From assembly GCA_016182085.1 (NCBI GenBank), contig JACOYB010000005.1:66061-130060 (forward strand): a stretch of 64,000 nucleotides of DNA, read 5' to 3'. The notes below the pieces were generated by a model. The model saw nothing but the letters and a program-made list of their open reading frames with translations. It ran no database searches and was not told the origin of the DNA. Of this stretch, positions 1-64,000 are shown one piece after another. Numbering within the stretch: position 1 is the first letter of the stretch; every line of letters starts with the position of its first letter. This DNA is from Candidatus Magasanikiibacteriota bacterium. GTDB lineage: Bacteria > Patescibacteriota > Patescibacteriia > Magasanikbacterales > GWA2-37-8. Position numbers and translations under genes: made by a program.

Positions 1-95
1 TGGGGGCTACTTGACCCAGAAGCAGCATGTGCGTTCCCGTAGGTTCGGCAGAAAAATTGTAAATAAATTCTTTGTCCACAATATTTTAATTTAAA

Positions 96-1976
96 TTATT
101 TATAATCAAAATAGTTCTTATCTCCGGTTGTGCTAAAATTATCCCGGTTATGCCAAAAATAATTCCAGGCGCATGCCGGTTTGCGCTCACAGACATCTAT
201 TATCCTAAACAGGTTGGCATACCGGAGCATGCTCTGCAAAGCGTATGGAGTTACCAAACAAACTACCACAGCCGATATGGCTAAAAATTTATATAAAGCG
301 CCGGGTTTAATATATATATTATAAATTCCATAGGCGGCCAGCGGCACAAAAAACCAAGCGGAGATATATACGGTCCTGCCAATAAACAATGGCCAAGCGT
401 AATACGACATACTGGAAGGTATTACCGCCAGCAAATAAATCTTTATGTTTGAATGTAAATTATGCCAATTTTTGATTATAAAAAATAACCCAAGCAAAAC
501 AAAAACCCACAATATATTATAGGTAGTGGCGTGAACTCCGACCCATTTAAACAACGTGTAATTTGAGGGCGCAAAAATCCGCCAATTTTCTATAAACCAC
601 TGGGCGGAATTATAATCCACATCCTTGCCCCGAGCCGCGTTTATAAGAATTGTAAAAAATGGCAGAAAAGAAAAGTAAACAAAATTTAATATTTTATTTT
701 TCCATGAATCTTTGTTAATTAAGAAAAGAATACCGACAAATAAGGCGCCCATACAACCGCTCTCTTTAGTTAGCACGCCAAAGCTTACCGCCACCCCGCC
801 TAACAAAAGCCATTTGATTTTCTTATTTTCCCACCAAAGCCAGCCGGCATAAATAGTAAGCAAAAACCAAAAATAACCGCCAATATCCTGCACTTGCGTT
901 AAAGAATAACGTATCATGGGATAGCCGGTCATAATAATGAGCGCGGATACCAAGCCTGTGAATTTACTTTTAAATACCCTTCGGATCAGGTCGTAGGTAA
1001 CAAACACCAAACCAAAGTAAAAAATAATATTAGTCGCTATCAGGCTATCTTCCACAGATAAAAATCTAAATATAGTTGCTCCGATTACGGCATAAAAAGG
1101 ATTGAGGTACCTATTTGGATGCGCTACCACTGAATCAGGGAAACTTCCTCTAAAATATTCCATTAGCCACAAAAAACTATCTGTATCGTTATTTGGGTGA
1201 AAACCAAATAACGCTTTAAATATTAATAAATTTAAGATCGCCGCGACTCCCAAAATGATTCCTATCTTATGCTTATGTATGAACTTAAAGATTCTTGGCG
1301 CGCGATATTCTAAAAATACTTTCAGCGCCACCAAAGCGTCCCGCCAGCCAATTTTTTTACCTTCTTCTTTTGTGCGTGGATAATAATTAATTGGTATCTC
1401 AGCTATTTTTATGCCTCTTAACGCAGACAGGGCTGTAACTTCTGGACAGAATTCAAACCGCTTACAGGCCAAAGGCAAACTTCTTAAAAAGTCAGTTTTA
1501 AACATTTTATAGCAGGTTGGCTCGTCAGTAAGTTTTTGACCATATAGAATATTAGCGACCCAAGTCAAAAAAACACCCCCCAGATAATAAGATATCCCCG
1601 CGTACTTCTTATTCTCTTTATTCAGCCGACGAGATCCGTATAATACTTCCAAATTATGTTCGCGGATATATAAAAACATCTTTACCAGATCTTGCGGATC
1701 GTATTCTAAATCCGCATCTTGGATTACCGCATATTCTCCCGTAGCTTCGGCTAGTCCCGTGCGAATAGCCGCGCCCTTACCGTTATTTTTTTCGTGATAC
1801 AAAATCTTATACTTATTTTCATTTTGCATTGAGCGCAATATTTCTCGGGTACCATCCGTTGAACAGTCGTCAACTATAATAACTTCTTTAACAATATCTA
1901 AATGCGCCACTTTTTCTAGAAGCGGCAAAATTGTATTTTTTTCATTATAAACTGGAATGATAATGGTTAACTTCAT
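96..1976 (-). CDS. GT2 family glycosyltransferase (polyprenol-phosphate sugar transferase-like) fused to a C-terminal polytopic membrane domain
   Basis: N-terminus IIIPVYNE...IVDDCSTDGT...QDADLEYDP is a typical GT2 DXD-type catalytic domain. The C-terminal ~400 aa is W/F-rich with many predicted TM helices. 626 aa ORF. Confidence 0.8.
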   Translation of the reverse strand: MKLTIIIPVYNEKNTILPLLEKVAHLDIVKEVIIVDDCSTDGTREILRSMQNENKYKILYHEKNNGKGAAIRTGLAEATGEYAVIQDADLEYDPQDLVKMFLYIREHNLEVLYGSRRLNKENKKYAGISYYLGGVFLTWVANILYGQKLTDEPTCYKMFKTDFLRSLPLACKRFEFCPEVTALSALRGIKIAEIPINYYPRTKEEGKKIGWRDALVALKVFLEYRAPRIFKFIHKHKIGIILGVAAILNLLIFKALFGFHPNNDTDSFLWLMEYFRGSFPDSVVAHPNRYLNPFYAVIGATIFRFLSVEDSLIATNIIFYFGLVFVTYDLIRRVFKSKFTGLVSALIIMTGYPMIRYSLTQVQDIGGYFWFLLTIYAGWLWWENKKIKWLLLGGVAVSFGVLTKESGCMGALFVGILFLINKDSWKNKILNFVYFSFLPFFTILINAARGKDVDYNSAQWFIENWRIFAPSNYTLFKWVGVHATTYNILWVFVLLGLFFIIKNWHNLHSNIKIYLLAVIPSSMSYYAWPLFIGRTVYISAWFFVPLAAYGIYNIYIKPGALYKFLAISAVVVCLVTPYALQSMLRYANLFRIIDVCERKPACAWNYFWHNRDNFSTTGDKNYFDYK

Positions 1977-3148
1977 ACATCCGTAAGAGTTTTATAAAGA
2001 TTGCTGATTTTCTCTGCATAATTTTGGGAATTAAACCTTTGCATTTCAGTCTGGCAAGCCAATTTTAAGCTAGCATAGGACGTCTGATTATCTAAAGTCA
2101 TAAACGCGTCAGCCAGCGCTACCGGATGCGCTGGCGGCACAAGCAAGCCAGCCTTGCCCACTACCTCGGGGATCGCGCCCGAAAAAGTAGAAATAACTGG
2201 CGTGCCGGCAGAAATGGACTCAGCTAACACAAAACCAAACTGCTCTTGCCAAGTAAAAGTACTGAGACTTGCCAAAATTAATACTTTGACAAACTTATAC
2301 AAACTACGAACCTTATCATTCGGTAAATATTCAATAAATTTTACACTTGCTCCTAATCCCATTTCACCAGATAGTCTGACCAGATTTTTTTGCTCCGGGC
2401 CCTTGCCGATCAAAACTAAAACTGCATTATTTTTTTTAGATTTTTTTAAATACATTCTCCAGGCATACAAAATATCGTATACGCCTTTTTCTCTTACCAT
2501 TCTATTTACGACTAAATATATTTCTCTTTCGGCTAAACCCAGCTCTTTCACAATATTTTCTTGATTTTTTTCATCCGGCCGCACTATAGCCGGGGTAACA
2601 ACTTGCATCTTTGATTCTGGCACGCCTAAATCGGATAACAACCCCGCTGAATACGCGGTAACCGGCAAAAACATATCTACGCCGGAAATATTTTCTTTGA
2701 TAATTTCATTAACTTTTTTTCGCCAATACGCCGGAGACATTTTTAATTTTGGCCAATAATTATATTCAAAACGGCCAAAGCTGTTATCCCAGACCGTAGT
2801 CACAACTTTCAATTTTTTATTTAACGATTTAGCTCTCACCGCTTGAGTGGTGTAAAAATAATACACTTCGGCGGTGTGGGCGATATCATAATTAGCTAAT
2901 AATTTTTCCAGCCCGCCCATTTTTTGAAAAATTCCAAAATAATATTTATAGAAATTATGAATAAAAATATTATCCGTAGTTGTCGGTAATTTGATGACCG
3001 GAAAGCGCAGATTAGAAGTGCTGTATAGATTTTTTTGACTGCAAACACCGGTTACCGCAAAAGTATCGGTCAAACTATGCCACAGAGATCCTTCCCATTC
3101 GCTGAGGCTATCTCCACGCACCAGAGCTGCTTTTTTTTGAGTATTCAT
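1973..3148 (-). CDS. GT4 (group 1) glycosyltransferase
   Basis: C-terminal EQFGFVLAESISAGTPVISTFSGAIPEVV matches the GT4 E-X7-E donor-binding motif. 4-nt overlap with the upstream gene. Confidence 0.8.
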   Translation of the reverse strand: MNTQKKAALVRGDSLSEWEGSLWHSLTDTFAVTGVCSQKNLYSTSNLRFPVIKLPTTTDNIFIHNFYKYYFGIFQKMGGLEKLLANYDIAHTAEVYYFYTTQAVRAKSLNKKLKVVTTVWDNSFGRFEYNYWPKLKMSPAYWRKKVNEIIKENISGVDMFLPVTAYSAGLLSDLGVPESKMQVVTPAIVRPDEKNQENIVKELGLAEREIYLVVNRMVREKGVYDILYAWRMYLKKSKKNNAVLVLIGKGPEQKNLVRLSGEMGLGASVKFIEYLPNDKVRSLYKFVKVLILASLSTFTWQEQFGFVLAESISAGTPVISTFSGAIPEVVGKAGLLVPPAHPVALADAFMTLDNQTSYASLKLACQTEMQRFNSQNYAEKISNLYKTLTDV

Positions 3149-3167
3149 AAAATCTATCTCCCGCCTA

Positions 3168-3980
3168 TTAATACTGATTCTTTTTTAAAGAGTTGATACG
3201 TTTCGCTAATTTATATTGATATACAGCTATTTGCATGCTAATTATAAAACCATACCAGCCGTCTTTCCATGTATTCTTTAAGGACCCCAGCAAGTAATAA
3301 ACAAAATTAAAATAAGAATAAAAAACTGGATGATTTAGATAGCGCTTATACCAATCTTGGAAATCAGCCGGGATAAGATCGGCGTTAAACTTTTCTAAAT
3401 TAGAAAGCCCCTTTGAAAAATAAGCGGCATCGCGATCAATCCGATTTCTAAGCTGGCCGGAAAACCTGCCCCAAGCCACCTTACTTTGCTTGGGCTGGTG
3501 TTCTAAGATACAATCTACTTTTTGAGTTTTACCGACTGTATGTATAGAAAAATTATGGAGCCCGATCATCCAAGCCTTTGATCGGTTAAATAAGCAGGGG
3601 CGATAGTTAGAGGCGGTTACATACCGCTCGCCATCCCACAAAGGCCACTTAAAGGCGTAGGCTCCCAAAGTTCGGTCTAATGTATCATGTTGTAAAAAAT
3701 TTTTCAATTTGTCCGATAAGAACTCATCCGCATCAATCATAAAGACCCAATCATTTTGCGCCTGTTCTAAGATAAAAATACGATGCGGATCACTGCCGCC
3801 TTGCCTGGTACGAACATGCACTTTATCCGTAAATTCACGGGCAATCTCGAGAGTTTTGTCCGCACATTCTCCATCATGAACTAAAATAATTTCATCAGCT
3901 ACATCTTTGATGCTTTCCAAACATCGCCTAATCAAATTCTGCTCATTATAAACTACTAACCCAAAAGAAATTTTTGTCAT
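3168..3980 (-). CDS. GT2 family glycosyltransferase
   Basis: ISFGLVVYNEQNLIRRCLESI...ILVHDGECADKT plus a DADE motif. Start trimmed to the internal Met (MTKISFG) so it does not run through the upstream gene. Confidence 0.75.
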   Translation of the reverse strand: MTKISFGLVVYNEQNLIRRCLESIKDVADEIILVHDGECADKTLEIAREFTDKVHVRTRQGGSDPHRIFILEQAQNDWVFMIDADEFLSDKLKNFLQHDTLDRTLGAYAFKWPLWDGERYVTASNYRPCLFNRSKAWMIGLHNFSIHTVGKTQKVDCILEHQPKQSKVAWGRFSGQLRNRIDRDAAYFSKGLSNLEKFNADLIPADFQDWYKRYLNHPVFYSYFNFVYYLLGSLKNTWKDGWYGFIISMQIAVYQYKLAKRINSLKKNQY

Positions 3981-3985
3981 AAAAA

Positions 3986-5311
3986 CTATGGAACTTGTTT
4001 TTTTAATTTTACAAACCCCCGAGATATTAATGAGTCGAGTACGCGCCAATACCAGTATAAGACCTTTCTTCTAAGCTCTGATGAAATATTTTGTGAATGC
4101 GAAAAATCTAACCGGCTTAATTTCTGATATTGCTTGCCATACTCCAAAAGCATCTCAGCTGAAGGAAAAATTTGTTTTAACACTTCGGAGCTCGGTACTA
4201 TACCAGCTAATTGCTCATAAGCTAATTCATATTGTCTAATGCCTACTGGTAAGCCAAAACTTTTTTCCACCTTTTCTCGGCCAGCCTTACCAAAGGCTTC
4301 CACATGCTGCGGCTTACCCGCTAAATCTGCGATCGCTGCAGTTAGACCGCCCACACTATGAACAACCCAGCCAGTTTTACCATTTTCAACTTGCTCTAGC
4401 TGTCCATTATCCCAGTGAGGCGTATTTTCAACCACGATGGGTAAAGACCAAACCATGGCTTCATTCAAGCTATTTCCAAAAGCTTCGCCGCGACGCGAGG
4501 TATGAATGTATATATCAAGCATCTGATACGTTTCGGCAATTTCTTGCTCCAATGATGATTCTGGCAATACGATTACCCTGCCATCAAAAAAATGATGCTT
4601 TTTTAACCAATTCAAACGAGAAGCGGGTATGGTACGAAACAAAATTTTAATTTTATTATTTATTTTAAATATATCCGGCAAAGCGGATAAAACTAAATCG
4701 CCCCATTTAACCGGATCATTGCGTCCGATACGCCCCAGCAGTATTTCATCTGATTTTACGCCCACAGCCTCGCGCAATGCTTGCCGACGTTCCGGTGAAA
4801 TCTGAAACTGCTGGAAATAACTTATCGTAACCGGATTATATATCACGCGCTGCTTAAGACATTTGTTTTGTTCGGCTTGTTTACCTTGCCAAATTCGCTC
4901 ACTCACCATCATCATGCTTTTAAAAATTTGTAAATCAAACTTTGGGCCAAGATTTGGATCAGAAAAAGCAAATACATTGGTTTCCATAAGTTTTTTTGGA
5001 CGCAAATAATCAGTCGCGGCTTGATGCAGCTGCTCAAATTGGCCGCTGCGATGGAAATGTAAAATATCAATATCCGGATTTGGCATTAACTCTTTTATTT
5101 TCTCCAGAGTTCCATTTCCAATTAAAATCCGCACGCCTTTTTCTTCCAATAATTTAACTCTGGACCCGCCTCGCTCCAAACAAAGCACCGTTACATCAAA
5201 TTTTGATTTATCTAAATACAAAGCCAGAGTCTGCACTGTTCTTTCGGCGCCGCCAATATCAAAGATATTTGTCGCGATAACTATTTTAATTTTATTGCTT
5301 GTCATAGGCAA
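3986..5311 (-). CDS. GT4 (group 1) glycosyltransferase
   Basis: GEAFGNSLNEAMVWSLPIVVENTPHWDNGQLEQVENGKTGWV is a GT4 C-terminal Rossmann motif. 441 aa. Confidence 0.8.
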   Translation of the reverse strand: MPMTSNKIKIVIATNIFDIGGAERTVQTLALYLDKSKFDVTVLCLERGGSRVKLLEEKGVRILIGNGTLEKIKELMPNPDIDILHFHRSGQFEQLHQAATDYLRPKKLMETNVFAFSDPNLGPKFDLQIFKSMMMVSERIWQGKQAEQNKCLKQRVIYNPVTISYFQQFQISPERRQALREAVGVKSDEILLGRIGRNDPVKWGDLVLSALPDIFKINNKIKILFRTIPASRLNWLKKHHFFDGRVIVLPESSLEQEIAETYQMLDIYIHTSRRGEAFGNSLNEAMVWSLPIVVENTPHWDNGQLEQVENGKTGWVVHSVGGLTAAIADLAGKPQHVEAFGKAGREKVEKSFGLPVGIRQYELAYEQLAGIVPSSEVLKQIFPSAEMLLEYGKQYQKLSRLDFSHSQNISSELRRKVLYWYWRVLDSLISRGFVKLKKQVP

Positions 5312-7220
5312 AAAAAGTCTGCAGCCATTGTTTTAAGAGCAGTAAACACCATAAATGATTGCTGTAATCTGCCCGTCCTTTTTTATGGTCTTCCAAAAGT
5401 TTTATAATACAATTTTTATTAAAATATTTATACAGTAAACTATCCGAAACAATCAAACTATCATAGACATAACTGTATAGTTCATTCCGCATCCAAGATC
5501 CGATCGGGATGCCAAAACCAATTTTACGCCGAGCGATGATTTCAGTTGGAATTTTATCTTTTACTATCTCTTTCCAAATCCACTTTACTTGTCCGTTTCT
5601 AACTTTATATTGCTCGGGCAAACTCAAAGCCAATTCTACCAGCCGATGATCTAAAAATGGCGCGCGATTTTCCAAAGCGGAAATCATGCTGGCAAAATCA
5701 ACTTTTAACAAATAATTATCCCCCAGCCTGCCAACGATATCGGCAAGCATCGCTTTATTCATTGTGCCGTAATGCGAAACCCTGCCTTCTCCCCACCACT
5801 GGCGCATTAATTTTTCAGACAAATCAAAATCAATCTGTTCTTTGAGCTCATCAGAATATAAATCGTCTTTGGTCAAATAAAAATGGCTTTGTTTTAATTC
5901 TTTTTTCCAAATTGCGTAATAATCAACATAGGCTTGCTCTAAACTATGGCTCAAGACCTCGGCGCGATAAAATAATTTTTGCAACGATAGTTGGCCGGTA
6001 GCCGCCAGCAACTTTGCGGCTTGTGGAATAATTTTTTTATAAACCACGCCTGGCAAACTTTGATAATTCTTTAAATTTCTTAGAAAAGAATGGTTTGGAT
6101 AACCGCCAAAACATTCATCGGCGCCATCTCCGGTCAAAACCACGGTAACATGCTTTTTTGTTTCCTTGGCCATAATCATCGTTGGCAAGGCGGCATTATC
6201 AAAAAATGGCTCCTCAAATTGATGCACGAGCGCTGGCAAATTTTCTACAACATTTGGCTCAATAATAATTTCCGTATGATCTGTCTTAAATCGATCTGCG
6301 ACAAGTTTTGCAAAAGACAGCTCGCTTTGAGCCTGGTCTTTAAGACCAACTGAGAAAGTTTTTATACTGCTTGTAGATACTTCCGCCATCGCGGCCACAA
6401 CCGAACTTGAATCTAAACCGCCGCTTAAAAAAGCGCCTACCGGCACGTCGCTAATCATTCTGCCTTTAATTGAATCTTTAAATATATCCCAAATATCTTT
6501 TTTCCATTCTTCCAGCGACTTATTTTTATTTTCTTTGGCATAATCAAAAGCTTGCCAGTATGGAGTAACAGAAATATTTCCTTGTCGCCAAATTAAATAA
6601 TGGCCGGCTGGCAATTTTTTAATATGTTTAAATCCGGTCTGGGGCGCTGGCACAAACCGATAGGTCATGGCCAAATCTACCGCCTGCCAATCTGGTTCTC
6701 TGGCCACGCTTGGGTCTATTAAAATTGATTTTAGTTCGGAGGCAAAAATAAATTTCTCTTGATCTGCATAATACTTAAATGGTTTTTCACCCAATCTATC
6801 CCTGGCTGCAAATAAAGTTTGTTCTTGATTATCCCAAATCGCAAACGCAAACATGCCGTTTAACTTATCCAAACATTTTTCTTTCCACTGAATATATGCG
6901 TTTAATAACACCTCTGTATCGCTTTGCGTGTTAAAACTCCAACCCAAGCCGATCAGCTCATTCTTAATTTGTTCGTAATTATAAATTTCACCATTAAAGG
7001 TAATGATAAAACGGCTATCCCGGCTCAGTTTGGGCTGATGACCGCCTGGCGACAAATCAATAATCGCCAAACGACGATGTCCCAAAGCCACAGTCTCTGA
7101 TTGGTTCATCCAGGTGCCATCGCTTTCTGGACCGCGATGCCGCACCGCCAAAAGCATCTTGGCAAAAAGATTTTTATCAATTTTTTGTTTGTTTTGAATA
7201 ACACCGACAATACCGCACAT
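5292..7220 (-). CDS. asnB: Asparagine synthetase (glutamine-hydrolysing) family amidotransferase
   Basis: MCGIVGV N-terminal nucleophile Cys. SGGLDSS PP-loop ATP pyrophosphatase motif. Start set so Cys is residue 2. Confidence 0.9.
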   Translation of the reverse strand: MCGIVGVIQNKQKIDKNLFAKMLLAVRHRGPESDGTWMNQSETVALGHRRLAIIDLSPGGHQPKLSRDSRFIITFNGEIYNYEQIKNELIGLGWSFNTQSDTEVLLNAYIQWKEKCLDKLNGMFAFAIWDNQEQTLFAARDRLGEKPFKYYADQEKFIFASELKSILIDPSVAREPDWQAVDLAMTYRFVPAPQTGFKHIKKLPAGHYLIWRQGNISVTPYWQAFDYAKENKNKSLEEWKKDIWDIFKDSIKGRMISDVPVGAFLSGGLDSSSVVAAMAEVSTSSIKTFSVGLKDQAQSELSFAKLVADRFKTDHTEIIIEPNVVENLPALVHQFEEPFFDNAALPTMIMAKETKKHVTVVLTGDGADECFGGYPNHSFLRNLKNYQSLPGVVYKKIIPQAAKLLAATGQLSLQKLFYRAEVLSHSLEQAYVDYYAIWKKELKQSHFYLTKDDLYSDELKEQIDFDLSEKLMRQWWGEGRVSHYGTMNKAMLADIVGRLGDNYLLKVDFASMISALENRAPFLDHRLVELALSLPEQYKVRNGQVKWIWKEIVKDKIPTEIIARRKIGFGIPIGSWMRNELYSYVYDSLIVSDSLLYKYFNKNCIIKLLEDHKKGRADYSNHLWCLLLLKQWLQTFFAYDKQ

Positions 7221-7345
7221 AAACAATATTTAGAAATTGTTATAAATAAATACTTCCGAAGAGCCTTTGGACAAGACAAGCAAAGCCCCAAGCATTATAG
7301 CGAGCAGCATGCCAAATAATATATTTTTTGCCATGTCCTTAGAAA

Positions 7346-8062
7346 TCATAATTCGCTTGATTCTCCGGCGGTTACGGGCACCGACAGGCCGCTTAAATAT
7401 TTCGCTTTATCGGATATTAAAAATAATACTACTTCGGCAACTTCTTCGGGCGCTACCAAATGTTTCATTGGATTTTTTTCAACCAAAAAATCATCCATAC
7501 GGCCCGGAATATCTTTATTAAGCTTTGTTCTCATAAAACCCGGAGCAACCGCATGTACGCGCACGCCATGAACGAGAAGCTCGTGGTTCATTTGTCGCAA
7601 CACGCCCCGCAAAGCATATTTAGCCGCGACATATCCGCCCATTTTACCAGATGTGTAATTTGGCTCAGTTACGGCTGAGGTAACTCCGATAACCGCGCCA
7701 TGTTTTTGATTTTTCATAACTTGGCCAATTTCTTTCAGCACATTAAAGCCGCCAAAAACCAACGTCTCAAAATCTTCCCGGAATTCTTCGGCGGATAAAT
7801 CCAGCATATGTTGGCGCTTGATTTCCGAGGTAGCAGTGTAAATACAGGCATCAATATTGTTAAACTTTTCAATAATTTGTCTTATGGCTTCTTGTACTTG
7901 CGCCATGTCTCTAATATCACACTTAAAAAATACATATTCTGAATTGGCATCAAAACTTCTGGATATAATCGCTACCGCGTATCCTTGCCCGGCTAATTTT
8001 TTTGCCACAGCCTTGCCGACATCGCCATATCCGCAAACTATAGCTACTTTAGGATTTTTCAT
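7346..8062 (-). CDS. Short-chain dehydrogenase/reductase (3-oxoacyl-ACP reductase-like)
   Basis: N-terminal GxGxxG-like Rossmann segment VAIVCGYGDVGKAVAKKL. SDR YxxxK region (YVAAKYAL). 238 aa. Confidence 0.85.
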   Translation of the reverse strand: MKNPKVAIVCGYGDVGKAVAKKLAGQGYAVAIISRSFDANSEYVFFKCDIRDMAQVQEAIRQIIEKFNNIDACIYTATSEIKRQHMLDLSAEEFREDFETLVFGGFNVLKEIGQVMKNQKHGAVIGVTSAVTEPNYTSGKMGGYVAAKYALRGVLRQMNHELLVHGVRVHAVAPGFMRTKLNKDIPGRMDDFLVEKNPMKHLVAPEEVAEVVLFLISDKAKYLSGLSVPVTAGESSEL

Positions 8063-8066
8063 ATGA

Positions 8067-8486
8067 TTATTTTAATAATTTTACCAGAGCCTTTCCTTCG
8101 ATCATGCGTTCGCCTGTTTCTATATTTTTAATGCTGGTTTCTATTTCTATAGTTTTAAAGGCCTCAACTTTTTGAGTTACCTTGCCCGATACTTCAACCA
8201 TAGTGCCTAAAAAAATTGGTTTTTTAAATTGCAATGTTTGCGATAGGTATAGACAATACTCACCCGGCAAATATACGCCAACAAGTTTTGAAAACAAACA
8301 GCCGCCGATCATACCGTGAGCCACGCGCCCCTTAAATTCAGTAGCGCGAGCATATTCACTATTTGTATGCAATGGGTTTTCATCTCCCGAAAAAGCCGCA
8401 AAGTTGTCTACCACTTCTTCCGTAACTGGAAAAGCAAAGCTGGCTGCATCGCCGATATTAATCTCGTCAAATGTGTACTTATTCAT
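8067..8486 (-). CDS. MaoC-like (R)-specific enoyl/hydroxyacyl dehydratase, hot-dog fold
   Basis: NPLHTNSEYARATEFKGRVAHGM is a MaoC dehydratase signature. 139 aa. Confidence 0.75.
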   Translation of the reverse strand: MNKYTFDEINIGDAASFAFPVTEEVVDNFAAFSGDENPLHTNSEYARATEFKGRVAHGMIGGCLFSKLVGVYLPGEYCLYLSQTLQFKKPIFLGTMVEVSGKVTQKVEAFKTIEIETSIKNIETGERMIEGKALVKLLK

Positions 8487-8715
8487 GGCTTTTGCCTCCT
8501 TTTGATTCTACCAGTTTAGTAGCGTCGCCAAAATTTTTAACCGCCATCGCTTCGTCAAACGTAAATTTAACTCCAAATGCTTTTTCAATTTCCGTAATTA
8601 AAATAATTGCATTAAGCGAATCCCAGGCCGGACAATTATCCGGAGATAGATCATCGTGTATATTTTCTACGGACATGCCCAGCACAGCTGCAAAAACAGT
8701 CTTTAACTTTTCCAT
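8479..8715 (-). CDS. Acyl carrier protein (DltC/ACP-like)
   Basis: 78 aa from the internal Met (MEKLKTVFAAVLG...). WDSLNAI provides a DSL phosphopantetheine-attachment serine. Four-helix ACP length. Overlaps the MaoC start by 8 nt. Confidence 0.75.
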   Translation of the reverse strand: MEKLKTVFAAVLGMSVENIHDDLSPDNCPAWDSLNAIILITEIEKAFGVKFTFDEAMAVKNFGDATKLVESKGGKSHE

Positions 8716-8883
8716 AATTAAAATAGCGTATAAATAAATGGGGCGAGCGGCGATGTCTGCGCAAACACAAGCAAAGTCGCGAACAAGAACAAGATAATTA
8801 TAATTGGCGCTAACCACCACTTTTTTCTTATTTTAAGAAAACTCCACATTTGTTTAAGCAACCTGAGTGTGTCGTTCATATTA

Positions 8884-10614
8884 TTAATTATTAATTATTA
8901 ATTCTATTTGAGTTCCGGCTGTTTCATGATTATTTAAGTACTCGTCAGCAGTTAGCTCGTAATCTACAGCCTCTTCATTGCTTTGTATTATTTTAAAATC
9001 CATGCTGGCATAAAAATCTTTAGCTGGAATATTTTTAGCAGTAGGGATATACTTTGCGGTTATACGTTCTACCCCCTTGGCGTGCAAATCGCGAATAATA
9101 TAATCCAAAAATGTTTTTTCAATTTCTCGGCCCATTACTCTGCAGCTCATTAAAAATGAATCCACCGCGGCAATTTTATCTTTTATTTCCACAATCGCCA
9201 TAATAGTTAATCCGTAATCGCCAAATTTATCTTTGACTGTCCCGCCATAGACCAAACCTTCTTTCATAAAACCTTCAACTGCGGTTTCCGCATACCTGCG
9301 CGTCGTTAAATTGAATTGGTTTGTTTTATTAGTAAGTTGGGCTAGGCGCTCTAACTGGTCTCTACTATTACACCTAATTTGCATAGATATGGCAAGCTGG
9401 GCCATATACTCAGCCGGGCTTTTAGCGGTAGAAATGATATTTTTTCGCGTTAACTCAGCCGCGTACATTTTGCCTTTGGACTTATCTTCTTCGGTTAATC
9501 TAAACTGGCTAAAAATATTAAGTGAAAATAAAGTCTGTATATATTCTTCGGGTGAAATCGTAAAATGCGGCACAATCACGTCTGGCAAACGACTTTTTAC
9601 CAGCTCTCTATTTACCGGATCATCATCAAAGAATACTAAACTATCCATGCCAATATTTAATTCATTGGCTATTTCTATTAAGTTTTGCGCCTTATCATTC
9701 CAATTTATTTTAGTCGCGGCAAAATGTTCTTTTTTTAAAATCATGTATGGATGTCTTTCAAACACCTCATCTACATCTGTCATGTTGTTACGGCTATTAA
9801 TCGCCAAGATCATGCCGCGGTTATAACATTCTAAGAGCGCTCTTTGAAAATTTTGAAAAGCTACGCCCGGATACTCCGGTCCTAGCGCGATACCGTTTAA
9901 ACCAACTTCTCCGACAATGCCGCCCCACAGCGTATTATCCAAATCCACTACAATACATTTTTTTGTTTTTCCGGCCAAAGCATATATATACGGCAGCCAC
10001 TCGTTTGCCACATAAAGCAGGAAATCATTGGTAAACGGCATGTCAAAAGCATAGAGCCCGCGATAATCGCGAGCGTTGCGCTCTCCAAAAAAATGAAGCA
10101 GCCTATTTATATCAAAAATAAATAAATTTTTTTGCTGCTGGGCCAGCTTGTGCAGCTGCGCGTTATATTCTTGTACTTGGCTATAAAAATGACTCTGATT
10201 AAATAAGTTGCCAAACGGTCCCATATATGGCCAGGCTAAAGTACAAAACACAACTGGACCATTTTGTATCTGGCAAAATTCTTGCACGCGCTCTATAATT
10301 TCAGAAAAATGAGAAATATCCTCCGAAAAAGCGGAAGTTATATAATGATTGATATCAAAAAAAATAAAAGTAATGTCGGCCGAATTAGAATGCAGCTGGC
10401 TATCTTTATTATGTAGAAAAAAATTATATTGCTTATATGGTACGCAGTAGAGTTGCGGATAAATATTACTTTCTAAGCAAACACCTACCAATAATTTTTG
10501 CAGCGTAGTATCGGTAAAATTCGTAACAAGATTAATGCGCATGCTAGCCGGGAAATCAGCGGCATTTCTCTGTTTTAGAGTATTGGCCAGTTCAATGTAT
10601 CGTAAAGTTTGCAT
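8884..10614 (-). CDS. FkbH-like protein (HAD-superfamily subfamily IIIC domain plus C-terminal GNAT-like domain)
   Basis: IVVDLDNTLWGGIVGE is the HAD DxDxT motif characteristic of FkbH/HAD-IIIC. 576 aa with an N-terminal SGNH-like region and a C-terminal acyltransferase-like region. It sits next to the ACP and AcpS. Confidence 0.7.
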   Translation of the reverse strand: MQTLRYIELANTLKQRNAADFPASMRINLVTNFTDTTLQKLLVGVCLESNIYPQLYCVPYKQYNFFLHNKDSQLHSNSADITFIFFDINHYITSAFSEDISHFSEIIERVQEFCQIQNGPVVFCTLAWPYMGPFGNLFNQSHFYSQVQEYNAQLHKLAQQQKNLFIFDINRLLHFFGERNARDYRGLYAFDMPFTNDFLLYVANEWLPYIYALAGKTKKCIVVDLDNTLWGGIVGEVGLNGIALGPEYPGVAFQNFQRALLECYNRGMILAINSRNNMTDVDEVFERHPYMILKKEHFAATKINWNDKAQNLIEIANELNIGMDSLVFFDDDPVNRELVKSRLPDVIVPHFTISPEEYIQTLFSLNIFSQFRLTEEDKSKGKMYAAELTRKNIISTAKSPAEYMAQLAISMQIRCNSRDQLERLAQLTNKTNQFNLTTRRYAETAVEGFMKEGLVYGGTVKDKFGDYGLTIMAIVEIKDKIAAVDSFLMSCRVMGREIEKTFLDYIIRDLHAKGVERITAKYIPTAKNIPAKDFYASMDFKIIQSNEEAVDYELTADEYLNNHETAGTQIELIINN

Positions 10615-10615
10615 A

Positions 10616-10948
10616 TTATTCCACTATAGCTACAGCCGCCGCGTGAGTATCGCTGTGGCTTAAACTTACCTGAGCCGTGAATTTACGTAGCTTTTCATTT
10701 AAAAACACAACTGTTGGCTTTAGACCGTCTTTTTTAATTTCAAAATCATGCATTGAAACTGGCAAGGGCATGGCTTTGATCACAGCTTCTTTGGCGGCAA
10801 ATCTTGAAGATATATAGGCAAATTTATCGGTTTTTTCTTCTAAAACTTTCATTTCCTCCGGCAAAAATACAAACTCTAAAAAACGGCTTAAACTAGCTAT
10901 TTTTTTAAACCGCTCAACCTCCACAATATCTATACCAATACCTTGCAT
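10616..10948 (-). CDS. acpS: Holo-ACP synthase (4'-phosphopantetheinyl transferase, AcpS type)
   Basis: MQGIGIDIVEVERF is the AcpS N-terminus. 110 aa. Confidence 0.85.
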   Translation of the reverse strand: MQGIGIDIVEVERFKKIASLSRFLEFVFLPEEMKVLEEKTDKFAYISSRFAAKEAVIKAMPLPVSMHDFEIKKDGLKPTVVFLNEKLRKFTAQVSLSHSDTHAAAVAIVE

Positions 10949-10985
10949 ACTATACTATAAAAATAAAGCTAAAAATAGCCGTTAT

Positions 10986-12167
10986 TTATATAAATATAGC
11001 AAAAATCTTCTGATAAAGCAACAACGAATCGCTGAGGCTGGAAGTGACAAAAAATGGCCAACCCAAGGTAACAAACCCGAATGTTACAATCACTCCGAAT
11101 CCGTATTTAAGCCATCCTGGCAAAAACTTGGGATTAAATGAGAAAACCTTGGTCTGCAAAATAGCCAGGCCCAAACCATGATATAGGCCGAAGAAAAGAA
11201 AATTCCAAGACGAACCATGCCATAAACCAATAAGTCCCATCGTAAATATCACGGCTATAGAAGTAATAAATTTGCTATTACGAAACCGAAAAACGAGCGG
11301 CATATAGATATAGTCGCGTATCCAGCTCGTGAGCGACATATGCCAGTATTTCCAAAAGCCAGCGAGATCTTTACGCAAATACGGCCAAGAAAAATTTATT
11401 GGCACCGTAATGCCAAATAGCAAGGCGCTGCCAATAGCTATATTACTTAATCCCGCAAAATCAAAATAAATACGGAATGAGTAAAAGAATAGACCGCTTA
11501 ACACCGCCAAACTGCTTGGCGCAATATTTGGCGAAGATAAAAATGTTGTTTGTTCTACCAAATTATCGGCGATAAAATATTTTTGCGCGTAACCCAGCAG
11601 GATAAAAAATATACCGGTAATAAATATATTTTTGGAAAATGACTGATCGTGAGTTGACTCAAAAAATTTATTAAACCGTTTGATTGGACCGCTGGCGAGC
11701 GTAGGAAAAAATAAAGCAAATGAAAAAAAATCCGCGAGCGTGTGTTTAGGCAATCGCCCATAGTACATTTCAACTAAATAATGGATAAATTCAAATGTAA
11801 AAAAAGAGATGCCGAGAGGTAAAAAAATCTTGCTTATTTCCCAATTACCTCCCATAAGATCCTTGGCCGTACTGACAAGTAAATTGCTATATTTAAAAAA
11901 TATTAAAACCAAAACTATCACTACTATCCCCTGCCATAAGTGTTTCTTTTTTTGTGTTTTATTTTCTACTTCTTGCATTCTTTTCCCTATCCAATAAGTA
12001 AACGCCGACAGAAGCAAAACTAAAGCTAAAAATTTCAAGCCGTTAAACCCATAAAATACGGCTGACGAAAAAAGAAGCGACGATAAACGCCATTTTTTTG
12101 GAGTTAGCCAAAATAAAGTTACGGCCCCAACCAAGAAAAACGGATAAATAAATGTGTTAAAAAGCAT
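10986..12167 (-). CDS. MBOAT family membrane-bound O-acyltransferase (DltB/AlgI-like)
   Basis: Polytopic membrane protein. WHGSSWNFLFFGLYHG contains the MBOAT catalytic His. N-terminus MLFNTF. Confidence 0.85.
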   Translation of the reverse strand: MLFNTFIYPFFLVGAVTLFWLTPKKWRLSSLLFSSAVFYGFNGLKFLALVLLLSAFTYWIGKRMQEVENKTQKKKHLWQGIVVIVLVLIFFKYSNLLVSTAKDLMGGNWEISKIFLPLGISFFTFEFIHYLVEMYYGRLPKHTLADFFSFALFFPTLASGPIKRFNKFFESTHDQSFSKNIFITGIFFILLGYAQKYFIADNLVEQTTFLSSPNIAPSSLAVLSGLFFYSFRIYFDFAGLSNIAIGSALLFGITVPINFSWPYLRKDLAGFWKYWHMSLTSWIRDYIYMPLVFRFRNSKFITSIAVIFTMGLIGLWHGSSWNFLFFGLYHGLGLAILQTKVFSFNPKFLPGWLKYGFGVIVTFGFVTLGWPFFVTSSLSDSLLLYQKIFAIFI

Positions 12168-12168
12168 A

Positions 12169-13311
12169 CTATTTCACAAGCTCCTTATAGCCGTTCGCGG
12201 TTTTTATAAAATTAACTAAAGACTCGGCAACTTGTTTGTGCCCGGTTTTATTAAAATGTATTTCATCAATAAAATTACTGCTAGCCACTGCCTGCGCAGC
12301 ATCTAAATCAATTATGTTGGCATTTTTATACAGGCCTAAAATAAATTTTTTGTTTTTACCGTACTCTGCCTGGGGTCTTTGCAGCTTGGTAACTTCAGGA
12401 CTGCGCGGGGTCAAATAAAAAATCGCTGGAATATTTGTAGCGGCAATATAACCGGCTAAAGCTTGGGAAACGCAGCTGTTAATTGACGGTTTGAGCTCTT
12501 CTACTTTTCCCTCATGAATATTAATATTATTAACCGGGAAATCTTCTTTGGGTTTAAAAATATCGCGCCAAACCACCTGCTTCTGGCCAGACTTAAACAG
12601 CTCAAGCGCGCCATTTAAAACATTAGAGAAAAAAAGAGGAAAAGGCTTGCCAAATAACGCATAATTTATTTCATCTTTATATTTTAGCAAAGGGATATGT
12701 GGAGCAATATCTATAAATATTTCATAGGGTTCTCGGAGTTCATACTGGCTCAAACAACCTTCAACCGCGCTGCTTTCTTTAAAAACATTGCGATAATTGG
12801 CAGACAACAGTCTATGTACGCGTAAATATTTTTTCCTATCTTCCTTTGCCCCAGCTACCGCATCCGCCTTTAGATAATCAGAATTTATATCAATCACAAA
12901 TAGATCAGCTTGATCTTTAAGCAGCGTTGTAATAATTAAAACGTCCAAAGGATGCGCGGATGGAAAAGAAAAGTTATATACCGACACGCCACCGGCAATA
13001 TGCCGGGCAAATTGAAAAGGTATCGTATCTTCGGCGTCGGTTATCCCCGGAGCGCCCCACATAGAGCTGGCTCCTAAAAATATTATTTTTTTATTTTTAT
13101 CCCGCTTAACTGCTTCAATTTTATTTTTTATTTCTCCGTATGATGTCGGGCTGTGCAAGCGCTTATAATTGGTCGGGCTATTTTTAAAAATAAAAAAGAT
13201 AGCTATATTAACTACTATAAAAAAAATAACAAAACTAACGAGCGAACTCCACTTTAAAAAGGCGAGTATTTTAGGGTAGTTTTTTTGATTCATGCTATGG
13301 TAACGAAACAA
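12169..13311 (-). CDS. DltD/AlgJ-like membrane-anchored SGNH-fold protein (MBOAT partner)
   Basis: N-terminal TM helix, then IIFLGASSMWG, a GxSxxxG-like SGNH block I. Immediately follows the MBOAT gene with a 1-nt gap. Confidence 0.5.
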   Translation of the reverse strand: MFRYHSMNQKNYPKILAFLKWSSLVSFVIFFIVVNIAIFFIFKNSPTNYKRLHSPTSYGEIKNKIEAVKRDKNKKIIFLGASSMWGAPGITDAEDTIPFQFARHIAGGVSVYNFSFPSAHPLDVLIITTLLKDQADLFVIDINSDYLKADAVAGAKEDRKKYLRVHRLLSANYRNVFKESSAVEGCLSQYELREPYEIFIDIAPHIPLLKYKDEINYALFGKPFPLFFSNVLNGALELFKSGQKQVVWRDIFKPKEDFPVNNINIHEGKVEELKPSINSCVSQALAGYIAATNIPAIFYLTPRSPEVTKLQRPQAEYGKNKKFILGLYKNANIIDLDAAQAVASSNFIDEIHFNKTGHKQVAESLVNFIKTANGYKELVK

Positions 13312-14476
13312 TAAACTTGGCTAATTCTTCCGAAACTACAATATGTCCTTTTTCAGAAAAATGATGAATGCCGGAGTTATACATTTCATTATGATTTAAA
13401 ACTTGCCGTTCTAACGATCCGCGCAAATTAAGCACCGCCGCACCCGGATTCAAGCCCTCGATTAATTTATTCTCCATGCCGACTGGATTAAACACATAGT
13501 CCTTTAATTTGGGATGGTTATTTTTAAACGCGTTTAACAAATCTTGATTGACTGTTTTACCCTCCGGTATAAGCATCACAATTAATTTCACTCCGTCTTT
13601 TTCTAATTCATTTCTAAAATTATTTATAAGTTCAGAACTAAACGCCGCATGCTTAGCCCTCTCGCTATCTAGCGGATCTAAATAATAATAGTCCCAGTGA
13701 GGTAAATTCAAGCCGGCCTCATCTACCGGCACTGGCGGTCGGAAAAGGCCTAATGTGACAGCTAAATTATTTAAAACCGGCAACGTGCGCACCGCTTTAT
13801 CCATAAATCGAACGATCGCAAGCTTTCGATAAATTTTATCCTTTAGCGCTAAAAAGTCTTTGCCTTTTACAGCCCCATACTGCGGCACCGCATCCCAATC
13901 TGCCGTGCTCGAAGAGAGTAATTTTTCTCTATCTTCAAAATAATAGCCATTGTCGCTAATGTCATTGCCGAGATAAAAACTTAATACCACAACATCAGGA
14001 TGATACTGGCTTGCATATTTGCTGTAATATTTCATTTCATCGGCTGTACCCATGCCTCCAATGCCAAAATTTAATACCTCGGCGGATTTATATGAAGAAC
14101 TGGGATTAGAAGCAAGCGAACTTTGCAAATTATTTTTTAATAAATAAACATAGGTTTTTTCATAATCAATCTGAATGCCCTGCGCGAAAGAATCGCCAAG
14201 TACCGCCACTCTCAAGGCACCCTCGTTTTTTTCCTTTATAAATTCTTCGCCCACAAATCCAAGACTGTTAGTTTTTACATGCACTTTTCTTTTTACTTCC
14301 CCGTCATAACGGCCCCGATCAACATTAGTTTTATGGGTTACAAATCCATCTTCATTAATCCGAGTTAACATATCAAAATCAGTTGGATCAAACATTCTCA
14401 AAAAAAACTCTATGCCTATAAGCGATAGTAAAAGCGCAATTACCAAAGTTAAAATATTTTTTTTAGCCTCTGTCAT
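13295..14476 (-). CDS. SGNH/GDSL-type hydrolase or acyltransferase, membrane anchored
   Basis: N-terminal TM helix. RVAVLGDSFAQG has a GDS block I motif. 393 aa. Confidence 0.6.
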   Translation of the reverse strand: MTEAKKNILTLVIALLLSLIGIEFFLRMFDPTDFDMLTRINEDGFVTHKTNVDRGRYDGEVKRKVHVKTNSLGFVGEEFIKEKNEGALRVAVLGDSFAQGIQIDYEKTYVYLLKNNLQSSLASNPSSSYKSAEVLNFGIGGMGTADEMKYYSKYASQYHPDVVVLSFYLGNDISDNGYYFEDREKLLSSSTADWDAVPQYGAVKGKDFLALKDKIYRKLAIVRFMDKAVRTLPVLNNLAVTLGLFRPPVPVDEAGLNLPHWDYYYLDPLDSERAKHAAFSSELINNFRNELEKDGVKLIVMLIPEGKTVNQDLLNAFKNNHPKLKDYVFNPVGMENKLIEGLNPGAAVLNLRGSLERQVLNHNEMYNSGIHHFSEKGHIVVSEELAKFIVSLP

Positions 14477-14484
14477 ACTTATTT

Positions 14485-16287
14485 TTAATCCAATTTAAAC
14501 TTGCCCAAATATTTGTTCATTTTTTCTTTATCAACGAGCTGCTGGTTATCCTGTTTGGATATAATATAATTTCCCATAACTAAATAATCCATAAATGTAT
14601 GGAGGAACGTATTAAACGCGTCTTGAGGCGACATAACAATCGGCTCACCCCTTACATTAAAGGAAGTGTTAATAATAATCGGACAGCCGGTTTTCTTATA
14701 GAAAGCCTCTATTAAATCATAATACTTTTTATTTTGTTCAGGATTCACTGTTTGCACGCGCGCCGAATTATCAACATGAGTAATTGCCGGCACATCGGTT
14801 CTTTTTACGGGCGCGACCAGGAGCATGTACGGACTAGGCACGGTCAAATCAAAACACTCGGCGCTTTTATCTTCCAAAACGGTAGGGGCAAACGGCCTAA
14901 AACTTTCTCTAAATTTGATCTTTAAATTAACTTTCTGCCAATTCTCTTTATTTCTCGCGTCGGCAATGATAGACCGATTTCCCAAAGAGCGAGGGCCATA
15001 CTCCATTCTGCCTTGAAACCAGCCAATCACATTATTGCCATTTATCAAATTTGAAACTTGATCTATAAGATCATTATATTCTAATCGCTTATAAACTAGC
15101 TTTTTATCTTCTCCAATAATAGCCTTAACATCTTCTTCTAAGAATTTCTCAAGCTCGCTTTCAGAATATTCCGGTCCCAAATAAACGGTCTCCATGGTAC
15201 TGCCTTCCGGCAAAGGATAATTTTTATTTAACCTGTCAAAATAAACATACAAAGCTGCGCCTACAGCTCCGCCGGCATCGCCCGCAGCTGGCTGAATATA
15301 AATATTATCAAACCATTTTTTTTCTAAAATTTTTCCATTGGTTACGCAATTTAAAGCCACGCCTCCGGCTAAGCAAAGATTTTTGTACGGATATAGCGTG
15401 CGAGCTTGCGCAATAATTTTTAAAACAATTTCATTGGTAATTTTTTGCAAAGCGGCGGCAATATCTTTTTCTCTTTGAGTTAGCGGCGATTCAGGCTGGC
15501 GCGCGGGGCCGCCAAACAACTTATCAAATCTTCTGTTTGTCATGCGAAGTCCGTACTCGTAAGAAAAATATTTCATGTTAAGCTTAACGCTGCCATCATC
15601 TCTGATCTCAACAAGTTCTTTAAACGTATCATAATATTTATTTGGATCTCCATACGGAGCCAGGCCCATAACTTTATACTCGGCGCTGTTTACCTTAAAA
15701 CCTAAATAATACGTAAGCGCGGAATAAAACAAGCCTAAGGAATGAGGGAACTCCAGAGTGTGAGAAAGGTTGAGTTTATTGCCTTTTCCATAACCAAACG
15801 TGGTAGTATCAAATTCCCCGACTCCATCCATAGTTACCACAATCGCTTCGCTAAAACCGGAACAAAAATAAGCGCTGGCCGCGTGCGAATAATGATGCTG
15901 GGTAAATAATATGCTGCCCTTGTAACCGTCTAAAGCTTTTCTAATCCTACTCTCTACCCATAGTTTAGTTTTTAAAAATACAAGCATCGCCTTGAGGAAT
16001 GATAAAAACCCTAAAGGCCAAGTGCTAATATACGTCTTAAGCAAACGTTCAAATTTTATGAAGGGTTTTTCATAAAAAACCACATAGCTTAACTGATCGC
16101 TTGTAATGCCGGCAAAATCTAGGCAATATTTAATTGAATGCGCGGGTAGCGAAGAATCCTGCTTATCGCGGGTAAATCTTTCCTCTTGCACAGCCGCCAC
16201 TACTTTGCCATTTTTTATCAGCGCCGCGGCGGCATCGTGATAATCAAATGATAGGCCTAAAATATAAATATCTTGTTCTGACGACAT
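14485..16287 (-). CDS. Carbamoyltransferase (NodU/CmcH family)
   Basis: N-terminal YILGLSFDYHDAAAALIKNGKVVAAVQEERFTR (ASKHA/Kae1-like) and a C-terminal YrdC-like region, typical of O-carbamoyltransferases. Start set at the Met of MSSEQDIY. Confidence 0.8.
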   Translation of the reverse strand: MSSEQDIYILGLSFDYHDAAAALIKNGKVVAAVQEERFTRDKQDSSLPAHSIKYCLDFAGITSDQLSYVVFYEKPFIKFERLLKTYISTWPLGFLSFLKAMLVFLKTKLWVESRIRKALDGYKGSILFTQHHYSHAASAYFCSGFSEAIVVTMDGVGEFDTTTFGYGKGNKLNLSHTLEFPHSLGLFYSALTYYLGFKVNSAEYKVMGLAPYGDPNKYYDTFKELVEIRDDGSVKLNMKYFSYEYGLRMTNRRFDKLFGGPARQPESPLTQREKDIAAALQKITNEIVLKIIAQARTLYPYKNLCLAGGVALNCVTNGKILEKKWFDNIYIQPAAGDAGGAVGAALYVYFDRLNKNYPLPEGSTMETVYLGPEYSESELEKFLEEDVKAIIGEDKKLVYKRLEYNDLIDQVSNLINGNNVIGWFQGRMEYGPRSLGNRSIIADARNKENWQKVNLKIKFRESFRPFAPTVLEDKSAECFDLTVPSPYMLLVAPVKRTDVPAITHVDNSARVQTVNPEQNKKYYDLIEAFYKKTGCPIIINTSFNVRGEPIVMSPQDAFNTFLHTFMDYLVMGNYIISKQDNQQLVDKEKMNKYLGKFKLD

Positions 16288-16295
16288 ATGCAATA

Positions 16296-16526
16296 TTAAA
16301 ACTGATAGGTTAAATCTTCTATACCCTCGCCTGTTTCTTCCTTTGCATGCCAATATGATTCCGGCCTAACTTCCTTTGAAAAAAGTTTAATGACTTTTTG
16401 CACAATTGCGTATAAGCCAATAATAATAAAATAAAAGGCAAATAAAATAACAAACCCGTTGATCGTGGCTAAAACATGGGCGAACTTCATCCAGTACTTA
16501 TATACTATTTTAAAAAACTTTTTCAT
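16296..16526 (-). CDS. Small membrane protein (hypothetical)
   Basis: 76 aa ORF with one strongly hydrophobic helix (GFVILFAFYFIIIGLYAIV). It sits between genes on the same strand and fits once the carbamoyltransferase start is trimmed. Confidence 0.35.
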   Translation of the reverse strand: MKKFFKIVYKYWMKFAHVLATINGFVILFAFYFIIIGLYAIVQKVIKLFSKEVRPESYWHAKEETGEGIEDLTYQF

Positions 16527-16536
16527 ATATTATGAA

Positions 16537-17307
16537 CTAATGAAATATCTTTTTTGCCAACCAGGGCCAAAAATTAATAAAGGACTTAAAAAAAGGCAGC
16601 CCTGTCTGTTGAAAAACCTCCGGCGCGGATTCGTTAATTTTTCTGCCAATTAAAAAATAAGTGTTGATTAGCTTATCCGACCGGCGGCCGCCCGAAGAAA
16701 AATCCGTATCTATGGAAGACCGAACCAAGTGAGTGGCGTGCCAAAATCTATTTGTTAAAATAACCGTATTGTCTTTATTAAAAAAAATTTCATTGCGACT
16801 GTTATAGACTGCATCTTGATTATAGTCCCCTTGCCAATGCAGGCCCTCTAGCATTTTAAAGAAACGAGGGTAAAAAAAATCTTTTTTACCTAGCATTTCT
16901 ATACTGCCGCTTTTATAATGTTTATGAAATATATCGCCAACGAGCAAATAAAATGGCGCCATAACACACTCAACTGCTGTATTTTTTTGCAGCATATCTA
17001 TAGCCTCTTGCATGCCTCGCTTGGTCCACACCTCGTCTCCATCAAGAACCATGAACCAATCTGTTTTAGTCTTTTCAACCATTTCTTGCCTCAGTTTAGT
17101 ATGTCCCGCCTTATCGCACTCGCCCTTTTCTTCAAAAAATATTTTGTGAGGGTACTTCTGAACCAAATTTTTAATTATATCTACGGTTTTATCTGTTGAG
17201 CCCGTATCAAAAATTATAACGGCGTCCACAAAATCTACTACCGATGTAATCGCATAGAGAATAAAATTCTCTTCGTTTTTTACCAGACAATGAGCCGTGA
17301 CTGACAT
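16537..17307 (-). CDS. GT2 family glycosyltransferase
   Basis: HCLVKNEENFI...IFDTGSTDKT...VLDGDE (DXD). Confidence 0.75.
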   Translation of the reverse strand: MSVTAHCLVKNEENFILYAITSVVDFVDAVIIFDTGSTDKTVDIIKNLVQKYPHKIFFEEKGECDKAGHTKLRQEMVEKTKTDWFMVLDGDEVWTKRGMQEAIDMLQKNTAVECVMAPFYLLVGDIFHKHYKSGSIEMLGKKDFFYPRFFKMLEGLHWQGDYNQDAVYNSRNEIFFNKDNTVILTNRFWHATHLVRSSIDTDFSSGGRRSDKLINTYFLIGRKINESAPEVFQQTGLPFFKSFINFWPWLAKKIFH

Positions 17308-17313
17308 AAAAAA

Positions 17314-18198
17314 TTAATCCTGAAACGGTAAAACGTTTTTTGGCAGCAATGGCAGCTTTTTTTGAATCTTTTTACGATAAATAAAGCGAGCTAACTGGTA
17401 TAGGCCAACTAAAGAAGTAACATACTTAAACGAACGGAAGACGACCTCTCGCGCGAGGCCTTGAGCATGAAAAAGATCCGTTTTCGCGCCGGGGAAATAA
17501 TGTCTGCAAAACTTCCAATTCTCCAACCGGCCCTTAAGCCAATTTGTACTGGAAAAGCCCAACGTCCCCACTCGAAAAACTATTAAGTCTAAACGCTCAA
17601 ATACGCACCCTGCGGCCGCCGAGCGGACCATAAACTCTCCGTCAGCAGAAACTCTGTAATCAGTATTAAATTTAAATTTTTTCATGAGTGCTGTCCGGGC
17701 AAATACGGCCGTATGACAAACCGGCATGCCTTTCCAAGACCTATCACTCACACTTGGCGGGGCAACACATTCAACCGCCTGGTTATTAAAATTACCTATA
17801 AAACTACCATACAGCAAATCAGCCGTAGGATGGGTTTTTGAAAAAATTGTTTCAAAAACCTGATTATTGAAAAAATAGTCTCCGCTATTTAAATAATTGA
17901 TCCATTCCCCTGTCGCCTTCTCGGCCCCTTTATTGGTCGCATAAAATATGCCTTTGTCTTTTTCGCTAACCCAAAAAGCAAGGCGGTCCTGGTATTTTTT
18001 TATAATATCAACCGTGCCATCGGTAGAACCCCCGTCAATTATGATATATTCAATATTCTTATATGTTTGGTTAAGTACGCTCAAAATTGTTTGTTCTAAA
18101 TGTTTTACATCATTTAACACAACTGTAACCACTGTTACGAGTGGCTGCGAGATATCTTCTGCGCGTCTAACTGGCGTGTCTGGATTATACGTATTCAT
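17314..18198 (-). CDS. GT2 family glycosyltransferase
   Basis: VTVVTVVLNDVKHLEQTILSVLNQTYKNIEYIIIDGGSTDGT. Confidence 0.8.
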   Translation of the reverse strand: MNTYNPDTPVRRAEDISQPLVTVVTVVLNDVKHLEQTILSVLNQTYKNIEYIIIDGGSTDGTVDIIKKYQDRLAFWVSEKDKGIFYATNKGAEKATGEWINYLNSGDYFFNNQVFETIFSKTHPTADLLYGSFIGNFNNQAVECVAPPSVSDRSWKGMPVCHTAVFARTALMKKFKFNTDYRVSADGEFMVRSAAAGCVFERLDLIVFRVGTLGFSSTNWLKGRLENWKFCRHYFPGAKTDLFHAQGLAREVVFRSFKYVTSLVGLYQLARFIYRKKIQKKLPLLPKNVLPFQD

Positions 18199-18210
18199 AT
18201 CTAAACGGAA

Positions 18211-19515
18211 TTAAATTTCTACGGCAAATTCTTTTCTAGTTAAGAAATAAATGGCCAGCGCGACGTTCCATAAAAAAGTAAAAATAGTAGCCATCGCAAA
18301 GGCATACGCTGCGCCCATTATACCATACATAGGAATAAAAACCATATTGGCCGCCAGATTAATCAGTATCTGCGCTACCCCCGAAATAGCCACCCAATGC
18401 GTCTTATTAAATACATTAATCACGAGCGAAAATGGCACGGCAAGCACGGTCAAGAGATATCCGTAAGCTAAAATTAAATAGACAGGCATTGAGGCTATAT
18501 ATTTATCGCCAAATAAAAACTGAATTAAATATTGAGAGGGGTAAATAATGATTCCTAAGCCCGCTACCACCACCAGCACCCATTTAAAACTTCTCTTTAC
18601 AAAAATTACCAAATCTTCTTTTTTGGTCAAGCTGCTTATTTTAGGCATAAGCACGGAAGTAATTGAACTGTACACTATCGGGAAAAACTGAATTAATTGC
18701 CATGCTACCGTAAATATAGCCACTTCAACCAAACCTAAAAGCCGGCTTACCATGACCTGATCAATACGGCTCACAAAAATGGACATAAAAGAACTAACTG
18801 TCAGCCAAAAACTAAACCGAGCCAATTGGGAATGTAATTTGTTCTTTATGCTTGCGTCAACCGTAACTTCCCGAAATTTTTCGGGAAAAACTTTAAAATT
18901 AGCTATAAACAATACCCAGGGCACTAAAATATATACTGACAAGTAAGCAAACAGATTTTTTACTCCGAAAAATAATAGGATTAATACTATTACTAAACGC
19001 AGAAAGCCTTTTAACGACTGCAGCGAGGCATGATAAAAAAACCTCTGTTTTGTCTGCAAATAAGTTGCTAAAAAACCGAGCAGAATTATGCCGCCAATTC
19101 CCAAGGACGCGAATGCTAAGTATGGTGTTAATTTTACTTGTCCTAACAAATATCTTGCGAGCGGATAAGCTAAAACCAAACCTGCCACGGTAAGAATGAT
19201 ACTTAAAGATACTCGCCAGCGCCAAATTGTTTTAAGCAATTGTTTTAGCTTATCCGGCTGATCAGTCGCTATATAATAGGGACCAAACCGCAACAACCCC
19301 ATATTCAAACCAAAATCAGATAATTCCGCCACGGTCATAAGCACTAACACGGAAAGAGAAAAAATCCCAAAAAGTTCTTGGTTAAAAATTTTAGCCAAGA
19401 CAATATTTAAAGCAAACAAAGACAACCCGTTTACCATTGAACCCGTATATACAAAAATTGTTTGATGCAACGCCTTTTTTTGAAGAATTAATTTTAATCG
19501 TGAGACTATTTCCAT
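18211..19515 (-). CDS. Polysaccharide/oligosaccharide flippase (Wzx-like, MOP superfamily)
   Basis: 434 aa with ~12 predicted TM helices, which is Wzx-like length and topology. Located within the glycan locus. Confidence 0.65.
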   Translation of the reverse strand: MEIVSRLKLILQKKALHQTIFVYTGSMVNGLSLFALNIVLAKIFNQELFGIFSLSVLVLMTVAELSDFGLNMGLLRFGPYYIATDQPDKLKQLLKTIWRWRVSLSIILTVAGLVLAYPLARYLLGQVKLTPYLAFASLGIGGIILLGFLATYLQTKQRFFYHASLQSLKGFLRLVIVLILLFFGVKNLFAYLSVYILVPWVLFIANFKVFPEKFREVTVDASIKNKLHSQLARFSFWLTVSSFMSIFVSRIDQVMVSRLLGLVEVAIFTVAWQLIQFFPIVYSSITSVLMPKISSLTKKEDLVIFVKRSFKWVLVVVAGLGIIIYPSQYLIQFLFGDKYIASMPVYLILAYGYLLTVLAVPFSLVINVFNKTHWVAISGVAQILINLAANMVFIPMYGIMGAAYAFAMATIFTFLWNVALAIYFLTRKEFAVEI

Positions 19516-19541
19516 AATAGCTTATAAATAACAGGCGCGTA

Positions 19542-20357
19542 TTATTCTTTCATCACCGTATTTGCGGCGCTTATTCCGGTTACGCCCATTTTTTCAATTG
19601 CAGTTATATATTTTTTAGGTATAAATCGCGCTAAGGTATTTTCTATGGCATAACCGATTAAAGAAAAAGGCAATCCTCTCATTAAAGCAAACTTCCACTC
19701 TTTCAACATTTCTTTTCTAAAACCATACAGCCGAGTAGAAATATAATCGGATTGTAAAAAATATAATATAAATTGGCCTGATTTCCATTTATCAAGATCA
19801 AAATCTTCATCTAGCCAGTAGCGGCCGCTTAACTTAAAATAAAAATCAGCCTCTTGGGTTAATAATTTTCTGGCTGACAAGAGCATAACGGCCTCTCCCA
19901 AACTTTTAAATCTACTGTCACAAGCCCGCCTTACAAGCGGCTTATCGCCCACATAAATATATTGATCAACTTTACTCGCCAAATCAAGAGGTAAATCACC
20001 TTGCAAACCCGCTTCAATTAAAACAATTTTAGCGCCCGGGGCTCGTAAATGAACCGATTCAATTGTAGCTAGAGTTTGTTTGGCTCTATCCTCGGGACCA
20101 AACACTGAACGGACGCTGCCGTAGGTGATTTTTTTATCCATGACCGGATAAATAACCGAGGTTATCAAAAAACAAAACGAATTAGGCTGATTTGGATTAA
20201 GTTTTGTTTCTGGTTTCAAAAAAGAAACTACCCAAATTATAATTTGAAAAGGTAAAATAAATATAATTCTATACAGCTGTCGGATTATAAAAAAAATAGG
20301 ATTTTCTAAAAAATTTTTAATACCTTTTTTAAACAGTAAAAAAAATTTATTAAACAT
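19542..20357 (-). CDS. Hypothetical membrane-anchored protein
   Basis: 271 aa with an N-terminal hydrophobic helix. No recognisable motif. Confidence 0.4.
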   Translation of the reverse strand: MFNKFFLLFKKGIKNFLENPIFFIIRQLYRIIFILPFQIIIWVVSFLKPETKLNPNQPNSFCFLITSVIYPVMDKKITYGSVRSVFGPEDRAKQTLATIESVHLRAPGAKIVLIEAGLQGDLPLDLASKVDQYIYVGDKPLVRRACDSRFKSLGEAVMLLSARKLLTQEADFYFKLSGRYWLDEDFDLDKWKSGQFILYFLQSDYISTRLYGFRKEMLKEWKFALMRGLPFSLIGYAIENTLARFIPKKYITAIEKMGVTGISAANTVMKE

Positions 20358-20371
20358 ATATTTGCCTCGTT

Positions 20372-21349
20372 TTATTTATATAGATAAAAACAGGCTGCAT
20401 CGCCATCGTTTTGCGTGTTAAGCGCCTTGGCTTTTTCTCTAAATGATTCAATTTGCTCTTTACTAAACAACGATTTATCCGGCGCTTCGGCATATGATCT
20501 TGGGTCTCGCAGCGGTATATCTTTTATATATTGCTCACTGCCCCAAAACTGCAGATCATTTGAATCAAACACTACATCCATCTTCCTAAAACCAAGCTTA
20601 TTTTTTAACACTTCCATGCTTTTGGTTGTATGTAAATAAAAATGTCTTGGCGCATCTAGCTGCACCCAATTTACTCCATATGTCTTCCACGCATATGTTC
20701 CGGCTATAGGAATGCGCACCAGCAAGCAGCCCCCGGGTTTTAATAATTTTTGAGCCTTAGCTAATATTTCTTCCTGGCCTTCCATATGCTCAAAAGAATG
20801 GTTGAAAATAATCAAATCATACTCACCGCCCATTTCCTGCAGAGATTTTTTATAAATAGTGAGTCCGCCGTCGTATGTTATATCATTTTTAATAAAAGGA
20901 TCCGCGCCGCGCAAATTAGTAAAACCTGATTTTTGTAATTTAATTAAAAGCCGGCCCGAACCGCAACCAACATCTAAAATAGCCGCGTCAAAAGCGGGTT
21001 GTATGGTTTCGAGCCAGGGATAAAAATCTTCGGGGTCGCGATATTTAAGCGACAATAACTTGCCAAGCAAGGTATTTTCCTTATAAATCTTGTACTGAAT
21101 AAGCTTTTTCTTTAAAAAAATTTTAAATGGACGGTGGGTATACGTTACATCTCCAAATGAATAATAATTGTTTGGATAATGCCGGTCCATGTCAGTTGGA
21201 ATTGTAATGATTTGCAAACAACCGCACTCTCCGCATTCCAAATAATCAAACTGTTCACGAAGCCCAAACATCATTTCTTTGACAGCATATACTTTATTAT
21301 CTTTTCTATTCCCGCAAATCTTACAAAAATGTTCGGTATAATTTTCCAT
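20372..21349 (-). CDS. Class I SAM-dependent methyltransferase with N-terminal Cys4 zinc ribbon
   Basis: CKICGN...CGECGC Zn-ribbon. LDVGCGSGRLL is methyltransferase motif I. Confidence 0.8.
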   Translation of the reverse strand: MENYTEHFCKICGNRKDNKVYAVKEMMFGLREQFDYLECGECGCLQIITIPTDMDRHYPNNYYSFGDVTYTHRPFKIFLKKKLIQYKIYKENTLLGKLLSLKYRDPEDFYPWLETIQPAFDAAILDVGCGSGRLLIKLQKSGFTNLRGADPFIKNDITYDGGLTIYKKSLQEMGGEYDLIIFNHSFEHMEGQEEILAKAQKLLKPGGCLLVRIPIAGTYAWKTYGVNWVQLDAPRHFYLHTTKSMEVLKNKLGFRKMDVVFDSNDLQFWGSEQYIKDIPLRDPRSYAEAPDKSLFSKEQIESFREKAKALNTQNDGDAACFYLYK

Positions 21350-21493
21350 AAATATATAGAATTCCTTAGCTAAAATTAACGAAAAACGACTCCGTTTTTA
21401 TAGAGTTAGACACTAAATAATCATACCTGACAAAACCTTGCCGGTCAACTAAATGAAGGCGCTTAAACTTAATATTAATACGAGACAAAAATC

Positions 21494-22294
21494 TTATTGC
21501 CCTTCGGTGCTGACAAAATCATTATAGCGGCTATGCTTAAAGAAATGGCCGATCCAAATCTTATTAAACCAAGGCTGAATAACTTTGTTTTCTAAAAAGT
21601 GATACGGAATCCCTAGTTTTATATTTTCATGAGATTGGTTAAATTCGCAAATAGCCAATCGCTCACCAATAAAATCATTATAAAGTTCTATCTCCGTGCC
21701 TAAAACATCGTCAAAATAACAAAAAAAACGGGGTAAATAATACTTTTCATCAGCCTCCAGCATTTTTAGAGCCACAACTGTTGAAGAATAAAAATCAAAA
21801 TCATACGATACGGCGGCAATCGGCGCGGGATTATACTTTTCAAAAAATTCCTTGGATGTGTCTTTTATATCCCCCAGTATCAATTTAGCTTTTTTCAACT
21901 TCGCCTGCAATCCGGGCACATCCATTTTATAAAAACCTTTTTTCCAATGATACGGCAAGTCGCGATAATCAACCGGTTCTGGCAAACCTTCGCCTGTATC
22001 AAAACCGTAGATATCAATTTCTACGCCAAATATTTTATAGGCTTCTTCCGCATGATATTCAAGGTTTAACAAACCATTTCCTTTAGCTACCCCAAACTCT
22101 AAAACACTTATTCTTTTATAGCCTAATTTTTTCGCTAACGCGGCCGCATTATAAACGCAATAACCATATTCCGGCCGATCTACCGCGCCTAATTTTAAAC
22201 GATCCTCATAAGCGCCAAACTTTTTGACGATCTGCTTGGCAAGAGTGCGCAGCGGATAGGGATCAAAAATTAAATCTTTAATTTTGTTTAACAT
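21494..22294 (-). CDS. Putative SAM-dependent O-methyltransferase (TylF/MycF-like fold)
   Basis: VLEFGVAKGNG is a glycine-rich SAM-binding loop. Its length and position beside the FkbM methyltransferase support the call; the assignment rests on motif only. Confidence 0.4.
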   Translation of the reverse strand: MLNKIKDLIFDPYPLRTLAKQIVKKFGAYEDRLKLGAVDRPEYGYCVYNAAALAKKLGYKRISVLEFGVAKGNGLLNLEYHAEEAYKIFGVEIDIYGFDTGEGLPEPVDYRDLPYHWKKGFYKMDVPGLQAKLKKAKLILGDIKDTSKEFFEKYNPAPIAAVSYDFDFYSSTVVALKMLEADEKYYLPRFFCYFDDVLGTEIELYNDFIGERLAICEFNQSHENIKLGIPYHFLENKVIQPWFNKIWIGHFFKHSRYNDFVSTEGQ

Positions 22295-22325
22295 ACATTT
22301 TTAATGAGTACAGTGGATTAAATTA

Positions 22326-23273
22326 TTATTCACAATAAAAATCCGGTTCTGCTTTTTGTAAAAGTTTAATTGTATAATCAGATCTAATTGATTGAATCAC
22401 AGCCGGCAGCCTTTCTTTGTCCGTTGGCTTGTGATAAGCCGAAAGCGCTAACACCGGCTTATCTCTAATAATTACTTTTTTCGCTCCAAGCAAAACATTC
22501 TCTTCATATCCTTCAACGTCCAATTTGATAAATCCAACTTTTTCCTCTCCGACAAAATCATCAAGCTTTATCACTTCTACCAACTGAGAGTTAGTCGCGT
22601 TTGTTGTGGCGCAAATTGTGGCTGACGAATCTCCAGCTTCAGAAAAGTTAATACTTACCTGTTCATTTTTATCTCCTAAAGCTTTATTTACAGGGATAAC
22701 TTTTCCTTCCAGATTATTTAACTTTATTTGTTTTTTTAAAATTTCAAAAGTAGATGTAATGGGCTCAAAGGCATATACCTTCGCCGCTCCAAGCCGGGCG
22801 CAAAAAATAGCAAACTCTCCCAAATTTGATCCACCGTCTATAACCACCTTATCCCTTATATTATCCTGCGAAAGATTATACTGATTTATTAAAACTGCCT
22901 TTGCATATTCGTCCAATATTCTAAAAATACTTAAAAAGGAATCCTTTTCTTCAAAATCAGCTTCTAAAATAATATTTTTACCCTTATCTGCCAATCTAAA
23001 ATGATGGCGCGGAGCTTTTGTATCCAAAAAGGATGTAATTATTTTCTGATACACCAAGCTTGATACTTCCGACTCTCCTTTGCGCAGCTGCAAGCCCAGT
23101 CTGCATTTTATATAAAAAAGCAAAAGTTTTATCAAAACTCCATGTTTTATCGCCACTTTTAATCTTTCTACTGGGGAAAACAGGATTTCTGTAAATCTAT
23201 CTGCCTGCTTGCCATCTAACCAAAATTCTATCTCTTCGTACGAGCCAAAACTCGCCAATGCTTTATGCGCCAT
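22326..23273 (-). CDS. FkbM family methyltransferase
   Basis: VIDGGSNLGEFAIFCARLGAAKVYAFEP matches the FkbM-domain DxGANxG-like motif. Confidence 0.75.
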   Translation of the reverse strand: MAHKALASFGSYEEIEFWLDGKQADRFTEILFSPVERLKVAIKHGVLIKLLLFYIKCRLGLQLRKGESEVSSLVYQKIITSFLDTKAPRHHFRLADKGKNIILEADFEEKDSFLSIFRILDEYAKAVLINQYNLSQDNIRDKVVIDGGSNLGEFAIFCARLGAAKVYAFEPITSTFEILKKQIKLNNLEGKVIPVNKALGDKNEQVSINFSEAGDSSATICATTNATNSQLVEVIKLDDFVGEEKVGFIKLDVEGYEENVLLGAKKVIIRDKPVLALSAYHKPTDKERLPAVIQSIRSDYTIKLLQKAEPDFYCE

Positions 23274-23385
23274 ATTTTAACTAAGATAAATAAAATTATA
23301 GCTAATTTATTAAGGAGGACTGCATTACTCTATAATAATTAGGGCTTATGATACCACACCGACTATACAAGTCAACTAAAATACG

Positions 23386-23414
23386 TTGACCGAGAAAAAT
23401 TTTTATACTATGAT
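23386..23414 (+). promoter_or_regulatory. Sigma70-like promoter TTGACC-17-TATGAT upstream of the MBOAT gene (near-leaderless transcript)
   Basis: TTGACC at 23386-23391, 17-nt spacer, TATGAT at 23409-23414. The ATG is at 23426. Confidence 0.35.
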
Positions 23415-23425
23415 AGCAATCAAGA

Positions 23426-24922
23426 TTGATAATTCTTACTAAAATGTTATTCAATTCGTTTAGTTTTTTAATTTTCTTCCCGATCGTTACGATCGTTTAC
23501 TTTGTACTCCCCCATCGTTTTCGTTGGTTTTGGCTGCTGCTGGCCAGCTCATACTTTTACATGAGCTTTGTGCCGATTTATATTTTAATACTCGCCTTTA
23601 CCATCATTGTTGATTATGGCGCCGGTTTAATTATTGAACACACGGAAAACAAAACAAGAAAAAGGGTTCTTTTGATTATAAGTTTGCTCGCCAACATAGG
23701 CATATTATCAATTTTTAAATACGCCAACTTTGGCATCAGCAACATAAACGCGCTCGCCCAGATAATAAACTGGAACTATTCCATAAACCTTTTAACAATT
23801 CTCCTGCCCATCGGACTTTCATTTCACACCTTCCAAAGCTTAAGCTACGTCATAGAAGTTTACCGCGGCAATCAAAAAGCGGAAAAAAATTTAGGCATAT
23901 TTGCCTTATACGTAATGTTCTACCCGCAGCTGGTGGCTGGCCCCATAGAACGTCCGCAGCATTTGCTGCATCAATTCAGAGAAAAGCACGATCTTGATTA
24001 TGAAAAAATCGTCTCTGGCCTTAAATTGATGGCCGTTGGTTTTTTTAAAAAAATGGTAGTCGCCGATCGATTGGCAGAGTTTGTAAATCCCGTATACAAC
24101 AATGCTCACAGCTACTCCGGCTGGCCTCTTATTATAACTACCATATTTTTTGCTTTTCAAATTTATTACGATTTTTCCGGGTATTCCGATATCGCGCGAG
24201 GCGCAGCCAAAATAATGGGGTTTGATTTAATGGTAAATTTTAATAATCCCTATAAATCAAAAACGATCGCGGAATTTTGGAAACGATGGCATATTTCGCT
24301 ATCTTCGTGGTTTAAAGACTATGTCTATATACCTTTGGGAGGCAGCCGAGTAAATAAATTGCGATTCAGCTTTAATATTATGGTAGTTTTTTTATTAAGC
24401 GGCTTATGGCATGGCGCTAATTGGACGTATATTTTATGGGGCGGCCTAAACGGCTTATACCTGATAATTGCCCGCTTTACAGAAAATATACGAACTAAGC
24501 TGGCTAATTTATTATTTAAGGATGATTGGAAAACCATGCAGAGTTTCATGCAGATTGGCACTGCTTTTATTTTAATTTGTTTTTCATGGATACTATTTAG
24601 AGCTCAAAGCATAAGTGACGCTTGGTATATTTTTAAAAATCTCTTGGCCGATAAAAATCTTTTAACCGGACTTATAAACCCCGTTTATATTAAACAGCAC
24701 ATTATGCTTGGCCGCGGGTTTTTAAACTTTACCGTTGTTATTGTGTTTATATTTTTAATAGAATGGGCTCATATCTACGCGGAGAAAAAAAATATTCCTA
24801 TTGAACAGGCTTTGGAAAATAAAAAGTGGTATTATAGATGGTCGGTATATTATTTTCTAATCATAGCTATTGCGGTATTTGGAATTCTAACCCCAACAAA
24901 TTTTATCTATTTTCAATTTTAA
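23426..24922 (+). CDS. MBOAT family membrane-bound O-acyltransferase (AlgI/DltB-like), second copy
   Basis: WHISLSSWFKDYVYIPLGG and LSGLWHGANWTYILWG are MBOAT His motifs. 498 aa polytopic. Confidence 0.85.
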   Translation: MIILTKMLFNSFSFLIFFPIVTIVYFVLPHRFRWFWLLLASSYFYMSFVPIYILILAFTIIVDYGAGLIIEHTENKTRKRVLLIISLLANIGILSIFKYANFGISNINALAQIINWNYSINLLTILLPIGLSFHTFQSLSYVIEVYRGNQKAEKNLGIFALYVMFYPQLVAGPIERPQHLLHQFREKHDLDYEKIVSGLKLMAVGFFKKMVVADRLAEFVNPVYNNAHSYSGWPLIITTIFFAFQIYYDFSGYSDIARGAAKIMGFDLMVNFNNPYKSKTIAEFWKRWHISLSSWFKDYVYIPLGGSRVNKLRFSFNIMVVFLLSGLWHGANWTYILWGGLNGLYLIIARFTENIRTKLANLLFKDDWKTMQSFMQIGTAFILICFSWILFRAQSISDAWYIFKNLLADKNLLTGLINPVYIKQHIMLGRGFLNFTVVIVFIFLIEWAHIYAEKKNIPIEQALENKKWYYRWSVYYFLIIAIAVFGILTPTNFIYFQF

Positions 24923-24937
24923 GAAAGCGGCCCGCTT

Positions 24938-26011
24938 ATGCGCAAACTACTCTTAAAACTCGCTCTATTTCTACCGCTGCTCTTAAGCCTGCTTATCATC
25001 CAACGCCTGGCTTATTCAAGCACTCTGTTTAATACTGCCGAAGCTGTGATTTCAAAAGCCTGGCTCAATGAGGAAAACATTGCTTTTACTTTTGATTACG
25101 ACGATCGCGTAACTCATAAATATTACATTAAAAATAATAACCGGAAAAAAGACGTCATTATTTTTGGATCGAGCCGATCGGCAAAAATTAATAATAATTT
25201 TTTTCCAAAAAAATCTTTTTTTAATCATAATGTTACGGGGGCAGAACTTGAAGATTACATAAGCATCTACCAGCTTTATCGCGCCAAAAAAAACATGCCG
25301 GCCACGGTAGTGTTTGGCCTTGATCCTTGGATACTAGATAGCAAAAATGGCAAGCCAAAACGATGGCTAGATTTGCATAAAGAATTTTATGAGTTAGCCG
25401 GCGCTTTCCCTTTTCCTCGCGATCCAAAAATAGCCCTGTGGTACTTAGGCGAACGATTAAAAGCGCCGTTTTCCATCCCCCATTTTCAATATTCTATTAA
25501 AAAAATAGCTCAAAATATACTGCTGGGGCGCGATCATTCTAAATACTACGCTACCAGCGACATTGAAGGATTTCTACCTATTGTTCATGCCGATGGCAGT
25601 ATTGCCGACAGTCTTAAAATAAGATCTAAGAGTTCAGAGCAGGTGGCCTTAGAAATTCAAGCCCTGCCAAGCAAATGCCCAACTGTTTTAAAAAATACTC
25701 TCAGCAAAGAAAAACAGTTCTTATTCATAAATTTTCTAAAAATTCTAAAAGAAGACAATGTTAAAATAATTTTTTTACTCCCCCCTTTTCACCCGCTTGC
25801 CTATAACGAAATCACTTCTAACCCCCAGTGTCATTTATCTATAGAAGCTGAAACATACTTTAGAGATATTGCCCAAGAAAATAATATCCAAATACTTGGC
25901 TCATATAACCCAAATATATACAGCCTGCAAGATGCTTATTTTTACGATTCCATTCATCCAAAACAAGCGGCTTTGGAAGTTATTTTTAAAAAAGAAGGGC
26001 TGATAAAATAA
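24938..26011 (+). CDS. DltD/AlgJ-like secreted or membrane-anchored partner protein
   Basis: Signal/anchor MRKLLLKLALFLPLLLSLLII. DVIIFGSSRSAKI is an SGNH-like block. Immediately downstream of the MBOAT. Confidence 0.5.
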   Translation: MRKLLLKLALFLPLLLSLLIIQRLAYSSTLFNTAEAVISKAWLNEENIAFTFDYDDRVTHKYYIKNNNRKKDVIIFGSSRSAKINNNFFPKKSFFNHNVTGAELEDYISIYQLYRAKKNMPATVVFGLDPWILDSKNGKPKRWLDLHKEFYELAGAFPFPRDPKIALWYLGERLKAPFSIPHFQYSIKKIAQNILLGRDHSKYYATSDIEGFLPIVHADGSIADSLKIRSKSSEQVALEIQALPSKCPTVLKNTLSKEKQFLFINFLKILKEDNVKIIFLLPPFHPLAYNEITSNPQCHLSIEAETYFRDIAQENNIQILGSYNPNIYSLQDAYFYDSIHPKQAALEVIFKKEGLIK

Positions 26012-26100
26012 CCCATTTTAAACATTTTAATTTAATTAGTCGTAATTGACAAAAAATTAAAGGATTGTTAAACTAAACCCAAATAAAATATTTAAATCCT

Positions 26101-27039
26101 ATGAAAATTTTGATAACTGGAGGCGCCGGCTATATCGGTTCATGTCTTATTCCCGAGCTACTCAACGCCGGCCATCAAGTGCGCGTTTTGGACAGTTTGT
26201 TATTTGGGCAAACTTCCCTGCTCCCCTATTTTATAAATAAAAATTTTGAATTTATTAAAGGAGATATTAGAAATGTTGAGTTAGTGCAAAAAGCTGTAAA
26301 CAACATGGATGTAATTATCCATCTTGCGGCTATTGTTGGAGCCCCGGCTTGCAAAAAAGATCCAAAGGTAGCTGAAGAAGTTAATTTTGTAGGCACAGTC
26401 AATGTTAATAACGCGCGAGATGTTTCACAAAAATTATTCTACGCTTCAACGGGCAGTGTCTATGGAAAGGTAGAAGATATTTGCAAAGAAGATTTGCCTG
26501 CCAAACCGCTGTCTAGTTATGGAGAAACCAAACTGCGCGCGGAACAAGAAGTGATGCGCAAGGGAAACGCCATTGCCTATAGATTTGCCACGGCTTTTGG
26601 CTTATCCTCGCGTCTGCGCTTAGATCTCATGCCGAATGATTTTGTATTCAACGCTTTGAAAAATAAATACCTCGTAGTATACGATAAGGGTTTTAAACGA
26701 ACATTTATTCATGTGAGGGACATTGTTTCGGCCTACATGTTTGGCATAAATAATTTTGAAAACATGAAAAATGAAGTCTACAATATTGGCTCTGAAAAAA
26801 TGAATAAAACCAAAGAAGACGTGGCTAATATGATTAGAGAAAAATTGAATTTTGAGATCTTGTTTGTAGATAAGGGCATCCCAGATCCAGACCAAAGAGA
26901 TTATGCCGTTTCATACGAAAAAATTCGCAGCAAAGGTTTTGACACTAAAATTTCATTTGAAGAAGCAATTGACGAGCTGATCTTAGGCCTGCAAACAGTA
27001 CACATCGCCAACCCTTACTCCAACATGTCTTCTTACTAA
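26101..27039 (+). CDS. NAD-dependent sugar-nucleotide epimerase/dehydratase
   Basis: MKILITGGAGYIGSCL Rossmann motif. Extended SDR. Confidence 0.85.
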   Translation: MKILITGGAGYIGSCLIPELLNAGHQVRVLDSLLFGQTSLLPYFINKNFEFIKGDIRNVELVQKAVNNMDVIIHLAAIVGAPACKKDPKVAEEVNFVGTVNVNNARDVSQKLFYASTGSVYGKVEDICKEDLPAKPLSSYGETKLRAEQEVMRKGNAIAYRFATAFGLSSRLRLDLMPNDFVFNALKNKYLVVYDKGFKRTFIHVRDIVSAYMFGINNFENMKNEVYNIGSEKMNKTKEDVANMIREKLNFEILFVDKGIPDPDQRDYAVSYEKIRSKGFDTKISFEEAIDELILGLQTVHIANPYSNMSSY

Positions 27040-27047
27040 AAGCGCTT

Positions 27048-27980
27048 ATGAAGCTAAAGATTTTAGTTCTGGGCGGCAGCGGGTTTGTCGGTCAACATCT
27101 GACCAAAGCTTTACAAAAAACCGAACATGAAATTTTTTCCGCTTCCCGCATAGACGGTCTTGACTTAAGAGATTATACAAATACCGCCGCATATTTTGGC
27201 AACATAAAGCCTGACGTTATTTTTAATTGCGCTGCTCATGTTGGCAGCGTGCATTATGTAACTACCTACGCAGCCGATGTTATCACTGATAACTTACAAA
27301 TGTCTTTAAATATTTATAAGGCGGCCGCAGAGGTTTGTCCGCAAGCGAAGATAGTAAATCTTCTTTCAAATTGCTCATACCCGGGCGCAGCTGACATTCA
27401 AATAGAATCAGAATGGTGGAACGGACCGGTTCATGAGTCGGTTTTTTCTTACGGAAATTCCAAAAAAGCGCTCTATATGATCGCCAAATGTTATGCCAAA
27501 CAACATAATATAAAAAGCGTTAATTTTTTAGTGCCTAACACATTTGGCCCGGGCGACTCTACGGACCCAAATAAAACTCACGCGCTTAACGGAATGCTCA
27601 TTCGCATGATTGAAGCTCAGAAAAAAGGAGATACCCAGTTTGAAATTTGGGGTACGGGCAGTCCGGTGCGAGAATGGGCTTATATTGATGATGTGGTAAG
27701 TATTTTAGTTAAAAGCATGGATATAACAGAGGATCTGTTAGAGCCGGTCAATCTCGCCCAAAACAAAGGCTACACGATCAAAGAATCGGCGCAATTTATC
27801 GCCGAAGCCTTGGGATTTGAGGGCGAGCTTGTATTTAATACTAAATATGCCGATGGCGCGCCGGTAAAAATTCTAGATGATAAAAAATTCAGATCCATGT
27901 TTCCGGATTTTGTTTTCGCCAATCATAAAGAAGGCATCAAAAAAACCGCTCTCTACTATCAATCAAAATTACAGGGGTAA
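27048..27980 (+). CDS. NAD(P)-dependent epimerase/reductase (GDP-L-fucose synthase-like)
   Basis: KILVLGGSGFVGQHL. About 310 aa, Fcl-like size. Confidence 0.7.
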   Translation: MKLKILVLGGSGFVGQHLTKALQKTEHEIFSASRIDGLDLRDYTNTAAYFGNIKPDVIFNCAAHVGSVHYVTTYAADVITDNLQMSLNIYKAAAEVCPQAKIVNLLSNCSYPGAADIQIESEWWNGPVHESVFSYGNSKKALYMIAKCYAKQHNIKSVNFLVPNTFGPGDSTDPNKTHALNGMLIRMIEAQKKGDTQFEIWGTGSPVREWAYIDDVVSILVKSMDITEDLLEPVNLAQNKGYTIKESAQFIAEALGFEGELVFNTKYADGAPVKILDDKKFRSMFPDFVFANHKEGIKKTALYYQSKLQG

Positions 27981-27981
27981 T

Positions 27982-28758
27982 ATGGCCGCAGCAAATGCTC
28001 TTATCGGCTATACTGGATTTGTCGGAGGAAATATTTTAGACCAAAAATCGTTTGATTTTTTGTACAACTCTAAAAATATTGAAACGATTGCGGGCAAAAA
28101 ATTTGACGTGGTAGTCTGCGCTGGCGTACCAGCCGTAAAATGGCTGGCAAACAAAGAGCCCGAAAATGATCGCGCTATTATTAAAAAGTTAACTGATAAT
28201 CTAGAAAAAATAGAAGCCAAAAAATTCATCCTAATTTCTACAGTTGACGTCTATCCAGCTACTAAAAAAATAAATGAAGATTGTGTTATTGACACGCAAA
28301 TCTTGCAGCCTTACGGCAAACATAGACGACAGCTTGAGGAATTTATCTCGCAGCGTTTTGATTCCCTCATTGTCCGATTACCCGGACTATTTGGAAGAGG
28401 ATTGAAAAAAAATCCTTTATTTGACTTGATGCAGGGAAATTTTACTTATATTCATCCCGAAAACACTCTCCAGTTTTATAACCTGGCCTATATATGGAAA
28501 GATATCAATAAATCACTGGAAAATAATCTAAAAGTTGTAAACTTTGTTACGGAACCGGTAGCGCTTAAAGTGCGCGCCGAAAAAACTTTAAAAACCCATT
28601 TGCCGGATAACCCCGCTCCTCCCACTCAATCATACGATATCTCCACCAAACATGCGGCGCTATGGGGAAATACCAACTCTTACCTATACTCCAAAAAACA
28701 AGTCCTAGAAGACATCAAAACATTTATCAGCTCATATAATAAATCACAGACTGGATAA
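27982..28758 (+). CDS. NAD(P)-dependent sugar-nucleotide reductase/epimerase family protein
   Basis: ALIGYTGFVGGNIL Rossmann motif. Start set at the internal Met 2 nt after the upstream stop. Confidence 0.7.
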   Translation: MAAANALIGYTGFVGGNILDQKSFDFLYNSKNIETIAGKKFDVVVCAGVPAVKWLANKEPENDRAIIKKLTDNLEKIEAKKFILISTVDVYPATKKINEDCVIDTQILQPYGKHRRQLEEFISQRFDSLIVRLPGLFGRGLKKNPLFDLMQGNFTYIHPENTLQFYNLAYIWKDINKSLENNLKVVNFVTEPVALKVRAEKTLKTHLPDNPAPPTQSYDISTKHAALWGNTNSYLYSKKQVLEDIKTFISSYNKSQTG

Positions 28759-28780
28759 ACAGTCTGTGATTTATTATATA
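28743..28780. terminator. Bidirectional rho-independent terminator between convergent genes
   Basis: Perfect 11-bp inverted repeat ATCACAGACTG/CAGTCTGTGAT with loop GATAAA, overlapping the stop codon. T-rich tract follows. Confidence 0.6.
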
Positions 28781-28805
28781 TTACTTTTTCTCAAAACTTC
28801 CACCC

Positions 28806-30317
28806 TTATTGATTTTTATTTTCAATATTTGAATCATAAGCAAGCTTTCGCCATTTAAATAACTGCACTAACGGATACACCCAAACAGTTAAAACAATCA
28901 TATATTGGAACCATAATTCAGAGGGCGCGTCCGTGCCGCGCAAAACATGATTATATATCCAAGGAATATAAAAGGATAAAAGCGGCACAATACTGAGCCA
29001 GATTAAAATCTTTTTAAGGAAAATGGATGGCGACAAATAAAGATAGATTAAACCAAACGGTAAAAGCCAAGATATATACCATGGCCAAAATGATTTTTGC
29101 CAAATCGCTAAATAAATGAGCATGCTGATAAAAATCGCGCCCACATACTGGGCTGGCTGCCACTGCGTCCGCTTAAGCAAAACCAAGACAGCTTTCTTAA
29201 ATAATGGATAAATAAAATACAGAGCCAAAAGAAATACGGCTGCATGCAAGGCTCTCGTTAATATCCAATGGGCTTTTTCCGTAAATAATTGTACAAATAA
29301 TGGCTTTAACGAATAATAAGAAGCGGAAAAAATACTGCTGACCGCCCATTTAGTTTGTAATAGAATTGGCTTAAGTATCTGCGGGCCTTGCCAGAAGGGG
29401 TTCCATAGCAAATAGGTCATGAGGATACCGGCCATGATGCCCACAGCCGCTTGGCTCAAGTTTTGTTTCCAATTGGACATATTTGTATCTTGCCACCACC
29501 ACAAGGCAAACCAGGGAGCCATAAGCAAGGGGATAAATTTAACCCAGATTCCTACAACCAGCAATATAATCACCAACCACCAATATTTTTTAATTGCCGC
29601 GAGGATTGCCAGCAGTACAAATACAACCCACAACACATCAAATTGCCCATTCCCCAGCCACTGCCAGACAATCATTGGCTGAACGCACCACCAAAGATAA
29701 AAATTCAATTTTTCAAATTTAGCATTAGAAAGCAATTGTATAATTTTCCAACTCACCAAAGCTGAAACAAATAAACCTAACAGGAGCAACAGCTTCCACA
29801 CTAAGACAAAAGCCAGAAAATTTCCTTGACTCAAGTTAAATACCAAAGTAAAAAAACCAAGCGTTATTGGACCATACATTATACCGTTTAAATTCGTCCC
29901 TTTAGGTTCGCAGGCATACATGTTAGCCATATACCAATCCTGGGCAAATACATTCGTACCCTGGCTCAAGGCCTTACCCGCGCTAAAGTAAAAACTTATA
30001 TCATGCGTGTTTAATGATGGCATCAGTATTGCAGCGAGCAGTAACAATCCTCCAACCGCATACAGCCATTTTTTATGTGTAACAGTTGCTACAGCCGCTT
30101 CGGAATGGATGAGTGTATAAGCAAAAAAAGCGCTTACAGCTAAGGAAGCGATAAATAACGGATAAAATAATAATGACCAGGGTATCCCGGCCAAATTTAA
30201 GCGGCCCAAAAAATTACAGTTTGCGCCGAAATTTATATAAGATACAATGGACCAAACTAAAACTACCAGCCATCCGATAATTCCCGCGCCTATGATTACT
30301 TTAGGTTTTGTAATCAT
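28806..30317 (-). CDS. Polytopic membrane protein, putative GT-C-type glycosyltransferase or polymerase
   Basis: 503 aa, about 14 predicted TM helices, W-rich loops. No soluble catalytic domain. Located within the glycan locus. Confidence 0.45.
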   Translation of the reverse strand: MITKPKVIIGAGIIGWLVVLVWSIVSYINFGANCNFLGRLNLAGIPWSLLFYPLFIASLAVSAFFAYTLIHSEAAVATVTHKKWLYAVGGLLLLAAILMPSLNTHDISFYFSAGKALSQGTNVFAQDWYMANMYACEPKGTNLNGIMYGPITLGFFTLVFNLSQGNFLAFVLVWKLLLLLGLFVSALVSWKIIQLLSNAKFEKLNFYLWWCVQPMIVWQWLGNGQFDVLWVVFVLLAILAAIKKYWWLVIILLVVGIWVKFIPLLMAPWFALWWWQDTNMSNWKQNLSQAAVGIMAGILMTYLLWNPFWQGPQILKPILLQTKWAVSSIFSASYYSLKPLFVQLFTEKAHWILTRALHAAVFLLALYFIYPLFKKAVLVLLKRTQWQPAQYVGAIFISMLIYLAIWQKSFWPWYISWLLPFGLIYLYLSPSIFLKKILIWLSIVPLLSFYIPWIYNHVLRGTDAPSELWFQYMIVLTVWVYPLVQLFKWRKLAYDSNIENKNQ

Positions 30318-30333
30318 ACACCCAAATTAAAAT

Positions 30334-31074
30334 TTAAGATTGATTTTCTTTTTTTGCAACTGCCAGTAAAGAAAGTCCCAGTGGCAATGTGCCGAGCAGT
30401 TTAAATACTTTAAGTTCAACAAAATAAACTAAGGACATTGCATAATTTACAAAAACCGAGGACTCTTTTACATCAGAACCGGCATTTTTATTTCCTAAAA
30501 TATTTTTAAGCAGCCGCAGTATAATGGCAGGCAGAAGTATAAACCCATGTATCCAGGAATTTTGCAATACGTTAAGATCGGCGCTGAGCAAAGCGTTTAA
30601 ATCGCTTTTATTATATCTTTTCTTGTGGTGCAATGACTCGTCATGGTATGACCAGAGCCACTGATGGGCAGGCACAGTTACGATAAATAAACCTCCGGGT
30701 TTTAAAACCCGCCTAACTTCCTTTACCGCCAGTTCGGGATTATCTAAATGCTCAAGGACATCTAGAGCAAATACAATATCAAATGTCTCGGCAGAATACG
30801 GCATCCTATCTGCAAACCCTTTCTCCACAGAAAAACCTTTTTGGCGGCAATATTCCAAAGCCGTATCATTCATATCAATGCCTGAAACCAAAAAATTATT
30901 TGAAGCCATCTGTTCCAGCACCGCCCCCGTACCGCAACCCACATCTAAAATCTTCACGGGCTCGCCACTTTTAACATATTTTTTGATTGCGAGGTCTATA
31001 AATTTTCTTTTAGCCGCAAAATACCAATGTTTTTTCTCCAGTTCGCCCATCTTTATATATTCTGCATTTTCCAT
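30334..31074 (-). CDS. Class I SAM-dependent methyltransferase
   Basis: ILDVGCGTGAVL is motif I. LKPGGLF is post-I. Confidence 0.8.
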   Translation of the reverse strand: MENAEYIKMGELEKKHWYFAAKRKFIDLAIKKYVKSGEPVKILDVGCGTGAVLEQMASNNFLVSGIDMNDTALEYCRQKGFSVEKGFADRMPYSAETFDIVFALDVLEHLDNPELAVKEVRRVLKPGGLFIVTVPAHQWLWSYHDESLHHKKRYNKSDLNALLSADLNVLQNSWIHGFILLPAIILRLLKNILGNKNAGSDVKESSVFVNYAMSLVYFVELKVFKLLGTLPLGLSLLAVAKKENQS

Positions 31075-31079
31075 AAATC

Positions 31080-31793
31080 CTATTTATAAAGCCCTTTGAT
31101 TTGATTCATTTTCATCTCAAACAACTCCTTTAAGCTGCTCACAACTGCTTTTAACACATTCACTCTTGAGTCCGTATCATGAGCCCAAACAACCGGCATT
31201 TGTCGCACGATAATTTTCTTTAACTTGGCAATATACAGTAACTCCGTATCAAACCCCCAGCGGTCAATGCGGGCTACAGAAAAAATTTTCTGAGCGGCAA
31301 CTTTAGAGAAACATTTAAATCCACAAGTAAAATCCGTTATACCCGGCACCAATATATTGGAAAGCTTAGTGAACCCTTGGCCCAAAAATGTTCGTATGCC
31401 AGACTCGTATCGTTCAATATGAGAATTTTTTAATCTGCGGCTGCCCACCACTACCTGATCATCAGGTTTTAAAAACTTTATTAGGTTATTAAATTCTTCT
31501 AGCGGCGTAGCTAAATCTATATCAAAAAATATTACCCAATCACCGCTCGCTGCAAAAACTCCTTGCCTGACCGCATAACCTTTGCCCCTATTTTGCTGAT
31601 AAGACACAACCTTGAAGTCGTAATCTTTTTTATAACTATTTAACATTTCCAAGGTTTTATCGCTGGATCCATCATTTACAAAAATAAGCTCGGTTTTTTG
31701 ATCGTGATTTTTAAAAAAATTAAAAATCACGGGAGCTGTTTTAAACAAACGCCGCTCCTCATTAAAGAGAGGTATGATGATTGAAAATAACAT
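31080..31793 (-). CDS. GT2 family glycosyltransferase (polyprenol-phosphate glycosyltransferase-like)
   Basis: FSIIIPLFNEERRL...FVNDGSSDKT...DIDLATP. Confidence 0.8.
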   Translation of the reverse strand: MLFSIIIPLFNEERRLFKTAPVIFNFFKNHDQKTELIFVNDGSSDKTLEMLNSYKKDYDFKVVSYQQNRGKGYAVRQGVFAASGDWVIFFDIDLATPLEEFNNLIKFLKPDDQVVVGSRRLKNSHIERYESGIRTFLGQGFTKLSNILVPGITDFTCGFKCFSKVAAQKIFSVARIDRWGFDTELLYIAKLKKIIVRQMPVVWAHDTDSRVNVLKAVVSSLKELFEMKMNQIKGLYK

Positions 31794-31798
31794 AGCTA

Positions 31799-33859
31799 CT
31801 ATTTAGCATCAACTTTAGTAGTGACAGGCGCGGATAGTATTTGGGCTATTACAGCTTGTTCCGGCTGATTAAATACAACTCCATTTTTTTCTGCCAAATC
31901 TAAAACCTCTTTGGCTTTATCCATCTTGCCAATTAATTTATAGATATAAGCCAGGCGCCAATAGCTCTCGCCCACCTTCGGATCGTCATTAATTGTTCCT
32001 TCAATTGCTTTAATCGCTTCGTCGGTTTTGCCGATTTGCAGATAAAAGTTTGCCAAATTATAAATTACTTGCTGGCGTTTTGGAGAATATGTAAGCGCGA
32101 TTTCTAAATTATTGCCGTAGTCTCCAATATATTTTGTATCTCCGGTCAAGGTATACCCCACCTGACTCAACTGAGCCAGCGTTAAATAATTTCGTATATC
32201 ATACGGATGTAAAATAACATTTTCTTTCATGGCTTCAAAAACTATATTAAAGGCTTCCAGAGATTTTTCCTTAGACAATTTACTATTTTCCGACCCTAAT
32301 GCCGAGGAAACCGTGCGAGTCAAATCACTTCTAATATCATCTATATGCGGAGAGTTAAACGCCAAGGCAGCTTTCATGAGTTCTATACCTGCTTCCGGCT
32401 GATAACTTAAGTACTTTAGCGCTTCCAGGGTTTTCATGTTAGCCCTGGCTGGTTGAATATTAAAAATAAATATGAGAAGCAATGCCGCCACGCTTGCAGT
32501 GCTGACTCCACCCATTTTCATCCGCTTATCTGGCGCAGCCACTAGCTTACTGGCTGCTGGCGCGAGATTGGATTCCATGGCTTTAGCGGACAAACCGCCG
32601 ATCATCGCAAGCCAAAACATAAAATATAAATAAGAAGTGGGATTTTCAAAAACCGTCACATTTTGCACCAGATGCGCCGCCAAAAATGAAATGCCCATGA
32701 CCACCACATGCGGATCCATCATCTTTTTTACTCTGGCCATAGTAAGCGCCACCACACCCGCGACAAAGATAAACAGATAACTAACCAACCCGACCAGTCC
32801 TTGCACAGCCAGAGTGTTAACTAAAATATTGTGAGCATTATCAAACCATGTTTCCCCGTAGCCAAAGCGCAAGGATTTGGATTGATAATACTTGTTAAAG
32901 GCGTAAAAGAAATTATTGGGACCCCAGCCAAACACCGGTTTTTCTTTCCAACTGGCCACGGCGGATTCCCACGCAATCCAACGAGGACTGTTTTTAACAC
33001 TCTCAAAAGAAGTTAAAATTGTACGATTAACAGCCGGGATTTTTTGCACAAAACTACTTTCTCTAAATGCATAGAGCAGAGCAATTACAGCCACACCGGC
33101 TACCGCTACCCCAGCCAAGATTTTTCTCGTTTTAGGAAAATCTTTCAACACTATAATATAACCAAGTATCGCTACGCCCATACCGGCAACCAACCCAAGC
33201 ATGGAACCACGGGTACCACTGAAAAACATACCCAGTAAAGCCAACACTCCGGCAGCGGGTTCTAGCCATTTCCAAACTTTATTGGTTTCTTTGATAAAGA
33301 GCAAAAATGATACAAAAATTAAAAACAAACCATAACCACCCACATAAATTGCGTTTCCGAGCGTTGCAATAACACGATCACTGCCTTGATTTAACAAAAA
33401 ATCAGGCTTCACAACTTGAAATAATGCTATCAGCATTACGAGCGTCCCGCCCGTCAAAAATACTTTAAGCGCCTTTTTCCAGTCATCCCACGTCTTAAAT
33501 ACGGAACTGCAGATAAAATAATAGGCAATATAATGAAATATCGTAAACAGTCCTAACATTCTTTCGTGGTTATCCCAAAAACTATGGTACGGATCAACGC
33601 CGGAAAAGGTTGAAATTGTAAAACTGGCAAAAAAGGCGGCCAAAGCCACATTTAATAACGTAAATTTTGGCTTAAACTCCTGCCAATTGATAATTAACAG
33701 CAAAATGTATCCGGCGATCATTAACTCTACCAAAGAACGGAACATTAAAATTTTGGGAACGATAAAAGGAAATATGAAGGAAGCGGGAAAGACAAGCAGC
33801 GGTACAAAAAACGTAGCATAGATTAAAAACTTCATCGCCTTTACTATATTCTGCTTCAT
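31799..33859 (-). CDS. O-antigen ligase/polymerase family membrane protein fused to C-terminal TPR repeats
   Basis: About 12 TM helices. GTRGSMLGLVAGMGVAILGY is a Wzy_C-like motif. C-terminal TPR-like helices (LANFYLQIGKTDEAIKAIE...WRLAYIYKLIGKMDKA). Confidence 0.7.
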   Translation of the reverse strand: MKQNIVKAMKFLIYATFFVPLLVFPASFIFPFIVPKILMFRSLVELMIAGYILLLIINWQEFKPKFTLLNVALAAFFASFTISTFSGVDPYHSFWDNHERMLGLFTIFHYIAYYFICSSVFKTWDDWKKALKVFLTGGTLVMLIALFQVVKPDFLLNQGSDRVIATLGNAIYVGGYGLFLIFVSFLLFIKETNKVWKWLEPAAGVLALLGMFFSGTRGSMLGLVAGMGVAILGYIIVLKDFPKTRKILAGVAVAGVAVIALLYAFRESSFVQKIPAVNRTILTSFESVKNSPRWIAWESAVASWKEKPVFGWGPNNFFYAFNKYYQSKSLRFGYGETWFDNAHNILVNTLAVQGLVGLVSYLFIFVAGVVALTMARVKKMMDPHVVVMGISFLAAHLVQNVTVFENPTSYLYFMFWLAMIGGLSAKAMESNLAPAASKLVAAPDKRMKMGGVSTASVAALLLIFIFNIQPARANMKTLEALKYLSYQPEAGIELMKAALAFNSPHIDDIRSDLTRTVSSALGSENSKLSKEKSLEAFNIVFEAMKENVILHPYDIRNYLTLAQLSQVGYTLTGDTKYIGDYGNNLEIALTYSPKRQQVIYNLANFYLQIGKTDEAIKAIEGTINDDPKVGESYWRLAYIYKLIGKMDKAKEVLDLAEKNGVVFNQPEQAVIAQILSAPVTTKVDAK

Positions 33860-34157
33860 AATTTTGAATACTTAAATAATATATAAAAGTACATCCGAGG
33901 ACTTCCTCGGCTGTACGCAGCTTAAAATTACATAGAATATTTTATCTTTTTCTAGGCTACCTGTCAAATAGTAACAGGGGCGTGAGTACCACTAAAAAGC
34001 GACAAAATTTAATAACCACCTTTAAATAAAAACAATCTTGATGTACTCAAGATTGCTTCCCCCTCTTCCGGGTATATAGCATACCACAAATCTTTAAATA
34101 CCACCAAACATTGACCGACCTGCTATTATTTGGTACTATAGGCCACTATAAATAGCT

Positions 34158-35618
34158 ATGTCTCAAGAAAACGTTATAATCAGCTTTGATAAGGTGAACT
34201 TCGCCTATAACCCAAACAAGCCTATTTTGGAAGAGGCCAGTTTTTCGGTGCGCCAAAATTCCAAAATCACTATCATGGGACAAAACGGCGCCGGCAAAAG
34301 CACGATTTTTAAGCTAATTACCAAAGAAATTAAACCAGAAAGCGGGCAAGCAAATGTAAGTCTGGGCTCCACCATCGCGATTGCTACTCAAGTAATGAAA
34401 CCAGAAAATTTAGAAAAAACCATCGAAGAATTCTTTGCTCAGTTGTTTGATAAAAAAATGTATGATCTGCCAAAACGCATTGCCGAGGTTTTGGACATCG
34501 TACACCTAACTGCTCCGCTTGATAAAAAAATAAAACAATTCTCAGGCGGCCAACAAGCCAGGTTACTTTTGGCATACGCGCTTATTCAAAAACCAGATAT
34601 TTTGCTTTTAGACGAACCAACCAACAATTTAGATACAGCTGGCATAGACCACTTAACCGCATTTCTGATGGCTTATCCAAAAACCTGCTTGGTTATTTCT
34701 CACGATGCCAACTTTTTGAATGCCTTTACCGATGGCGTTTTGTATTTGGATTCTTTTACTCAAAAAGTAGAGCAATACGTGGGCGACTACTACAATGTGC
34801 TCGGAGAAATCGAAGCTCGTATTGAACGCGAACGCGCCAAAAATGCTCAATTGCGCCGCAGTATTCAAGATAGAAAAGACAAAGTAAACTTCTTTGCCAA
34901 TAAAGGCGGTAAGATGCGCGCGCTGGCCAGCAAACTTCGCGACCAAATAGAAGAGGCCGAAGAAAATATGGTGGATGAACGCCAAGAAGACAAAACTATA
35001 AATGATTTTACCATCCCCTCTCAACCAGAAATTATCGGGCCAATGGTAGAAATAAAATCGGTAGGAGTGATGATAGAGAGCGTTCCGGTGCACAAAGCAA
35101 TTTCTCCAGCTATTACGGTTCGCAAAAAACAACGGCTGCTTATCAAAGGGCCAAACGGCATTGGTAAGAGCACGCTTCTGCATGCACTAGCCAGCGGCAC
35201 CGAAGAAGGTGCGATTATTACTCCAGATGTTCGCGTTGGTTATTATCGCCAAGATTTTTCCGGTTTAGATTTTGATAAAACCGCTTATCAAGCCCTAGAA
35301 GAAATGATGCCTAATCCGTGGAACCAGGAAATCTATGCCACGGGCGCGCAGTTTTTGCTTTCTTCTCAAATTTTAAAAAATAAAGTTGGATCGCTATCCG
35401 AAGGACAAAAAGGTTTACTGTGCTATGCCAGATTTGTCTTGCAAAAACCCGGCCTCCTTATTATGGATGAGCCGACCAACCATATAAACTTCCGCCACCT
35501 ACCTATTATCGCCAAGGCCTTGGATGATTTTGAAGGCGCGATAATTCTCGTAAGCCACGTTCCGGAATTTGTGGAACAAATTAAGATTGATCAGGTCTTG
35601 GATTTGGAAACTCTCTAA
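34158..35618 (+). CDS. ABC-F family ATPase (tandem ABC domains, no TMD)
   Basis: Two Walker A motifs (GQNGAGKST and GPNGIGKST), two signature motifs (LSGGQQAR and LSEGQKG) and a charged linker between the domains. Confidence 0.85.
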   Translation: MSQENVIISFDKVNFAYNPNKPILEEASFSVRQNSKITIMGQNGAGKSTIFKLITKEIKPESGQANVSLGSTIAIATQVMKPENLEKTIEEFFAQLFDKKMYDLPKRIAEVLDIVHLTAPLDKKIKQFSGGQQARLLLAYALIQKPDILLLDEPTNNLDTAGIDHLTAFLMAYPKTCLVISHDANFLNAFTDGVLYLDSFTQKVEQYVGDYYNVLGEIEARIERERAKNAQLRRSIQDRKDKVNFFANKGGKMRALASKLRDQIEEAEENMVDERQEDKTINDFTIPSQPEIIGPMVEIKSVGVMIESVPVHKAISPAITVRKKQRLLIKGPNGIGKSTLLHALASGTEEGAIITPDVRVGYYRQDFSGLDFDKTAYQALEEMMPNPWNQEIYATGAQFLLSSQILKNKVGSLSEGQKGLLCYARFVLQKPGLLIMDEPTNHINFRHLPIIAKALDDFEGAIILVSHVPEFVEQIKIDQVLDLETL

Positions 35619-35917
35619 AAACTAAGTGGGGATACCGGGAAACTCCAAAGATTTAATGGCTGCCAGAAGTAATCCACATTATTAAAGCTGGAAGACGACA
35701 TATTTTGCAGATCTACCATAAGCCCGGGCACATCGGAAGACCCGCTTTCCAGGCCAATAGATACATTGCTGAAGTTAACATTGTTTAGATTGGTCACAAC
35801 GCTGGGGGCTTTGATGCCGCGCGTGTTGGCATTTTTAACGGTTACACCGATATAAGCTTAAGCAGGGTTAATCGAGACAGGTGGCAAACTTTTAAAATTT
35901 ATAACATATATTATAAA

Positions 35918-36334
35918 TTATTCTTTTGTATCTGCAGCAGGTTGATTTAAACAAAATTCTATATAATCCCAGTCTTTTACAATATTTGCCCTATTTTTAT
36001 TAGCTTCTTTTAAGCCTTTAACCTGCGTAGAAAACAAACTACTATCATCTGTATTATCAAGTAGAGTAAAAGATGATTTGATACCACTTAGTCTATTTTT
36101 AATAGTTTCACAATCTGTATACGCATTTAAATTATACTGATTTGCTATGTCTACTAACTGATTGGAAAGCATGCTTTGCATAGCAACTCTAGTAAATATC
36201 TTATCGATATCAGAACTTTCAAGTTTTTCAATTCTCACTTCCAAATCCGCAATCTTTTCTTTGTCTTCATTATTTAAATTGCATCCAGTGCCCATCAAAA
36301 TTATAGCCAAACAAACCAATACTATTTTTTTCAT
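35918..36334 (-). CDS. Lipoprotein (hypothetical, coiled-coil)
   Basis: Signal peptide with lipobox LMGTGC. 138 aa. Confidence 0.6.
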   Translation of the reverse strand: MKKIVLVCLAIILMGTGCNLNNEDKEKIADLEVRIEKLESSDIDKIFTRVAMQSMLSNQLVDIANQYNLNAYTDCETIKNRLSGIKSSFTLLDNTDDSSLFSTQVKGLKEANKNRANIVKDWDYIEFCLNQPAADTKE

Positions 36335-36364
36335 AATTAAACATTAAAATGCTTTTACACAGAC

Positions 36365-37210
36365 TTATTCAGGCACACAAGCATCATCTACTTCAACGAA
36401 CCCTCGTTTACAGTACCAACTTGATCCTAACACATAAGCGTTTGACGGTGCGATTACTTTCTCGCAAGAATTATTAACTTCCCTGTAGCCATTCTTACAA
36501 TACCAGCTTGAACCTAATATGTATGCATTCGGAGGGGCGATAACTTTTACACAAGAATCATTTTCTTCTTTATAGCCATTCTTACAATACCAGCTTGAAC
36601 CTAAAACATAGGCGTTCACTGGGGCAATTACCTTTTCACAACTATCGCCTACTTCTTTATATCCATTCTTGCAGTACCACTGAGAGCCTAAAATATATGC
36701 ATCTTTTGGGGCAATAACTTTTTCGCAAGTTTCACCGATCTGTTTGTAACCATTTTTACAATACCACTCTGAACCCAACACATAAGCGTTTAGAGGCGCT
36801 ATTACTTTCTCACAACTCTCGCCCACTTGCCTATACCCATTCTTACAATACCAATCGGATCCTAATACATAACCATTAGCAGGTGCTTTAACTTTTTCAC
36901 AGGTTTCATCAACTTGCTTATAACCATTCTTACATACCCAACCCATACCAGATGTTAATGCATTTTCTGGAACTTTCTTTAACGGACAATCATAACAGTC
37001 TTTATAATATCCGCTTGGTGGATACACAACTCCGCCACCGGCAGGATATGTTGGATATAAGCATGGATGTCCAGCATCTCCACATGTATAAGAACCAGTA
37101 TCAGAAGGACAGGAGTGCCAACGATGACAACCAGAGCGATGGGCAAAAGCAGGTGCTGATAAAGACAATACCCCTAATAAAACAACTAAAGCTAGTATGT
37201 ATTTTTTCAT
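36365..37210 (-). CDS. Secreted cysteine-rich tandem-repeat protein
   Basis: Signal peptide (AFA cleavage site). N-terminal HRSGCHRWHSCPSD motif. About 8 tandem ~27-aa repeats with consensus NAYVLGSxWYCKNGYxxVxxSCEKVIAP, two Cys per repeat. Confidence 0.7.
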   Translation of the reverse strand: MKKYILALVVLLGVLSLSAPAFAHRSGCHRWHSCPSDTGSYTCGDAGHPCLYPTYPAGGGVVYPPSGYYKDCYDCPLKKVPENALTSGMGWVCKNGYKQVDETCEKVKAPANGYVLGSDWYCKNGYRQVGESCEKVIAPLNAYVLGSEWYCKNGYKQIGETCEKVIAPKDAYILGSQWYCKNGYKEVGDSCEKVIAPVNAYVLGSSWYCKNGYKEENDSCVKVIAPPNAYILGSSWYCKNGYREVNNSCEKVIAPSNAYVLGSSWYCKRGFVEVDDACVPE

Positions 37211-37331
37211 AACTCTCTATTACGTTTATATTAAAATCCTATCAAAATTACTAAAATTTTACAATATTACAGTAAATCAGTTTTACCCTACCGAGCTCTA
37301 CTACCAAAAAAGAAAGCAAATAATAAATCGA

Positions 37332-37856
37332 CTAAAATGGTATTTCTTCTTTAACTGTAGGTACTAAATTTAAATTTTTCAAACGATACATCATCGCTTC
37401 CTTACTCACCTGATACTGCTCAGCTAGTTTTTTTAAACTTTCACCATTAACATACAAAGCATCTTTAACTTCTCTTTTAAAATCTTCTACTAAAAACTCT
37501 TCCGGCATTAAAAAATTGGCTGCAAAAAGGTCGGCTCTTTTTTCTTTTTGCGGTTTGTCTGTAAGTGATGTCTTATTTCTATAATCAACTGTTACAGTCT
37601 GATCTGTATCAAAAATAAAATGGGCTAACTCATGGGCTATAGTAAAGCGTATTCTGGATTGTCTTTCATCAGAATTAACCCCCATAAGAACTCCCCCATC
37701 TGATTTTCTGATTAAAACCCCTGAATACTCTTTACTGGGAGCGTAGCTTATATTTATCCCATATTGTGCCACGATATATTCAACAGGCACAGGTGCTTTT
37801 TTAATACCAAAACTATCTAAAATTTCTTTTGTTTTTTCAATAGTTAATTCTTTCAT
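37332..37856 (-). CDS. ImmA/IrrE family zinc metallopeptidase
   Basis: HELAHFIFD is an HEXXH motif. Paired directly with the upstream XRE regulator. Confidence 0.8.
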   Translation of the reverse strand: MKELTIEKTKEILDSFGIKKAPVPVEYIVAQYGINISYAPSKEYSGVLIRKSDGGVLMGVNSDERQSRIRFTIAHELAHFIFDTDQTVTVDYRNKTSLTDKPQKEKRADLFAANFLMPEEFLVEDFKREVKDALYVNGESLKKLAEQYQVSKEAMMYRLKNLNLVPTVKEEIPF

Positions 37857-37860
37857 ATTT

Positions 37861-38205
37861 TTATGCTATCCAACCTAAGATTTTCCCCCATTCTAAAATC
37901 TTCTCATCTTCACTCTTTATATTTTCTATATCAGTCTTACTTAGCGCAACACCTTCTAATCTTTTCGGAAAAAAACCTGACATCTCACACCCTAACAAGG
38001 AAGACAGCTTCCACAGAGTAACGCCGTTTACATTATTTCTGCCATTCTCTATTTGTGAATATGCAACCCTTGTCATGTTTAACGAATTGGCGATAGTTTG
38101 CATGCTTATTTTCCCTCTCAATTTTATGCGTGCAATTTTAATATTTTTAGCTATTTGCTCCTTTATTTCTTTATCCGCTAGATTGCTCATCTTCTTCTTT
38201 GCCAT
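37861..38205 (-). CDS. XRE family helix-turn-helix transcriptional regulator
   Basis: QTIANSLNMTRVAYSQIENGRNNVNGVTLWKLSSLLG is an HTH_3 motif. Confidence 0.8.
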   Translation of the reverse strand: MAKKKMSNLADKEIKEQIAKNIKIARIKLRGKISMQTIANSLNMTRVAYSQIENGRNNVNGVTLWKLSSLLGCEMSGFFPKRLEGVALSKTDIENIKSEDEKILEWGKILGWIA

Positions 38206-38328
38206 ACTTATTATAATATAAGTCTTGCTTTCTTCCTATGTGTACAGAAAGTAATTTTTTATTAACTTATAAACTTTTAATTACTATTAAGATATAAATG
38301 TTTATATATGTAAAACTATAACAAATAC

Positions 38329-38357
38329 TTTACAACTTGTCAAATTAGCGCTAGAAT
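38329..38357 (+). promoter_or_regulatory. Sigma70-like promoter TTTACA-17-TAGAAT in the divergent region upstream of the DUF3892 gene
   Basis: TTTACA at 38329-38334, 17-nt spacer, TAGAAT at 38352-38357. ATG at 38437. Confidence 0.35.
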
Positions 38358-38436
38358 AAGATCAAGTTAAAGGGTTCTTTGCTAAAAAGCTGGTCGATAT
38401 TGAACCCGATTATTCATTAAGCGAATATATAAAAAT

Positions 38437-38733
38437 ATGGCAATCAAAATTAATTGTATCAATAAAGATAATGGCGATCACTATGATCCACACGAGGCTA
38501 TCATTAACCTCGGCTGGCTAGAGGAAGCCACTAACAAGCATGGGGTAAACACTCGGCTAGAAATGGTAGCGTTCATAGAAAATGAGGGGGGCCAAGCATA
38601 TGTCAAAGATGCATATGGAAATAAGGCTTACTTGGTAGTAAGAGAATCTCCGTGGGGAAATAAGTATATGAAAACTATGGCAGATGGTAGAGAAACTAAT
38701 AACTTACTGGCATTATCTGAGTGCCAACGTTAG
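38437..38733 (+). CDS. DUF3892 domain protein
   Basis: 98 aa. CINKDNGDHYDPHEAIINLGW...NNLLALSECQ matches my recollection of the DUF3892 conserved core. Confidence 0.6.
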   Translation: MAIKINCINKDNGDHYDPHEAIINLGWLEEATNKHGVNTRLEMVAFIENEGGQAYVKDAYGNKAYLVVRESPWGNKYMKTMADGRETNNLLALSECQR

Positions 38734-38840
38734 TTCAATAGAAATAGAATAAGGTGGTGGTGCGACTTAGAAACCTAACTGTTGCTCCACCACTCTTCCT
38801 AATACGCGAGCGTAGTCGAACTCGTAACACTTTATTTAAA

Positions 38841-39071
38841 CTAATTAAAAGTATGACACGCATCAGAGGAAACCAAGACGGCCCAAATGGCCGCAATGAA
38901 AGTTACCGCATTGGTAGCAGAAATCATGTCCCACGAGTTCAGGCTGTACGAGAAGTTGAACAAGGTAAACATCCGGGAGCTCATGTGGTAAATATAAACC
39001 ACAGAAATTACGTACGTGATAATCCAGATAGTTCTACAAAAGACAACGTAAATCAAAAATAGGACAGGCAT
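38841..39071 (-). CDS. Small two-helix membrane protein (hypothetical)
   Basis: 76 aa with two hydrophobic segments. The overlapping plus-strand ORF is Arg-rich and looks like antisense noise. Strand choice is uncertain. Confidence 0.3.
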   Translation of the reverse strand: MPVLFLIYVVFCRTIWIITYVISVVYIYHMSSRMFTLFNFSYSLNSWDMISATNAVTFIAAIWAVLVSSDACHTFN

Positions 39072-39337
39072 ATAAAAGAGCCCTTACTGGGTTCTTTTAT
39101 ATTATATGTAAATTAAGCAATAACCAGAAGATTTTTACTCATTTTCTAGATATACACCAGTACATTGCTTTATTTTTACACTAAACGACGATATATGAGT
39201 CGATACTTTGGCTTTAATCAGCTTGTGCATATCGGTTCATTGTCTTTGTTTTTCCTGTATGTTAGAATAATATCGACATTTACCAGTCGATATACAATTT
39301 AAAGACCTAAACCTTTATAATTAAAATATATAAACAA

Positions 39338-39376
39338 ATAACCCTCCCGAATTAGGAAGGGTTATTTTTGTTTTAA
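39338..39376. terminator. Rho-independent terminator hairpin downstream of the DUF378 gene
   Basis: ATAACCCTCC...GGAAGGGTTAT stem flanked by T-runs on both strands. Confidence 0.5.
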
Positions 39377-39382
39377 AAAATT

Positions 39383-39610
39383 CTACATCATCGGTTTTGC
39401 TTCGCAAGCTTTGCAATCTTTTTTGTGGCACAACGCCAATTCTACGGCTGATAAACCAACTAAAACGTATATCACTCTGGAAACCATTGCGCCTTGGCCG
39501 CCGAAAAGCGCGCCTACATCCCAACCAAATAATCCTACCAAGAGCCAGTTTACGCCTCCCACTATTACTAGCGCGAAAGCTACCATATGAAGCCATTTGT
39601 TTTGTTTCAT
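39383..39610 (-). CDS. DUF378 family small membrane protein
   Basis: HMVAFALVIVGGVNWLLVGLFGWDVGALFG matches the DUF378 signature. Start chosen at the Met of MKQNKW, preceded by a perfect GGAGGTG Shine-Dalgarno. Confidence 0.7.
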   Translation of the reverse strand: MKQNKWLHMVAFALVIVGGVNWLLVGLFGWDVGALFGGQGAMVSRVIYVLVGLSAVELALCHKKDCKACEAKPMM

Positions 39611-39693
39611 AATGTCACCTCCTCTCAATACAACTTAAGAGACTACCTTCTACGAACCAAAATCTGACCTGTATATTGTATCACACATTTTCT

Positions 39694-40557
39694 TTATAAT
39701 ACCAACCCTTCCCGATTCTCTTCTTCTTTTCTATTTAGAATATACACATCGGCATTGTATTCGTCATTTCCCACAAACTCGGCTTTTTTGTCTAGGATAG
39801 CTTCCATAGGGGCGCATGTGGAGCAGCCATCACCCGCGGCGCATTTGTACCGTTCCAACTGACGGGCCAATTTTACTTGTCTGGCCACATCCAAAATTCT
39901 TTTATGAGAAGTTTCCAAATCCGGCAGTTCTTTAGGCGAAAGCTGGTCACTGCTATCCAAATACCAATAGCTGGCGCGGCTGGCTTGGCGTTTTTGACAG
40001 TTTTGTACCAAGAGCCTATAAATCGGCAGCTGCAATGATTCGCCGTCTTCTTCGCTCTTGCCGGTTTTAAAATCTATAATATGCACGCTATCGGTATCGG
40101 GCAGATACTCCAGCCAATCTATCTTGCCGCATAAAATAATACTATCCTCTTCGGATAACCAAAATTGCGGCAGATCCATTTGGATTTTTACCGCTAACCC
40201 CGAAATTGGCCCGGGATTATTCATTACCCGTCGTATCATGTCTTGGCCACGAGTTTTGTATTTATATTCTGTTTCCGGGCTGGTAAAACCGCCCTTTTTG
40301 CCGGTTACTTTACCCCAGACCTTTTCAAATTTATCCATCAGCGAATCGGAAAATCTGGAATGCTTAGGTAGTACCGATAATGATTCCAATACTTCATGCA
40401 CGGCCGAACCCAACGCCAAAGCCGGGCTTACTAATTTTATTTTATGATTGGTTTTTGGGTCGCGGTATACGTTTTTTAAGTAATACGCGCGCGGACAGCG
40501 TAAAAAATCGCTTATGGAACTATGCGATACCCAGGTAGCAGTATATTTATCGGGCAT
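39694..40557 (-). CDS. PD-(D/E)XK nuclease with Cas4-like Fe-S cluster cysteines (stand-alone)
   Basis: N-terminal RCPRAYYL. IDWLEY...IIDFKTGK is a PD-(D/E)XK core. C-terminal C-x5-C-x2-C (CAAGDGCSTC). No cas genes or array nearby. Confidence 0.6.
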   Translation of the reverse strand: MPDKYTATWVSHSSISDFLRCPRAYYLKNVYRDPKTNHKIKLVSPALALGSAVHEVLESLSVLPKHSRFSDSLMDKFEKVWGKVTGKKGGFTSPETEYKYKTRGQDMIRRVMNNPGPISGLAVKIQMDLPQFWLSEEDSIILCGKIDWLEYLPDTDSVHIIDFKTGKSEEDGESLQLPIYRLLVQNCQKRQASRASYWYLDSSDQLSPKELPDLETSHKRILDVARQVKLARQLERYKCAAGDGCSTCAPMEAILDKKAEFVGNDEYNADVYILNRKEEENREGLVL

Positions 40558-40562
40558 AAGTT

Positions 40563-40715
40563 ACAATTAAAAGTGTCATCCTGAATTTATTTGCAAGTTG
40601 AGTGAGAGAAAAGTAAATTTTTACTTTTCCGAACGAGCGAAGCAAATATGTTTTAACTATATTTCAGGATCCCCCTGATACCATAAGATCCCGAAACAAG
40701 TTCGGGATGACAGCT
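40563..40715. repeat. Composite palindromic intergenic element (TGTCATCC...GGGATGACAG termini), containing one copy of the GAGTGAG-hairpin-CGAACGA module
   Basis: Terminal inverted motifs gtgtcatcctgaa and ttcgggatgacag. Internal hairpin GATCCCGAAACAAGTTCGGGATG. Internal module GTTGAGTGAGAGAAAAGTAAATTTTTACTTTTCCGAACGAGCGAAG is homologous to the ftsA-upstream tandem repeat. Confidence 0.6.
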
Positions 40716-40881
40716 AGGAATCCAAGGCATCGGCTACAGCGTCTTCTTCGCTTTCGCCTTCATCAAGAAGCCGCACTGCTTTGGCTGCCTGCTCTTCATC
40801 TAAATTAAAATCACTCATCAGTTCGTCAACCGCGGCAGCGACATCTTCTACCGGTTTTTCTTCATCAATTTGATTTTGCAT
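40714..40881 (-). CDS. Small acidic protein (55 aa, hypothetical)
   Basis: ORF MQNQIDEEKPVEDVAAAVDELMSDFNLDEEQAAKAVRLLDEGESEEDAVADALDS, found by hand and below the ORF-track cutoff. Its stop codon lies inside the palindromic element. Confidence 0.3.
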   Translation of the reverse strand: MQNQIDEEKPVEDVAAAVDELMSDFNLDEEQAAKAVRLLDEGESEEDAVADALDS

Positions 40882-41117
40882 ATATTTTTATATTAATTAT
40901 TAAAATTAAAAATTTTTAGTTCGGACATATTCATTTTTTCCCCCATCTCCACTCCGGTTTTTCACCTGTATAATAGCAGATTATAATTAAAATTACAGTG
41001 GATAAAATAAACGGCTTACCAACCTTATCTTACCCGAAAAATAAATTCGTGGCAACATTGACTTTGCTCACTCAGAAGAGTCTGGTGGAACTTATGCAAG
41101 AAAAAGACAAAAAAATT

Positions 41118-41654
41118 TTAATTTAAAGTGAGCAGGCCTGATTTTTCTAAAATATCCTGCCATCTTTTCATTTGATTTTCAGTAAGCCAAGAAAAAACCG
41201 GAATAAATTCCTCTTCCGGCGCGCTTGCTTTATTCTGCTCTTCAATCATTTTTTCAATTACTTCATCAGTTAGCGCGCCATCGTTATTTACAGGATTAAT
41301 TTCGGAAATGGATTCCAACTCATTTTGCTGCATTTGTTTCTCTAAATTTCTAACTTTTATGGCTTTCTGAAACAACACTTTCATTCTGAAACCTTTATCT
41401 AAAATATAGCTATCAACCGCTTCGGCATATAATGATTCAAAATCTTTAATGTGTTCCAAATGTCTTTCTTTATATCCTTTTATCGAGCTTTCACTAATAG
41501 TTATCGCGTCTTCCTCTGAAACTGGAGGCAAACTTAATAACATCATATCCTTTTCTAGGGATTTTTCGCCATCTCTGCAGAATTCTTCAATAAGATTTCT
41601 TAACTGCTTAACTTCTTCAAATTTTTTCTCCATCTTATTTCTTTCGCCTTCCAT
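41118..41654 (-). CDS. Hypothetical coiled-coil protein
   Basis: The long ORF reads through tRNA-Thr. Trimmed to the internal Met (MEGERNK...) downstream of the tRNA. No recognised domain. Confidence 0.45.
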   Translation of the reverse strand: MEGERNKMEKKFEEVKQLRNLIEEFCRDGEKSLEKDMMLLSLPPVSEEDAITISESSIKGYKERHLEHIKDFESLYAEAVDSYILDKGFRMKVLFQKAIKVRNLEKQMQQNELESISEINPVNNDGALTDEVIEKMIEEQNKASAPEEEFIPVFSWLTENQMKRWQDILEKSGLLTLN

Positions 41655-41680
41655 AAAAAAAATATTTACAGTTATACTAG

Positions 41681-41753
41681 AGCCGAGAATGGGGATCGAA
41701 CCCACGACCTGCGGTTTACGATACCGCTGCTCTACCAGCTGAGCTATCTCGGC
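41681..41753 (-). tRNA. tRNA-Thr (anticodon CGT)
   Basis: Hand-folded cloverleaf: acceptor GCCGAGA/TCTCGGC, D-arm GCTC-AGCTGGTA-GAGC, anticodon stem GCGGT/ACCGC with loop ATCGTAA, T-arm GTGGG-TTCGATC-CCCAT. CCA is not encoded. Confidence 0.85.
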
Positions 41754-41759
41754 GTAATT

Positions 41760-41872
41760 CCTTGAGCGGACGATGGGAATCCCCGCCCGCCATCGCAAGC
41801 TTGAGCTTGTTTAGGCGTTGCGGGCGGGGAACCCACGACTCAACCTTGCCTGCCCGCCAGCGCTTCGTTTGA
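41760..41872 (-). other. GC-rich degenerate tRNA-like fragments (pseudo-tRNA remnants)
   Basis: The minus strand contains GTCGTGGGTTCCCCGCCCGC and GGGGATTCCCATCGTCCGCTCAAGG, which resemble T-arm/acceptor halves of the flanking tRNAs. No complete cloverleaf could be folded. Confidence 0.35.
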
Positions 41873-41942
41873 GCGAGTGAAGGGAATCGAACCCTCATCT
41901 CAACCTTGGGAAGGTTGCATACTGCCACTATACTACACTCGC
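41873..41942 (-). tRNA. tRNA-Gly (anticodon CCC)
   Basis: Acceptor GCGAGTG/CACTCGC, anticodon stem CAACC/GGTTG with loop TTCCCAA, T-arm GAGGG-TTCGATT-CCCTC. CCA is not encoded. Confidence 0.8.
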
Positions 41943-42010
41943 GCAGGCGAAGCGGGCGGGGGAGAAGGTCGCGTATTACCATTACACTACGCCCGCATGC
42001 ACAGAGGCTC

Positions 42011-42039
42011 TCCGATTAAAGCGGAGAGCCTCCTTGAGC
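42011..42039. terminator. GC-rich stem-loop (terminator candidate) between the tRNA cluster and the PPIase gene
   Basis: GAGGCTCTCCG-ATTAAAG-CGGAGAGCCTC is a perfect 11-bp stem, followed by an A/T-rich tract on the plus strand. Confidence 0.45.
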
Positions 42040-42053
42040 ATTATTAAATTGTA

Positions 42054-43091
42054 TTATTCTGCCTGCGCATCCTGTTCGGCAAACGGATCATGTACCTTGA
42101 TATATAATTTAGGCTTGTTATTTTTAATAGTCTCATCAAGATAGCTAATCAAGTCTGGCAGTTTGAAAAATATATGGCTAGCCCGAAGCTGCTCCTCATT
42201 TTGAGTTTTTCCATTTTCATCTTTTACACTCTCGGTCTTACGATCATCAAGTTTAATAATATGGAAACCATAGATACTTTCTACCACTGTCGGGTATACT
42301 TCTCCTTTCTTGAGAGAGAAAACCGCTGTCTCAAATTCGGGAACCATTCTTCCTTTTCCAAACCAACCAAGATCTCCGCCGGTTCCTTTGGTGCTATCAC
42401 CATTGTACTGCTTGGCAAGCGCGGCAAAATCAGCGCCTTTTTTAACTTCTTCCAAAACCTCTTGCGCTTTTGCCTTCAAAGATTCCTTGACAGACGGATC
42501 TTCTTGCATCTTTTTAGCCAGTTTGCTCTGTAAAATAAACGGACGAATCACCTTTTGCTCATAATCGGCAAAGCTCCACCCATATCTTTTCATCAGTTCT
42601 TCTTCAAGCGCGGCTTCATCTTTAAACTGGGCGCGCATTTGATCTTTAAGATTATTAACGTCTTGTTCTTCAACGCTAACTTCGTATTGTTTGGCCGCTT
42701 CTTCAACCAACAAGTTATTTATCAAACGCCACAACACCTGATCGCTCATCTGATCTTCAGTAAGATCTGCTCCCGGACTTCGTTCCAGCGGAACCCCATT
42801 TGCTCGTTGGGTCACATCATAATCTCGCATCGCTCGAATAGCTTTTAAATCTTCGCTATATCTAACATAGGAAATTGTATCATCGCCAACTTTTACAGCC
42901 GGTAAGCGCAGCGTCTTGGCTACAGCCAAAGTGAACTTATCAGAAGCTGCTTTGGCATATACCCGATAGACTCCAAAACCTACCGTACCGACAAGAAGCA
43001 AAGCTGCGGCTCCCAATACAATAAAAAGCTTTGGGGATGCCATTTTGACTGAATTTGTATTTTTCTCTCCAGCCGCATTTATTTCTGACAT
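42054..43091 (-). CDS. Parvulin-type peptidyl-prolyl cis-trans isomerase, membrane anchored (PrsA/SurA-like)
   Basis: N-terminal TM anchor. C-terminal PpiC domain FAALAKQYNGDSTKGTGGDLGWFGKGRMVPEFETAVF...GFHIIKL. Confidence 0.75.
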   Translation of the reverse strand: MSEINAAGEKNTNSVKMASPKLFIVLGAAALLLVGTVGFGVYRVYAKAASDKFTLAVAKTLRLPAVKVGDDTISYVRYSEDLKAIRAMRDYDVTQRANGVPLERSPGADLTEDQMSDQVLWRLINNLLVEEAAKQYEVSVEEQDVNNLKDQMRAQFKDEAALEEELMKRYGWSFADYEQKVIRPFILQSKLAKKMQEDPSVKESLKAKAQEVLEEVKKGADFAALAKQYNGDSTKGTGGDLGWFGKGRMVPEFETAVFSLKKGEVYPTVVESIYGFHIIKLDDRKTESVKDENGKTQNEEQLRASHIFFKLPDLISYLDETIKNNKPKLYIKVHDPFAEQDAQAE

Positions 43092-43112
43092 ATGTAATAA
43101 TTTACTTTTTAA

Positions 43113-43505
43113 TTAATTGAAAAAATACTTATACCATTTCTTGTAATTGGAAACGTTATCCCATTTTAACACAGCCGTATTCTCTTGTCTATTCTCTGCG
43201 CCTACCTCTTGCGGCACTACCACTACATGTTCGCCAGGCTTTGCCAGATTAAGCTCTGTACGCGCCTTTTCTTCGGCAAAACTATCGGATTGTACATATT
43301 TAAGCACGCCTAAGAGCTCCATTTTTTTAGATTCTAATTTTTCTGTCTGTTCTTCTAAATAGGCTATTTCCTGGCGCACCAAATAATCCTGATAGTAAGC
43401 GCGGGCATATTCAAACGTTACCATCACTGCCACGATAGCCACAATCAAGACAAATAGTTTTGACTTGAAGAAATGTTTCCAACCATCTTCTCTTACGGAA
43501 GGCAT
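43113..43505 (-). CDS. Septum formation initiator (FtsB/DivIC-like)
   Basis: 130 aa: N-terminal TM helix, coiled-coil (LEEQTEKLESKKMELL) and C-terminal ELNLAKPGEHVVVV, typical of FtsB/DivIC. Confidence 0.65.
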   Translation of the reverse strand: MPSVREDGWKHFFKSKLFVLIVAIVAVMVTFEYARAYYQDYLVRQEIAYLEEQTEKLESKKMELLGVLKYVQSDSFAEEKARTELNLAKPGEHVVVVPQEVGAENRQENTAVLKWDNVSNYKKWYKYFFN

Positions 43506-43542
43506 ATTTCTTAAAAATCTAACGATTAGGATTTATATTATA

Positions 43543-44178
43543 TCACTTACTATTTTGAGCATTCAAATTAGGCTCAAGCTGTTCATTTATCAGTCTTTTT
43601 ACTTCTTGTAAATCACCATCCGGCAGACTCGGGATTATTCTAATGAAATTATTATAAATCACCCGGCTGTTTGATACTTTAATATCTTGTTTGTACTGCT
43701 GACTGACGTCCGAAAGCAGGTTTTGGATCTGCGCCGGATTATGAATATGAAAAATTTCCAAAGCAAAATTTTCACTTTTTGTAATAATGGACACGCCGCC
43801 TACATTAAACAAACTTTGCCAAATCCCTTTTTTTCTTATGGCTATATCTTTAATATCCAAATAATTAACCGAGGAAATAATTTCATCAAACCAGCCTAAG
43901 CGATGAATATCTACGGCTCGGGAACTGGTAACTACCAGCATATTGCCCCGATTTTTAAGCAGGGCGCTTAAGATAAAATAAAAACCAAGCAACATGCCCA
44001 CGACATAAATGACATCTCCCCACCAACTGTAAAAAAATAAACGGAACATGAAAAAGGAACTGGCGAGCAAAAACGCCCCGCCTAGCATGTATTTCCATAC
44101 ATAGGCAAGTACATACGGCCGCACAACCATAATGATTTTTTCCTCGTCTTTGAGATTTATTTTTTTGGCGAGTGACAT
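43543..44178 (-). CDS. Membrane protein with bacterial PH (bPH_2/YdbS-like) domain
   Basis: Two adjacent TM helices followed by a ~100-aa soluble region. Architecture resembles YdbS/YdbT. Confidence 0.4.
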   Translation of the reverse strand: MSLAKKINLKDEEKIIMVVRPYVLAYVWKYMLGGAFLLASSFFMFRLFFYSWWGDVIYVVGMLLGFYFILSALLKNRGNMLVVTSSRAVDIHRLGWFDEIISSVNYLDIKDIAIRKKGIWQSLFNVGGVSIITKSENFALEIFHIHNPAQIQNLLSDVSQQYKQDIKVSNSRVIYNNFIRIIPSLPDGDLQEVKRLINEQLEPNLNAQNSK

Positions 44179-44179
44179 A

Positions 44180-45475
44180 TTATTTTTTAACCTCTAAAAG
44201 TATTTCTCGCGCTACTTTACGATCATCCCAAGGGATTTTCTTACCGCCCGCAATCCCAATAAATGGCTCCGTGCCTTTAGCTGTAATCACAACCACATCG
44301 CCCGCCCTAGCCAAAGAAATTGCCTTGGCGATTCCATTTCGCCTATCTACCTCAATAAATAAATTTTCATTATCTTTTTTGCCTGCTTCGCGCGCCCCCT
44401 TGGCCAGCATTTCCGCTATTTCATGAGGGTCTTCGTCATAACAATTTACGTCTGTTACTACCACATAATCCGTGAGTCGTCCGGCAATCTCACCCATTTT
44501 CTCTCTTTTGCCCTTGTCGCGGCCGCCGCCATCGGATCCGACTACGGAAATAACTTTTTTATCCGGCCCAACCATTTGGCGTAAACTTTTAAATAATTCT
44601 GTTAAACTCATGGGTTCATGCGCATAATCTACAATTACTTTAAAATCTTGGCCCGCCTCTACCATTTCCATGCGTCCCTCAACTAACTTTACACTGCTAA
44701 GCCCTGCCGATATTTTGTCTAAAGAAATATTTTGCGACTTAGCTACAGCTACAGCTGCCAAGGCATTATACACATTAAACTCTCCTAAAATATTTAATCT
44801 ATACGTAGCGCCTTCAGCTTCAAAATCTACACCACTATTATCAGACGATACAATACGACCAGCCACATTTGGAACTTGCGGTCTTGTGTTTGTTTCTTTT
44901 ATGCTAAAAGTAAATTTTTTATCAGCTGCAAATTGCAGATAATAATCGGCATTTTTATCATCAATACTCGCCACAATGACTTTTGGCACTTTCTGCCCGC
45001 CTAACACTTTGTTTTTTGTTTTCGTGAGCTCGGCAAAAATCTTACCTTTATCTCTTTTTAAATTTTCAAATCCGCCATGACGTTCGTGATGTTCGGTGCC
45101 TAGGTTGGTAAATACCACGACATCGTAGAGCAAGCCAAAATGGCGATACTGCAAAATACCTTCGGAAGATGTCTCCACCACCACATATTTGCACTCAGCT
45201 TCCACCATTTGTTTTAACATGCTCTGAATCTGCCCGCGGCCAAGCATGGTCATTTTCTTATCATTAAGCCAGCGTTTTTCTCCAATTTGAAATTCAACGG
45301 TACTTAGCAGACCAACTTTAAAACCACCCGCTTCCAAAGCCGAAGCTATAAGGCGGCAGGTCGTAGTCTTGCCTTTTGTGCCCGTGACACCCACGACAAT
45401 TAATTTGCGAGCCGGGCGTCCATAACGCCAATACGCAAGCCAGGCCAGAAACAAATGTATAAATTTTTTTAACAT
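44180..45475 (-). CDS. Mur ligase family protein (MurE/MurF-like)
   Basis: IVVGVTGTKGKTTT is a Mur ligase P-loop, with central and C-terminal Mur ligase regions. 431 aa. Confidence 0.75.
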   Translation of the reverse strand: MLKKFIHLFLAWLAYWRYGRPARKLIVVGVTGTKGKTTTCRLIASALEAGGFKVGLLSTVEFQIGEKRWLNDKKMTMLGRGQIQSMLKQMVEAECKYVVVETSSEGILQYRHFGLLYDVVVFTNLGTEHHERHGGFENLKRDKGKIFAELTKTKNKVLGGQKVPKVIVASIDDKNADYYLQFAADKKFTFSIKETNTRPQVPNVAGRIVSSDNSGVDFEAEGATYRLNILGEFNVYNALAAVAVAKSQNISLDKISAGLSSVKLVEGRMEMVEAGQDFKVIVDYAHEPMSLTELFKSLRQMVGPDKKVISVVGSDGGGRDKGKREKMGEIAGRLTDYVVVTDVNCYDEDPHEIAEMLAKGAREAGKKDNENLFIEVDRRNGIAKAISLARAGDVVVITAKGTEPFIGIAGGKKIPWDDRKVAREILLEVKK

Positions 45476-45482
45476 AACAAAA

Positions 45483-46058
45483 CTATTGTCTCAAACTGAC
45501 TTCATATAAAACCTGCTCCAATTTATGCAGAGCTTGTTTAGCTTGATCAAATTTCTGGCGGTTATAACCGGTTAAATTCATATCAACGAGTTCGCCAATA
45601 ATTTCGTCGGCCGCAGCTCGGCATCTTTTTACTTCTTCAAACTTTTTTTCCGTAGCCGATTTTATGGCATAACGCAAAAGTTCTCCGGGCACATCGCACA
45701 AACCGCCAACAAAAATATCCGTGTCTATCTTGATTTTGGGCAACTTGCCGATAGTTTTCTTCTGCAGATAGCGATTAAACAAAGACGCTTCCACAAACTC
45801 TTCCAAGGCTGCTTTATACGATCCTTCCTCAAAAATTCCCGGCTCTTTCTTATGTTTAATGTTTAAATCCACAATAATTTTTTCCGCCTGAGATAAAAGC
45901 TGCTGAGCTTCACCGGCATCATCTCTTTGCATGGCAAAAATCGCTTTCTTGGAAAGAAACTGCGCCTGGCTGGATTCTTTTATTACTTCCTGCCGCTTAG
46001 CCGCATAGCCCAACAATTCTTGCCGCACTTCGTTAAAATATTTTTTGTCTAGTGTCAT
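45483..46058 (-). CDS. Translin-family protein (putative)
   Basis: 191 aa all-helical protein. GGLCDVPGELLRYAI resembles the translin DxxGELxR catalytic motif. Recognition is from memory. Confidence 0.4.
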   Translation of the reverse strand: MTLDKKYFNEVRQELLGYAAKRQEVIKESSQAQFLSKKAIFAMQRDDAGEAQQLLSQAEKIIVDLNIKHKKEPGIFEEGSYKAALEEFVEASLFNRYLQKKTIGKLPKIKIDTDIFVGGLCDVPGELLRYAIKSATEKKFEEVKRCRAAADEIIGELVDMNLTGYNRQKFDQAKQALHKLEQVLYEVSLRQ

Positions 46059-46084
46059 AAAAATCTTAATTTTTTGTCATTTCC

Positions 46085-46160
46085 AACTTGATTGGAAATC
46101 CAGCGCCCAAACAAATTGTCTGGATTCCCGCTTGCGGCGGGAATGACAGTGAATTATTCT
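46085..46160. repeat. Palindromic intergenic element, same family as the 40.6 kb and 54.1 kb copies
   Basis: tgtcatttccaacttgattggaaatccag...ctggattcccgcttgcggcgggaatgacag, with terminal TGTCATTTCC / GGGAATGACAG inverted motifs and two internal hairpins. Confidence 0.6.
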
Positions 46161-47155
46161 TTTTCTAAATTTTTTATATAATCAGGTATTTCGCGTTCGC
46201 CTTTGCTCTCTAACCAATACCACCACTCGGCCCCCCATAAGTACGCGCGCGGCATGCCGGTCTTATCGGCAAATCGTATATTTTTCTTCAATCTCTCCAA
46301 ATTCATTGACTTAAACTGTTCATCTACCGACGCGTCCGCTAATTTTTTATCCGGAATCCAAGGTTCAGCTTGAAGTTCGGTAATGTAAGCAGCATTTATA
46401 TCACGGCCATTTAACCATAATTTTGCTTTGTAAACAAACGCCGGCATAATCCAATCATAACTAAAATATCCCAAAGTTTGGTTCCAAACTACTCTATACA
46501 TGGTAGTGCCAAAAAGATCCGCGGCCTTGGCTGTATGTCTCCACAGGCTTAACTCGCCGCTGTCAGTCACGATAACTGGATGGTTTGGATCTAAACTTTT
46601 TACCAAACCAACTTCTTGTTTCAGGTCCTCATCAGACATTGGCATACAGTCGCCAAAACGAAGAAATGGCTCATTTTCTACTTGCCAAACTTCTAAAGCC
46701 GGGTGATTTTTATACTTCTTTATAACCGCCCTCATAAAATTTTCCAACTCTGGTTTGTATAGTGCCGCACTGGCAGAATCAACCCAACTTGGATCATGAC
46801 ATTCGGGCCAGCGCGGTGTTTTGTGGCCTATGGCCAAGACTACTTTTGCATTTTTTTTCGCGCTCTGGTCCATCATCCAATCTAAGTCGCGAAAATCATA
46901 ATCACCTTTCGTTCTTTCTATTAAATTCCATTGCGCCGATAAACGAATATGTTTAAAATTCCAATCTTGCAAAATTTTACTAAAAACAACCCTCGGATCA
47001 AAACCAAGATATTGCGCGTACTCGGTATTAAAACTGACTCCATAAATCATAGTGCCACTTCTTTTAAAATTTTTTATCTTAACAACTAAGAAAACGAGAC
47101 CGAGCGCAAGTGCTATATAAACTATAATTACCAGAATTAATTTTGACCGATTCAT
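46154..47155 (-). CDS. Glycoside hydrolase, clan GH-A (TIM barrel, NEP motif) with N-terminal membrane anchor
   Basis: N-terminal TM helix. LEVWQVENEPF provides the catalytic acid/base NEP signature. Start trimmed to the Met of MNRSKL to avoid a 35-nt overlap with the EamA gene. Confidence 0.5.
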   Translation of the reverse strand: MNRSKLILVIIVYIALALGLVFLVVKIKNFKRSGTMIYGVSFNTEYAQYLGFDPRVVFSKILQDWNFKHIRLSAQWNLIERTKGDYDFRDLDWMMDQSAKKNAKVVLAIGHKTPRWPECHDPSWVDSASAALYKPELENFMRAVIKKYKNHPALEVWQVENEPFLRFGDCMPMSDEDLKQEVGLVKSLDPNHPVIVTDSGELSLWRHTAKAADLFGTTMYRVVWNQTLGYFSYDWIMPAFVYKAKLWLNGRDINAAYITELQAEPWIPDKKLADASVDEQFKSMNLERLKKNIRFADKTGMPRAYLWGAEWWYWLESKGEREIPDYIKNLEKE

Positions 47156-47156
47156 A

Positions 47157-48110
47157 TTATGAAAGCACAAGCAACAATAAACCAAACGCAATAATAATTA
47201 TGGCCGCCGCCTTATGTATTACCTGCCGCCTGGTGAAAGTTTCTTTTAGAATAAATGGAAAGAATTTTGAAATAATAGCTACAAAAATAATAAGCAGAGC
47301 ATACTGCACCCCCGACATGGCGTTAACAAGCGATACGCTGCCAAGCGACATGGCATATTGCAATAAAATTGTAGCCACCACGCCCAAACCAACTCCCAAA
47401 CCAACAAACAATACTTGTTTCTTTTTCGGCATCTTTTCCGGGAGCGCATCTGGTTTTTTAATAAATAACGCGCGCACATCCGCGTTTAAGAGCAGCAGTG
47501 AAGCGGCAAAAATTCCGATGGGCAATTTTGTCCAAACAAAACCGCTAATAAAACCGTAGCTGTCAAAGGCATACTTGGAAGCAACGTGAGAAATAGCAAA
47601 CAAGAGTCCGGATAGTACAGCCCACCCCAAACCATCATGCCACATACCGGATGTTTGTTTTTTCTCAAACGAAATAATGAGGGAACCAAGAATTAAAAAT
47701 CCAGCGCCAATTAACGATTGCCCGGTTAATTGTTCGTATAAAAAAATCCGGCTGAGGAATAAAATAAAAAAAGGAGCTACGGCGCCGATAAGCGGACTGG
47801 CACGGCTTACTTCGCTTTCTTGGATCGCGTTATACATGGCCCATAAGGCAAAGAAGAAACATCCTCCGGAAATAATAAATATTAAATAATCGGTCCAGAC
47901 AGAGGGCATATAGACAAACCCAAACGGCAGGACAAGAAAAAATGCCAGGATAAAAATAGTGGAGTAAAAAACGAAAACAACCGGTTTGGAAACCGTTTTG
48001 GTAAGGATAAATTTATCGGTAACGCCCACGGCGGCCAAAACAGCATTCCCTAGTAGGGCTACAAGTATTGACATATATTGATTTAATAATTTTAACATTA
48101 AACCGCGCAA
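47157..48110 (-). CDS. EamA/DMT family transporter
   Basis: 317 aa, 10 predicted TM helices in two 5-TM halves. Confidence 0.6.
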   Translation of the reverse strand: MRGLMLKLLNQYMSILVALLGNAVLAAVGVTDKFILTKTVSKPVVFVFYSTIFILAFFLVLPFGFVYMPSVWTDYLIFIISGGCFFFALWAMYNAIQESEVSRASPLIGAVAPFFILFLSRIFLYEQLTGQSLIGAGFLILGSLIISFEKKQTSGMWHDGLGWAVLSGLLFAISHVASKYAFDSYGFISGFVWTKLPIGIFAASLLLLNADVRALFIKKPDALPEKMPKKKQVLFVGLGVGLGVVATILLQYAMSLGSVSLVNAMSGVQYALLIIFVAIISKFFPFILKETFTRRQVIHKAAAIIIIAFGLLLLVLS

Positions 48111-48130
48111 AGGGCAATTAAATTACGCGC

Positions 48131-48194
48131 TTGACAGAGCGCCCTAGTATGTTACAAATACAGTATCGCTTCCGCAGTATGGAAGCTGGAGGGG
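48131..48194 (+). promoter_or_regulatory. Putative promoter (TTGACA...TACAAA) and strong Shine-Dalgarno (GGAGGGG) of the GC-rich orphan gene
   Basis: TTGACA at 48131-48136, 16-nt spacer, TACAAA. GGAGGGG lies 4 nt upstream of the ATG at 48199. Confidence 0.3.
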
Positions 48195-48198
48195 AACC

Positions 48199-48618
48199 AT
48201 GTCCAAATCACAGGCCAAGCAGCTTGTAACTCCCGGGTTTGTACCGGTTCAGACTGCAACGTTGTTTCTCGGCCAATATGTGGTGGAGTTCTACGACCCG
48301 ATCTCTGACGAAGAGGATGGTCGTATTGACCTCCAGACAATCATTGGACGGGGTAATGAAGTAACCGTGGGCGCCACCATGAGCGAGGGGGATGCAAAGA
48401 AATTTGAAAGTCTGATGTTTAGCTATCCTGAACTGCATCTGCATCTTCGCGAAAAGCAGGTGATCTTTCCTGCTTCCAGCCCAAGGCCGGGATGTATTCG
48501 GTACTTTGAACTTGGGGAAGGCAATGATACATGGTACCATTATGCAGGGCCCATGGATACATGCCGAAAGGGTGTGTTGCTCGTTTGTATTTATGAGCCG
48601 GATGCCCCGAAAAACTAA
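48199..48618 (+). CDS. Hypothetical protein in a compositionally foreign (GC-rich) segment
   Basis: 139 aa ORF with a strong SD. Local GC is visibly far higher than the flanks (about 50% vs about 38%). No recognised motif. Confidence 0.55.
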   Translation: MSKSQAKQLVTPGFVPVQTATLFLGQYVVEFYDPISDEEDGRIDLQTIIGRGNEVTVGATMSEGDAKKFESLMFSYPELHLHLREKQVIFPASSPRPGCIRYFELGEGNDTWYHYAGPMDTCRKGVLLVCIYEPDAPKN

Positions 48619-48831
48619 CGAGAAGAACGACCCGTGAGTAACCGGTGGATTTTCGCAAAAACCAAGCGACAGTCCACCGGAGTTAAGTATTAAAATCTCT
48701 TTTCTCAATTTAGCGATTTTTCCTTTACATTAGCCAAAAAAATAACTTTAACCAAAAAAGCCTTTGCTCCTTGACAAAACCTCTAAAATATGGTATATTA
48801 TTTTGTTAATTTTATAATTAACCATAATCAT

Positions 48832-49992
48832 ATGCGCATAGCCATGATCGGACAAAAAGGCGTCCCGGCAATATATGGCGGCATAGAACGTCATGTGGAG
48901 GAATTGTCGGTAGAATTGGCCAAACAAGGCCACGACGTTTTTGTATACGCTCGCGAATGGTTTACTGATAAAAAGATTAAAAAATACCAAGGGGTCAATA
49001 TAATTCACACCCCTACTTTACGCACCAAACATTTGGATGCAATTGTGCATACACTCACTTCCACCATTCACGCACTCATACAAAAACCTGATGTAATTCA
49101 TTATCACGGCGTTGGTCCAGCCTTGCTTAGCTGGATTCCAAGACTTTTTTCTTCAAAAATTAAAGTGGTAGTAACCATGCACTGTCTTGATCGTTACCAC
49201 CAAAAATGGGGATTTTTTGCCCGCTTCATGCTTCGTGTTGGCGAATGGGCCGGATGCACGTTTGCCCACCAAGCGATTTCAGTTTCTAAAACCATTCAAG
49301 GTTATTGTTTGAATGAATACCGCACGTCTACAACGTATATCCCCAATGGCATCAAAACTAACGAACACCAAAATTATTCGTTAATTGACCAGTGGAACCT
49401 TACGCCGCAAAAATATATTTTGATGGTTTCCCGTTTGGTAAAACATAAAGGCGCCCATTACTTGTTGGAGGCTTGGCAAATTGCCCGCCAACAAAATCCA
49501 GAGCTTCTAAAAGATTATAAATTAGCTATAGTTGGCGACGCTGTATTTACGGATGATTATGTTGCCAAGTTGCGACAAATTGCTCGCGGTGATAACAGTG
49601 TTGTATTCACCGGCTGGCAGAAAAGCCAAGAGTTAGCTGAACTATATGATAACACCACTCTGCTTGTGCACCCTTCGGAAAATGAAGGTTTGCCTATAAC
49701 CATATTACAAGCCATGTCATACGCCAAACCAGTACTTGTTTCAGATATTGCCGAGCACAAAGAAGTAGTAAGCGATGAGGATTTCTGGTTTAGCAATACC
49801 GATGTATATTCTTTGGCGGAAAAAATTGCCGAACTTATTCAAAAACCTGAATTACTAAAAGAAAAAGGCAAAGCCAATAAAATCCTGGTGGAAAAAAATT
49901 ATAGATGGGAAGATATCGCCAAACAAACAATTGCAATCTATTCTTCTATAAACACCGACACGCTCAAAAAACTTCAAGCTTTACGAGCTTAA
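48832..49992 (+). CDS. GT4 (group 1) glycosyltransferase
   Basis: MRIAMIGQKGVPAIYGGIERHVEEL N-terminus. LVHPSENEGLPITILQAMSYAKPVLVSDIAEHKEVV is an E-X7-E motif. Start trimmed to the Met of MRIAMIG. Confidence 0.8.
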   Translation: MRIAMIGQKGVPAIYGGIERHVEELSVELAKQGHDVFVYAREWFTDKKIKKYQGVNIIHTPTLRTKHLDAIVHTLTSTIHALIQKPDVIHYHGVGPALLSWIPRLFSSKIKVVVTMHCLDRYHQKWGFFARFMLRVGEWAGCTFAHQAISVSKTIQGYCLNEYRTSTTYIPNGIKTNEHQNYSLIDQWNLTPQKYILMVSRLVKHKGAHYLLEAWQIARQQNPELLKDYKLAIVGDAVFTDDYVAKLRQIARGDNSVVFTGWQKSQELAELYDNTTLLVHPSENEGLPITILQAMSYAKPVLVSDIAEHKEVVSDEDFWFSNTDVYSLAEKIAELIQKPELLKEKGKANKILVEKNYRWEDIAKQTIAIYSSINTDTLKKLQALRA

Positions 49993-49993
49993 A

Positions 49994-50038
49994 CAAAAAC
50001 GGCCTTGCAGGGGCCGTCTTTGTTTTGGTTATTTTTTT
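49994..50038. terminator. Bidirectional rho-independent terminator between convergent GT4 genes
   Basis: ACGGCC-TTGCAGG-GGCCGT stem-loop extended by AAAAC/GTTTT, followed by TTGGTTATTTTTTT. Confidence 0.6.
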
Positions 50039-51252
50039 AAACGTATCGCTTCACGGTATATTTCTTCCAGTCTGTTGAAATAGTCGTCGGGATTATGATT
50101 TGTTCGCACTGTTTCCATAGCTGAAGCCGTAATGGCCGAGCCTTGCGCATCTGTTGTTTCCATAGCGCGCCTAATAGTTTTGGCCAGATCAGCCGGATCT
50201 TCGGGTTTAGCCAAAAATCCGCTCACCCCATTTTTTATGAGCTCCGGATTCCCGCCTCTATCTATAGAAACCACGATTCGGCCATAGCTCATAGCTTCTA
50301 GAATTGCCAAGGAACAATTTTCATAAAATAACGATGGCACCACTACAACCTTGGCTTCATTCATTACCTGTTTCCATTTCTCGCCTCCTACCCACCCCAC
50401 TCGTTCAATGTTAGATAAAATATTCTTGCGCGCGAATTCCTGAACCCAAGCATCTTCGGGGCCGCTGCCGACAATTTTGATTTTGTAATTACGCAGGTCT
50501 TTGGCCGCCTCCATAAGAATTTTTATACCTTTTTCATAATGCACGCGGCCTAAATACACAACTTTGTCGCCAAGCGGCGCGGGTGTGGTTTGCGGACTAA
50601 ACGGATTGCGAAGCAACCTCATTTTCTTGGCCGGAAATCCATACTCCACCATTTTGTCGGCCATAAACTGGCTTGGGCAGATATACAAATCAATTCGTTT
50701 CCAAATTTTTTTAAATCTGTAAAAATATGCTTCCATGACCCCAGCTATACTTGGCAACAACCTATTATCCACGCATTTATAACGAATACAACTAAATGGA
50801 TTACGATAACAACTCTCGCATAATGTTTCACCTTTCAAAAAATTACGGCTGGGAGAAATTGGAAAAAAATCATGCAAAGTAAGCACGGTCGGAACTTTTA
50901 ACTCGTACAGTTTTGTAAAGGTGCTGGCAGACAAGTGGTGATAGACGCTATGCAAATGCGCCACTTCCGGCTCTTCGGCCATAACCAATGCTCCCAATTT
51001 TTTTTCAATCTCTTTGGAAACAAATAGGCGTTTAAAAATTTTCCATTTTGTGGCGAAGTCTTGCTTTTCAAGAAGTTCCGGCACTTCCGAGGCAAAATAG
51101 GCGCTATATTCGGATGGAAAATTCCCCGTATGACTCATCGCAAATTCACTCACTTCATGCCCGCGCTGACGCAAGCCTTTGATAGTATCAAAAAGCACTA
51201 CCTCCACGCCGCCCCGGCGGTAAAAAAATTTATTTATTTGTAATACTCGCAT
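50029..51252 (-). CDS. GT4 (group 1) glycosyltransferase
   Basis: VVVPSLFYENCSLAILEAMSYGRIVVSIDRGGNPELI is an E-X7-E motif. Confidence 0.8.
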   Translation of the reverse strand: MRVLQINKFFYRRGGVEVVLFDTIKGLRQRGHEVSEFAMSHTGNFPSEYSAYFASEVPELLEKQDFATKWKIFKRLFVSKEIEKKLGALVMAEEPEVAHLHSVYHHLSASTFTKLYELKVPTVLTLHDFFPISPSRNFLKGETLCESCYRNPFSCIRYKCVDNRLLPSIAGVMEAYFYRFKKIWKRIDLYICPSQFMADKMVEYGFPAKKMRLLRNPFSPQTTPAPLGDKVVYLGRVHYEKGIKILMEAAKDLRNYKIKIVGSGPEDAWVQEFARKNILSNIERVGWVGGEKWKQVMNEAKVVVVPSLFYENCSLAILEAMSYGRIVVSIDRGGNPELIKNGVSGFLAKPEDPADLAKTIRRAMETTDAQGSAITASAMETVRTNHNPDDYFNRLEEIYREAIRLKK

Positions 51253-51258
51253 AATTTA

Positions 51259-51966
51259 TCACTTAACGGCAACAGCCACCAAATTTCGCGCGTCTTTTTT
51301 GGGGGCGCGATGATTCCCTTTTGAATAATACATTTCTTCTATCTTAAAACCCGCTTTTTTTAATAATTCTTTTAGTTCTTTTTTGGTAAAATAATGATAA
51401 TAGCGCTCTGCTAAAATTTCCCCCTCTTGGGTTTTCCAAGGAATAAGATAATCGTTTTCACTTAATAATTTCCAGTCTTTTTTAAATTTTTCCCGGGCCC
51501 AGTTACTTTCTAAATTCCAAGTCGTAATTATCAATCGGGCTTTATCTTTCATTTCTTTATACACCTGTCGCAACAGTTTAAGGCGAGATTCGGAATTTGG
51601 AAGGTGGTGGAAAGAGGCCACCATAAAAACCAAGTCAAAAAAACTATCTTTAAATTTTACTTCTTTTTTAGCATTAGAAAAAAATTTAACTGCGCCCTTT
51701 TTTACCTCTTCGGCGTGAACCTTCTTAGCGATCTTTAAAAGTTCCCCGCTCTGATCTACTCCATAATAGTGAAAAGTTTTATTTTCTAATATATATAATA
51801 ACCGGCCATTGCCGCATCCCCAATCCAAAATATATTGATCGTCATGGATAAATTCTTTGAATTTTTCCAGCTCCGCGGCGCTATATCTGGTACTGGCAAA
51901 AAGCTGGGCTATACGGTTGTAATCTTCCCGGGTTTTATGTATAATCCGTACGTCTTCCTTACGCAT
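51259..51966 (-). CDS. Class I SAM-dependent methyltransferase
   Basis: ILDWGCGNGRLL is motif I. Confidence 0.8.
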   Translation of the reverse strand: MRKEDVRIIHKTREDYNRIAQLFASTRYSAAELEKFKEFIHDDQYILDWGCGNGRLLYILENKTFHYYGVDQSGELLKIAKKVHAEEVKKGAVKFFSNAKKEVKFKDSFFDLVFMVASFHHLPNSESRLKLLRQVYKEMKDKARLIITTWNLESNWAREKFKKDWKLLSENDYLIPWKTQEGEILAERYYHYFTKKELKELLKKAGFKIEEMYYSKGNHRAPKKDARNLVAVAVK

Positions 51967-51974
51967 AAAAATGT

Positions 51975-53627
51975 ATGTCCATTACTGAAAAAGTAGTTAA
52001 ATATTTATCTATTAACCCGCCCGTAACGGCGGCTGATTTTAGCGAATCTTTACGAAAAATGCTGCGTCAAGAAAAAAATCCTGCTATTTCTATTCCCAAC
52101 AAGCGGGACCTGCTTAAATCATACCATAAATTAATAAAAACCAACAAGATCAAAAAAAGTGTTCAACTAGAAAAAATGCTCCGCCGCCGCGCGGTGCGCA
52201 CACTCTCGGGTGTTACAATTGTTACTTCTTTGGTAAAACCCTATCCTTGCCCCGGCAAATGCGTGTACTGCCCTTTGGACGCGCGTATGCCGAAAAGCTA
52301 CCTATCCGACGAGCCAGCTGCCGCCAGAGCGCTGTCGTTGGAATTTAGTCCGTATGACCAAATGGCCAAACGTATTGAAGCCCTAGAAAATAACGGCCAC
52401 CCAACCGACAAGGTAGAACTTATTATAAAAGGCGGCACTTGGAATTCGTATCCCCTGCCTTATCAATATTGGTTTATTTTAAAATCTTTTGAAGCAGCCA
52501 ACCGTACGGGACAGAAAAATAAAACCCGAGCCACCAAACTGCACGAAAATTCTTCGATTAAAAAACTGCGGGCCGAACTGCTCAAACAACAAAAACTTAA
52601 TGAGAAATCTAAGCATAGAATTATTGGCCTCACTTTGGAGACCAGACCAGACTCTGTAAATTTACGCAGCGTTTGGCAAATGCGAGAGATGGGCTGTACC
52701 CGTATAGAACTTGGCATCCAACATACCCATGACGATATTTTAAAACTAATTAAACGAGGGCACGATAATGCCAGATCAAAATGGGCCACGGAAATGCTCA
52801 AAAATTATGGCTATAAAACCGATTTTCACCTAATGCCGCAACTACCTGGGGCTACACCGGAAACCGATTTGAGCATGATGATAGATGTTTTTACTGATCC
52901 TGGATTTCGGCCGGATATGATTAAAGTTTACCCATGTTCGGTAATCAAAAATTCTGAGCTATACGATTGGTTTAAAGCTGGAAAATACAGAGCTTACCCA
53001 ACCGAAGACTTACTAACCATGCTTAAAAAATTTAAGCCGCACGTCCCTCGCTACTGCCGCATCTCGCGCTTGATTCGCGATATACCGGGTCAATATATTG
53101 AAAATGGCAATACCGTTACCAACTTGCGCCAAGTAATCCAAGAGCAAATGAAAAAAGAAGGCACCAAATGTGTCTGTTTGCGCTGCCGAGAAATATCTCA
53201 TGTGGATATTACTAATATTAAAGACCTAACACCTCATCTGTTTGTAGATGAATATGCCACCCAGGGCGGCACGGAATATTTTTTGAGCTTTGAAGATAAA
53301 GACCGACTGGTTGTGTTTGGTTTTTGCCGTTTGCGCATCGTAGATAAAAATATAATAGCAAAAAAAGACAAAAAACTAGCGCCATTTCCAGCCTACATCC
53401 GCGAACTTCATACGTATGGACAGCTGGTAAAAATCGGTACCCAAGAAAAAGGACACAGCCAACATACCGGCTTAGGTAAAAAATTAATAAAATTAGCAGA
53501 AAAAATTACGGCTGAACAAGGCGTGCATAAATTGGCGGTAATTTCTGGTGTAGGTGTACGGGACTATTACCGAAAATCTGGATATAAGCTGGAAAATACC
53601 TATATGGTAAAGAGGCTAAAAAGATAG
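51975..53627 (+). CDS. Elp3-like radical SAM / GNAT acetyltransferase (tRNA wobble-uridine modification family)
   Basis: CPGKCVYCP radical-SAM Cys cluster in the N-terminal half, and a C-terminal GNAT fold (GLGKKLIKLAEKI). 550 aa, matching Elp3 architecture. Confidence 0.75.
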   Translation: MSITEKVVKYLSINPPVTAADFSESLRKMLRQEKNPAISIPNKRDLLKSYHKLIKTNKIKKSVQLEKMLRRRAVRTLSGVTIVTSLVKPYPCPGKCVYCPLDARMPKSYLSDEPAAARALSLEFSPYDQMAKRIEALENNGHPTDKVELIIKGGTWNSYPLPYQYWFILKSFEAANRTGQKNKTRATKLHENSSIKKLRAELLKQQKLNEKSKHRIIGLTLETRPDSVNLRSVWQMREMGCTRIELGIQHTHDDILKLIKRGHDNARSKWATEMLKNYGYKTDFHLMPQLPGATPETDLSMMIDVFTDPGFRPDMIKVYPCSVIKNSELYDWFKAGKYRAYPTEDLLTMLKKFKPHVPRYCRISRLIRDIPGQYIENGNTVTNLRQVIQEQMKKEGTKCVCLRCREISHVDITNIKDLTPHLFVDEYATQGGTEYFLSFEDKDRLVVFGFCRLRIVDKNIIAKKDKKLAPFPAYIRELHTYGQLVKIGTQEKGHSQHTGLGKKLIKLAEKITAEQGVHKLAVISGVGVRDYYRKSGYKLENTYMVKRLKR

Positions 53628-53635
53628 TAAGATAT

Positions 53636-54028
53636 ATGGGTATGCAGCTACCTCCTAATTCAATTATCGCTTCTGGGCCGGTTATCATAGAAGATAACAA
53701 GGTTTTGCTTAATCGTGAAAAAAAAGAAAACGGCATTACACCCTGGATGTTTCCAGGCGGTGAAGTAGAAGAATTTGATAAAAGCTTAGAAGAGGCTTGC
53801 CACCGAGAAGTAGGCGAAGAAATGGGAATAAAAATAGAAATCATAAAACCACTCAAGCCAATAATGATTTACCAAAACGAACGAGTGATTATTCTAGCTC
53901 ATTACTTGGCCAAGAGAATTGGAGAGATAAGCCCGGGCAAAGATATATCGGAATGGGCCTGGCATGATATAAATAATTTACCTAATAACTGTGCACAAAA
54001 CGTATATGATATAATTAGTTCTCTATAA
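53636..54028 (+). CDS. NUDIX hydrolase
   Basis: FPGGEVEEFDKSLEEACHREVGEEMGIK is a Nudix box. Confidence 0.8.
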   Translation: MGMQLPPNSIIASGPVIIEDNKVLLNREKKENGITPWMFPGGEVEEFDKSLEEACHREVGEEMGIKIEIIKPLKPIMIYQNERVIILAHYLAKRIGEISPGKDISEWAWHDINNLPNNCAQNVYDIISSL

Positions 54029-54039
54029 ACTCTCGGTTA

Positions 54040-54175
54040 CTGTCATTCCCGCTGCAGCGGGAATCCAGGCAATTTAGGATACTGGATTCCCAACTTGGTT
54101 GGGAATGACAAACGAAGATCCCTCATCATCCGCCTAGGCGGACTCGCTCGGGATGACAGTTAAAAACTAATTATA
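54040..54175. repeat. Palindromic intergenic element, same family, three hairpins
   Basis: tgtcattcccgctgcagcgggaatccag, ctggattcccaacttggttgggaatgaca and ccgcctaggcgg...gggatgacag. Confidence 0.6.
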
Positions 54176-54196
54176 TTAATAAAATATCATAATACT

Positions 54197-55444
54197 ATGC
54201 ACACATCTTCACTCAAAGACTTTGATTCTGACATTTATCAAAGTATTAAAAAAGAACAACAGCGCCAAGAAGAAGGACTGGAAATGATCCCTTCGGAGAA
54301 TTTTGTTTCTCCGGCGGTGCTGGAAGCTTTAGGGTCGGTTTTAACTAATAAATATTCCGAAGGCTATCCGGGCAAACGATATTATGGCGGTTGTGAATTT
54401 ATTGATGAAGTGGAAACTTTGGCCATAGACCGAGCCAAACAACTTTTTGGGGCCGAACATGTAAACGTACAGCCTTTGTCTGGCGCGCCGGCCAATGTAG
54501 CGGTGTATTTTGCCCTACTTAAACCTGGCGACACGGTGCTTGGCATGGACTTGTCTCATGGCGGACACCTTACTCACGGGCACCCGGTAACCTACATGGC
54601 CAAAATATATAACTTTGTCCGCTATAAAACCAACGCCGAAGGATTGATAGATTTGGATAATTTGCGCCAAATGGCATTGGAGCACAAACCAAAAATAATT
54701 TTGGTTGGCTACAGCGCTTATTCACGAGAAATTGAATATGAAAAAATAAAGGCGATTGCCGATGAAGTGGGCGCGATTACCATGGCCGACATTGCCCATA
54801 TTGCGGGCTTGATTGCTGGCGGACAAATGAATAATCCGGTGCCGATTTTTGATATAGTAACTACCACCACTCATAAAACTTTGCGCGGCCCTCGCGGCGG
54901 CATGATTATGTGTAAAGAAAAATTTGCCAAAGATATAGACAAATCTGTTTTCCCCGGATTTCAGGGAGGCCCGCACGAAAACAATATCGCGGCTAAAGCA
55001 ATCGCATTTAAAGAAGCACTGGAGCCGGAATTTAAAGAATATACCAAACAAATAAAGAAAAATATAAAAGTTTTGGAAGAAGAATTGCGCAAACGAGATT
55101 ATAAATTGTGTTTTGGCGGTTCGGATAATCACCTGCTACTTATAGATGTAACACCAAAAGGCGTGTCGGGAAAAGAAGCACAAATCGCCCTAGACAAAGC
55201 CGGCATTACCGTAAACAAAAATATGATCCCGGACGACCCACGCTCGCCTATGGACCCTTCCGGTATCCGCTTGGGTACACCGGCTATCACCACTCGCGGC
55301 ATGAAAGAAGAAGAAATGAAAATGATTGCGACCTGGATAGACGAAGCGATAGCCAATCACGGGGATGATGCCAAACTGGCAGGCATAAAACAACAAGTGG
55401 CCGAGCTGACCAAAAAATTTCCACTTTACCCAACCTTGAAGTAA
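54197..55444 (+). CDS. glyA: Serine hydroxymethyltransferase
   Basis: Full-length SHMT: [37 protein letters not shown], with the PLP-lysine region [14 protein letters not shown]. Confidence 0.95.
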
Positions 55445-55463
55445 ATTAAAAATACATTTTATT

Positions 55464-57203
55464 TTAACCGGAAACAACGTCTTCAAACTTATAGGCCTGG
55501 TAAATGCCACCCTTTCCTAACGCCGCTGTTTTTATAGATACAGAAAATAAATTTTTTTCTGTTATAATTTTTTGAACCTGTCTTACGCTGACTTTCAATT
55601 TATTTGCGATTGTTTTTATTGGACCCCAATGCTCATTAGAAGAGGGGCTGATATAAAACCCTCTCCATTCTCCCTGAGCCTCCACTTGTTTTGCTTCTCT
55701 AAGTTCTATAATTCTAGAGACACCGGATATATCTTCGTACTTATACGCCTCTACTACCTTCTGATTGAAAATATTCTTACTTTGGAAGCTGTGTTCTTCA
55801 ATTAATTTTTTAATGAGTTTGCCGCTTATTTGCAGCTTTGCAGACAAAACATTAATTGAAGCCCAGTGATCACTCTTCTCATCAACATAAAACCCTTCCC
55901 AATCTCCAGATACTTCTGCTTTAGGAATAGAAATTCGTTCTTTTATCAGGTCATTTTCTGATATTAGCTCATATGGATATACAACTGCCTTCATATTTGG
56001 AGGACAGCGAACTATTTTTGATACCAAATTCACACCTTGGCTTTTTATAATTTCTTCTACAAACTTATAACTAATTTCTAATTTATTAGCTAGTACTAGA
56101 ACTGTGCCAAAATGATTGCCGGTTTCTGGATCTATCCAAAAATTTTTCCATTCACCCGCTTTTTCCACTATAGGCAACTCTAGAATTTCTCTGACCGCTG
56201 GCAATTTAACCACGTCCTCATAAGCATACGCATTCACAAATTTTCCACCCTTTCTACGTCTAATTTCTTTAATATGAATGGTTGCCATAGCCATTAAACT
56301 ACTAAGAAAATCTTTTGATAATCCTAATTTATCTGCGATGATATTTAAAGCAGCATAATGCTTATTTGTATCCGGGTCTATCCAAAAACCTTCCCATTCA
56401 CCCGCGTCGTCTACCTGCGGCGATTCAAGATATTTTTTAACTTCTGCGGTATTTATAAAGTCTTCAAAAGAATAAGCTGCTCTTTTATGGCCAAAAACAT
56501 CCACAACAATTTTTTTCTCCAATTCTAGAGAAACAGCCATATCACTCAGGCTGCGGTAACTTCTTTTATAGGTTGCTTTTTTTATAATAGTTGTAATTGG
56601 CCCCCAGTGTTTGCCTTCCTGATCTGTCCAAAATCCTTTCCAAGGATCTAGTTCAATTTTTGATACTTGGGGCAATTCTTGGTCATTTTCAAAAGAGTCG
56701 CCCGGCGACAATTGAAGCTCTTTAAAATCTTCGTATAGCAGGCTTTCCAGTATAGCTGCCCATTTTGGCCCTTGAATAAACCTTTGTCCTGCCTGACGGT
56801 TTTGAAGTAAAAAAGTATTTTTCTCTTCTTTTGACATTGTATTAACATCGGGCACATTGACTCCGAGTTCTTGCAGATGAGCCATATCAAAAACATAACT
56901 TGCATTCCCTTCCTCATCACACACTTGTACGATTCTATTAATTTTTTCAATGACAACTGTTATATAACTAGTTTTTCTAATCATTTCTGGCGATATTTCT
57001 CCTTCAAAAATTTGGATATCGTCAAGTTCTATGCCATTATTTTGAAGCGTGTAAAGCAGAGTTTTCAATCTGTTTTTTAAATCTGCTTTTTCAAATTCTC
57101 CTTTTCCTCTAACAATCCCGTGTTTGATTGCGTCAGGCGGAGTTATGACCTGTCCAATCAGTTGGGTCTGGGTACGAATATAATCTAGTATCAATATTAT
57201 CAA
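55464..57203 (-). CDS. Tandem-repeat protein with 5-6 copies of an uncharacterised ~70-aa module (acidic W-rich hairpin plus HTH-like helix pair)
   Basis: Repeats GEWEGFWIDPDTNKHYAALNIIADKLGLS, GEWKNFWIDPETGNHFGTVLVLANKLEISYKFVEEI, GDWEGFYVDEKSDHWASINVLSAKLQISGKLIKKLIE, GEWRGFYISPSSNEHWGPIKTIANKLKVSVRQVQKII and GFWTDQEGKHWGPITTIIKKA. Confidence 0.6.
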   Translation of the reverse strand: MIILILDYIRTQTQLIGQVITPPDAIKHGIVRGKGEFEKADLKNRLKTLLYTLQNNGIELDDIQIFEGEISPEMIRKTSYITVVIEKINRIVQVCDEEGNASYVFDMAHLQELGVNVPDVNTMSKEEKNTFLLQNRQAGQRFIQGPKWAAILESLLYEDFKELQLSPGDSFENDQELPQVSKIELDPWKGFWTDQEGKHWGPITTIIKKATYKRSYRSLSDMAVSLELEKKIVVDVFGHKRAAYSFEDFINTAEVKKYLESPQVDDAGEWEGFWIDPDTNKHYAALNIIADKLGLSKDFLSSLMAMATIHIKEIRRRKGGKFVNAYAYEDVVKLPAVREILELPIVEKAGEWKNFWIDPETGNHFGTVLVLANKLEISYKFVEEIIKSQGVNLVSKIVRCPPNMKAVVYPYELISENDLIKERISIPKAEVSGDWEGFYVDEKSDHWASINVLSAKLQISGKLIKKLIEEHSFQSKNIFNQKVVEAYKYEDISGVSRIIELREAKQVEAQGEWRGFYISPSSNEHWGPIKTIANKLKVSVRQVQKIITEKNLFSVSIKTAALGKGGIYQAYKFEDVVSG

Positions 57204-57369
57204 CTGTGAGTTCTCGCTGAAGAATCTTATCCAACTGTGTTTTAAACTGTTCTTTATTCCTGAGATAATCGCTCTTAACAGATAAATCTCGTTGCGCTGT
57301 CATCTCTTCTGGTAATTTACCTGGCCTGTCACCCATACAAGTAATTAATAAATAAACTACACAGTATAA

Positions 57370-58809
57370 TTATTTTATCTCCCGCACCTCAACCAAATTC
57401 ACATGTCCCGCGTGCCCAACCGGCTCGCCGGCTACGACCACCATCTGATCTCCGGTTTTGCCAAGCTTATTTTTCTTTATATACGCAATAGACCGTTCTA
57501 CTAATTCTTCAATGGATTGGCAAGGTTCCAAAATAAACGGTACTACGCCCCAAGATAAATTGAGTTGTCTTTGCACTCTTTGGCTGCTGGTACCGACCAG
57601 AATAGACAAAGGCGGACGCACATGGCTAATAAGCCGGCCAGTTTCTCCGGAAAGAGAGGCGGCTAAAATTATCTTTGCTTTTACTTCTTCAGCCAAGATA
57701 CGGGACAGCTCGGTTATGGCTACTTCCATAGTTGTGCCGCTTTTATGAACGCCCGGTAAAACGGTATCGTCATAATGCGATTTTTCGGTATTAGCGATTA
57801 TTTCGGCCATAGTTTCTACTACCAAAACCGGATGTTTGCCTACCGCTGTTTCGTTGGACAACATGAGCGTGTCGGCATGATCTATAACCGCATTGGCCAC
57901 ATCGCTGACTTCGGCTCTGGTGGGACGGCGATTCTCCCGCATAGAATCCAGCATTTGCGTGGCCACAATTACCGGTTTTGCCAAACTATTGGCTTCGTCT
58001 ATGATTTTCTTTTGCGCGAGCGGTACTTCGGACGCATGCATTTCCAGACCCAAATCTCCACGCGCGACCATCACTCCGTCGCTGGCATCTAAAATTTCTT
58101 TTAGATTATCTACAGCTACTCGCCTTTCTATTTTGGCAATGATATGAAGCGGCGGCTGATTTTTTATTCCCAACTCGCTTTCAAATTGTTTTATTAAAAA
58201 TCGCAAATCCAGAATATCTTTGGCGCTGCGCACAAAAGACATGGCTACCAAATCTACTCCTTGTTCCAAACCAAACTTCAAATCATTTTTATCTTTAACA
58301 TCGAGAGTCTCCACATCCAAATCACTATCTGGAAAATTTAAACCTTTATGGGAAAAAATTAAACTGCCTTCTACAACCTCACCTGTTATTTTTGTGCCTT
58401 CCACACTTTTTACCTTTATCTCAATATGTCCGTCATCTACCAAAATTCTATGGCCCGCTTCTATAAATTTATGTAAGTTTTTATAATCCACCGGAATAAT
58501 TCCGTCCTTATACTCTGCCAAAGAAGTATCTAAAACCACTTCTCCGCCCACTTTAATTGGCGCGCCTTCATCCGGCATTTTTCCTACGCGTATTTTCGGC
58601 CCTTGTAAATCCTGCATGATTGCCAGCGGCTCACCTGTTTCTTCTTCTACTTTTCTTAAATTTTTTATCAAAACGGCGTGGCTGGAGTAATCACCATGAG
58701 AAAAATTTAACCTCGCAATGTTCATGCCGGCTTTTACCATATCTGTAAGCCTGGCAATATCCTGACAAGCCGGACCAATCGTGGCGCAAATTTTTGTTTT
58801 CTTAAACAT
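57370..58809 (-). CDS. pyk: Pyruvate kinase
   Basis: KTKICATIGPA...MVARGDLG, canonical PK motifs. 479 aa. Confidence 0.95.
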   Translation of the reverse strand: MFKKTKICATIGPACQDIARLTDMVKAGMNIARLNFSHGDYSSHAVLIKNLRKVEEETGEPLAIMQDLQGPKIRVGKMPDEGAPIKVGGEVVLDTSLAEYKDGIIPVDYKNLHKFIEAGHRILVDDGHIEIKVKSVEGTKITGEVVEGSLIFSHKGLNFPDSDLDVETLDVKDKNDLKFGLEQGVDLVAMSFVRSAKDILDLRFLIKQFESELGIKNQPPLHIIAKIERRVAVDNLKEILDASDGVMVARGDLGLEMHASEVPLAQKKIIDEANSLAKPVIVATQMLDSMRENRRPTRAEVSDVANAVIDHADTLMLSNETAVGKHPVLVVETMAEIIANTEKSHYDDTVLPGVHKSGTTMEVAITELSRILAEEVKAKIILAASLSGETGRLISHVRPPLSILVGTSSQRVQRQLNLSWGVVPFILEPCQSIEELVERSIAYIKKNKLGKTGDQMVVVAGEPVGHAGHVNLVEVREIK

Positions 58810-58868
58810 AGATTGTAATTTTAGCAGAGCGATCCCATTCGGTTCCGCCTCAGGGCAAGCTCTTCAGG

Positions 58869-59294
58869 TTACTTTAACAATGCCTTCAGCTGCTCTTGTC
58901 TGGCTGGATCCAGGTTAAATAATTTTATAACGGTATCAAAAGACGGCGTACTGGTGCTGTTTGCATTTCCCAAGAGGTCGCTATATCCTGACCAAAAATC
59001 GGCCAAAAGCGGCGGCAAAAAAAGAATCGCGGCAATGAGAGGCAGGAGTATCAGCAGAATCTTTACCCAACCACCGATCGCTATCCATAATAATTTATTA
59101 TTTATTTTACGGTTTTGTTCGTAGATAATCTGCGACCATTTTAAATTCTTTTCAATCAGTTCTTTTAGGGATGCTTCTGGTTGCACTGGCGATATGGTTT
59201 TATTTTTATCCAAAACCACAGCTGAATCTGCGGCTTGGTCTTCTTTTGGATTAGCCGGTTCTTCGGCACTGGGAGTTTGTTTATGCCTAAACAT
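58869..59294 (-). CDS. Hypothetical membrane protein
   Basis: 141 aa: charged N-terminus plus one TM segment (LLWIAIGGWVKILLILLPLIAAILFL). Confidence 0.4.
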   Translation of the reverse strand: MFRHKQTPSAEEPANPKEDQAADSAVVLDKNKTISPVQPEASLKELIEKNLKWSQIIYEQNRKINNKLLWIAIGGWVKILLILLPLIAAILFLPPLLADFWSGYSDLLGNANSTSTPSFDTVIKLFNLDPARQEQLKALLK

Positions 59295-59314
59295 AATACA
59301 AAGGCTTAATAAAA

Positions 59315-59779
59315 TTAAACTGGTTTCTTTTTAGAAGATAATTTTTTTAATTCTTTTTCAAAAGTTCGCACGTCTCTAAAGTCGCGATAGACGCTGGCAA
59401 ATCGGATATAGGCTACCTTGTCAAAGCCGCGCAGGTGTTTTATGACTACCTCTCCTAATTCTTTGCTGGAAATTTCTTTTGATTTCTTTTTTTGAATATC
59501 AAGTTCAATGGCATGTATCAAGCGATGAAAATTATCGCGGGTATAGGGGCGCTTGGTAAGCGACATTTTGATGCCATTTTCTATCTTATCACGCATATAT
59601 ATTTCTCTATGCCCATCGCCTTTTACAACAATTATATCTAAAAGCTCCATTTCTTCCACAGTAGAGAATCTATATTGACATTTGTCACATTCTCGGCGGC
59701 GGCGGATGGATAAATCGTCTTCAGCCGGACGGGTGTCCACGACACTGGTTTCGGTATTGTTACAAATTGGACAACGCAT
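59315..59779 (-). CDS. nrdR: Transcriptional repressor NrdR
   Basis: MRCPICNNTETSVVDTR...CDKCQYRF Zn-ribbon plus ATP-cone. Start at the Met of MRCP. Confidence 0.9.
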   Translation of the reverse strand: MRCPICNNTETSVVDTRPAEDDLSIRRRRECDKCQYRFSTVEEMELLDIIVVKGDGHREIYMRDKIENGIKMSLTKRPYTRDNFHRLIHAIELDIQKKKSKEISSKELGEVVIKHLRGFDKVAYIRFASVYRDFRDVRTFEKELKKLSSKKKPV

Positions 59780-59866
59780 AAATTTGATTTCTTGCAATTA
59801 TTATACCCTTAGCTTGTTTAAAAAACAACACCCTGATTAGGCGTTGCTTTTTATTTATTAATATAT

Positions 59867-61081
59867 TTATATACCCATTTTCTTCCTGATAAAGGCCGGT
59901 ATTTCCAAATCATCATCAGGATTTTTTTCCTTAGCTGGAGGGGTGATAGGATTTCGAGATAACGGGGTCGGAGTTACGGTAGGATTATGAATAATTTGTT
60001 TAAATTTCTTCTCTTCCTCTTCTTCATCCTTTTGTACTCGCCTCATGAAGTTGCTTGGCGCGTATTTGCTGCTGGAAAAAAATGACTGGGCAGGCTGCTC
60101 TTCTTCAACTGCAGAAAAATTAGCACGACGATCTTCAAAGCCAGTGGCAATCACCGCGATACGCATGCTGCCATTTAAGGATTCGTCAATCGTGGCGCCA
60201 AAAATAACTTTGGCATCCTCGGAAGCAGAGCTGGTAACAATCTTGGCCGCTTCGCTAACTTCACTCATGGTCATATCCGGGCCGCCAGTAATGGTAAATA
60301 AGATACCTCGGGCACCATCTATGGAAAGCTCCAGAAGCGGACTGGAAATAGCCATTTTCGCGGCGTCTATGGCCCTATTTTCACCCGTGCCACTGCCAAT
60401 ACCCATAAGGGCGGAGCCGGCATTATGCATAATAGTCTTTACGTCGGCAAAGTCTACGTTGATAAGACCGGGAATTGTAATAAGTTCGGCAATACCCTGA
60501 ACACCTTGACGTAAAATATCATCTACAATTTTAAATGATTCTAGAAGCGTGGTTTTTTTATCTATAATTTGTAAAATCCTGTCGTTGGGAATAGTAATAA
60601 TAGCATCTACATTTCGAGCCAATTGTTCCCAAGCTTTTTCAGCAATATCTCGGCGCTGCGGGCCTTCAAACGCAAACGGTTTGGTAACTACCGCTACGGT
60701 AAGTGATCCGGCTTCTTTAGCCACACCGGCAACTATCGGCGCGGCGCCCGAACCGGTTCCTCCGCCCAGTCCACAGGTAATAAAAACCATGTCTGCGTCT
60801 TTAACGATATCTCTAATTTCATTTTGACTTTCTTCGGCAGCTTTTTTACCAATTTCCGGATCCATGCCGGCGCCGAGTCCGCGGGTTACACTTTTACCAA
60901 TGTGGAGTTTGTGGGGAGCGGAATTATGGTGCAAAGCTTGCACATCGGTATTTAAAGCAATAAAATCCACGCCGCGAATATTGCTTCGCACCATGCGATT
61001 GATTGCCGAACCGCCTGATCCGCCAACGCCAATCACTTTTATTTTAGCAAATGTTTCTATATCAGGTTTTACTTGAGGCAT
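59867..61081 (-). CDS. ftsZ: Cell division GTPase FtsZ
   Basis: GVGGSGGSAINRM and the GGGTGSGAAPIVA tubulin signature. Confidence 0.97.
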   Translation of the reverse strand: MPQVKPDIETFAKIKVIGVGGSGGSAINRMVRSNIRGVDFIALNTDVQALHHNSAPHKLHIGKSVTRGLGAGMDPEIGKKAAEESQNEIRDIVKDADMVFITCGLGGGTGSGAAPIVAGVAKEAGSLTVAVVTKPFAFEGPQRRDIAEKAWEQLARNVDAIITIPNDRILQIIDKKTTLLESFKIVDDILRQGVQGIAELITIPGLINVDFADVKTIMHNAGSALMGIGSGTGENRAIDAAKMAISSPLLELSIDGARGILFTITGGPDMTMSEVSEAAKIVTSSASEDAKVIFGATIDESLNGSMRIAVIATGFEDRRANFSAVEEEQPAQSFFSSSKYAPSNFMRRVQKDEEEEEKKFKQIIHNPTVTPTPLSRNPITPPAKEKNPDDDLEIPAFIRKKMGI

Positions 61082-61253
61082 ACAATTATAGTTAAAGCTA
61101 AACTCTGAGTTATCTGCTTACAGTACTGTTGAACAAATTTTGTATTCAACATGCGCTTAAATAAAATAACGGGGCTTTCCCCGCTATATAGTGTATAATT
61201 AAAAATTTTTACTGTCAAGAAAACTATTTCACTTAATGTGGACAACGAAATAC

Positions 61254-62519
61254 CTATGGTATGAGTGTTTTAAATAATTTTTTTACATGATCAAGTGCTT
61301 TACCCGTACCTCTAAAAACATCACCCACTCCCGACTTACCATACCCGCTGCCTGCCTGCATACTACTTCCCCATTTTACCAACCCCACAGCCGTGGCAAA
61401 ACCCAAATCATTCACTTTATCGGTAACGCTTATCACGTTAATCGGATATCCTAAATTAGTCGGCAAACGCAAAACTTTCTTAGATATTTCTACGAGCCCC
61501 GGAAGTTTGGCGCCAGCGCCGGTAAACATAACCCCGGCCGGAAGCAGGCCTGAACGTTGAATTTTTCTAAGTTCATTATCAATTTTTTGTAAAATCTCTT
61601 CCACGCGCGCGGAAATTATTTCGGTTAAATATTTCTTTTTAACAATATCGTGTTCCGGGGACCCCAATTCAAATAGATCTATCTCATCTTTTTTGGAAGT
61701 AAGATCAACCCGACAATCCCCATTTTCCAATTTTACACGCTCCGCAACATCTACCGACGTTCGCAGCCCTACGGCAATATCATTGGTAATGAGCTGGGAA
61801 CCGATTGGAATAATAGCTGTATGAATTAACTGCCCCTCTTCAAAAACGGCCAGACTGGTAGTTGACCCGCCAAGATTAACCACCATCACGCCTAATTCTT
61901 TCTGACGTTTAGTTACAACTGTTTCAGACGTGGCAATAATAGATAACACCAAGTCTTCAATATCAAGACCGGCGCGGTATACGGCTTTAGTTAAATTCTT
62001 TATTTGTGAAGATGAACCTAAAATTATTTGAGTGTCGACTTCCAAGCGTACGCCCGTCATTGAAGTTGGGTCTTTAATGCCCGACTGGCCATCAACCGTA
62101 TAATGCTTCGGCAGGACGTGCAGCACTTCATAATTAAGCGGTGTTGCGATTGATCTGGCGGCTTCTACAGCTCTTTGTATATCTTCTTCAGCTATTTCGT
62201 TATTGGCTTTGGAAACCGCAATCACACCTTTGCTGTTTTGGGACAAGATGTGCAGCCCGGATATCCCCACCCAGGTACTATCTACAGGAACCCCCACCAT
62301 TCTTTCCACTCTTTCCAAACATGCAGAAACGGAAGACACGACGTCTTCAATGCTATTTATTACCCCTTTTTGCACGCCATCTGAAGGAAATTCAGCTGCG
62401 CCTAAAATTTGCAATTCCTGGGCGCCAGCTTCTTTATCTATAAGCTGACCTACAACCATGCGCACAAAATTAGAGCCAATATCCAGTCCGCTAATTAAAT
62501 TGCCTTGATTTTTTCTCAT
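61254..62519 (-). CDS. ftsA: Cell division protein FtsA
   Basis: Actin/ASKHA fold: ISGLDIGSNFVRMVVGQ N-terminus and MFTGAGAKLPGL. Start set at the Met of MRKNQ, because the longer ORF N-terminus is a translation of the upstream repeat. Confidence 0.9.
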   Translation of the reverse strand: MRKNQGNLISGLDIGSNFVRMVVGQLIDKEAGAQELQILGAAEFPSDGVQKGVINSIEDVVSSVSACLERVERMVGVPVDSTWVGISGLHILSQNSKGVIAVSKANNEIAEEDIQRAVEAARSIATPLNYEVLHVLPKHYTVDGQSGIKDPTSMTGVRLEVDTQIILGSSSQIKNLTKAVYRAGLDIEDLVLSIIATSETVVTKRQKELGVMVVNLGGSTTSLAVFEEGQLIHTAIIPIGSQLITNDIAVGLRTSVDVAERVKLENGDCRVDLTSKKDEIDLFELGSPEHDIVKKKYLTEIISARVEEILQKIDNELRKIQRSGLLPAGVMFTGAGAKLPGLVEISKKVLRLPTNLGYPINVISVTDKVNDLGFATAVGLVKWGSSMQAGSGYGKSGVGDVFRGTGKALDHVKKLFKTLIP

Positions 62520-62740
62520 AAACGAAATGAGTGAGTGAAGTGACAAGCTTGCTTGATCACTTCCGAACGAATAAGTTTATATCGCGGATATAATCGAAAT
62601 GAGTGAGTGAAATGTCTGGCTTGCCAAGACATTTCCGAACGAATAAGTTTATATCTGCTATATAAACGAAATGAGTGAGTGAAGTGACAAGCTTGCTTGA
62701 TCACTTCCGAACGAATGAGTTTATACCACAGATATAAGTT
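62520..62740. repeat. 3 tandem ~72-nt structured repeats abutting the ftsA start codon
   Basis: Unit: AAACGAAATGAGTGAGTGAA-[hairpin]-TTCCGAACGAATAAGTTTATAT. Hairpin GTGACAAGCTTGCTTGATCAC in units 1 and 3 versus ATGTCTGGCTTGCCAAGACAT in unit 2. Stems differ but the structure is conserved. Confidence 0.8.
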
Positions 62741-62759
62741 TTATAGCTGGTCTATTATA

Positions 62760-63128
62760 TCACCATTTAAACAGGTCTTTCAAATAGGGGTACAGGATCA
62801 TAACTCCCACAACCAGAGCTACCAGGGAAGTTAGAAGCACCGCTCCAGCCATTACATCCTTGATTACATATACATAATGATGTAATCGGGGTTTGAGCAA
62901 ATCACTGAAATACTCAAAAACCGTATTTAAAATTTCTACGAGAAGCACCAGAAACACTAAAAGAATTACAAGTATCATTTCCCAGGTTTGCAGCGGTAAA
63001 AAAATTGCAGCTACTAAAACCAGCGCTCCTGCCACAACTTGAATTCTAAAATTTTGTTCTGATTTAAAAACATGCCCCAGTCCCCGGCCCGCGGCGGCAA
63101 AACTTTTTACTAATCTGGATAAAACCAT
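62760..63128 (-). CDS. dgkA: Diacylglycerol/undecaprenol kinase (DgkA family)
   Basis: 122 aa, three TM helices. Prokaryotic DAGK motif region EILNTVFEYFSD. Confidence 0.75.
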   Translation of the reverse strand: MVLSRLVKSFAAAGRGLGHVFKSEQNFRIQVVAGALVLVAAIFLPLQTWEMILVILLVFLVLLVEILNTVFEYFSDLLKPRLHHYVYVIKDVMAGAVLLTSLVALVVGVMILYPYLKDLFKW

Positions 63129-63132
63129 ACAG

Positions 63133-63561
63133 CTAGTTATTTAAAAAATCATCCACAATATTTTCTTGAATACCAAACATTACTTTTGCTTCCTTTTTTT
63201 CTATGTGGTCGTGGCCGATAATATGCAGAAAACCATGAGCGAGCATCCGCACAAACTCCTCTTCCGAATCTATACGAAGCTCTTTTGCCTGCTTTGCTAT
63301 TTGCGGATAAGAAATATAAATCTGCCCTAAATAACTTGATTTAATTATCTTATCTTCCTGCCAAGCAAAAGATAGAACATCGGTCGTTTTATTTAATCCT
63401 CTATAGTGAAAATTCAAACTTTTCATTTCCTTATCTCCTACGATGTTTACTTCCACTTCACCGTTTATTTTTGTATGCTTATAAATAAGTTTGAACACTT
63501 TTTTTATACCCTCCAAACTCCACGGATTTTTCACTCGTTTATTTAATTCAAAAGATAGCAT
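63133..63561 (-). CDS. ybeY: rRNA maturation endoribonuclease YbeY
   Basis: HGFLHIIGHDH is the H-x3-H-x5-H zinc motif. Confidence 0.85.
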   Translation of the reverse strand: MLSFELNKRVKNPWSLEGIKKVFKLIYKHTKINGEVEVNIVGDKEMKSLNFHYRGLNKTTDVLSFAWQEDKIIKSSYLGQIYISYPQIAKQAKELRIDSEEEFVRMLAHGFLHIIGHDHIEKKEAKVMFGIQENIVDDFLNN

Positions 63562-63581
63562 GCTGGTATGGTTAATGATTA

Positions 63582-64000
63582 CTAACTGGAACTATCCATT
63601 GACGGAGGCATTTCATCGGGGAAATTATCCGAGGCCGAAGGCGCGGGAATAACTTCCGGAGGAATATGTCCAACACTCCTAAAGCTTCGGGCCATCATGA
63701 CAAGTACGGAACGGAAATTAACCGCATTAGAATCAGTGGTGTGGTAGACTAAAACATACACATGATTATTATCCGTGAAATAATAGACCAGATTATCCGC
63801 TCGGCTTTTGCCGGGTTCAACAAATTTAGTCTGAAAATCTTTTAGGTTCTGAAAATTTTCGTTTGGCGCCCACCTTGTAAACCAATCGCCAAAAGTCTGG
63901 TCTGGCAGCAGATCGAAGGTCCTTACCTCTATATTTTCACCGGTTAAGGTGCTAAATAGCACATCGCGCGAACTATCATCTACCGCACCGACTGCCCAAT
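63582..64000 (-). CDS. Hypothetical protein, N-terminus truncated by the window edge
   Basis: The open frame continues without a stop to position 64000. No recognised motif. PhoH would be expected at this position but the sequence does not look PhoH-like. Confidence 0.4.
   Translation of the reverse strand, partial: WAVGAVDDSSRDVLFSTLTGENIEVRTFDLLPDQTFGDWFTRWAPNENFQNLKDFQTKFVEPGKSRADNLVYYFTDNNHVYVLVYHTTDSNAVNFRSVLVMMARSFRSVGHIPPEVIPAPSASDNFPDEMPPSMDSSS

Follow-up and report, generated by a model that had tools for sequence, protein, structure and literature searches.

A probable deletion-split member of a CPR protein family that combines a conserved head with a chain of winged-helix modules

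The gene between positions 55464 and 57336 of the window (the whole 64,000-nucleotide stretch of DNA that was analysed) is probably a deletion-split copy belonging to an uncharacterised, Patescibacteria/CPR-restricted family, whose members are encoded by stand-alone chromosomal genes and combine an N-terminal head domain with a chain of putative DNA-binding winged-helix modules. Comparison with the other members places the window gene in this family by descent and indicates that its copy is incomplete.

The gene is represented by two minus-strand ORFs in different frames. The longer, ORF B, has a frame that is open back to about 57299, and overlaps by 71 nt (57133-57203) with a 67-aa ORF, ORF A, whose presence over the annotated start had been pointed out in the original prediction and is borne out at 57133-57336. 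The NCBI record for this Candidatus Magasanikbacteria MAG describes a 534-aa "hypothetical protein HYT15_02915" that starts at an internal TTG, 57068. HYT15_02915 is mis-started and ORF A is part of it, while the annotated start of ORF B is uncertain; HYT15_02915 thus deserves a disrupted-gene flag. Just upstream of the TTG chosen by NCBI, the 5' coding part of ORF B contains a 13-14-nt tandem repeat of about three copies (57062-57105, minus strand aagcagatttaaaa…), which is probably low-complexity coding sequence. The GC content is ~40% throughout. The features of the locus are as follows:

54197..55444, plus strand: flanking gene, which we take from a reading of its translation to be serine hydroxymethyltransferase (glyA)
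55464..57203, minus strand: ORF B, 579 aa from the earliest possible start, TTG 57203
55467..55694, minus strand: repeat 5 (aa 504-579), which closes the array and is its most basic unit (net charge +5)
55695..55928, minus strand: repeat 4 (aa 426-503)
55929..56177, minus strand: repeat 3 (aa 343-425), "AVVYPYEL" variant
56178..56423, minus strand: repeat 2 (aa 261-342), the unit modelled (pLDDT 90.6)
56424..56669, minus strand: repeat 1 (aa 179-260), "ELDPWKGFW" variant
56715..57203, minus strand: retained part of the head (ORF B residues 1-163), in which the last part of helix 4, the ITPPD strand and the alpha/beta core survive
57133..57336, minus strand: ORF A, 67 aa, ATG start, in a frame other than that of ORF B
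57186..57190, minus strand: deletion junction (…DNIDT / LDYIR…), placed by alignment, profile coordinates and frame arithmetic
57187..57336, minus strand: ORF A residues 1-50, the family's native N-terminus, forming the first helix of the head
ORF A residues 51-67, minus strand: out-of-frame read-through of the DNA that codes ORF B residues ~6-23
57370..58809, minus strand: flanking gene, presumably pyruvate kinase, likewise named by reading its translation

The C-terminal part of ORF B consists of tandem units, each of which contains a GEW(K/E)GF(W/Y)xD…H(W/F/Y) segment and an A.KL.(I/V)S segment, so that both kinds of conserved stretch anticipated earlier (GEWEGFWIDP-like and NxLAxKLxIS-like) recur in every one. 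The units had been put at five to six of ~70 aa; the repetition is real, with five units rather than six, of 76-83 aa instead of ~70, and with a pairwise identity of 21-34%. Their W.GF[WY] motifs lie at ORF B residues 188, 270, 352, 435 and 513. Local BLOSUM62 scores between units range from 68 to 123, as against 24.3 +/- 4.7 (maximum 46) for shuffled sequences, and a profile built from 80 repeats of other proteins, with the window protein excluded, finds five matches in it at 67-73 bits each. The arrays are also comparable position by position: nearly all aligned homologues open their array with the variant seen in repeat 1, and repeat 3 has positional orthologues in the homologues P0003, P0005, P0006 and P0017. 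Each of the window repeats 1-5 corresponds to the repeat of the same number in P0005 (scores of 139-185 on the diagonal of the matrix and 45-129 off it), and the counterparts of the four repeats in P0003 and P0006 are window repeats 1, 3, 4 and 5. This positional orthology is kept between proteins that are just 42-44% identical, suggesting that the arrays are old and that each position is under its own constraints; it would fit a separate target for each module.

The unnamed family, which we describe as "VCDEEGNASYVFD head + repeat tail", is defined by an alignment of the head (A1, ~265 aa). Its motifs are ITPPD, RLKTLLYIL, MMR..SY and VCDEEGNASYVFD, with an invariant C-x-E-x-x-N signature, and the window head shows RLKTLLY, MIR..SY and VCDEEGNASYVFD. 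The head invariants are Y60, E75, L91, G167, R175, Y179, C194, E196, N199, F204, K224 and G238 (P0003 numbering), and the nine of the core (G167 through G238) are all present in the window sequence. A model of the head (pLDDT 85.3, pTM 0.79) shows a part of four helices spanning residues 10-111 and an alpha/beta core spanning 143-262, with a disordered loop between them. The homologues are single ORFs of ~510-910 aa, all from CPR lineages, and the closer ones are 33-44% identical in the best local alignment. Searches with the head gave no notable Pfam match for 27 family members, no match in NCBIfam or PHROGs, only coiled-coil noise in a sequence-profile search of the PDB, and, with the head model in Foldseek, no match at E <= 0.001 and no nuclease fold.

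A pattern scan of species-representative genomes recovered 38 loci, each in a separate assembly and nearly all in CPR/Patescibacteria, namely Saccharibacteria, Minisyncoccia/Paceibacteria and Kerfeld-, Gracili-, Shapiro-, Moran-, Nomura- and Magasanikbacteria; lineages of the Microgenomates type are also among the carriers of the family. Four head-family contigs (L016, L018, L020 and L031; 1.8-13.7 kb) are binned with MAGs of Gammaproteobacteria or Coriobacteriia; because they are short, they are probably mis-binned CPR contigs rather than signs of a wider distribution. A full-text literature search yielded no description of the family, the one relevant item being the BldC analogue considered below.

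The suspicion that the gene might be longer than annotated is upheld, as ORF A codes for the gene's genuine N-terminus: its residues 28-50 (KEQFKTQLDKILQRELTVDNIDT) align with residues 17-39 of P0005 (15 of 23 identical, E 2e-7), and a head-domain profile run on the six-frame translation of the locus matches ORF A over profile positions 13-42 (E 8e-6). The coding signal of the upstream ORF is thus found in relatives as well. The same profile matches the frame of ORF B over positions 100-265 (E 5e-61), and positions ~43-99 find no match in the six-frame translation of the locus. Residues 7-24 of ORF B (DYIRTQTQLIGQVITPPD) align with "DFIRKNIQYIDEVITPPD" of P0003, and the ~66 residues between the two match points are present in 14 of 14 aligned homologues and missing in the window; in the first search, 27 homologues, most of them 530-910 aa long, extended ~130 residues further N-terminally than ORF B. 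In P0003 the missing stretch corresponds to residues 41-106; the AlphaFold2 model assigns them to helices 2-4 of the helical part of the head. A simple frameshift or indel near 57130-57210, as had been proposed, does not account for the absence of these ~66 codons, and a one-base frameshift is ruled out, as the residues are gone besides the change of frame. Translated in frame A, the shared DNA at the junction gives DNIDT|RLYSY…, whereas frame B gives …LIL|DYIRTQ, and it is on account of this two-frame reading that we place the junction at 57186-57190. Given that frame B is offset from frame A by a single base, the deleted segment should measure 3n+2 nt, that is ~197-200 nt. By these comparisons the lesion is an out-of-frame deletion of ~66 codons plus 2 nt (~200 nt).

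All nine family-invariant residues of the retained head part are kept and the 579-codon frame is open. As the rest of the gene is undamaged, the lesion would be very recent, tolerated, or an artefact of the assembly or of a minority variant. The window copy probably represents a truncated variant or a pseudogene of recent origin. It is a realistic possibility, albeit on the unlikely side, that the split between ORF A and ORF B arose instead in the making of the MAG, by misassembly or through a minority variant, and that the intact gene of the organism is ~66 codons longer. Besides the deletion the gene indeed looks healthy, with ORF B open for 579 codons at ~40% GC, none of the nine invariant or of the checked near-invariant residues lost from the retained part of the head, and ORF A still recognisable as family sequence; furthermore, a single contig carries this sequence, so that it stands without independent confirmation. 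However, a gap of ~200 nt in unique coding sequence is unlike the common homopolymer or indel errors, the junction is clean, with family sequence readable from the same DNA on both sides, and no intact allele was found among 5.8 billion clustered proteins, in which the next best match is 44% identical.

The nature of the repeated module was approached through an AlphaFold2 model of repeat 2 based on an 85-sequence alignment (pLDDT 90.6, pTM 0.78). Its elements follow in the order N-terminal hairpin, strand, helix, helix, two-strand wing and two short helices, and include the beta-alpha-turn-alpha-beta-beta (wing) topology of winged helix-turn-helix (wHTH) domains of the MerR/excisionase type. 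According to this model, the module is a MerR/excisionase-type wHTH against which an acidic Trp/Phe beta-hairpin (GEWKGFYxDxxGxHW) packs, and its fold relatives would comprise MerR-family regulators, mycobacteriophage Xis, TorI, GlnR/TnrA, the HTH domains of small terminases, and BldC. The near-invariant W10, F13, H22, Y66 and E69 make up the hairpin and wing core, and the recognition helix is variable. Against Pfam, the best match of the window protein is HTH_36 at 17.7 bits, below the cut-off of 25, and none of 85 single repeats attains an HTH gathering score. The sub-threshold matches of these repeats (E <= 0.1) nearly all belong to the HTH clan: HTH_11 (8 of 85), HTH_36 (5 of 85), MerR_1 and P22_Cro (4 of 85 each), and HTH_50. 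A repeat-profile search of PDB sequences returned nothing significant. The resemblance of the second half of each repeat to an HTH, noticed at the outset, is therefore retained in the form of a MerR/excisionase winged type with an extra hairpin, but its likening to sigma-70 region 4 or KilA is not, since neither family matches: there is no Sigma70_r4 match, the module having a beta wing and a MerR/Xis-type fold, and neither the window protein nor P0003 has a Pfam or PHROG match to KilA-N or Bro-N antirepressors.

Basic residues are enriched in helix 1 (K/R in 88% of repeats), in the recognition helix and in the wing, and the hairpin is acidic. DNA binding by the modules is predicted from this placement and from the occurrence of the same modules on SNF2 and ResIII proteins (see below). 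Counting against it, the proteins are acidic overall (the window protein has a pI of 5.87 and a net charge of -8) and the mean net charge of a repeat is ~0, which would be unusual for a non-specific DNA binder. We nevertheless consider it unlikely that the repeats, though shaped like winged helices, have proteins or other ligands as their partners, or merely form a scaffold, and do not bind DNA at all.

Homologues with the same repeat, for which a search had been advised, proved plentiful: a repeat-profile search covering 1.84 billion representative proteins gave 559 proteins at E <= 1e-3, of which 113 reached E <= 1e-30. Among 120 head-bearing proteins, the tail is of type 1, the GEWKGFY type of the window, in 91, with 1-9 copies and most often 4, a count biased by the use of a type 1 profile for retrieval. 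Fourteen of the 120 have a type 2 tail ("PEGFLS…LGVS…YSPEQQ"), and six a type 3 tail ("FLSFEDF…WY…WPS.P…YK.GW.G"), which weakly matches INT_rpt; both these counts come from crude purpose-made profiles. The type 2 protein P0025 clears the Pfam HTH_11 model with 73 bits against a cut-off of 25. Two other Magasanikbacteria MAGs encode distant relatives of the head (L042 3644-5077 and L039 3722-5338) with a VCNEEGNATF alpha/beta core and a different N-terminus, and these carry two further C-terminal repeat types, "APEGWxT…HPEWF" in L042 and "FN..WLK.NGY" in L039. The tail repeats that replace one another on the same head thus belong to four to five unrelated types at the least.

The repeat in turn occurs without the head, in 67 of the 187 retrieved proteins. 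Five long proteins, presumably of CPR origin (P0087, P0102, P0110, P0116 and P0141; 1300-2000 aa), have 8-13 repeats N-terminal to SNF2-rel_dom and Helicase_C, usually with Methyltransf_11, an architecture of which no description was found in the literature. P0148, P0178 and P0179 are ResIII/DEAD helicases with C-terminal arrays of the repeat, and the headless proteins of 450-620 aa consist of little besides 5-8 repeats. The module of the SNF2-methyltransferase and ResIII/DEAD proteins is the same hairpin plus winged helix ("G.YTD..G.EW…LG.S…LY") in arrays of 8-13; the differences from the window's family are the absence of the head, a repeat length of ~65-70 aa, and the loss of the first Trp (GEW). 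The APEGW tail of L042 also recurs C-terminally on ResIII/DEAD helicases (P0222, P0234, P0239, P0242, P0244, P0246 and P0247), and the BLASTP matches of L042 to ResIII helicases cover query residues ~221-477, that is, the tail only. Two independent tail types of the head family are thus found on SF2 helicases as well, which is the strongest argument at hand for a view of the tails as nucleic-acid-targeting arrays.

The head could be an effector, or a domain for oligomerisation or partner binding. An enzymatic role would be compatible with its invariant Cys/Glu/Asn/Arg/Lys/Tyr cluster, but finds no support in fold matches. A stronger proposal along these lines, that the head is a new nuclease or DNA-modifying enzyme with interchangeable arrays as its target-recognition modules, making the gene akin to a homing endonuclease (NUMOD/HTH) or a conflict or selfish gene, seems quite unlikely to us, although several observations speak for it: the alpha/beta core holds a cluster of invariant polar residues (C194, E196, N199, R175, Y179 and K224), tails are exchanged between types and number 1 to 9 copies, the gene lies at a different genomic position in every genome, and the window copy is disrupted, a decay for which a selfish or conflict gene would account. 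More speculative, and in our estimate improbable, is the idea of a CPR toolkit of swappable arrays (hairpin plus winged-helix, PEGF-HTH, INT_rpt-like, APEGW and others), each module with its own site, which would be mounted on SNF2-methyltransferases, ResIII helicases and an enzymatic or effector head of new fold that they deliver to chromosomal sites. If true, this would amount to a natural modular DNA-targeting system.

The gene is a stand-alone chromosomal one, outside any recognisable operon, defence island or prophage. When the ORFs around 44 loci were clustered, no neighbour family was found in more than three loci, and this absence of conserved neighbours, and with it of a functional context, counts against the explanation that we prefer. 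A mobile-element origin was considered and rejected: the head profile matched none of the IMG/VR viral contigs, a scan for which the repeat profile is too variable, and the protein was not found in INPHARED phages or PLSDB plasmids. A search for candidate DNA target repeats within the window revealed only unrelated tandem repeats. An intergenic 72-bp tandem repeat at 62518-62737 (3.1 copies, 80% matches) is situated between the minus-strand ORFs 61254..62546 and 62760..63128; each of its units includes an imperfect palindrome (gaagtgacaagcttgcttgatcacttc), and it has no Rfam match at E <= 1. The window also has an 87-bp tandem repeat (36408-36938), which at the protein level corresponds to about six tandem 29-aa Cys-containing repeats (YVLGSxWYCKNGYxxVxxSCEKVIAPxNA) in a 281-aa protein with a signal-peptide-like N-terminus (36365-37210, minus strand).

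It is accordingly most improbable that we are dealing with a phage or mobile-element antirepressor, a KilA/Bro-type regulator or a sigma-factor-like protein: only the HTH-like segments and a weak match of the repeat-only relative P0094 to PHROG phage DNA-binding proteins favour this, against which the window protein and P0003 match no PHROG and no KilA-N, Bro-N or Sigma70_r4 model of Pfam, phages, plasmids and IMG/VR yield no match, and the neighbours (glyA, pyruvate kinase) are of the housekeeping kind. Hardly more credible is a functional shortened protein made by programmed +1 ribosomal frameshifting from ORF A into ORF B, for which the 71-nt overlap of frames (57133-57203) and the openness of the ORF B frame to about 57299 could be cited, but the examined homologues are single uninterrupted ORFs with no frame change, the window differs from them by the missing 66-residue segment and not by a conserved shift site, the two-frame arrangement was not found among the relatives examined, and conservation of a slippery site is impossible without relatives sharing that arrangement.

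On the preferred reading of a deletion-split copy of a CPR head-and-array family, a full-length member begins with the ~265-aa head (four-helix part and alpha/beta core), followed by 3-9 tandem modules of ~80 aa. The tail would be a covalent chain of predicted DNA-binding winged helices lying along the duplex, in which each module may use its recognition helix and basic wing to contact a separate site, in a head-to-tail arrangement akin to that of free BldC or Xis monomers on direct repeats. The array might thereby anchor the head on DNA or target it there, with multivalent tethering of the kind seen with RacA or pSK1 Par. In the window, the 3n+2-nt deletion (~200 nt) would have taken helices 2-4 and left ORF A and ORF B as the two remnants of the gene, and the copy would now be a very recent pseudogene or the source of only an N-terminally truncated protein.

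Although the window copy is damaged, the family and the pool of helicase-linked arrays that it shares form a worthwhile lead. The winged helix is familiar, but chains of 3-13 are uncommon, and Pfam, NCBIfam, PHROGs and the PDB contain no such family. The head has a confident predicted fold and no detectable relative, and the family is spread across many CPR lineages. The swapping of tails and their sharing with SF2 helicases provide a testable hypothesis of multi-site DNA targeting in CPR, whose chromosome biology is little known.

Homing endonucleases with NUMOD/HTH modules and TALE arrays combine a constant catalytic or effector part with a variable number of tandem DNA-recognition modules. 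This modular layout is like that of the present family, with no homology between them; unlike in those systems, no nuclease fold is detected in the head, and a code of one module for one site is only hypothetical here. The Dachshund/Ski DHD, which is eukaryotic, single-copy and 8% identical, resembles the module at the level of the fold only. RacA (chromosome anchoring), pSK1 Par (centromere binding) and DdrC (DNA-damage response) have one winged helix per chain and achieve multivalency by oligomerisation; they show no sequence relationship to the module, and none has a head of the CPR type. The MerR/excisionase wHTH domains at large (HTH_17 and MerR_1; Xis, TorI, AlpA and the MerR N-terminus) do not have the conserved acidic Trp/Phe hairpin of the repeat and occur one per chain, as opposed to the 3-13 covalently linked copies found here. 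The Streptomyces protein BldC, a MerR-like protein of 68 aa, and the filaments of lambda-type Xis are assembled on DNA from free monomers, and free BldC forms head-to-tail multimers on direct repeats (PMC5859096). In the present family, by contrast, the corresponding modules, for which DNA binding is only predicted, are fused to one another, mutually divergent (21-34% identity) and mounted on a large head.

Follow-up and report, generated by a model that had tools for sequence, protein, structure and literature searches.

Several classes of small structured repeats and recombination sites are known from bacteria, and the element described in this work resembles each of them in part. REPs and BIMEs, found in Proteobacteria and mobilised by RAYT Y1 transposases, are imperfect palindromes of 20-40 nt whose hairpin carries a conserved sequence at its foot; they are multi-copy and intergenic, often clustered and present in both orientations, their hairpin shows bulges and wobbles on one strand, and no transposase is encoded inside them. 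All of this holds for the present element as well. MITEs such as Correia of Neisseria, RUP and BOX of Streptococcus, and ERIC are non-autonomous long-hairpin elements of ~70-150 nt, which share with it insertion polymorphism between strains and which, like it, can be transcribed together with neighbouring genes and can provide promoter-like boxes (TTGCAA in copy 4, see below). As in PATEs, which derive from IS200/IS605, and in integron attC sites, function apparently resides in one folded strand with extrahelical bases and conserved nucleotides at the hairpin foot, no target duplication is obvious and, as in attC, the top of the hairpin is variable. TIGR arrays of CPR bacteria, finally, are made of tandem units in which variable palindromic stems surround two loop segments of 8-12 nt (Faure et al. 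2025, PMC12045711), and the tandem stem-loops studied here, with their variable palindromic stems and two short internal segments, look much the same on the surface.

Our element represents an apparently undescribed family of small hairpin-forming repeats found across Patescibacteria (CPR), bacteria whose genomes are very small and tightly packed and in which few mobile elements have been recognised. No description of it was found in Rfam 15 or in the full-text literature searched. In the stretch of 64,000 nt analysed here (the window), a search against Rfam at gathering threshold and at E <= 10 returned only tRNAs (two, elsewhere in the window) and two chance matches.

A sequence-only reading of the window had described three tandem hairpin repeats of ~72 nt fused to the ftsA start codon. 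Tandem Repeats Finder delimits this array at 62518-62737 (period 72, 3.1 copies, score 313), and a repeat search of the window finds three 76-nt copies with identities of 100, 80 and 95%. The ftsA ATG is the reverse complement of 62517-62519, so the outer stem of unit 1 indeed overlaps the AT of the codon. Unit 3 is 95% and unit 2 only 80% identical to unit 1; this A-B-A pattern suggests that two different copies came to lie side by side and that one of them was then duplicated. A fourth copy, in the same orientation upstream of a gene taken to be Cas4-like, was likewise found where that reading had placed it (40589-40647); the gene does encode a nuclease, but a stand-alone PD-(D/E)XK one (PF12705). 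The pattern GAGTGAG..CCGAACGA matches the window four times (starts 62529, 62601, 62673 and 40600, all on the + strand), with 0.00 matches expected by chance from shuffled sequence. A covariance model recovers the same four copies at 46-57 bits, the next-best match scoring 9 bits.

Positions of the repeat units, their parts and the adjoining features in the window
Feature	Position	Strand	Remarks
Unit 1 (closest to ftsA)	62518-62589	+	54.0 bits; minimum-energy fold is the rod, -18.3 kcal/mol
Unit 1, outer stem P1	62518-62523 with 62575-62580		ATAAAC with GTTTAT
Unit 1, core halves	62529-62539 and 62561-62570		5' half GAGTGAGTGAA; 3' half TTCCGAACGA
Unit 1, tip hairpin P2	62540-62560
Unit 2	62590-62661	+	53.8 bits
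Unit 2, outer stem P1	62590-62595 with 62647-62652		ATAATC with GTTTAT
Unit 2, core halves	62601-62611 and 62633-62642
Unit 2, tip hairpin	62612-62632		ATGTCTGGCTTGCCAAGACAT; 10 of 21 positions unlike units 1 and 3, pairing kept at all
Unit 3 (distal)	62662-62740	+	56.6 bits
Unit 3, outer stem P1	62662-62667 with 62719-62724		ATAAAC with GTTTAT
Unit 3, core halves	62673-62683 and 62705-62714
Unit 3, tip hairpin	62684-62704		identical to unit 1 tip
Unit 3, end	62719-62739		small terminal hairpin
Copy 4 (single element, another subfamily)	40589-40647	+	46.1 bits
Copy 4, outer stem P1	40589-40594 with 40642-40647		ATTTGC with GCAAAT
Copy 4, core halves	40600-40610 and 40627-40636
Copy 4, tip hairpin	40611-40626
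ftsA	61254-62519	-	421 aa; protein 100% identical to one named FtsA, Candidatus Magasanikbacteria
PD-(D/E)XK nuclease gene (downstream of copy 4)	39694-40557	-	PF12705, E = 2.4e-24
Sigma-70-type promoter	62754-62783	-	TTGAAA-18-TGaTATAAT; 11/12 match, extended -10

The genes around the array, ybeY (63133-63561), a dgkA-like gene (62760-63128), ftsA, whose orthologues carry Pfam SHS2_FTSA/FtsA, ftsZ (59867-61081) and nrdR, all lie on the minus strand; the + strand is the C-rich, lagging strand across the entire window. Directly upstream of the array in gene orientation stands the near-consensus promoter listed in the table, so that the array is most likely transcribed in the ftsA leader and probably lies as a whole within the ~225 nt of it. 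A sigma-70 promoter scan listed none inside the units; on the sense strand the P1 arm reads TATAWW, and weak internal -10 boxes are therefore possible. The missing Shine-Dalgarno sequence, which had been taken as a sign of regulation, is ordinary in the window, as an SD-like motif precedes only about 11 of its 57 predicted starts even by a lenient test, and many window genes have a TAnnnT box 6-11 nt before the ATG. Copy 4 sits within a lineage-specific spacer of ~117 nt upstream of the nuclease gene, and its P1 arm, read in gene orientation, gives TTGCAA, spaced from a TTTAAT box as a -35 box would be.

On the + strand each unit of the array consists of the P1 5' arm ATAAAC, GAAAT, GAGTGAG-T-GAA, the 21-nt P2 tip, TTC-CGAACGA, ATAA, the P1 3' arm GTTTAT and a short linker; together with the next unit, the linker makes up a small hairpin. 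Copy 4 follows the same plan with P1 ATTTGC/GCAAAT and another tip, and the canonical core of the family can be written as GAGTGAG-N-GAA, hairpin, TTCCGAACGA. The conserved flanks and the variable tip had been recognised before; the outer stem had been missed. Unit 2 does have another palindrome than units 1 and 3, though not a completely different one, since a central GCTTGC is common to both, and the stems are not perfect, each of them having a one-base bulged A.

Each unit can fold on the GAGTGAG strand as one continuous rod. What appears to be an internal loop can be written as an unbroken helix: P1 is followed by two junction pairs, a G·A/A·G step, a G-C and a U-A pair, a second G·A/A·G step, a G-C pair, a one-base bulge, GAA/UUC and finally the variable, almost perfectly palindromic P2 tip. 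In the ftsA subfamily there is a third such G·A/A·G step. Every GA step stands in a pyrimidine-GA-purine context, in which tandem sheared G·A pairs form. The ViennaRNA minimum-energy fold of single units is this rod, with -18.3, -14.5 and -17.9 kcal/mol on the + strand, whereas the complement, where the G·A positions become U·C/C·U mismatches, reaches only -13.4, -12.6 and -14.5 kcal/mol. A kink-turn (L7Ae-type) or box C/D motif was also considered for the core and rejected: tandem G·A steps are there, but the bulge is a single nucleotide where a kink-turn has three, it is on the wrong strand, and a G-C pair stands between it and the G·A step.

Pairing is maintained through extensive sequence change. 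In 33 copies of equal length (among the matches listed), 95.6% of tip and junction positions are paired as against 77% in shuffles, and 114 double changes were counted as against 40, a value reached in none of 500 shuffles; the claim that structure is kept through different stems, beyond what a recent duplication would give, is thus borne out. For P1, the figures are 90.7% paired and 101 double changes (46 copies, among the matches listed). A covariance-model search of the collected loci also uncovered changes inside the core. In the variants GAGCGAG/CGAGCGA and GAGGGAG/CGACCGA both partners of the U-A pair have changed together, in GAGTGAG/CGAGCGA the pair becomes a U·G wobble, and a short form of the core has one G·A module only. 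These variants support the helix model. Twelve of the additional copies found in the collected loci have variant cores and six the canonical one; the perfect core identity of our first set is due in part to the collection of loci by exact core. Some of the apparent covariation may stem from a process at the level of DNA: intrastrand template switching that perfects palindromes could give the all-compensatory differences between tips, together with the matches between P1 and tRNA sequences described below.

Covariation, wobble pairs and variants of the core all point to the GAGTGAG strand as the one that folds. Of the tip hairpins among the matches listed, 56 are more stable on this strand and 17 on the other, with 47 ties, and G·U pairs in the tip number 48 on the GAGTGAG strand and 16 on its complement. 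The same strand is favoured by G·U pairs in P1 of subfamilies other than that of ftsA (22 versus 7, among the matches listed), by the U·G core variants and, within the ftsA subfamily itself, by the better tip fold (9 versus 1) and by G·U pairs (5 versus 0). If cytosines were deaminated on the exposed sense or leading strand, this would be expected to push in the opposite direction. The bias therefore looks like the outcome of selection acting on the GAGTGAG strand in single-stranded form; relative to ftsA and the PD-(D/E)XK nuclease gene, this strand is antisense. DNA energy parameters, which contain no tandem G·A term, give no difference between strands; RNA and single-stranded DNA are both compatible with the data as the relevant molecule. 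Whole-array folds were discarded as a test of strand: they are dominated by units 1 and 3, whose identical palindromes pair with each other, and z is about -7 on both strands.

An exact-pattern scan of one genome per species found at least 117 genome stretches with the exact 20-nt core, nearly all of them in MAGs labelled Patescibacteria, including Saccharibacteria, Paceibacterota and Magasanik-, Kaiser-, Uhr-, Moran-, Falkow-, Yonath- and Sungbacteria. Among the matches listed there are at least three loci per MAG; tandem pairs with a period of 75-86 nt occur at L035, L037, L065, L070 and L080, and every cluster is made of direct repeats running head-to-tail (period 72-86 nt). Among the ORF families near the at least 117 loci, only EF-G/EF-Tu, glycosyltransferases and ABC ATPases stand out, and a serine recombinase lies near just three loci.

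Subfamilies can be defined by junction and P1, and the ftsA array belongs to one of them, subfamily A, with the junction AT...AT and the third G·A step. Among the matches listed, the gene on the GAGTGAG 5' side is antisense to the element in 27 of 30 subfamily A copies, and its ATG is exactly 9 nt away in at least 24 of the 30. These genes code for ribosomal proteins L24, L34, L36, L31, S4 and L11, for IF2, SSB, FtsA, PilC, a response regulator and others. Also among the matches listed are seven or eight tRNA genes whose 5' end lies 0-3 nt from an element antisense to them, and two whose 3' end lies 0-4 nt from an element in sense orientation; in these tRNA-flanking copies the acceptor sequence of the tRNA itself serves as the P1 5' arm and has its match in the 3' arm. 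Such strict placement at start codons and tRNAs needs either precise targeting to transcription starts or strong selection. All remaining subfamilies show no preference (5' side 32 sense and 36 antisense, 3' side 28 and 40, among the matches listed) and often lie after stop codons or between convergent genes, so that orientation relative to neighbouring genes, a check suggested with the sequence-only reading, turned out random outside the ftsA subfamily. An orientation set by replication was considered too. Among the matches listed with clear skew, the GAGTGAG strand is C-rich at 44 loci and G-rich at 26, the same modest bias as that of gene direction, and this is not decisive.

Relatives of the Candidatus Magasanikbacteria MAG that contains the window allow us to trace back recent changes. 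We compared the syntenic ybeY-dgkA-ftsA-ftsZ-nrdR region with that of five relatives (L118-L122), and the array is absent upstream of ftsA in all five. The closest, L118, whose FtsA is 99% identical, shares the promoter down to the last letter (TTTGAAAGACCTGTTTAAATGGTGATATAATAGACCAGCT); after it come a plain leader of 40 nt and the ATG. In the window, an array of 221 nt stands in place of this leader. The ftsA site is also free of the element in L119-L122 (86-89% identity). L118 in turn has a variant element cleanly inserted (75 nt) in the ftsZ-nrdR spacer; this insertion is absent from the window and from three relatives, and its ends are ambiguous by only 4 nt (ATAA). The site upstream of a Laminin_G_3 gene is occupied in L118 and L119. 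In L121 and L122 it is empty, and the distance there between a TGgTATAAT box and the ATG, 8-11 nt, is typical of leaderless mRNAs. The copy 4 site is empty in three genomes of 84-87% identity (L123-L125), and the spacer there measures 33-39 nt. Presence or absence of the element is therefore polymorphic at four sites (the ftsA leader, the ftsZ-nrdR spacer and the regions upstream of the Laminin_G_3 and nuclease genes). Elements are gained and lost between close relatives and form short tandem arrays, and the copies before ftsA are recent insertions, not a conserved regulator of cell division.

Further evidence comes from a copy elsewhere. The exact tip hairpin of units 1 and 3 recurs once, in a groundwater metagenome; a truncated second unit comes after it, and it is flush (9 nt) with the start codon of an MgtE-like gene. 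The tip sequence therefore travels with the element as it is copied to new sites and does not evolve in place.

Despite the resemblances listed at the outset, the element differs from each of these classes. Its foot is GAGTGAG/CGAACGA with tandem G·A pairs (GAGTGAG-N-GAA), while that of REPs is GTAG; its clusters run head-to-tail, while REPs form inverted doublets (REPIN/BIME); its core spans classes of CPR, while REPs are specific to species or genera; and one of its subfamilies is flush with start codons. No RAYT gene was present among the 20 window proteins scanned or among the ORF families near the at least 117 loci. MITEs differ in having conserved terminal inverted repeats, whereas here the conserved part is internal, P1 is subterminal and varies between subfamilies, and no clear terminal inverted repeats or target-site duplications define the ends of the element, the 4-nt ATAA ambiguity at the one clean insertion being all that was seen. 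PATEs insert 3' of a fixed target of 4-5 nt; here, two insertions of one subfamily both follow ...ATAA and stand 5-6 nt ahead of the hairpin of an intrinsic terminator, which as two cases are too few to define a target. For these repeats no parent IS element is known, and an autonomous parent with the core halves apart around an ORF was sought in the collected loci and not found, the solo halves being point variants. Contrary to PATEs, the element is one rod and not a pair of left-end and right-end hairpins; it has no TnpA/TnpB, integrase or cassette ORF, and the R-box of attC (RYYYAAC/GTTRRRY) is absent. IS608 prefers the lagging-strand template, whereas the folded strand of subfamily A is the template strand of leading-strand genes. 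The element thus behaves like REP/BIMEs and hairpin MITEs, but with no GTAG foot, inverted doublets, conserved terminal repeats or identified transposase it lacks the traits by which both are defined. Its unusual features are the deeply shared tandem-G·A core and the subfamily flush with start codons.

Several functional explanations have to be weighed against mobility. The sequence-only reading had proposed a cis-regulatory leader or protein-binding array controlling ftsA-ftsZ. The array does lie between promoter and ATG and its stems covary, but a conserved, dedicated, riboswitch-like leader or protein-binding array of this kind is very improbable: it is missing upstream of ftsA even in the relative with 99% identity, the element also occurs at unrelated genes and tRNAs in many lineages, Rfam gives no match, and the better-folding, wobble-rich strand is antisense to ftsA, a misfit with an mRNA leader selected for its fold. 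Both observations that had been named beforehand as refuting the sequence-only reading were made here: relatives without the array before ftsA and, outside subfamily A, copies in random orientation. The main conventional rival deserves more credit, although we still regard it as unlikely. Subfamily A would be a domesticated 5'-leader module, kept by selection before strongly expressed genes, where, transcribed in sense, it would form a structured mRNA 5' region that could shield the message from the 5'-3' exonuclease RNase J, offer an RNase III processing site or provide a start context that needs no SD. The strict antisense placement 9 nt from the ATG, the ribosomal-protein, IF2, SSB and FtsA genes concerned, the adjoining tRNA 5' ends, the promoter just upstream of our array and the retention of both RNase J and RNase III in CPR genomes (PMC12641178) all speak for it. 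Against it, the better fold and the wobbles are antisense even within subfamily A, close relatives express the same genes without the element, and other subfamilies, oriented either way, are located at 3' ends or where two genes converge.

A site for chromosome maintenance, where gyrase or a nucleoid protein would bind or cleave, or where conflicts between transcription and replication near heavily transcribed genes would be handled, is less likely again. Such a role would resemble those proposed for REP/BIME in E. coli, and it would suit the enrichment of copies at tRNA, ribosomal-protein, EF-Tu/EF-G and IF2 genes, their occurrence in both orientations, palindromes that stay perfect nearly as far as their centre and have TT at the tip, and a core common to distant lineages. 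Rapid gain and loss between near-identical strains, however, argues against a required site, a wobble bias towards one strand is not expected of a site in duplex DNA, and orientation is only weakly tied to GC skew. We give practically no weight to an array of guide RNAs, TIGR-Tas-like or CRISPR-like, with the strands of the internal loop as spacers and box C/D-like flanks, despite the surface layout shared with the TIGR stem-loop arrays of CPR bacteria (PMC12045711). Here the loops are constant and the stems variable, the opposite of spacers; the two loop strands covary, hence pair together and not with a target; and the copies are mostly solitary and dispersed at unrelated genes. No Nop-domain (Tas) or Cas gene lies beside the array, whose neighbours are dgkA-like, ybeY, ftsA and ftsZ, or among the 20 scanned window proteins. 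For a CRISPR array in particular, the variable segments are self-complementary, units 1 and 3 have the same one, and the supposed Cas4-like gene stands alone.

The best reading of the array is that it consists of three copies of a non-coding structured element of ~70-100 nt, whose family is spread through Patescibacteria genomes. We consider it rather probable that this is a trans-mobilised repeat which replaced the native ftsA leader. A trans-acting factor, a nuclease or recombinase that recognises hairpins or perhaps a reverse transcriptase, would copy the element to new sites by acting on its folded single strand, and arrays might lengthen when the direct repeats made by P1 and the linker hairpin recombine unequally or slip. 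In this strain, the A-B-A array would have taken the place of the native 40-nt leader between the promoter at 62783-62754 and the ATG, and ftsA would now probably be transcribed with a leader that carries the weaker, pyrimidine-mismatched complement of the three rods. The array may thereby influence ftsA expression, and any effect on ftsA-ftsZ would be a side effect and not the reason for the sequence. Some observations do not fit easily with a mobile repeat. The event at ftsA is a replacement of 40 nt and not a simple insertion, and the array could have arrived by homologous recombination from another strain; no mobilisation enzyme is linked to the element in the scanned window proteins, where Pfam detected no transposase, recombinase or reverse transcriptase, or in the listed loci, where of all neighbouring gene families only those of translation are enriched; and the strict orientation and placement of subfamily A look more like function or precise targeting than like passive spread.

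Strict placement combined with an antisense folded strand leaves room for a cDNA or single-stranded-DNA mechanism at RNA 5' ends. Subfamily A and the tRNA-flanking copies might have been inserted at the 5' ends of transcripts by way of folded GAGTGAG single-stranded DNA or cDNA, a speculative idea about the element to which we assign a small probability. Its junction would fall flush at the first nucleotide of a leaderless mRNA (the A of ATG) or a few nucleotides before the mature tRNA 5' end, either through template switching of a reverse transcriptase at abundant RNA 5' ends or through the open promoter bubble, and a CPR-conserved protein would recognise the G·A rod. If true, this would be bacterial transposition or retro-copying aimed at transcription start sites, rewriting the 5' leaders of the most expressed genes.

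A repeat family that is common to the major lineages of Patescibacteria, turns over between near-identical strains and repeatedly lands flush with start codons of ribosomal-protein, IF2, SSB and FtsA genes and at tRNA 5' ends is a previously unlisted source of variation in genomes and expression in these bacteria. It also provides a concrete target in the search for a protein that recognises the tandem-G·A rod. For annotation it carries a warning: covarying tandem hairpins upstream of an essential gene can be repeats and not riboswitch-like leaders.

A search of 2.9 million viral contigs, and one of annotated plasmids and phages, detected no copy of the exact core. About seven non-CPR matches (L033, L051, L055, L068, L075, L078 and L113), which lie in ORFs, have no good hairpin and score 21-30 bits, are probably due to chance. 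Good copies were observed in several MAGs labelled Gammaproteobacteria or Bdellovibrionales, whose proteins are closest, within our set, to those of CPR-labelled loci, which makes these taxonomic labels doubtful.

Variant-subfamily copies of the hairpin-forming element were found in the syntenic ftsA-ftsZ-nrdR regions of two relatives (L118 and L119). They have the core GAGCGAGTAAA...TTTCGAAGCCCGA, the outer stem P1 AATTAC/GTAATT and the ends GCAAAGCTT...TAGTAATTATA. Both copies (2/2) are inserted directly 3' of ...ATAA, with an intrinsic-terminator hairpin 5-6 nt further on, and because of this shared position the variant subfamily may have a hairpin-adjacent target.

Beside copy 4, the single element upstream of the PD-(D/E)XK nuclease gene, two more small hairpins are present within 40650-40712 of the window. 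Since both fall within ~117 nt absent from relatives, the lineage-specific insert at this site is larger than the element itself.

Locations of element copies, small hairpins and example gene starts
Feature	Sequence	Location	Remark
Variant-subfamily copy	L118	12670-12744
Variant-subfamily copy	L119	15130-15200
Small hairpin TCAGGATCCCCCTGA	window	~40665-40679	flanks copy 4
Small hairpin ATCCCGAAACAAGTTCGGGAT	window	40688-40708	flanks copy 4
Gene starts	window	37864-38205, 10619-10948, 43116-43505	examples for missing Shine-Dalgarno motif and/or TATAAT-like box close to the ATG
Gene start	L121	3320-3345	as above
Gene start	L122	3130-3160	as above

High-scoring element copies also occur in MAGs titled 'uncultured Gammaproteobacteria' or 'Bdellovibrionales' (L017, L018, L025, L043, L056, L069, L080, L001, L045 and others). 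In a comparison within the collected set, the proteins nearest to those of these MAGs come from CPR-labelled loci, and the taxonomic labels on these records are probably wrong.

At most gene starts in the window the Shine-Dalgarno motif is missing, and at many a TATAAT-like box, often TGnTATAAT, lies just 6-11 nt 5' of the ATG. Together these traits suggest that this Magasanikbacteria lineage commonly makes leaderless mRNAs.

A tandem repeat at 36397-37021 (period 87 nt, ~6 copies, 60-75% identity) falls within ORF 36368-37210. Given this period, the predicted product (281 aa) is a protein of 29-residue repeats; its sole Pfam match, EGF_MSP1_1, is weak.

At 37335-38205 an HTH_3 (Xre-type) gene adjoins a Peptidase_M78 (ImmA/IrrE-type) gene, a pairing typically seen in mobile-element or stress-switch modules. 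Next, on the opposite strand, comes a DUF3892 gene. In one relative a 23S_rRNA_IVP/bAvd-type gene (L122:13787-14143) is inserted, with the nrdR neighbour on one side and pyruvate kinase on the other. Diversity-generating retroelements have bAvd as their accessory protein, so the gene hints at reverse-transcriptase systems in this lineage.

The window cluster 7349-12167, adjoined by glycosyltransferases and asparagine synthase, encodes a short-chain dehydrogenase, MaoC dehydratase, acyl carrier protein, FkbH-like protein, phosphopantetheinyl transferase and MBOAT acyltransferase. It is a locus for cell-envelope acylation or modification, unusual in a reduced genome.
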